Assembly: GCA_963977445.1 (NCBI GenBank)
Contig: CAXBPH010000080.1
Span: 1 to 26,752, forward strand
Direction: 5' to 3'
Source of the DNA: an uncultured bacterium
Lineage (GTDB): Bacteria > Hydrogenedentota > Hydrogenedentia > Hydrogenedentales > JAEUWI01
Length of the DNA stretch: 26,752 bases
Part shown: piece by piece, positions 1 through 26,752 of the stretch
Position numbering within the stretch: the first letter of the stretch is position 1
How the letters are laid out: every line of letters begins with the position of its first letter
Notes under the pieces: generated by a model
Told to the model about the DNA's origin: nothing
The model's input: the letters and a program-made list of their open reading frames with translations, nothing else
The model's database searches: none
Position numbers and translations under genes: made by a program

Positions 1-109
1 AGCGAGTCCTGGGTTTTGATCGACACACGCCGATACGAGTCCCAACGGGGCGACATAGGGCGCGAATTGGTTCCCATCTCCGAATATTCTATGCCGCCCC
101 TCCGGGGCT
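1..109. repeat. REP-like inverted doublet (probably truncated at the window edge)
   Basis: AGTCCCAACGGGGCGACATAG (38-58) and CTATGCCGCCCCTCCGGGGCT (89-109) are inverted copies (16/21 identical), each a short CCC/GGG hairpin. GCGAGTCCTGGG lies upstream (2-13). The layout matches the REP-like units at 22756-23006. Confidence 0.6.
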
Positions 110-419
110 AAGAGCGCTTCGACCGCCCTGTTCGCAACACTTCAAAAACTACGCTGCTTGAGCTAACCGTAGAAGAACTCCACGGAACGGCAGAGCCTGA
201 TGAATTATCACCGGCTGAGCCGATGGATTAGCTTGGGTTTAGTTGCATGTCGGACGTGCCGCGTTATTCCAAGGCACAAGGCTTCGTGCGCTTTCTATGG
301 CAAAAGCGCTCTTTTTCAGGGCCATTTGGATTCTCCAACGCGACGCCATACGCACGAGTTCACCTCGGCGAACCTTCGACCCACGCACATCGGAATCGTC
401 ACTATTTGTCCATGAATAC

Positions 420-461
420 AAAAAAGGCCGCCCGTCGGAGGAGTTCCCCCGACGGACGGCC
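420..461 (-). terminator. Rho-independent terminator after the SPFH pair
   Basis: Minus strand reads GGCCGTCCGTCGG-(10 nt)-CCGACGGGCGGCC-TTTTTT: a 13-bp stem with one G.U pair and a U-tract, 14 nt after the stop at 476. Confidence 0.85.
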
Positions 462-475
462 CATGTTGATGTGTT

Positions 476-1510
476 CTACTTGCCTTCGGCCATGGCCTTG
501 GCGCCGTAGAGGCCAAGGAGCTGGTTGATGTCCATTGAGCGGACATCCAAGCCACCATTGCCCATGGGCACCATGATGATTTTCTTGTCTTTCAGGGCCT
601 CTGCGATGGCCAATTTCACGACCTCCGCGCTGCCGGACCCGGAAAGGGCTTCGTTCATCTTCCGAATACCTTCGGCTTCGGCTTCGGCTTCGGCCTGGGT
701 AGCATCTGCGATGAGTTCCTGTTGCAGATAGTAGGCGTCTACCTCAATCTTGGCCCGCTCGAATTCACCATCGGCGGCCGCCCGAATCTTGGCAATTTCG
801 GCTTCGGCTTCTTTTACTTTGGTGACATATTCTTCCCGCACCGCGAAGGTTTCGGAGCGCAGCTTCTCTACCTGCTGATCGGCAATCTTCTTCTCTTCAA
901 TCGCCTGCTGATAGGCCTCGGTGAAATTATAGTCCTGGAGGAGCACTTCCGTGACGATGACGCCATATTCGGACAGAAACTCATTCAGCTGTTCTTTCAC
1001 CTTGACGGCCTGGGCACTCCGGAGATCGGCCTGATAGAAGTCTTCGGTCTTGAGTTCGCCGAAGATATCCCGGGGCTTACTCCGCGCGATAGTGCGAACG
1101 ATGTTGTCTTTCACTTCCGCATCGGTGGTGCCGACCTTCTGGAGGATCATGGGACCCTTCTCGGAATCAAGGCGATAGGAAATAATGACATCAAGGCTGA
1201 TGTCGTTACCATCGATCGTCTTAAAGCGCAGATCGTCTCGCGTCATACGGTCACCGCGGGCCACCGAAGCGGCCATTTCCAGCTTCTGCACCCGGGTGTC
1301 GAAGGTGTTCCAGTCGGTCAGGAACGGAACAAAGAAAAAGGTGGAACCGGGAGCATATTTGGTCTCCTGGACGCCTTTGTTGCCCGTGGGCGACCATTTT
1401 ACCGTCCGTACACCGATTTCCGTGGGTCCGGTGCTATAGGGCATACACCCACTCCCCAGGAGGGAGCCTGCGGCCACTATCATCAGCAACATTGTAAGTT
1501 TCGTTTTCAT
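476..1510 (-). CDS. SPFH/band 7/prohibitin-domain protein (HflC/prohibitin-like), possible lipoprotein
   Basis: 344 aa. SPFH-type segments (EIGVRTVKW..G, FKTIDGNDISLDVIISY, YGVIVTEVLLQDYNF..AYQQAIEEKKIADQ) are followed by an Ala/Glu-rich coiled coil. The N-terminal signal ends in LLGSGC. The start overlaps the upstream stop (TAATG). Confidence 0.85.
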   Translation of the reverse strand: MKTKLTMLLMIVAAGSLLGSGCMPYSTGPTEIGVRTVKWSPTGNKGVQETKYAPGSTFFFVPFLTDWNTFDTRVQKLEMAASVARGDRMTRDDLRFKTIDGNDISLDVIISYRLDSEKGPMILQKVGTTDAEVKDNIVRTIARSKPRDIFGELKTEDFYQADLRSAQAVKVKEQLNEFLSEYGVIVTEVLLQDYNFTEAYQQAIEEKKIADQQVEKLRSETFAVREEYVTKVKEAEAEIAKIRAAADGEFERAKIEVDAYYLQQELIADATQAEAEAEAEGIRKMNEALSGSGSAEVVKLAIAEALKDKKIIMVPMGNGGLDVRSMDINQLLGLYGAKAMAEGK

Positions 1511-2676
1511 TATTTCGCCTCCTCCGCAGTTTCAACAGGTGCCAGCGGTGCGGGTGTCGGAGTAACCGTCTTTTTGGCGACTCCCGTTTGCGTATCCGCC
1601 CCCACACCAAACAAGTTGAGCACTTGATCGAGGTCCAGCGGGTTCATCCCCCCTTCGCCTCCGGCGGGCAGGATAATCGTATCGAGCCCCGTGAGTATGT
1701 CTGCCATTCGCAGGGCGACCATGGCATCGGCACCCATTGTCTGCATGGCATCGTTCTTCAACTCAATGCCCCGGGCTTCGGCCTTCTTGACCAGCAAGTT
1801 GCCCTCGGCCTCTTTTCGCCGGGTATAGAGGTCACGTTCGGCTTCAATTTCGACCCGGTACGCATCGCCTTCTGCCAGCTTGACCTTAACGAGGTATTCG
1901 CCCTCTTCCGTGGTGCGCATCAGTTTCTGGCGCTCCTCGGCAGCACGCCCCTTGGACTCGTTGGTAAATACCAACTGATCCTGGAGCTTTTTGTCTTCGA
2001 TATTTTGCTGAATGGAGTCACTGTAGACGAAATACCGGACGAGCACATGTTCCACTTCCATACCCTCGGTGGATAGTTTCTCGTTCAGGATATCTCGGGC
2101 AAGCTCCGCCTTTTCTACGCGTTTGTGAGAATCATAGAACTCTTCCGTAGTCAGTTGGCCAAGAGACTCTTTCAGTACTGATTCCGCTTTAGGCAGCATG
2201 CCCAGGTCCCGAAACAGTAAGCCAGGACCGAGTTTCTTGAACACTTCAACGGGATCGACGATGTGATAAAGAATCGTGGCGTCAACCTCTACAAAGAAAC
2301 CATCCGACGTTTGAATCTTTGCGCCCTTATCCACATAGGTTCCCGGACTCGGGGGCGTCGGTGTACTGGTCAATTCCAGGACTTGGATACTCTGGGGAAG
2401 TCGATAGATCTCCTGGATGCCAAAGGGAATACGAAAGGCATAGCCGGGACCATAGACATCGTCCTGGACACCTTTATTTACGCCAATCTTGACGACTTTT
2501 ATGCCAAATTCATTGGGCCTGACATATTCGAAGCACGAATTGAACACGAAGATGCAGACGATGGCGGTCAATAGGAGGGCCGAGCCAATGGTGGCCCACT
2601 TCCCACCAAGTCGGGGCATACGGAATGAAGCGCCGCCTTCTTCTCCACCCACAAATTCTGGTTTTCGAGGTGTCAT
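1510..2676 (-). CDS. SPFH/band 7/prohibitin-domain membrane protein (HflK/prohibitin-like)
   Basis: 388 aa. N-terminal TM helix, then YVRPNEFGIKV, IQTSDGFFVEVDATILY, GMEVEHVLVRYF..SIQQNIEDKKLQDQ, a coiled coil and a Pro/Thr-rich tail. RBS GAGG(A) upstream. Paralogous to 476..1510. Confidence 0.85.
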   Translation of the reverse strand: MTPRKPEFVGGEEGGASFRMPRLGGKWATIGSALLLTAIVCIFVFNSCFEYVRPNEFGIKVVKIGVNKGVQDDVYGPGYAFRIPFGIQEIYRLPQSIQVLELTSTPTPPSPGTYVDKGAKIQTSDGFFVEVDATILYHIVDPVEVFKKLGPGLLFRDLGMLPKAESVLKESLGQLTTEEFYDSHKRVEKAELARDILNEKLSTEGMEVEHVLVRYFVYSDSIQQNIEDKKLQDQLVFTNESKGRAAEERQKLMRTTEEGEYLVKVKLAEGDAYRVEIEAERDLYTRRKEAEGNLLVKKAEARGIELKNDAMQTMGADAMVALRMADILTGLDTIILPAGGEGGMNPLDLDQVLNLFGVGADTQTGVAKKTVTPTPAPLAPVETAEEAK

Positions 2677-2765
2677 TTATCACACATCCTCTCTGGTTGT
2701 ATTCTGCGGATACCATTACGGTGGCTAATACCCCGCAACGGATCTATTTATTCGAAATGCATGGA

Positions 2766-3311
2766 TTACCACATCAAATCGTCGGGGACCTTGTACGCGG
2801 CATAGGGATCATCTTCATCCGATGATTCGTCCGCATCATTGAGCAGGAGCAAACGATTCGCCGCCCGCTCCTCTACCCGGAGGGCAGTTTCCCGGGGCAC
2901 CAGCACGACCCCATCGGGACCGCGAACAATGCCTATGGCACCGGATGCCAAGTCAAGCTGAATCTCTTTGGACACATAGAGGGTTTTGATTGTGGATGCG
3001 TCGGTATACTTGTAACCGAGGTCTCCCTTCACATCCCGCAATATATTGGGCCGAATCAGGTCGCTGACTTCGGCCTCCACCGCACGGGCGGCGCGCTCCG
3101 CCTCCCGCTGGAGGTTTAGCTCCTTGTCCCGGATGCGTTTCGCTTCCAGGGCTGCCGAGACGCTTTCCTCGATCTCAGGGACCTCTCCCTCGCCGCTTTT
3201 TTTCTTTCGGCGCTTCCTGCGGGTCACATTTTCTTCGTGGGCTACCGCCTTCGCCTGCTTTTTGGTAACCAGGCCCGCCTTCAACATTTGTTCGCGAAAC
3301 AGGTCATTCAT
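2766..3311 (-). CDS. yaiL: DUF2058 (YaiL-like) family protein
   Basis: N-terminal FREQMLKAGLV..K, central RDKELN..R and C-terminal DEDDPYAAYKVPDDLMW are the hallmark termini of YaiL/DUF2058. Confidence 0.85.
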   Translation of the reverse strand: MNDLFREQMLKAGLVTKKQAKAVAHEENVTRRKRRKKKSGEGEVPEIEESVSAALEAKRIRDKELNLQREAERAARAVEAEVSDLIRPNILRDVKGDLGYKYTDASTIKTLYVSKEIQLDLASGAIGIVRGPDGVVLVPRETALRVEERAANRLLLLNDADESSDEDDPYAAYKVPDDLMW

Positions 3312-3400
3312 TGTGTGCTTGCATCCATTTTTTCGGGCCAGAATAGCCCGTTCACTCCATTAAACAGCCAACCTGCACTATGAGGCATTCCCGTCCCATA

Positions 3401-3416
3401 TGCAACCTTTTGGCCA
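3401..3416 (-). promoter_or_regulatory. Candidate sigma54 (-24/-12) promoter for the yaiL-like gene
   Basis: Minus strand TGGCCAAAAGGTTGCA has GG-N10-GC spacing and is close to TGGCAC-N5-TTGCA. It lies about 90 nt upstream of the ATG at 3311. Confidence 0.35.
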
Positions 3417-3514
3417 AATTTGGTGTTGCAGATTCAGAGAAATAGGATTGGCATCGTGGGATCAGGTACACCGAATCTTCCCGTCCGTCAAACTGTTGGG
3501 AAAGGAACAAACCC

Positions 3515-3676
3515 ATGAATAAAATAACCCGTCGCACCCTCGTTCAAGGAACCGCACAGAGAGCTGCCACCATCAGCGCCGCTGCCCGTGCGAAGAAAAA
3601 TGTAAACGACGACGAGGCGAGCGCCACCCTCTCCAGGGACTATCGCGCGGGCTTCGTCGTCCCGAAAATCGCATAA
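3515..3676 (+). pseudogene. 53-aa in-frame internal-deletion remnant of a Tat-exported Gfo/Idh/MocA oxidoreductase (or a retained mini-protein)
   Basis: MNKITRRTLVQGTAQRAATISAAARAKKNVNDDEASATLSRDYRAGFVVPKIA*. It has a twin-arginine N-terminus. The last 22 aa match the C-terminus of 16712..18004 (DDDANAFLKRDYHPDFVVPTIA) at 14/22. RBS AAGGA upstream and a terminator downstream. Confidence 0.75.
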
Positions 3677-3698
3677 CTATGCGCTGCTACGGAACACC

Positions 3699-3739
3699 AC
3701 AATGGCCGACTTATTGCGAAAAGTCGGCCATTGTTTTTT
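3699..3739 (+). terminator. Rho-independent terminator after the mini-gene
   Basis: ACAATGGCCGACTT (3699-3712) and AAGTCGGCCATTGT (3721-3734) form a perfect 14-bp stem with an 8-nt loop, followed by a T-run. Confidence 0.85.
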
Positions 3740-3803
3740 AGTGAAAATGTCGGTCTTCCATTGCCCGGTGCGGGCTCCACTCATTTTAAGGGATATTCAC
3801 ACC

Positions 3804-3832
3804 TTGACAGGCATGGGTAAAGTGTTTAAACT
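3804..3832 (+). promoter_or_regulatory. sigma70-type promoter
   Basis: TTGACA (3804-3809), 17 nt, TAAACT (3827-3832). RBS GAGGA at 3866-3870 precedes the ATG at 3879. Confidence 0.7.
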
Positions 3833-3878
3833 TCACGCAGGGGAAGTGCATAGTGCCGCCTAACTGAGGATTGTATCG

Positions 3879-5444
3879 ATGGAAGAGCATGCCGAGCACA
3901 CATCGGAGATTGATTCACTGGAGTCCGCTCTGCGAACAAACTTTGACCACTTGCGTCAGAAACAACACGCTCGCCTGGAACAACTTTCGTCACTCATGGC
4001 ATCCTTGAGTGACTGTCCCCAGGCCGCCACTGACGAAAACGAATCGCTTAACTCCATTGCCGATGGCACCTTGGGTAGCCTTCAGAGCATTAAGGAAAAC
4101 CTGTCCAATCCTGTCGAAAAACAACAGGAGTTGGAATCCAAAATTGCCGAGCTTGAATCGACCGTAGAGAACAGCGAGCGGGAAAAGGCCGGTCTTGCGG
4201 AAAAAGTCCATACTGCAGACGCAAATCTTCAGGAACTGAAATCGCTCCGGGAAACCTTGTCCGCGCGAACGGAAGAATTGGAAGCGCTGAAGCAGAGTCA
4301 CCAGGAACTGAGCCAGAACTATGAGAACATGACTGGTGAACTCCAGTCAGCCCGGGAACGCGCTCAGGAAGCGGAAACCCGCTTGGCCGAAAAGGAAGCG
4401 GATGGCCAGGGCAATGCCGACCACGCCCAGGAGTTGGAAGCCCGTATCGCGAGTCTCGAAGAAGAATTAGCCGCGCGGGATAATGCCTTGCAAGAGGCAA
4501 ACGACACATTGCAACGAGCCCAGGAGGACCAACAGCGTGTGGCCTCCGAGTTTGAGGTGCTCACCGAAACACTGAAGCAATCCGAAGCGACCCAGGAAGG
4601 GCTGAAGACCGAACTGATTGCGGTCCAGCGGGAACTGGAAGCCCTTCGTGGCAAGTATAAAGAAGGTCTGAGCACGGACGCGGCCCTCGCATTGCGCCAA
4701 CAGGTCTCCGAGACAGCAGAACAAGTGAAACGACTTGAGGGCGAACTCGAAACCGCCAAGAATCAGTCCAAGAAGTCCTCCCTGGCCTTACAGCTTGCGG
4801 AAGCCATCGGGGAAACCGAGGACGCCAACGAGGAACTTCAACGGCTGCGGCAAGAACTTTCTTTCCTCCGGGATGGCAAAGCCTACCAGGCCCCAGCGCC
4901 CAAATCAGCATCTGCGCCATTGGACTTGCCGAGTGATTCCACCCTCGTCCGATCGCCTGACGCAGATCTTGCACGAATTCATGAGTCTGCCAAGGGAGGC
5001 AGCCATGGACCCAAGCGTGTCATTGGCCAGATACTATTTGACGCCGGCATCATTTCCGGCGACCAACTCCAACAATCACTTGAGCTTCAGAAAAGTAACC
5101 CACAGCAACATCTGGGTGCCATACTCACGGAATTGGGATTTGCCTCCGATGAGGCCGTTGCCCAAGCCCGGGCGAGCCAGTGCGGCGTTGAATTCATTCG
5201 CTTTACCGATGAGACCGTGGATCCCAATGCGGCATCACTGATCACGGAACGTCTGGCCCACCAGCATAGCTGCATACCCATTTCCACGTCGGACCTCAGC
5301 ATGGTGTTGGCCATTACCAATCCCATGGATCTGCTCGCCATTGAGGATGTGGAACGTTTTACCAACAAAAAGGTCGACGTCGTCGTGGGCACCGTTCCCG
5401 AAATCGAAGCGGCAATTACCCGATACTACTGGGAACCGGAATGA
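3879..5444 (+). CDS. Long coiled-coil protein with C-terminal MshEN/T2SSE_N (GspE/PilB N-terminal) domain and no ATPase
   Basis: 521 aa. About 330 aa of E/Q/L/A heptad-rich sequence and a Pro/Ser linker are followed by RVIGQILFDAGIISGDQLQQSLELQ..HLGAILTELGF..AVAQARASQ and the T2SSE_N-type ..CIPI..LVLAITNPMDLLAIEDVE..V..VVG..EI..AI.RYY. Confidence 0.8.
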   Translation: MEEHAEHTSEIDSLESALRTNFDHLRQKQHARLEQLSSLMASLSDCPQAATDENESLNSIADGTLGSLQSIKENLSNPVEKQQELESKIAELESTVENSEREKAGLAEKVHTADANLQELKSLRETLSARTEELEALKQSHQELSQNYENMTGELQSARERAQEAETRLAEKEADGQGNADHAQELEARIASLEEELAARDNALQEANDTLQRAQEDQQRVASEFEVLTETLKQSEATQEGLKTELIAVQRELEALRGKYKEGLSTDAALALRQQVSETAEQVKRLEGELETAKNQSKKSSLALQLAEAIGETEDANEELQRLRQELSFLRDGKAYQAPAPKSASAPLDLPSDSTLVRSPDADLARIHESAKGGSHGPKRVIGQILFDAGIISGDQLQQSLELQKSNPQQHLGAILTELGFASDEAVAQARASQCGVEFIRFTDETVDPNAASLITERLAHQHSCIPISTSDLSMVLAITNPMDLLAIEDVERFTNKKVDVVVGTVPEIEAAITRYYWEPE

Positions 5445-5616
5445 GCCTTTCCAAAGCTATGACCTTTCCTGCAACCAGACCCTGATTGGTCAAGTCTAAG
5501 TTTGGAGAGACGTATCCGGTTGCTTTCCAATTGGATACACGATTTTGCAGGAGGCGTGTAGCAACTCAGATACGGAGTTGATGCATGTGAGCCCACCCGG
5601 CTGGAGAGAACACTTC

Positions 5617-7194
5617 ATGGAAACCGATGCCGTCACCGACGTTACCCAATCTTTCGATGTATGTAATCCGCGAACCGGACAAGCCCTCTACACGATTGAC
5701 GAGCCCAGTCCAGGCGAGCTGACCCAGGCCTTTGATACGGCCCAGGCGGCGTTCCAGCAGCTCCGGTCCATGACCATAAGCCAACGCCTCCTGGAAGTTG
5801 GCAAACTCAAGAATTACATCCAGCAGCACAAAGAAGAGATTGTGCAACGTATCGTCGATGAAACGGGAAAACCCCGCATCGAAGCCCTCATGACCGAAAT
5901 ATTCCCCACCCTCGACCTCATTCAATATTATGAGAAGACGGCGGTAAAAACCCTGCGCGATCAGGCCCAGCCCACACCTCTCGTCATGATGGGCAAGAAA
6001 TCAAAGATCTATTACGAGCCCCTGGGCCCCGTTCTCATTATTTCCCCGTGGAATTACCCCTTCAATCTCTCTATGACTCCGATTATTACGGCCCTCATTG
6101 CCGGGAACTCGGTACTCTTTAAACCCTCGGAACACACCCCCCTTCGCGGATTATTGGAAGAGATTATGAAGGGGTCTGGATTCAACCCGAACTTTGTTCA
6201 GGTTATCTATGGTGCCAAGGAAACGGGCAAGCGATTAATCGACCTCCAACCGGCCAAAATCTTCTTCACCGGAAGCGAGGGCGCCGGCAAAGCCATTATG
6301 GCCCAAGCGGCCCAGTACCTGGTGCCCGTGGAGCTGGAGCTCGGCGGCAAGGACCCCATGGTTGTCTTTGACGATGCTACCTTGTCCCGTGCCGTTCAAG
6401 GGGCACTGTGGGGTGGCATGACCAATTGCGGCCAGACCTGCACGTCGGTAGAGCGAATTTTTGTGCAGGAACCCATCGTTGACGATTTCGTAAACCAGCT
6501 CAATGGCGCGATAGGGGCCCTTGCAACCCAGTCCGGACACGAAGAAACCTCCCACAACAAGGCCCTGGACGTGGGATGCATGACCGCCAGATTCCAAATA
6601 GAAAAAGTAGAAGCCCAGCTGGCCGACGCGGTCAGCAAGGGTGCGAAAGTCCACTGCGGCGGCACACGCACCGACGATTCCAATGCCTTTCCGCCAACGC
6701 TGCTAACCAACATCGATCCCTCCATGGCGATTTATGGCGAAGAAACCTTTGGCCCTGTTGTTACCGTGGTCCCCTTCAAAGACGAAGCCGACGCGATTCG
6801 GCTTGCGAACGACAGTCGCTATGGGCTGAGTGCCAGTGTATGGACCGCTGACGCGGAACGGGCAGACCGGGTCGCCCGTGAAATCATCACCGGGAATGTG
6901 TCCATCAACAACGTCCTCGCTACCCAGGGCAATTCGGCACTACCATTTGGCGGCGCAAAAAGTTCGGGCATGGGCCGCTACAAAGGGGCACACGGGCTCT
7001 ATTCCTTCTCCAATGTAAAATCCATATTGGTGGATAAAAACAGCGCCAAAAAAGAGCCTATCTGGTATCCCTATACCGAGGAAAAATACGGGCTCATTTC
7101 CCAACTGATTGATGCCTCTATCCAGGGCGGAATCGGTGGTCTTATAAAAACGGCGCTGATTGGCATGAAGTTGGACAAATTCACCAAGCCCTGA
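5617..7194 (+). CDS. NAD(P)-dependent aldehyde dehydrogenase
   Basis: Motifs ISPWNYP, FKPSE, FTGS, ELGGKDP (catalytic Glu), NCGQTC (catalytic Cys), EETFGP, PFGG. The start is placed at ATG 5617 behind GGAGA; the ORF is open from 5545. Confidence 0.93.
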   Translation: METDAVTDVTQSFDVCNPRTGQALYTIDEPSPGELTQAFDTAQAAFQQLRSMTISQRLLEVGKLKNYIQQHKEEIVQRIVDETGKPRIEALMTEIFPTLDLIQYYEKTAVKTLRDQAQPTPLVMMGKKSKIYYEPLGPVLIISPWNYPFNLSMTPIITALIAGNSVLFKPSEHTPLRGLLEEIMKGSGFNPNFVQVIYGAKETGKRLIDLQPAKIFFTGSEGAGKAIMAQAAQYLVPVELELGGKDPMVVFDDATLSRAVQGALWGGMTNCGQTCTSVERIFVQEPIVDDFVNQLNGAIGALATQSGHEETSHNKALDVGCMTARFQIEKVEAQLADAVSKGAKVHCGGTRTDDSNAFPPTLLTNIDPSMAIYGEETFGPVVTVVPFKDEADAIRLANDSRYGLSASVWTADAERADRVAREIITGNVSINNVLATQGNSALPFGGAKSSGMGRYKGAHGLYSFSNVKSILVDKNSAKKEPIWYPYTEEKYGLISQLIDASIQGGIGGLIKTALIGMKLDKFTKP

Positions 7195-7335
7195 TCTTTT
7201 CCGGCCTACCACGCACGTCGCCACGACGGGACAGCGCCATTTTGTCTCTTGCAATCTCAACGACCGTGCGCTACCCTTTTGCAGGTGCTCTTCGTCGAAG
7301 TAAGCGTACGTGGCATGAGGAAGGGGCGACGATCG

Positions 7336-8343
7336 TTGAAACAATTTCTATACCTGATTACGGCAGTGATTCTCGCAACCACATTCGTGGGATGTGAGGG
7401 GGCATCACCCAATACCGTTGTTGTGTATACGGCGCTGGATGAAATCTATTCCAAACCCATCCTCGACGCCTTCACCCAAGAGACGGGCATTGCGGTACAA
7501 GCGGTCTACGATACGGAAGCCGCCAAGACCACCGGCCTCGTGACCCGCCTTATCAACGAAACCAACCGTCCCCGGTGCGACGTGTTCTGGAACAACGAAG
7601 TCGCCCAGACCATCCTCCTGAAAGATCGCGGAATCCTGGAAGCCTATGCGCCAGTGGCTGCGCAGGACATCCCCGCCCCCTACAAGGATGGGGAGAATTT
7701 CTGGACGGGCTTTGCCGCGCGGGCGCGGGTCCTAATTTACAACACCGATCAGATCGAAGACCCACCCACCTCCATCCACGATTTTCTGCGCCCCGAGTAT
7801 CGGGGAAAGTGCGCGGTCGCCTTACCCCTCTTCGGTACCACGGCGACCCACGCGGCGGCCCTGTTCAGCCACTGGGGTGACGCCAAAGCTCTCGACTTTT
7901 TCCGCGCGCTGAAGGAAAACGAGGTCGCCTTTGTCGCAGGCAATGGCGTGGTACGCGATGCCGTGGCACGGGGGGAATATGCCTTCGGACTGACCGATAC
8001 GGATGACGCCAACGGTGCTATGGAAGATGGCTTACCCACGAAATGGCTCCTTCCCGATCAGGACGCATTGGGCACCTTGCTCATCCCCAACACGGTGGCC
8101 CTCGTCAAAGGCAGCCCCAATCCTACCGGGGGCCAGCAACTCATTGAGTACCTGCTGAGTCCTGCAGTGGAGTCCCGCCTCGCCCAGAGTCGATCCATAC
8201 AAATCCCCCTGAATCCGAAGGTAGAGGTTCCGGAAAACGTACCGTCTATCACGGCTATCCGGCGTATGCCGACCACCTTCGAAGAGATGGCCGCCCACAT
8301 GGAATCCACCGCCCGGCAATTGCGTGAGCTACTGGTAAAGTGA
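7336..8343 (+). CDS. ABC transporter substrate-binding lipoprotein, Fe3+ (AfuA/FbpA-like) family
   Basis: Lipobox FVGC, VVVYT, F...TGI.V, RL..E...P.CDVFW, WTGFAARARVLIYNT, LTDTDD. TTG start chosen behind GAGGAAGGGG; alternative ATG at 7315. Confidence 0.85.
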   Translation: MKQFLYLITAVILATTFVGCEGASPNTVVVYTALDEIYSKPILDAFTQETGIAVQAVYDTEAAKTTGLVTRLINETNRPRCDVFWNNEVAQTILLKDRGILEAYAPVAAQDIPAPYKDGENFWTGFAARARVLIYNTDQIEDPPTSIHDFLRPEYRGKCAVALPLFGTTATHAAALFSHWGDAKALDFFRALKENEVAFVAGNGVVRDAVARGEYAFGLTDTDDANGAMEDGLPTKWLLPDQDALGTLLIPNTVALVKGSPNPTGGQQLIEYLLSPAVESRLAQSRSIQIPLNPKVEVPENVPSITAIRRMPTTFEEMAAHMESTARQLRELLVK

Positions 8344-9938
8344 GCTCAGGACGCGCTGGATATACAGGCTACATTTACGGGCTCGCAATCCCCCTGCTCC
8401 TGGCGTTATGTGTTGCCCCCGTAATCGCCGCATTCCTGCCCCTGATCTTATCCCCCGGGGAAAGCCTCCGTCTATCTGGCGAGTTACTCACGTCACCGCG
8501 CTTGTGGGGGCTTTGGACCCGGTCCTGCGGCATTGCACTCGGCACGGCACTCACGGCGACCGCGTTGGGCCTGGCGATTGGCACCTGTCTCAACGGCCCG
8601 GGCCTGAAACGACGACGGTGGCTATACGCGACCTTTGCCGTTCCGTTTTTGCTGCCACCCCACGTGTTGGCCGTAGCGTGGATTGATGTGTTGGGGCAGC
8701 AGGGACTCCTCGAATCCTGGGGAATCCCCACTTTTTCTCTGTACTCGACGACCGGCGTAATCTGGGTACAATGCCTCACCTGGTATCCCATACCCATGCT
8801 GCTTGTTGTTTACCGTCTCCAACAGATAGACCCCCACCTGTGGGAAAGTGCCCAAATTCTGAGTGAGCCCGGGCCCATATTTCGTCGCATTACCCTTCCC
8901 CTCCTCTACCCCGCCTTGTCCACCGGATTTCTGGCCGTCTTCATCTTTTCGTTGTTGAGCTTCTCGGTGCCCTCCCTCCTGCAGGTACCCGTATTCACCG
9001 TAGAAATCTACAGTAGCTTCAACAGCCTGCTGGACCAACGGCAGGCCGTCCTGCTTTCGGCGCCCATGTTGCTGACGGGAGGGTTCCTTGCCTGTATAGC
9101 CCTGCGCCGTGGCCATGCCCTCCTCCCTACACTGCCCCGGGGAAACCAGGGAATGGCAGCGGGTACCCACTACAACCGATGGTCAGCCTGTTTTCTAGCC
9201 CTGTTCTTTGGAATCGCTGTCGTCCTACCGACGCTGGCTATGTTGTACCGAATTGGCGCTCCCCATGTGCTCCTGAGTGCCTGGCGCACAGGCGCAGGCG
9301 AAATAGGCACCAGCGTGCTCCTTGGCGGGCTCGGCGCAACCCTGCTCCTGGTGCTGGTCCTACCCATGACACTTCTTGTACCGTCACGGCCCGCCCCGTT
9401 GCTCTGGACCTCCCTCCTTGCCTATCTCGTTTCGGGCCCTGTGTTTGGAATTGGCCTCATTCAGGTCTGGAACCACGCAGGACCAACCGGCTATCTCTAC
9501 GACCGGTTCCCCATACTCTTAATCGCCGTACTTGGGCGCTACGCCCTCTTTGCCTGGCTGGGATGTCACCTTGTTGCACCGTGGCTGCCCCCAGACACCC
9601 TTTCCGCCGCACGAAATCTCGGCTCGGGTAAGGTTCGCACCTTCCTGACCATCACGCTGCCCGCCCTCCGGAAGCCCCTTGCCGGCGTTTGGGCCTGCCT
9701 TTTTTTGCTTATTCTGGGCGAGTTGGAATGCATTGTGCTCGTCGCCCCCCCCGGCTGGGTGCCTGTATCCCTGCGCATCTTCACGCTAATGCACTACGGC
9801 CCCACCTCCATGGTTTCTGCCCTGGCCCTCCTGCAGACCATCGTTACGGCCCTGGTGCTCTATGGGCTGGCCGCATGCATCGGGCGGAACAAAGTTTACA
9901 CACCGGACAAAAGTCGGTATCATACCGTTGGACGGTAA
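8340..9938 (+). CDS. ABC transporter permease, Fe3+ (FbpB/AfuB-like), duplicated membrane domain
   Basis: 532 aa, highly hydrophobic. Two EAA-like loops (WESAQILS..IFRRITLPLLYP; SAARNLGSG..TFLTITLPALRK). GTGA overlap with the binding-protein stop. Confidence 0.85.
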   Translation: MSSGRAGYTGYIYGLAIPLLLALCVAPVIAAFLPLILSPGESLRLSGELLTSPRLWGLWTRSCGIALGTALTATALGLAIGTCLNGPGLKRRRWLYATFAVPFLLPPHVLAVAWIDVLGQQGLLESWGIPTFSLYSTTGVIWVQCLTWYPIPMLLVVYRLQQIDPHLWESAQILSEPGPIFRRITLPLLYPALSTGFLAVFIFSLLSFSVPSLLQVPVFTVEIYSSFNSLLDQRQAVLLSAPMLLTGGFLACIALRRGHALLPTLPRGNQGMAAGTHYNRWSACFLALFFGIAVVLPTLAMLYRIGAPHVLLSAWRTGAGEIGTSVLLGGLGATLLLVLVLPMTLLVPSRPAPLLWTSLLAYLVSGPVFGIGLIQVWNHAGPTGYLYDRFPILLIAVLGRYALFAWLGCHLVAPWLPPDTLSAARNLGSGKVRTFLTITLPALRKPLAGVWACLFLLILGELECIVLVAPPGWVPVSLRIFTLMHYGPTSMVSALALLQTIVTALVLYGLAACIGRNKVYTPDKSRYHTVGR

Positions 9939-10034
9939 CGGGCGTCACCCTCGCGCTTGTTCCAATGTACGGAAACAGGAGCATTCCGCTTTGACGAAAG
10001 AGGCCTATTCCTTGACTGCCGTGGAGCTCTACTT

Positions 10035-12674
10035 GTGAGCCAAGAGTTTAATCATGGCGGCGGGCACATTAATACCCCGGACCCGGAGCGGCCCTCAGCT
10101 CGACGGGCTCCCCGTCCACGTCTCGACACACCCGATCCGGTGCACGCCCCCGCCGCACCGACTTCCCCCGCACCGGAACCAGCCATCTGGCAGGTACGGC
10201 AGCGGGTCAATCCCTATTACATGGGACGGGAACGACTCCTCCAGCAGCTTCACGACGACCTGCAACGCCACCCGATCTGTCATCTTCACGGTGTTTCGGG
10301 TTCAGGCACGAGCCAAACCGCACTGGCCTACGCCTACCGCGCACGGGGTGGCTTCAACGCCGTATTCTGGCTGGATGGCAAGGATGCTCTGCTTTTTCGA
10401 TTTGGACTGGCACGCCATTCCGACGATCTGGACCTTACAAATCAGGGAGAGTTGGGCCAGCAGGCCCGGGTCGCTGCGCTTCTGGAATGGATGGCAACCC
10501 ACGACCGGTGGCTTTTGATCGCGGATGGCGTAGTGAACACCCATGTCCTGGATTTCCTTCTGCCCCATTGCCACCGTGGTCGGATACTCCTGACCGGGCA
10601 TGTCCCCCTCGATCATTCTTCCATTCATGTGGTGGAACAGCCCCCCCTTGAAGCACCGGCCGCATCTCGTTTTCTGGAGCATCGAAGCTCACAACCGGGT
10701 GCACCAGGACTTGACGACCTCGTCGAACGCTTCGCAGGAATAACACTCCCCCTCTACCTCGCCGGAGCTTTTTGTCACACGACAAGCGTGCCCCTGGAAA
10801 CCTATGAGAAAAATCTGACCCTCGAACCAGAAAACAATGCACTCGCAAGCCAAGTCGGGGAGATACCCACTGTTCAGCTCGCGGTAGGGCAGTCACTCCG
10901 ATACCTCTCCGACACCTGTCCACCCGCCCTTGAACTGATGGCACTTTGCGCGTATCTCGATTCGGAAAGTATCCCCCTCGTCGCGCTCTTTGATGGTTCC
11001 CCCTTTCTGCCAAAACGGCTCAGTGCATGCGTCACCCAGCCGCAAGAGCTCGACCGCACCCTGTCGCTACTCTTCCATCTTGGTTTGCTCCAATTTGAGC
11101 AAAACTCCATTTCAGTCCATTACCAGATACAGGAGGCAACACGCCGTCTCCTGGGAGATGCTCAGGGAGCGGCATGGTTAATGACGGCCCTGCGGGTTGT
11201 GCTGGAAGCCTTCCCAATCGAATCGGAATATACCCAACCTATCCCGGCGTGTTCGCTGCTGGTCCCCCATGCCCTCGCAGTCACGCGCCTGAGTGAAAAA
11301 TCCGATAGGCTACGGGAAAACACGGGTGCCCTCCTCAACCATGTGGGGCTCTATCTACATGCCTGTGAAGAGTTGGAGGACGCAGAGTCCTGCTTTCGTC
11401 GGGCCATCGCCGTAGCGGAGGCTCTCTATGGAAGCTCCGCCCACCCGACGGTTGCCGCGCGGCTGAACAGTCTGGGCGTCGTACTTCAGGATCAAAAACG
11501 ATATGAAGAGGCCCGGGATTGTTATCAGAAAGCTTTCGATCTTTGCGAAGCGATTTACGGCCCCAGTCGGGATGCGGCCATGGGTCCGGCGCACCGAAGC
11601 ATGTTGACTATGCCCAGCCGTAATCTCTGCCAGGTGTTGAGGGTAATGGGCGACACCGCTGCTGCCAAAGCCGCCTACAAGGACGCCATAGATACCTTCA
11701 TGGAAGTCTATTGCTGGAACCATTCACTGGTTGCAAAAAGCATGAGTGAATTGGGGGAACTCTGGCATCTCGATGGGGACCTCGTACGTGCACAGCAGTG
11801 TTTTCTGAAAGCGATACAGGCCGAAGAAAACGCCGAAGAACAGGAGACGGGGGCCGTCGCCCACTATACCCGCAACCTCGCCCATTGTCTGCTGGAATCT
11901 GAAAACTTCGAAGAAGCGCGAAAATTCTATGAGCATGCCCTCTATTGTGACCGGGAAGACTTTGGCCCAGTGCACGAACGGGTCGCTTCAGACCTCCAAG
12001 GCCTGGCGAAAGCCCACCGTGCCCGATCACGTTTTGATATGGCCCACGCCTGTCTCGATGAAGTTCTTACAATTCGGGATTCCTTAGCCGAGGGCGCCAG
12101 CGCCGCCAAGGCGCTGGTGTGGCGACAAAAAGGCCGGTGCTATCTCGATGCCCACGACTACGACGACGCGGTACGCTGTTTTGAACAGGCCATCACAATC
12201 CGGGAAGAAGCAACGGGCCCGTCAAGCGCGGGGCTTGGACCGGACTTCATTTATCTGGGCCGTGGGCTGGGTCGAATGGAGATGCGCGAGGAAGAAAGTG
12301 AGGCCCTGCTCAATGCATTGGCCCTCCATGACGCCGAGCCCTGGCTGGACGAAGATGAGCTATCCGCGTTGCTGGGTCGGCTGGTGCGGACGTTTCGTGA
12401 ACAAAAATCCTTCGCCCGGGCCGCCGAGTATCAAAAGCAGGTCCTCGATAACCATCAGGTCCAATTGGGTAATGAAGATACCCGGGTGGCGGCCGATGCC
12501 TACGGCCTCGGAAATCTCTATGTGGGCACCGGCGACCTGGAGGAGGCCGATACGTACCTGCAAATGGCTTTCGATATTTATCTGAAAACCAGGGGACCGG
12601 AAGACGAACGCACGCTTCGTGTTAGTAAGAAATTAGATACGGTCCGGAGCTTGTCGGCGCAGCGCATTACCTGA
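10035..12674 (+). CDS. NB-ARC/STAND-like domain with degenerate P-loop plus multiple TPRs (kinesin-light-chain type)
   Basis: W.V..R.NPYYMGRE..L..L, LHGVSGSGTSQTALAYAYR, VFWLDG, WLLIADG, LCAYLDSESIP, then TPRs such as HPTVAARLNSLG..L.DQ.RYEEA..CYQKA. GTG start at 10035 behind GGAG; the ORF is open from 9957. Confidence 0.8.
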   Translation: MSQEFNHGGGHINTPDPERPSARRAPRPRLDTPDPVHAPAAPTSPAPEPAIWQVRQRVNPYYMGRERLLQQLHDDLQRHPICHLHGVSGSGTSQTALAYAYRARGGFNAVFWLDGKDALLFRFGLARHSDDLDLTNQGELGQQARVAALLEWMATHDRWLLIADGVVNTHVLDFLLPHCHRGRILLTGHVPLDHSSIHVVEQPPLEAPAASRFLEHRSSQPGAPGLDDLVERFAGITLPLYLAGAFCHTTSVPLETYEKNLTLEPENNALASQVGEIPTVQLAVGQSLRYLSDTCPPALELMALCAYLDSESIPLVALFDGSPFLPKRLSACVTQPQELDRTLSLLFHLGLLQFEQNSISVHYQIQEATRRLLGDAQGAAWLMTALRVVLEAFPIESEYTQPIPACSLLVPHALAVTRLSEKSDRLRENTGALLNHVGLYLHACEELEDAESCFRRAIAVAEALYGSSAHPTVAARLNSLGVVLQDQKRYEEARDCYQKAFDLCEAIYGPSRDAAMGPAHRSMLTMPSRNLCQVLRVMGDTAAAKAAYKDAIDTFMEVYCWNHSLVAKSMSELGELWHLDGDLVRAQQCFLKAIQAEENAEEQETGAVAHYTRNLAHCLLESENFEEARKFYEHALYCDREDFGPVHERVASDLQGLAKAHRARSRFDMAHACLDEVLTIRDSLAEGASAAKALVWRQKGRCYLDAHDYDDAVRCFEQAITIREEATGPSSAGLGPDFIYLGRGLGRMEMREEESEALLNALALHDAEPWLDEDELSALLGRLVRTFREQKSFARAAEYQKQVLDNHQVQLGNEDTRVAADAYGLGNLYVGTGDLEEADTYLQMAFDIYLKTRGPEDERTLRVSKKLDTVRSLSAQRIT

Positions 12675-12723
12675 ATACGGGCGGACACATTGGTCTTTCA
12701 GCACATCTGCTCCCGACGAATCG

Positions 12724-15159
12724 TCAGTCATCGAAGGTGGAGATGTCCCGCTGCCCCATGAAATCCTGACAGATCATGAAGGGCGCTATGGGCGGCACGT
12801 CATCAAGATAGAGCTGCCAACAGCGCAAGACACCCTGCTGATCACCGGTCATGCAATAGCGACCGTTCTGGCTGAGCGAAAACGGCGATCCACCACGCAA
12901 ACTACGAATACATTGACCTGTTTTCAGGTTCCAGATCTTCATGGTTCCCGTGGCAGAGGCGGAAACAACGAATCTATTGGACACATCAATACTTGCCGAC
13001 ACGACGGGGGTGTGGTGTCCCACAAGGGTGCGCATAATCTCCCCCCGCCCCACATTCCACACCCGAACCCGGGAACCACTGCTGGTCACCACATAGGGGC
13101 GGGTATGGCTGACACCCATCGCCTGTATGGGACCTTTGTTCTGCGAAAGACATTTCACGTTCTCGCCGGTCGTCAAGTCCCAAACACGCAACATGCCTGA
13201 CTCATGCCCCGTAAGGCAGTATTTACCGTTTTCACTCAGCACCACGTTAAGTACGGCAGAATCGCGACTGTCAATCACTTGGATGCACTTACCCGTAGCC
13301 AGATTCCAATAGCGTATCGTACCGTCCGCCCCGCCCGACACAAGCGTATTGTGACTCTCACCCAAATCAAAACTATGTACCGCACCCTCGTGGCCGGACA
13401 GTTTATGCTTGCACTGTCCATCCGCGGCGTTCCAAACACGAATAAATCCATCGGCCCCCGCCGAGAGGCAGCTTTTTTCGGAAGCGCGGATGGCAAGGGC
13501 GTGGACCGCACCGGTATGGCCAATCATGGTCTGCCAGACAGCACTCGAACTACGATCCCAAAGGCGAACTTTTCCCCCTTCACACCCCGAAAGCACCCAA
13601 CGGGCATCAAAGGAAGAATACACCGATGTCAACGGAGAGGAGTGTGCGCGGCTTTCCCAAATGGGTGACTTGTCTTTCGCTCTCCACTCCTGCGAAATTG
13701 CCATTCCGAAGGCAACCTCTCGGTTGCGACGGAGTTCCTTGGGAAAGTCATTCAGGATCTTACAGGCCGTGGCCGCGTCACCCCGCTCTACCAGGACCCG
13801 GGACATCAAATACTTCGGCAACCAGTGTCCTTCATGAATTGCACAGAGTCGATAGAGTTTTGCCACGACCTCATTGTCAGAAATACGGCCGTGACGCCAC
13901 TGGTGAAGTGCCAGATTGTACCGTGCTTCGATATGCGACGGATCGGCCACCCGAATATCCGACCAGAGTAACTCCGCCTCATTCAGCTGGCCCAACTCAG
14001 ACAGGGAAACCGCCCGGTTGTTCATCAAATCGTGTTGGCGCACCTGGATATCGGGCAAAGGGCGAATATAGGGCTGGCCCAACTCGCGCTCATGCACCGT
14101 CTCCAACAGGTGGGCCAGTTCGAGCATGCTCCCCGGCCGGTCTTCGGGGTTCTCTTCAAAACACTTGACCAGTACGGGAAGGAGTGACGGTGGCATGACC
14201 GGAATTACATCATAGCGGGCACCGTGACTCAACAAGGTCTCCATCACCGTCCGCGCCTCCAGGCCATCCTGCCAGAACACTTCGCCACTGAACATTTCAA
14301 TAATCGCGAGACCCAGACTCCAGATATCACTCTGGGCCGTTACCTCGTTCAACCGCTTATAGTCAGGTGAGGTGTAAACCGGCGTCCCCCCCAGGGGCCC
14401 CCACCGGACCAATTTACCTGAATTCTCACCACTCTCATTTTCAGCCACCCCAACCCGGGCCAGACCAAAATCAGTTACTTTTACATCGCCCGTGTTGGAT
14501 ACGAGCATATTTTTGGGCTTCACATCCTGGTGGACCACTCCGTTTTCGTGGGCATGGTGGAGACCACGGGCAACCTGAATGGCAATATCGATAATTCGGT
14601 GAACAATGGTCTCGGTCCCCCCTTCATAGAGGGTCTTCTCCTTGATGAGTCGCCCAAGATCCTGGCCTTCAACCAACTCCACAAACACCCGGGGAATATC
14701 GCCCAGACGCCGCACGCAGTAGCAGACTACCGTGTTGGGATGGGGCGGCAGATTGGTCCAGGTTTCACACTCGTGCTCAAAGGTGTCTACCCAGCCTTGC
14801 TCTTTGAGCAAACGCTTCTTGGGACTTTTCACGGCCACATCAATACCCCAGCCCCGATGGTGCACACGATGGACGACCCCCATGCCGCCCCGCCCGAGTT
14901 CCTCGCGGACATCGTAGACCTCCATCAGAAGATCGCCCTTGTTCCAGTTGAGAGGGATCGCATCGGCGTCAAAATGGTGCAGGACTTCACGGTCCGATGG
15001 ATGGACAGGTGGGGATACATTGTTAAAGGTAACGTAGATGGGGAACTCACAAATGGTACACCGACACATGCGACCAAAATGCCTGCTTCGCACCCGCATC
15101 TTATTGCCACATTTGCATGTGACACTATAGCGTTTAAATGTTGACTTCTTTGTAGCCAA
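12724..15159 (-). CDS. Hanks-type Ser/Thr protein kinase with N-terminal Zn ribbon, central TPR-like helices and C-terminal WD40 repeats
   Basis: CKCG..CRCTIC, LGRGGMGVV, VAVK, HQDVKPKN, VKVTDFGLA, SDIWSLG, and about seven WD40 repeats (GH..AV...SAGADG.IRVWN etc.). TTG start at 15159 behind AGGGG; the ORF is open from 15204. Confidence 0.9.
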   Translation of the reverse strand: MATKKSTFKRYSVTCKCGNKMRVRSRHFGRMCRCTICEFPIYVTFNNVSPPVHPSDREVLHHFDADAIPLNWNKGDLLMEVYDVREELGRGGMGVVHRVHHRGWGIDVAVKSPKKRLLKEQGWVDTFEHECETWTNLPPHPNTVVCYCVRRLGDIPRVFVELVEGQDLGRLIKEKTLYEGGTETIVHRIIDIAIQVARGLHHAHENGVVHQDVKPKNMLVSNTGDVKVTDFGLARVGVAENESGENSGKLVRWGPLGGTPVYTSPDYKRLNEVTAQSDIWSLGLAIIEMFSGEVFWQDGLEARTVMETLLSHGARYDVIPVMPPSLLPVLVKCFEENPEDRPGSMLELAHLLETVHERELGQPYIRPLPDIQVRQHDLMNNRAVSLSELGQLNEAELLWSDIRVADPSHIEARYNLALHQWRHGRISDNEVVAKLYRLCAIHEGHWLPKYLMSRVLVERGDAATACKILNDFPKELRRNREVAFGMAISQEWRAKDKSPIWESRAHSSPLTSVYSSFDARWVLSGCEGGKVRLWDRSSSAVWQTMIGHTGAVHALAIRASEKSCLSAGADGFIRVWNAADGQCKHKLSGHEGAVHSFDLGESHNTLVSGGADGTIRYWNLATGKCIQVIDSRDSAVLNVVLSENGKYCLTGHESGMLRVWDLTTGENVKCLSQNKGPIQAMGVSHTRPYVVTSSGSRVRVWNVGRGEIMRTLVGHHTPVVSASIDVSNRFVVSASATGTMKIWNLKTGQCIRSLRGGSPFSLSQNGRYCMTGDQQGVLRCWQLYLDDVPPIAPFMICQDFMGQRDISTFDD

Positions 15160-15273
15160 ACCAACGCCCCTACATTTGTTCTCAGGCGACTGACACGCCT
15201 TCAATGGGCCACTTGCCAGGCAGCCGAAATCCCGAAGGACCCAAACTGCTACAACAAGCCCCTCCCTCCATGT

Positions 15274-16491
15274 CTAGTTTAACACCTTTTCCTCATTTTT
15301 CACCACACTTGTTTTTGCGATGAGCACGTAGGTCAACATTCGGTTAGCGCACAACAAGAAAAGCGCTATACGGACGCCCACTTCGTCGAGATACCCCGAC
15401 AAAACCAGTAGAATAACCATCATAACTACCCGACCGAGGGCAAGGGGAACTTCGCTCGCACACATATACTCGATGCGCTGTGCCGGATCTTCTGCGCTTT
15501 GATCGATTACGTCAAGACGAATACTGGAGTAGGGCACCATAAACAGGGGCAAGGCCACCGACCGAATAAATCCGAATAGAACCAGGGTCGTGACGCTAAT
15601 CTCCCACGCAATCACGCACCCGGCCGCCACCAGCAGGAGCGAGGCAATCAACATAGCCGGTCGCCGGGTTCTTCGTGTTACAAAACGACCAACCAGATAG
15701 GACACCGCAATACCGGCCAGAAATTGGAAAGAGGTGAATATCCCGACGATCGCTGCGCTGCCCGTCTTCATATACATGGCCAGGCCGAGCAGGAAGTAAA
15801 AAATGTGAAACGAGCCGGCCTGGGTTGCAGAAGCGGCCATCACCAGCCGCCAATCTCGCTGGTCTTTCCCAGGAAACAATGCACGGGCGAGTCGAAAAGG
15901 CCTGCAGGTTCCGTCGGGAGTAATCCACAGGCTCGCGATCACACTGACGCCGTACAACACAACGGCCAACGCGAAAAGAAACATATACCCCTGATCGCCC
16001 TCGGGAACAAGGAGCAGGAGGGCTGCACTCAGAAAGGGGGCGCTGAATCGGGCCGCACCCACGAGCGCATTGAGCCATCCGAAGAAATAGTCGCGGTTAC
16101 CCGCTTCAACGGCATCGTAATTGAAGGTATTGTTGCCCGCCCAGAACAGCCCCCAGGCGACGCCAAGGACCACACCCAGACCGACCACATGCTCCGTCGC
16201 CGAGGGGCCGAGCCACAGCAGCAGCCCGTAATAGGCACCATGGCAAATCACGCCCAGTCGAAACACATGAAGACGGTCGAATCGTTGGGAATACCAGCCT
16301 GCCAGGAGGTAAACGGCCGGGGTCACAACGTAAAGAGCGAGGTAGTGATAGCAGACAACGGAGAACTCGAGGCTGTGTTTCCATAAGTACACGCCCACGA
16401 ACACACCACAGAACCCGTCCGCCATGTTATATAAAATATTGAGGCCAAGAACCAGACGGGCCTGGAATGACAACCGACGAACATCGTTCAC
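15274..16491 (-). CDS. MFS transporter
   Basis: About 12 hydrophobic helices with MFS loop motifs AGWYSQRFDRL and VGRFVTRRTRR. The start is uncertain: GTG 16491 chosen, ORF open from 16566. Confidence 0.8.
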   Translation of the reverse strand: MNDVRRLSFQARLVLGLNILYNMADGFCGVFVGVYLWKHSLEFSVVCYHYLALYVVTPAVYLLAGWYSQRFDRLHVFRLGVICHGAYYGLLLWLGPSATEHVVGLGVVLGVAWGLFWAGNNTFNYDAVEAGNRDYFFGWLNALVGAARFSAPFLSAALLLLVPEGDQGYMFLFALAVVLYGVSVIASLWITPDGTCRPFRLARALFPGKDQRDWRLVMAASATQAGSFHIFYFLLGLAMYMKTGSAAIVGIFTSFQFLAGIAVSYLVGRFVTRRTRRPAMLIASLLLVAAGCVIAWEISVTTLVLFGFIRSVALPLFMVPYSSIRLDVIDQSAEDPAQRIEYMCASEVPLALGRVVMMVILLVLSGYLDEVGVRIALFLLCANRMLTYVLIAKTSVVKNEEKVLN

Positions 16492-16711
16492 ATCGAAAAA
16501 CTCTATGGAGAAAGAAAGAGACGGGACGTCGGACGCGCTTGAAATCCGACGAAAAATCCGCAACAATAGCTGTGAGTATAGGATGGTCGTGTTGCTGGCG
16601 CAACCTGGCTTGGTATTGGTTTACCATCCGCTGCGGGCTCCTCCACCAAACGGAAGACGCCCGTCGTTATTAATAATCCAATTCCTCAACCGTAGTTAAC
16701 GGAGATTCAAG

Positions 16712-18004
16712 ATGACACTCTCAAGAAGAACCTTCCTCGGCACCACCGCTGCGGCCGTGGTTGCCGCTGGCACCATGGTGAAAGGCAAAGTCGAAGGGGC
16801 CAACGAAAAGATCAACATGCTCGTCATGGGCGTTAACGGCCGCGGCAACGAACACATCAAAAATTGGATCGATTCACCCGATGCCAACATGTATGCCTTC
16901 TGCGATGCCGATACGCGTATTTTGAATTCCAAGGCCGATGGCTACGAAAAGAAGTACGACATCAAGATCAAGCGTTTCACCGACATTCGTGAGGCCCTGC
17001 TCGATCCCAATATCGACGCCGTCTCCATCGCGACGCCCAACCATTGGCATACACTGGCCGCTGTTTGGGCCGTGCAGGCGGGCAAAGATGTCTACGTGGA
17101 AAAGCCGGCCTCCCACGAAATCTGGGAAAGCCAGCAGCTGGCCGCCCTGGCCGCAACGAGCGATCGAATTATCCAGCACGGAACCCAGAGTCGCTCCAAG
17201 ACATCCTGGCTCCGTGATATTCCCCTCCTCCATTCCGGCGAGATCATTGGCAACATTCACACGGCCCGTGCGCTGGGCTATAAGAACGGCAATCGCGGCT
17301 CCCTGGGTCATGAACCCAATGGCGAAGCGCCCAACGGCCTGGACTGGCGTCTCTGGCAGGGCCCTGCGACGGAACAGTCCTACAACAAGCTTTATCATCC
17401 CTATAGCTGGCATTGGTTCTGGCACTACGGTAACGGCGAAATCGGCAACCAGGGCGTTCACCAGATGGACGTCGCCGCCTGGGGCATGAACAAGGGTATT
17501 CCTTCCAAGGTCTATAGCGCGGGCGGCCGGTATACTTATGACGATCAGGGTGAAACGCCCAACACCAATATCGCGACCTTCACGTACGATGACGGCACCA
17601 TGCTCGTCTTTGAAGTGCGTAATCGTTTCACCAACGACGAAGCGGGCGTGCGCGTGGGCAACCTCTTCTATGGTGAAGAGGGATACTACGTGGAAAACCA
17701 AGGCTTTTTCGACACCAAAGACAAGCCCATCGAGCTTGACCCGAAGAAGTATCCGACTCCGGAAGCGCCCAGTCACTTCCAGAATTTCCTCAATGCCGTG
17801 AAGTCCCGTGACAAAAGCATGATCAAAGGCAACATGGCCGACGCCCATACCAGCTGCACGTGCTGCCACCTGGCAAACACCTCCTATCGACTTGGACGTT
17901 CGCTCAATTTCGACCCCAAGGCGCTGAAATATACCGACGACGATGCAAATGCCTTCCTCAAGCGGGACTACCATCCCGACTTCGTGGTACCCACCATCGC
18001 CTGA
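16712..18004 (+). CDS. Tat-exported Gfo/Idh/MocA family oxidoreductase
   Basis: SRRTFLG twin-arginine signal, GVNGRG Rossmann motif, ATPNHWH, GKDVYVEKP, GEIGNQGVHQMD. RBS GGAG. Confidence 0.93.
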   Translation: MTLSRRTFLGTTAAAVVAAGTMVKGKVEGANEKINMLVMGVNGRGNEHIKNWIDSPDANMYAFCDADTRILNSKADGYEKKYDIKIKRFTDIREALLDPNIDAVSIATPNHWHTLAAVWAVQAGKDVYVEKPASHEIWESQQLAALAATSDRIIQHGTQSRSKTSWLRDIPLLHSGEIIGNIHTARALGYKNGNRGSLGHEPNGEAPNGLDWRLWQGPATEQSYNKLYHPYSWHWFWHYGNGEIGNQGVHQMDVAAWGMNKGIPSKVYSAGGRYTYDDQGETPNTNIATFTYDDGTMLVFEVRNRFTNDEAGVRVGNLFYGEEGYYVENQGFFDTKDKPIELDPKKYPTPEAPSHFQNFLNAVKSRDKSMIKGNMADAHTSCTCCHLANTSYRLGRSLNFDPKALKYTDDDANAFLKRDYHPDFVVPTIA

Positions 18005-18029
18005 TAAGTCCGATCAAGAAACGTTCCAG

Positions 18030-18057
18030 ACCGCAGCCTTCGGGCTGCGGTTTTTTT
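18030..18057 (+). terminator. Rho-independent terminator
   Basis: ACCGCAGCC-TTCG-GGCTGCGGT followed by a T-run (cUUCGg tetraloop). Confidence 0.9.
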
Positions 18058-18214
18058 CTTGGTTGGAGGTGAACTCTATTGTGAACTACGGAATCGCCGT
18101 GTTGGAACTAAACGCTTCCGTCAGCTTATTCTGACCGACAAAATAAGCGTCTACGAAGAGGCAATCGGCCCCCCCTTTCCGTTAGGATGCCTTTGGAGCA
18201 GACACAACGGGCTG

Positions 18215-18223
18215 TGATATACT
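18215..18223 (+). promoter_or_regulatory. Candidate extended -10 promoter for 18387..20348
   Basis: TG-A-TATACT, about 160 nt upstream of the start codon. No good -35 hexamer. Confidence 0.35.
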
Positions 18224-18386
18224 TTTCGCGGTATCGCGATGGTCGTGGTGTGTCCACCGCGTACCATCCTCCGCACACCTTAGGCGCTGATAGCCATCTG
18301 TATATTTGGCGGGACCGTTGGGCCCCGATTCAGTCAGAAGGCGGGGCGGTGGACTCCTTTGCGCCACACAAGACAGGTAATCCTTG

Positions 18387-20348
18387 ATGACTGAACCGTC
18401 GGCACCGAATACAGCTACGACCACGCTTGGGGACGACGAAGGTCAACTCCGACCGGAGCTACGTGGTACTGGATTTCTGCGCCAGTTGCCTGCCGCTCGG
18501 TTGGGCCTGCTCCTCGCGGCCGTCGGCATGCTCCTTTCCCTGCCTGCCCTCTGGTCCGGCTTTGCACAAGACGACTATTTCTTTCTCATGGTTTTCAAGG
18601 GACACCCCGGCCTGGACGTGCTGGATCAAACCCCGCTGGAAACATTTTCCTTCTCCAAGGGCGAAATCGAACTCCAGAACGAACTCACAGAACGTGGTCT
18701 GTTTCCCTGGTGGGTCGTCGATGGCTGGAAGGTAAATTTCTGGCGTCCCGTTTCTTCGCTCAGCAACTGGTTGGACTTTCGCCTGTTTGGCGAATCGCCC
18801 TGGCCCATGCACGTGCACAGCCTCCTCCTATATGGGCTGCTAATAGCAACCGCCACGATCATGTACCGCCGATTCATTCCTTCACCCTATGCTGCTGGGC
18901 TGGCGGGGCTTCTTTTTGCCATAGATTCCGGACACGCCATCCCGGTGACCTGGCTGTCGATGCGCAATGCCTTGCTCACCCTGATTTTCGGCCTCCTGGT
19001 GCTCTACGCCCATGATCGCTGGCGGAAGGCGCAAGTACACGGCGGAACGTTTCGTGCCTGGCTGCCCCATGGCCCCCTCGCACTTCTGTGGCTCGCCCTG
19101 GGACTGTTATCCGGCGAATCGGCCGTCGCGGTCGGGGGCTATCTCTTTGCCTACGCCCTATTTCTGGATCCCGCCACGACTTCGAGTTCATCCCGCAACG
19201 GATTGCGCCCTTACCTTTCCAGTATCGCTGCGTTGCTTCCCTATCTCGTCGTTGTCATCCTCTGGAGAGCGGTGTACTCCGGCCTGGGCTATGGAACGGA
19301 AGGGTCGGGACTCTATGTGGACCCCGTCACAAACGCAGGCGAATTTCTGGAACGACTTCCGGCGCACATGCTTGTGCTCTTACTCGGTGTTTTTGCCCTG
19401 CCCGATGCGGGCTTGTGGGGCCTGATGCCCTCCCCTTGGAACCAAGTCCACCTCGTAGGCGCGGTCCTCTTTCTGGCCGCAGGTACCTGGGTAATTTTCC
19501 CCCTGTTGCGCCAACGGGCCGAAGCACGCTTCCTGCTGACCGGTGCCCTTCTCGCCGTCGTCCCGGCCTGCGCGACTTTGCCCATGGACCGTCTCATGAC
19601 CTTCTCGTCTTTTGGTGCCCTGGGCCTGGTCGCCTTGATTCTGGTCGATATCCGAGAGAAGGGCACCATTCGAATCAAGCGACCACGTTGGCTCATTCGC
19701 GTGCTCGCTATCGTGTTGATTGTGGCGAATCTCGTGGTAGCACCGGCGGGCCTCCTCACGGGAACCCAACAAATCACGATGATGAACCGTATTCTGACCG
19801 ATTCCAATCCCTCCATCCCCACGGACCTGCCCGAATCAACCCGCATTGTCGCCTTGAACACCCCCATTGATCTCCTCGGCTCCAGCCTGCCCATCTATCG
19901 CTCTGCCCGCAACGAACCCGTCCCCCGTCACTGGTGGTGGCTCTATTCGGGCGTCCAGGAAATCGATGTGGAACGTATCGGCACACAAACGCTCGTGCTC
20001 CGACCCGAGGGTGGCTACCACCTGCCACCCTGGTCAGATATCTTTCGCTTTTCAGCGACACACCCCATGGAGCCCGGGCAAACTTTCGCTCTGGACGGCG
20101 TGACCATCACCGTATTGAAGATTGCGGAGGATGGACGGCCCACCGAGGTGCAATTCAAGTTTGATGCCCCACTGGAAGACCCGTCGTATTACTTCGTCAC
20201 CTGGCAGGACGGCAACTACGTCCCCTTTACCTTGCCGGCACCCGGAGCGACGACGAAACTCCCGGACATTCAACTCAGTGAACTACTTCCTGTCGCCTTC
20301 GGTTGGAACGCCGCGGGCGCAGGTCCCAAGAAGGTAGCGGCCCACTAA
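18387..20348 (+). CDS. Polytopic membrane protein, GT-C fold glycosyltransferase-like (TMTC/ArnT/PMT-like), paralog A
   Basis: An acidic DD motif follows TM1 (SGFAQDDY), then FWRPVSS, H.HS..LY, H..PV.W...RN, GE.A, many TM helices and a soluble C-terminal domain. Confidence 0.65.
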   Translation: MTEPSAPNTATTTLGDDEGQLRPELRGTGFLRQLPAARLGLLLAAVGMLLSLPALWSGFAQDDYFFLMVFKGHPGLDVLDQTPLETFSFSKGEIELQNELTERGLFPWWVVDGWKVNFWRPVSSLSNWLDFRLFGESPWPMHVHSLLLYGLLIATATIMYRRFIPSPYAAGLAGLLFAIDSGHAIPVTWLSMRNALLTLIFGLLVLYAHDRWRKAQVHGGTFRAWLPHGPLALLWLALGLLSGESAVAVGGYLFAYALFLDPATTSSSSRNGLRPYLSSIAALLPYLVVVILWRAVYSGLGYGTEGSGLYVDPVTNAGEFLERLPAHMLVLLLGVFALPDAGLWGLMPSPWNQVHLVGAVLFLAAGTWVIFPLLRQRAEARFLLTGALLAVVPACATLPMDRLMTFSSFGALGLVALILVDIREKGTIRIKRPRWLIRVLAIVLIVANLVVAPAGLLTGTQQITMMNRILTDSNPSIPTDLPESTRIVALNTPIDLLGSSLPIYRSARNEPVPRHWWWLYSGVQEIDVERIGTQTLVLRPEGGYHLPPWSDIFRFSATHPMEPGQTFALDGVTITVLKIAEDGRPTEVQFKFDAPLEDPSYYFVTWQDGNYVPFTLPAPGATTKLPDIQLSELLPVAFGWNAAGAGPKKVAAH

Positions 20349-22174
20349 AAGGGTAAGCGCTTCTTGAGGTGCTCCCACGTGAAGTAACCGTCTTCGGGCG
20401 TCAAGATCAGGGGGGTGCCAATGGGCGGCCAGGTTACCACCCGCAACTGCCCCTCTTTCCAGGCGAGGAAACGGTACTGACTGCTCTCCAGCGCGTCGGG
20501 AAACGCCACGGAAAATCGCGTAGGGCCCCATTCCCCGATTTCCAGGATCTCGATTACATACCCCCCACGTTCAATCTGATCCCCTATAGCGTAAGGAAAC
20601 GAACGGCTTCGCAGCAGTTGTTCAAAGGACGTCGAAAGCAGCTCCCCGTCCACGATCTCTACCTCAAACCGGTTCTCGTGGGTGCGGGTAACGCGATGGG
20701 TCGCTGGGGCCACGGAAAGATTCTGCCACCCCTTCGGGGAGGGGTATCCAAAAAAATCCCTTCGAATCAGACTGTAAAAGCCCGTGTAGGGATCCGGCGC
20801 ATACAGGCTGAATATCAATTCGTCGCCGGCCGTATCATCATCGATTTCCATCGTATGGAAGGCATCATTGCTCAGGTAGGTGAAGGCGGGAAAGGCCAGG
20901 CTGTTGCCCACCCAGAAGAGGGGCATGAGGACAAGGTGCAACACGACAAACAGGTGAGCCAGCACGACAAGAAGGCGGGATCGCTTTTCTCCATGCCATT
21001 GAAGACCTTGTTGGATAATGAGCGCCGTGACCAACGCGGCTCCCAGTGAAGGCAGTATGAGCAAACGACCAGAAGGAAAGGTCGCCAGGCTGGGCACGGT
21101 GGCCAACAGCGCCCCAACCCCCATCCAGCGCACGTGCCGTCTCGTCGTTTTATCCATGTTGGACCAGAGTTTCACCAGCGCCCAAATCAGGACACCGACG
21201 GACAGGAATCCCGCACCGACGACCGGAAGGTACAGGGCGCTGTTCGCCACAGGCAACTCGGGGGGCACGGCAAAGAATTGCGCCCCCACCAACGTGGCAA
21301 GACGCTCCGGAGCCAGCGTTGCGAATGCCGCAAACTCGGTCACCGGATCGACATAGACCCCAGAACCGTAAACCCCATAACCGGCCACTTTGTAATAAAC
21401 CAGGTAGCCACAGGAAACGATACCACCACCCACCAGGGCTTTTACCCGTTGAATAATTCGGTCGTCCCGGGCCAGCAGCTCGTAGGCGATCAGATACCCC
21501 ATGATGCCCAGCGCCGTCTCCCCACCCAACAGCCCTGCCACATAGCCCAGCAACGACAGGGGCAGCCCCGGCTTCCATCCCCGTTCGCGCCACGCCAGGT
21601 GGGCCACCAGCCCCAGCAGCGCAGGCACGGCTGAAACAATGGCATTCCGGTTGGACAGCCACAATACAGGCGGAATATGACCATCGTCCAGTGCATAGAG
21701 AATAAGTACCAGTACCGCCGTCTTCAATGGAAGCAATCTCCGCAGCAGCAGCCAGATGGCCACGATGAGGAGGAGATACCATAACGTGCTATGGAGGTGA
21801 TAGCCCACGGCAGACCGACCAAAGAGGCTATGGTCCAAGGCCATCGTCGCGGACGACAAGGGCCGGAAGAAATGAACTTTGAGCTCAGGAAGGGTGTACC
21901 ACGGTAAGGTCCCCCGATCGATGAGGGGTGCGATGACCTCGGGGTCCCCATTCCCGAAACAAAACAAATCGAAGGTGGAGGTGGGCATGCCCTTCCCCTC
22001 CAGGGTCAACACATGGATGTAGTCGTCCAGCCAGAAACCGGAAAACAGCGCCGGCAGGGTAATCGCCACCGCCAGCACGAGGGCATACCAGGGCGCGCGG
22101 GGGTGGGTACAGAAATTCCGAAGCTTGATGATGAATCTTGAGTACACGTTCCCTGCCTTCTCGCCATACGGCAC
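20345..22174 (-). CDS. Polytopic membrane protein, GT-C fold glycosyltransferase-like, paralog B
   Basis: SGFWLDDY, FFRPLSS, YHLHSTLWY, GHIPPVLWLSNRNA, GGETA and GSGVYVDPVT are colinear with paralog A. The start is uncertain (GTG 22174 or 22147). Confidence 0.65.
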   Translation of the reverse strand: MPYGEKAGNVYSRFIIKLRNFCTHPRAPWYALVLAVAITLPALFSGFWLDDYIHVLTLEGKGMPTSTFDLFCFGNGDPEVIAPLIDRGTLPWYTLPELKVHFFRPLSSATMALDHSLFGRSAVGYHLHSTLWYLLLIVAIWLLLRRLLPLKTAVLVLILYALDDGHIPPVLWLSNRNAIVSAVPALLGLVAHLAWRERGWKPGLPLSLLGYVAGLLGGETALGIMGYLIAYELLARDDRIIQRVKALVGGGIVSCGYLVYYKVAGYGVYGSGVYVDPVTEFAAFATLAPERLATLVGAQFFAVPPELPVANSALYLPVVGAGFLSVGVLIWALVKLWSNMDKTTRRHVRWMGVGALLATVPSLATFPSGRLLILPSLGAALVTALIIQQGLQWHGEKRSRLLVVLAHLFVVLHLVLMPLFWVGNSLAFPAFTYLSNDAFHTMEIDDDTAGDELIFSLYAPDPYTGFYSLIRRDFFGYPSPKGWQNLSVAPATHRVTRTHENRFEVEIVDGELLSTSFEQLLRSRSFPYAIGDQIERGGYVIEILEIGEWGPTRFSVAFPDALESSQYRFLAWKEGQLRVVTWPPIGTPLILTPEDGYFTWEHLKKRLPF

Positions 22175-22183
22175 GTGGTGTTT

Positions 22184-22396
22184 TCATGCAGGGATCTCGA
22201 TTGCCCATGCGTAGCTGCCCCGAATTTTAACACAGGTCTCCGGGCCAATTCTTCGATTCCGGGGGACCCAATTCAAGGGGGTGTAAAAAATGGGGTCACG
22301 ATTTACCAAAAGGAACTCCAGGCGGTGCCACCCGATCGCCCTCGGTATTTCCGGTCGGACACAGCGGAACATGACGTTGACGGAAATCCGTAGCAA
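22184..22396 (-). CDS. Possible 70-aa leader/small ORF behind a perfect Shine-Dalgarno
   Basis: Minus strand AAGGAGGTG (22403-22411), 6 nt, TTG (22396). The frame stays open to TGA at 22184 (MLRISVNVMFRCVRPEIPRAIGWHRLEF...). No recognisable family. Confidence 0.3.
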   Translation of the reverse strand: MLRISVNVMFRCVRPEIPRAIGWHRLEFLLVNRDPIFYTPLNWVPRNRRIGPETCVKIRGSYAWAIEIPA

Positions 22397-22617
22397 TGGA
22401 TGCACCTCCTTCAAAAATCGTTCGGGTGCCTTGACCCGGAAAGTCGGATGACCAGGAAGCACGTCACCGTAGCGTTGTTCACGCTTCCACCCACGTCCAG
22501 CGCGGATAAACAAGGCTACGGTATAGCCCCAATCCAATCCACCAGGACAACCTCGCTCAAGACACCCGAATCCTCCTGCGACGGATCTTCGACCGGGAAT
22601 ACCGGATCGGGTGGCAC
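22325..22617. ncRNA. Candidate structured RNA or fold-back element (unassigned family)
   Basis: Five nested complementary blocks: 22325-37/22605-17 (13/13), 22343-57/22590-604 (14/15), 22386-95/22577-86 (9/10), 22421-34/22557-70 (13/14), 22466-79/22509-22 (13/14). Confidence 0.5.
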
Positions 22618-22670
22618 GATGTTTCTCCTGAAGCAGGCCAACAAACTCAATAATCAATCCAAAAACAATT

Positions 22671-23085
22671 GGTTCTTCGTCGATTTGCGGGAATGGTTTG
22701 ATAGATTCATGGAGCGAACGGCGGTATCCCAACACGTTTACTTACCCAAAGGATGATTCGGCGCCCCAAAGGGGCAATGCAGCATAGTCCGCCGCGGCGG
22801 ACAACGCCCAGGGAGTCAGGAATGCTCAATAGTACAAGCCCTGAAAGGGCGGCACAGCCCGATTCGTCACGTTGAACAGCGCGCCGAAAAACGAAGTCAA
22901 CCGTCGCAATCGTCTTTCTGCGTCGCCCATTCAGGGCTACTGGATGGGGCCACGGGGTCTCAGGGCGTTGCCCTGAACTATGCTGCGCTGGCCCTTCGGG
23001 CCGAATAAATAGCCTTCGCGGTGTGCTTGGGCCAGGCTCGGAGCAACGCAAAACACGGACGGGTCCCGTAAATCGACGAAGAACC
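22671..23085. mobile_element. Non-autonomous MITE, 415 bp, with 22-bp TIRs and a 7-bp target-site duplication
   Basis: GGTTCTTCGTCGATTTGCGGGA (22671-22692) versus the reverse complement of TCCCGTAAATCGACGAAGAACC (23064-23085), 21/22 identical. Flanked by the direct repeat AACAATT (22664-22670 and 23086-23092). No transposase ORF. Confidence 0.8.
22756..23006. repeat. REP-like inverted doublet (REPIN-like) inside the MITE
   Basis: AGCCCTGAAAGGGCGGCACAG (22837-57) / CTGCGTCGCCCATTCAGGGCT (22918-38), 18/21. CAACGCCC / GGGCGTTG. GCAGCATAGT / ACTATGCTGC. Outer GCCCCAAAGGGGC and GGCCCTTCGGGCC hairpins. Confidence 0.75.
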
Positions 23086-23202
23086 AACAATTTGTGGCAC
23101 TGGAACCCTGATACCAGGCTCTATGCAGGCTCACTGGTCGCGACGGAACGTGCCAACATGCCATAATACCCGTTTGAGCACAACCTCCTTGGAAAGAACC
23201 GG

Positions 23203-23943
23203 ATGGGCGAATCAGAAACGAGCTACGGTGGCGGCATTGTCACCGAACGGGGCCTGCGCACCATGTCACGCTGGGGCTTCATCATCATGGCGGTCTGGGC
23301 GGTCTTCCTGCTCACCTGGGGCTTCCTGTGGCCCGAGCCCTATGCACACGGCTGGTGGCTCGTATTGGAACTCTTCGCCGTAGGACGCACCGTCTGTGCC
23401 TACGAGGGCGTACGCCTCGGTTTCAGCAATTTCTACCTCCTGGTGCAGGGGGGCGCACAAGATATTGGCATTTTTTTCCTGGTTTTCCCCTGGATTGTGC
23501 GATTTTACGCGCGGGTTTCCCATGTTGGCCTCGTCGACCGCATTTTGGGGAGCGTCACCCGGGCCGCCGAACGCCATCGCGAGCGACTCCGGGGTTATGG
23601 TGCCGTTGGCCTCTATCTCTTCGTATTCTTCCCCGTATCCGGCACCGGAACCCTCGTCGGGTGTGTCGTCGGCTACCTCCTGGGCATGCCCATGCGCCAG
23701 GCCGTACCAATTGTCATCGCCGGACACCTCTCCTGCCTCGTATTCTTGTTGGCCTTTTTCGACTGGCTCGAACCCGTGCTCTCGTCGGTCAACGAGGGCC
23801 TCGGCCAGTATTTCGCCTGGATTTTTCTCATTATTCTCCTCGCAGGGGGCTGGCTCTATGGCAAAATAAGGCAACGTTATGGCCGAAAAGAAGAAGCGAC
23901 GGACTTTATGGAAAACGAGGACGTGGTCGAGGCGAGCGAATAG
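23203..23943 (+). CDS. Small multi-drug export-type membrane protein (COG2426-like)
   Basis: 246 aa, about 6 TM segments, with the signature YGAVGLYLFVFFPVSGTGTLVGCVVGYLLGM. Confidence 0.7.
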   Translation: MGESETSYGGGIVTERGLRTMSRWGFIIMAVWAVFLLTWGFLWPEPYAHGWWLVLELFAVGRTVCAYEGVRLGFSNFYLLVQGGAQDIGIFFLVFPWIVRFYARVSHVGLVDRILGSVTRAAERHRERLRGYGAVGLYLFVFFPVSGTGTLVGCVVGYLLGMPMRQAVPIVIAGHLSCLVFLLAFFDWLEPVLSSVNEGLGQYFAWIFLIILLAGGWLYGKIRQRYGRKEEATDFMENEDVVEASE

Positions 23944-24005
23944 CTTCACCCTACCTGAATCCCGACCGGCACACCCCGCAATGCCTGCACCAACGACGTC
24001 CTCTG

Positions 24006-24014
24006 TGATACAAT
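24006..24014 (+). promoter_or_regulatory. Candidate extended -10 promoter for the GT2 gene
   Basis: TG-A-TACAAT lies about 20 nt before the AAGGAG RBS. It overlaps the ORF-track ATG at 24013, which favours GTG 24046 as the true start. Confidence 0.4.
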
Positions 24015-24045
24015 GGGCCGAATTGGACAGCAAAAGGAGCCTTCC

Positions 24046-24771
24046 GTGGACTGCATTTTTTCGGTCATAATCCCTGCCTATAATGAGGAAAAATACCTCC
24101 CGGGTACCATCGGCGCTATCCGCAAGGCGGAAGAGGCCTTCGGAAAGCCCGTGGAAGTCGTCGTCGGTGACAACATGAGCACCGACAAGACCGCCGACGT
24201 AGCCCGTGAACTGGGTGCCAAAGTCGTCACCGTTACGAAACGCAATATTTCCGCTGTCCGCAATGGTGCCGCCGCCGCTGCTACGGGGAAGTATCTCGTA
24301 TTCTGTGACGCCGACGACACGATTTCAGAAAACATGTTCATAGAAATCCTTCGGCACATGGAGACGGGCCGCTACGTGGGTGGTGGCACGACCGACACCC
24401 GCTATGACCGGAAGTCCCTCGGTCTCTTTATGACCCATCATGTAATTCTCAAGACGTCTCTCCGTCTCTCCCGCCTTTCCATGTTTCTGTTTTACACGTC
24501 CCACGAAGATTATGACGCGATTGGCGGTTTCAACGAGGAATTCCTCGCCGCCGAAGATACGGATTTTGCGTTGCGTTTGAGGAAGCATGGGAAGACGACT
24601 GGCAGGGCCTATTGCAATCTCAAGACGGCCTACCTGGTGAAGTCTGCCCGCAAATTTGATGAATACGGTGATTGGGCCGTCTTTCGCCACCCCATCACCT
24701 TTATACGGGCTTCCCTTCGTGATCCGAAAGTCGTTCATGAGTTGTGGTACAAGCCCCGCCGGGATTCCTGA
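24046..24771 (+). CDS. GT2 family glycosyltransferase (GT-A fold)
   Basis: FSVIIPAYNEE, VVGDNMSTDKT, RNGAA, FCDAD (DxD), GGFNE..AAEDTDF, SARKF. AAGGAG RBS before the GTG. Confidence 0.9.
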   Translation: MDCIFSVIIPAYNEEKYLPGTIGAIRKAEEAFGKPVEVVVGDNMSTDKTADVARELGAKVVTVTKRNISAVRNGAAAAATGKYLVFCDADDTISENMFIEILRHMETGRYVGGGTTDTRYDRKSLGLFMTHHVILKTSLRLSRLSMFLFYTSHEDYDAIGGFNEEFLAAEDTDFALRLRKHGKTTGRAYCNLKTAYLVKSARKFDEYGDWAVFRHPITFIRASLRDPKVVHELWYKPRRDS

Positions 24772-24817
24772 AGAAGCCCCGGCCATGATTCGTGGATGAC
24801 GGTACGCCGCCGTTCTG

Positions 24818-24846
24818 TTGCCCCTTCCGCGCCCCCCAGATAGCAT
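24818..24846 (+). promoter_or_regulatory. Candidate sigma70-type promoter for the hydrolase-GT1 pair
   Basis: TTGCCC, 17 nt, TAGCAT, 18 nt upstream of ATG 24865. Confidence 0.3.
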
Positions 24847-24864
24847 CGCAAAAAGGTCTTGTCC

Positions 24865-25788
24865 ATGAGTGTGACAAATTTCATCTTTAAGTGGACCCTC
24901 CGCATCATCCAGCCCAAAGAGGCCAAGCGGATGGAGCAAGACGGCCCCATTGCCCTCCCGAAATTGCGGGGTGCCATGCCGGCAGATACGGAATACGTGT
25001 TCATCGACGATCAAGGGGCAGACACGACCGTCTTCGCCTATTCCGGTATGGATGCCCTCTTCGCCGGGCGCGCGCGCTACGAATTCAAACGTATTTTCCG
25101 TAGTCTCAGCGTGCCGTGTAACCTGGTCTGCTTTCGAGACCCCCGAACAACCTCGTTTCATCTCTCCCTGGATGGGAAAAGCCCCGGCATCGATTTCTAC
25201 GCGGAGAAGACCCGGGAAATCATGGCCCAACTGGGAGCCACCTACAATATCGCCTTGGGGTCCTCTTCCGGTGGTATGTCTGCGTTTACCTTTGCCACCA
25301 TGTGCAATATGGATAAGGTGGTGGGCTTTTCTCCGGCATTCCCCCATACGGTCTATCGCGGTTGGAATCACTATCTCCAATCGCTGTTTAACTTTCGCAC
25401 CCTGCTCCGCGAACCCCAGGCCTATGTAGAAGTGCTCATCGTAACCATCGCCGTCGTCTGGCTGGAAGATGTGGCCCTGAAGCGCATGGCCCTTGACCCA
25501 CCGATAGGCGTTTGGGACGCCTGGGGCATTTACGAAAGCGCAGGCGACACCCGCCCGCCGGCCACCGTTTATTACGGCGTTCGGAGCCCCGCCGATTCCC
25601 GACAGGCACTACGGCTGGCCGAGGCCTTTCCGGACCATATACATCTTGAGCCCCTCGATACAGCGCGCCACAATTGCCCCGCCGTTCTCCTTCAGCAAAA
25701 CAAGCTGATCGAAGTCCTCGACCGGGAAGTAAGCGCTGTGGCAATGTCGGGCAAGTCGAATTCAGAAGAAGGGCCCCTCCTCCCTTGA
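24865..25788 (+). CDS. Alpha/beta-hydrolase-fold protein (esterase/acyltransferase-like)
   Basis: Nucleophile elbow IALGSSSGGMSA (G-x-S-x-G), VVGFSP, and candidate triad residues Asp (PADSRQA) and His (TARHNCP). Confidence 0.6.
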   Translation: MSVTNFIFKWTLRIIQPKEAKRMEQDGPIALPKLRGAMPADTEYVFIDDQGADTTVFAYSGMDALFAGRARYEFKRIFRSLSVPCNLVCFRDPRTTSFHLSLDGKSPGIDFYAEKTREIMAQLGATYNIALGSSSGGMSAFTFATMCNMDKVVGFSPAFPHTVYRGWNHYLQSLFNFRTLLREPQAYVEVLIVTIAVVWLEDVALKRMALDPPIGVWDAWGIYESAGDTRPPATVYYGVRSPADSRQALRLAEAFPDHIHLEPLDTARHNCPAVLLQQNKLIEVLDREVSAVAMSGKSNSEEGPLLP

Positions 25789-26752
25789 AGATACTATTTT
25801 TTCCCAATGGCTGGGTATTGGCCCACGTCTCTCGCATGATCGAAGTGGCCAAGGTGCTCCGCGAACGTGGCCATGAGGTCATCTTCGCCGGTGAACATGA
25901 GCACCCCCGCTCCTATCTCCACGCAAGCCGAAAAGACGGATTCGAGACCGTCCAGTGCATGGAATTCGATTGGCCCTATATCTGGGATCGCTTTCTGAAG
26001 TATGGCCCGTGGCTCGCCCCCTGGGATGTGCTGAACCACCAGAAGTTCGCCCCCCTGGATAAAATCCTGGACGATCAGGTGCAGGTAATCCAACGGGAAG
26101 CGCCCGACATGGTCGTCTGCGATGGCACCTTCAGCCTCACCTCGGCGGCCTACATCACCAACACGCCCGCTGCCGCCATCATGAATGCCTACTACATGCA
26201 TTTCTATCGGCCAGGCTCGGTGTACCGCACGCTTATCAACTTGTGGGACAAACTTCACCTCTCGCGAATCCGGAATCGTGTCTTCAAGAGGTATGGCTGT
26301 GAGCCGGTTGACGCCAAAGAGCTGTTCTGGAATACCCGGGTCATCTCCCCCGGACTCGCAGACTTCGATGAATACATAAAGGATTATGAACACTGGGAAG
26401 CCGTGGGGCCTATCTGGGGCAAGCTCCCCTGCGACCGACCGGCGTGGCTGGACCAGCTGGACGACGATCAAACGACCGTCTATATCTCCTTCGGGTCCAC
26501 CGGTGATCTGGAGCGCTTTCTGCTGAAGAACTACGCCGACCTCGAAGCCACGTCCTATCGATTTGTCGTCACGACCGGCGGCCAGGTCTCCGAGGCGACG
26601 CAAGCCAAAGCGCCCGATAGTTTCTTTTTTTCGGACTATGCGCCGGGCGACGAAGTCCTCAAGCACTGCGATGCCCTCATTTTCCATGGGGGTAATGGAA
26701 CGATGTATCAGGCCCTCGCTGCGGGCGTTCCCATGCTGGCACTCCCCCACAC
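25785..26752 (+). CDS. GT1 (MGT/UDP-glycosyltransferase-like, GT-B fold), 3'-truncated by the window edge
   Basis: Absent from the ORF track because it has no stop. TTG at 25785 overlaps the upstream TGA. Translation: MKILFFPNGWVLAHVSRMIEVAKVLRERGHEVIFAG ... VYISFGSTG ... DYAPGDEVLKHCDALIFHGGNGTMYQALAAGVPMLALPH. Confidence 0.88.
   Translation, partial: MKILFFPNGWVLAHVSRMIEVAKVLRERGHEVIFAGEHEHPRSYLHASRKDGFETVQCMEFDWPYIWDRFLKYGPWLAPWDVLNHQKFAPLDKILDDQVQVIQREAPDMVVCDGTFSLTSAAYITNTPAAAIMNAYYMHFYRPGSVYRTLINLWDKLHLSRIRNRVFKRYGCEPVDAKELFWNTRVISPGLADFDEYIKDYEHWEAVGPIWGKLPCDRPAWLDQLDDDQTTVYISFGSTGDLERFLLKNYADLEATSYRFVVTTGGQVSEATQAKAPDSFFFSDYAPGDEVLKHCDALIFHGGNGTMYQALAAGVPMLALPH

Follow-up and report, generated by a model that had tools for sequence, protein, structure and literature searches.

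The intergenic region between a gene for a GT-C-fold glycosyltransferase and a divergently oriented gene of the Sm_multidrug_ex family contains a genuine imperfect, nested fold-back of 293 nt (element 1, positions 22325-22617 of the window, i.e., of the whole 26,752-nt stretch of DNA that was analyzed), in which 65 of the 71 pairs over five blocks are Watson-Crick according to a repeat finder and our own pair count. Element 1 looks more like a leftover of small mobile or palindromic DNA than like a new regulatory RNA, and we tentatively interpret it as an old MITE-like or palindromic DNA insertion. This reading is based on the presence, in the same gap, of another fold-back with an apparent target duplication, on the excessive length of the gap combined with its contrast in GC content, and on the lack of any signal specific to an RNA; against it stand the absence of a target duplication and of AT-richness in element 1 itself and of a second copy in the sequences searched.

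Architecture of the fold-back

Element 1 consists of the following parts:

22325..22617, strand unspecified: element 1, in which extended terminal inverted repeats (H1-H4) enclose a 122-nt core
22325..22434: left arm, 110 nt, containing the left halves of H1-H4 and broken by insertions of 5, 23 and 25 nt
22557..22617: right arm, 61 nt, contiguous, containing the right halves of H4, H3, H2 and H1
22435..22556: core, 122 nt, not palindromic as a whole, with non-complementary flanks of 31 nt and 34 nt around H5
22325-22337 with 22605-22617: helix H1, 13/13
22343-22357 with 22590-22604: helix H2, 14/15 Watson-Crick and one G.T
22381-22395 with 22577-22591: helix H3, 12/15
22421-22434 with 22557-22570: helix H4, 13/14
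22466-22479 with 22509-22522: helix H5, 13/14 with a 29-nt loop, the core's own hairpin
22403..22431, strand unspecified: segment CCTCC-TTCAAAAATCG-TTCGGGTGCC, which on the minus (GT-C sense) strand gives, in this order, a hairpin base, a five-U run and AAGGAGG

The terminal repeats are about 60 bp long; the outermost 13 of 13 positions are perfectly complementary, 28 of 33 positions match when the repeat is extended, and more blocks follow inward. An earlier note on this DNA, made by inspection of the sequence, placed the five nested complementary blocks correctly and gave helix 3 as 9/10, which is indeed the core of the fuller H3. The near-contiguity of the right arm likewise holds; the left-arm interruptions, put there at 5, ~28 and ~25 nt, measure 5, 23 and 25 nt, the discrepancy stemming from the start point chosen for helix 3. 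Equally borne out are the 31/34-nt bubble between H4 and H5, the direct copies of ACCAGGA at 22451 and 22541, one in each core flank, and the small hairpin GGCTACGGTATAGCC at 22514-22528, which is a competitor of H5. The motif CACCCGA occurs four times inside element 1, in alternating orientation, and is common to H1 and H4, so that alternative pairings exist. The segment at 22403-22431 is the only part of element 1 that resembles the fold-back located upstream of the GT-C gene in the related locus L001 (see below).

The two arms of the bubble show no residual complementarity (global score of -10, compared to a shuffle mean of -9.1 with a standard deviation of 2.6; 69% of 2000 shuffles equal it), whereas the helices beside the bubble are about 92% paired, so that element 1 is not an evenly decayed perfect palindrome. 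The inference in the earlier note that this looks like a selected RNA structure rather than a simple inverted duplication is supported in its second half, inasmuch as a uniformly decayed duplication does not account for the element; its first half, selection at the RNA level, has found no support so far. The layout as such fits both a MITE and a selected RNA with an internal loop. The wobble pairs, previously thought to weakly favor the minus strand through the balance of G.U against A.C mismatches, do not do so: the six non-Watson-Crick positions comprise two G.U on the plus strand, two G.U on the minus strand, one A/G and one G/G. There is accordingly no strand preference, and the tie fits divergence at the DNA level, although six positions are few.

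The predicted fold is strong on both strands. On the plus strand, the RNA fold has an energy of -119.8 kcal/mol (z -5.53) and on the minus strand, -136.1 kcal/mol (z -4.93); with DNA parameters, the z-score is -5.11, and in each of the three cases, none of 200 shuffles is as good (dinucleotide shuffles for both RNA folds). The inner hairpin alone (22421-22570, minus strand) has a z-score of -4.3. Compared to the 662 windows of 293 nt into which the analyzed stretch can be cut in 40-nt steps, element 1 lies about 2.5 standard deviations under the mean on the plus strand and about 3.5 on the minus strand; the closest of these windows ranks 5th of 662 on the minus strand after GC correction and falls outside the top 12 on the plus strand. 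Similar scores are obtained for parts of the second fold-back, for a stretch near 3521 and for a stretch within the GT-C gene. Element 1 is therefore an outlier among the segments of its own window, yet not unique.

The intergenic gap and its second fold-back

The neighborhood of element 1 contains the following features:

20345..22174, minus strand: gene for a GT-C-fold glycosyltransferase, with a weak match to PMT_2
22664..23092, strand unspecified: element 2, a second fold-back (22671-23085) with flanking direct repeats
23203..23943, plus strand: gene of the Sm_multidrug_ex family, divergent from the GT-C gene
24013-24771: gene for a GT2 glycosyltransferase, following the Sm_multidrug_ex gene

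The start of the database version of the GT-C protein (P0001, 600 aa) corresponds to the GTG at 22147. Between element 1 and the start of the gene, which lies downstream of it, there are 150-177 nt. The stretch 20345-24771, with the GT-C protein, the small-exporter-like Sm_multidrug_ex protein and the GT2 enzyme, presumably resembles three-component periplasmic glycosylation systems. The gap that hosts element 1 spans 1028 nt and is the longest of the 15 that separate the 16 ORFs treated as genes, ahead of gaps of 567 and 379 nt. With both fold-backs subtracted, 306 nt are left, with a GC content of 0.513, compared to 0.577 in element 1, 0.581 in element 2 and 0.564 in the entire window. An estimate of upstream gaps derived from ORFs of at least 120 aa was discarded; a spurious 183-aa ORF (see below) would make the gap in the window 9 nt long.

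The inverted ends of element 2 (22671-92 and 23064-85) share an 18/18 core and extend to 34-nt arms at 85%, with nested inner helices; the RNAfold z-score is -6.5. The heptamer AACAATT flanks element 2 exactly at both ends (22664-70 and 23086-92), which looks like a 7-bp target duplication, and element 2 shows the typical traits of a MITE of fairly recent origin. The sequences of elements 1 and 2 are unrelated, which rules out kinship between the two. The combination of inverted ends and a 7-bp direct repeat at both ends of element 2 marks this gap as a landing site for elements of this kind.

The gap also holds three of the five GTGSCAC sites of the window, at 22325, 22611 and 23094, that is, at both ends of element 1 and 1 nt past the right direct repeat of element 2; this motif may be a protein-binding site or may recur by chance. 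On the other side of the GT-C gene, a 654-aa ORF (18384-20348, plus strand) without a Pfam match is a paralog of the GT-C protein and matches the same places as the latter in all 60 related loci described below, with 26-36% identity; this ORF and the GT-C gene are convergent, with an overlap of 4 nt where they meet.

Coding potential, RNA families and relatives

The 183-aa ORF on the minus strand (22184-22735) spans the whole of element 1 and shares its frame with the GT-C ORF, from which one TGA separates it, an arrangement that is taken as chance. Its codon score is 0.043, compared to 0.20-0.50 for 15 genes of the window, and the 72-codon part that follows AAGGAGG has a score of -0.008, below which only 1.7% of the in-frame windows from genes fall. 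Neither this ORF nor a 118-aa ORF on the plus strand (22400-22756) has a match in Pfam. No relative of the 183-aa ORF is found in a collection of 5.8 billion clustered proteins, searched from 100 to 321 aa, or, at any length, among 1.84 billion representatives, and none of the 118-aa ORF in the 5.8-billion-protein collection within the length band searched. The frames crossing element 1 look non-coding, and on the codon scores together with the lack of Pfam matches and of protein relatives, a protein-coding gene across it is rejected. The ORFs of 40-53 aa that lie within or overlap element 1 are charged and polar, judging by eye; there is no small hydrophobic ORF among the 15 listed ORFs of at least 40 aa in this region, which speaks against the suggestion of an mRNA resembling those of type I toxins.

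A search of the whole window against Rfam, with OLE and HEARO among the families covered, yields no match at the gathering score, and with the threshold relaxed to E<=10, the region 22100-23250 gives four chance-level matches, all far below the gathering score and none to 6S RNA, tmRNA, RNase P, SRP or a riboswitch; ARAGORN detects no tRNA or tmRNA. On these negatives, a known RNA family is rejected for element 1; the earlier note likewise recognized none of these families by eye, and its proposal of a 6S-like RNA receives no support. A 6S RNA is about 180-200 nt long; element 1 shares with it and with similar Rfam families a long closing stem and a large, near-symmetric internal loop (31/34 nt) but is longer, at 293 nt. 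No sigma-70-like promoter is detected in 22000-23300, which includes element 1. A consensus scan of the region reports five weak terminator-like sites against 1.4 expected from shuffles. On the minus strand, the H4/H5 hairpin is followed by CGAUUUUUG, with five U after a 2-nt gap, and the scan flags just a 5-pair local hairpin there.

Copies and relatives were sought in several collections. There is no second copy of element 1 within the 26.7-kb window. An alignment of 39 GT-C proteins led to 60 related loci with 835,303 nt in total, in which blastn and nhmmer searches with the gap and both elements give no match or chance-level matches only; no homolog suited to a count of covariation, as the earlier note had hoped to obtain by BLASTN, emerges from these loci or from the collections below. 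Element 1 has no match in the plasmid and phage collections, and searches of translated and protein collections return no relative of it. When six 8-residue seeds taken from the translated element 1 are run against 185,579 GTDB species-representative genomes, 594 stretches match and none is confirmed; the window itself is not returned, which places its source genome outside that collection. The nearest relatives of the GT-C protein are at most 52% identical to it, the named ones among the closest being from Hydrogenedentota and a few more distant ones being labeled Myxococcaceae; the source organism probably belongs to Hydrogenedentota. The Sm_multidrug_ex neighbor is missing from all 60 related loci, conservation of the gene order is absent, and a GT2 gene near a GT-C homolog is seen in one of them only (L008), as a weak match about 3.8 kb away. 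With identity of at most 52% and different neighbors, the synteny comparison with these loci is of no use. In a census of fold-backs detectable by blast, ten such structures are found in nine of the 60 loci, in addition to element 2; element 1 is below that criterion.

A fold-back also precedes the GT-C gene of a related locus. The locus L001, from a metagenome-assembled genome of Hydrogenedentota, encodes the closest relative of the GT-C protein (52% identity) and contains a fold-back of 152 nt (5815-5966), a near-perfect hairpin with 51-nt arms that ends 16 nt before the GT-C ATG, with z-scores of -6.1 and -7.0 and no match in Rfam. The base of the hairpin carries an A run and a T run, and a Shine-Dalgarno-like GAGAGG is part of its outermost pairs. 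Like element 1, it is a strong, long hairpin, here upstream of the closest homolog of the same gene; the motif TCGGGTGCC/GGCACCCGA at the stem base is common to both, and downstream of each on the GT-C sense strand come a U run and a purine-rich stretch. The two differ in length (152 compared to 293 nt), in the near-perfection of the L001 hairpin and in the distance from the start codon (16 compared to 150-177 nt), and outside the stem base, their interiors cannot be aligned. The 11-mer GTG[CG]CACCCGA has five exact matches in 862,055 nt, two in the arms of the L001 fold-back, two in the arms of element 1 and one in L027; the motif matches at L027:9609 and L001:805 are not in palindromes. A 25-column local match between the two fold-backs, around TCAAAAA..CG..TCGGGTGCC, is equaled by 0.83% of 2995 random 159-nt segments, a similarity that is not significant after correction, given that 25 upstream regions were compared.

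A covariance model built from the L001 fold-back gives 19 matches at E<=10 with default filters, none of them in the window; with filters off, there are 25 matches in the window, of which none overlaps 22325-22617 and the best reaches 13.1 bits at 417-469. The same model matches a GC-rich 121-nt hairpin in L043 (15381-15501) with 44 bits (E 4.7e-10), which probably reflects the generic likeness of long hairpins rather than homology. For homology between element 1 and the L001 fold-back, the motif and the local match are suggestive, and neither the alignment nor the covariance model lends support. Within 1.2 kb upstream of the GT-C gene, a large inverted repeat is present in one of 21 relatives, namely L001. 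Among the 200-nt segments immediately upstream of the gene in 25 relatives, one has a z-score of -7.0 and two have z-scores of -3.7 and -2.3, and the remaining 22 range from -1.84 to +1.51. Across this GT-C family, a structured leader is not conserved, contrary to what a cis-regulatory leader, another suggestion of the earlier note, would lead one to expect.

Possible origins of element 1

In one account of MITEs (PMC10969869), these elements are described as shorter than 500 bp, with terminal repeats, a core and stable stem-loop transcripts, and as typically AT-rich; according to the same account, their direct repeats fade with age and their copy number can be as low as one. Element 1 resembles prokaryotic MITEs, such as QMITE2 and ERIC, in being shorter than 500 bp and intergenic, in its terminal inverted repeats surrounding a core and its stable stem-loop, and in the absence of an ORF of its own, let alone a transposase gene, in its 293 nt with non-coding frames. 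It differs from MITEs in that no second copy is seen in the sequences searched and that no direct repeat of at least 5 nt is present at the junctions (GATCG and CAGGC occur near the ends but off the junctions); furthermore, it is not AT-rich, as the GC values given above indicate. In QMITE2 of Coxiella, the direct repeats are 7-9 bp, the terminal repeats 23-29 bp and the core 113-145 bp. The terminal repeats of element 1 are about twice the usual length, and it is unusual for a MITE that one of two ~60-bp repeats is broken by 5, 23 and 25 nt. The four copies of CACCCGA in alternating orientation are somewhat reminiscent of the clustered units of REP, REPIN and BIME elements. REPs are units of 20-40 nt that are present across many intergenic regions; in contrast, the extended motif of element 1 occurs nowhere else in the 26.7-kb window, and no RAYT-like gene is seen.

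Under the interpretation that we tentatively prefer, element 1 would be a non-coding inverted-repeat element at the DNA level and not a gene dedicated to an RNA. Most likely, it would be a non-autonomous transposon of MITE type, now old and decayed, or else a palindromic repeat of a related sort. We infer that it was once mobile and was inserted where the GT-C gene and the flippase-like/GT2 operon would have their divergent promoters; its left repeat is broken by three insertions, and the younger, MITE-like element 2 would have landed beside it. The non-coding frames, the lack of an Rfam family and of strand asymmetry, and the absence of element 1 from the 60 related loci also speak for this interpretation. 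A transcript running across element 1 would be predicted to form a long hairpin, with five U after the inner hairpin on the GT-C sense strand, and it is possible that this combination dampens or ends such transcripts. Two further features do not sit easily with a MITE-like origin: the alternation of paired blocks with wholly unpaired segments of similar length is also expected from structural selection, and the L001 fold-back in front of its own GT-C gene counts against this interpretation.

These same features belong to the case for a structured RNA on the minus strand, whether a long 5' leader or attenuator belonging to the GT-C gene or a small RNA in its own right, which we consider unlikely; equally doubtful is the specific arrangement in which the inner hairpin (H4/H5) with the U run serves as the terminator and the outer helices act as a clamp. 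The strong fold on both strands, including the inner hairpin on the minus strand, is compatible with such an RNA, as are the sequence that follows the minus-strand hairpin, CGAUUUUUGAAGGAGG, the blockwise retention of pairing beside unpaired segments of matching length, and the alternative pairings allowed by CACCCGA in H1 and H4. The 152-nt fold-back of L001, positioned 16 nt before the start codon and followed by a U run and the Shine-Dalgarno-like GAGAGG, with its 11-mer and 25-column match in common with element 1, points in the same direction. However, the G.U pairs are tied at 2:2, neither fold-back matches Rfam, element 1 lies 150-177 nt from the start codon with no promoter-like site, and the upstream regions of 22 of the 25 relatives are unstructured, the large inverted repeat being confined to one of 21. 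Moreover, the two fold-backs cannot be aligned beyond the stem base, the L001 model finds nothing in element 1 under either filter setting and also matches the unrelated GC-rich hairpin of L043, and the 0.8% similarity does not survive the correction for 25 upstream regions. Quite improbable, in our estimate, is the further proposal of an RNA of about 290 nt specific to a lineage of Hydrogenedentota, transcribed together with the GT-C gene in a glycosylation locus of three genes, or from just ahead of that gene, with its inner hairpin and U run acting as an attenuator and the L001 fold-back as its diverged counterpart. A local, non-mobile inverted duplication without function, produced, e.g., by template switching in replication, also appears unlikely, and there is similarly little reason to favor its detailed version, in which reverse copying of one arm, about 110 nt long, was followed by the loss or gain of three segments. 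The aligned blocks are about 92% complementary and differ by six substitutions and three indels, and the lack of a target duplication, of another copy anywhere searched and of strand bias is in line with such an event. Against it, the bubble arms have no trace of former complementarity (for a palindrome decayed uniformly to 8.5% divergence, identity of no more than 50% across 31 nt has a probability of about 6e-10), so that the duplication cannot have included the center and H5 needs a separate origin; in addition, the GC content of element 1 is above that of the surrounding intergenic DNA.

A very improbable alternative is an inverton, in which the 13-bp repeats would be recombinase sites and the flipping of 267 bp would alter how the divergent surface-glycan genes are expressed. 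By definition, an inverton lies between inverted repeats, and such segments often occur close to genes for cell-surface modification, as stated in published work (PMC11892184; 10.1101/2023.10.25.564076; PMC11602134). The likeness consists in perfect inverted repeats (13/13, 267 nt apart) around an intergenic segment of a few hundred bp between glycosylation genes, with GTGSCAC at both ends of element 1 and right after element 2. Yet the pairing in element 1 is nested through the whole arms, running inward through H2-H4, which an inversion does not need; no promoter-like site lies inside, and none of the 60 related loci has conserved the gene order. The 22 ORFs scanned within the window contain no transposase or recombinase domain, which also counts against the MITE-like interpretation, and the window has no invertase gene; a recombinase gene elsewhere in the genome is possible.

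If element 1 is a decayed fold-back repeat, it matters little in itself, being one more small palindromic insertion in a poorly studied candidate phylum; to our knowledge, there is almost no experimental genetics in Hydrogenedentota. It would then serve as a warning that a z-score near -5 and neatly nested helices do not, on their own, indicate an RNA gene. If the RNA reading were true, element 1 would represent a new class of leaders or attenuators controlling periplasmic glycosylation genes.

Elsewhere in the window, within the 567-nt gap, the stretch 3515-3734 contains a 53-aa ORF whose beginning, MNKITRRTLVQG, is by eye similar to a twin-arginine signal; after the ORF come a hairpin of 14 perfectly paired bp (3699-3712 with 3721-3734) and a T run.
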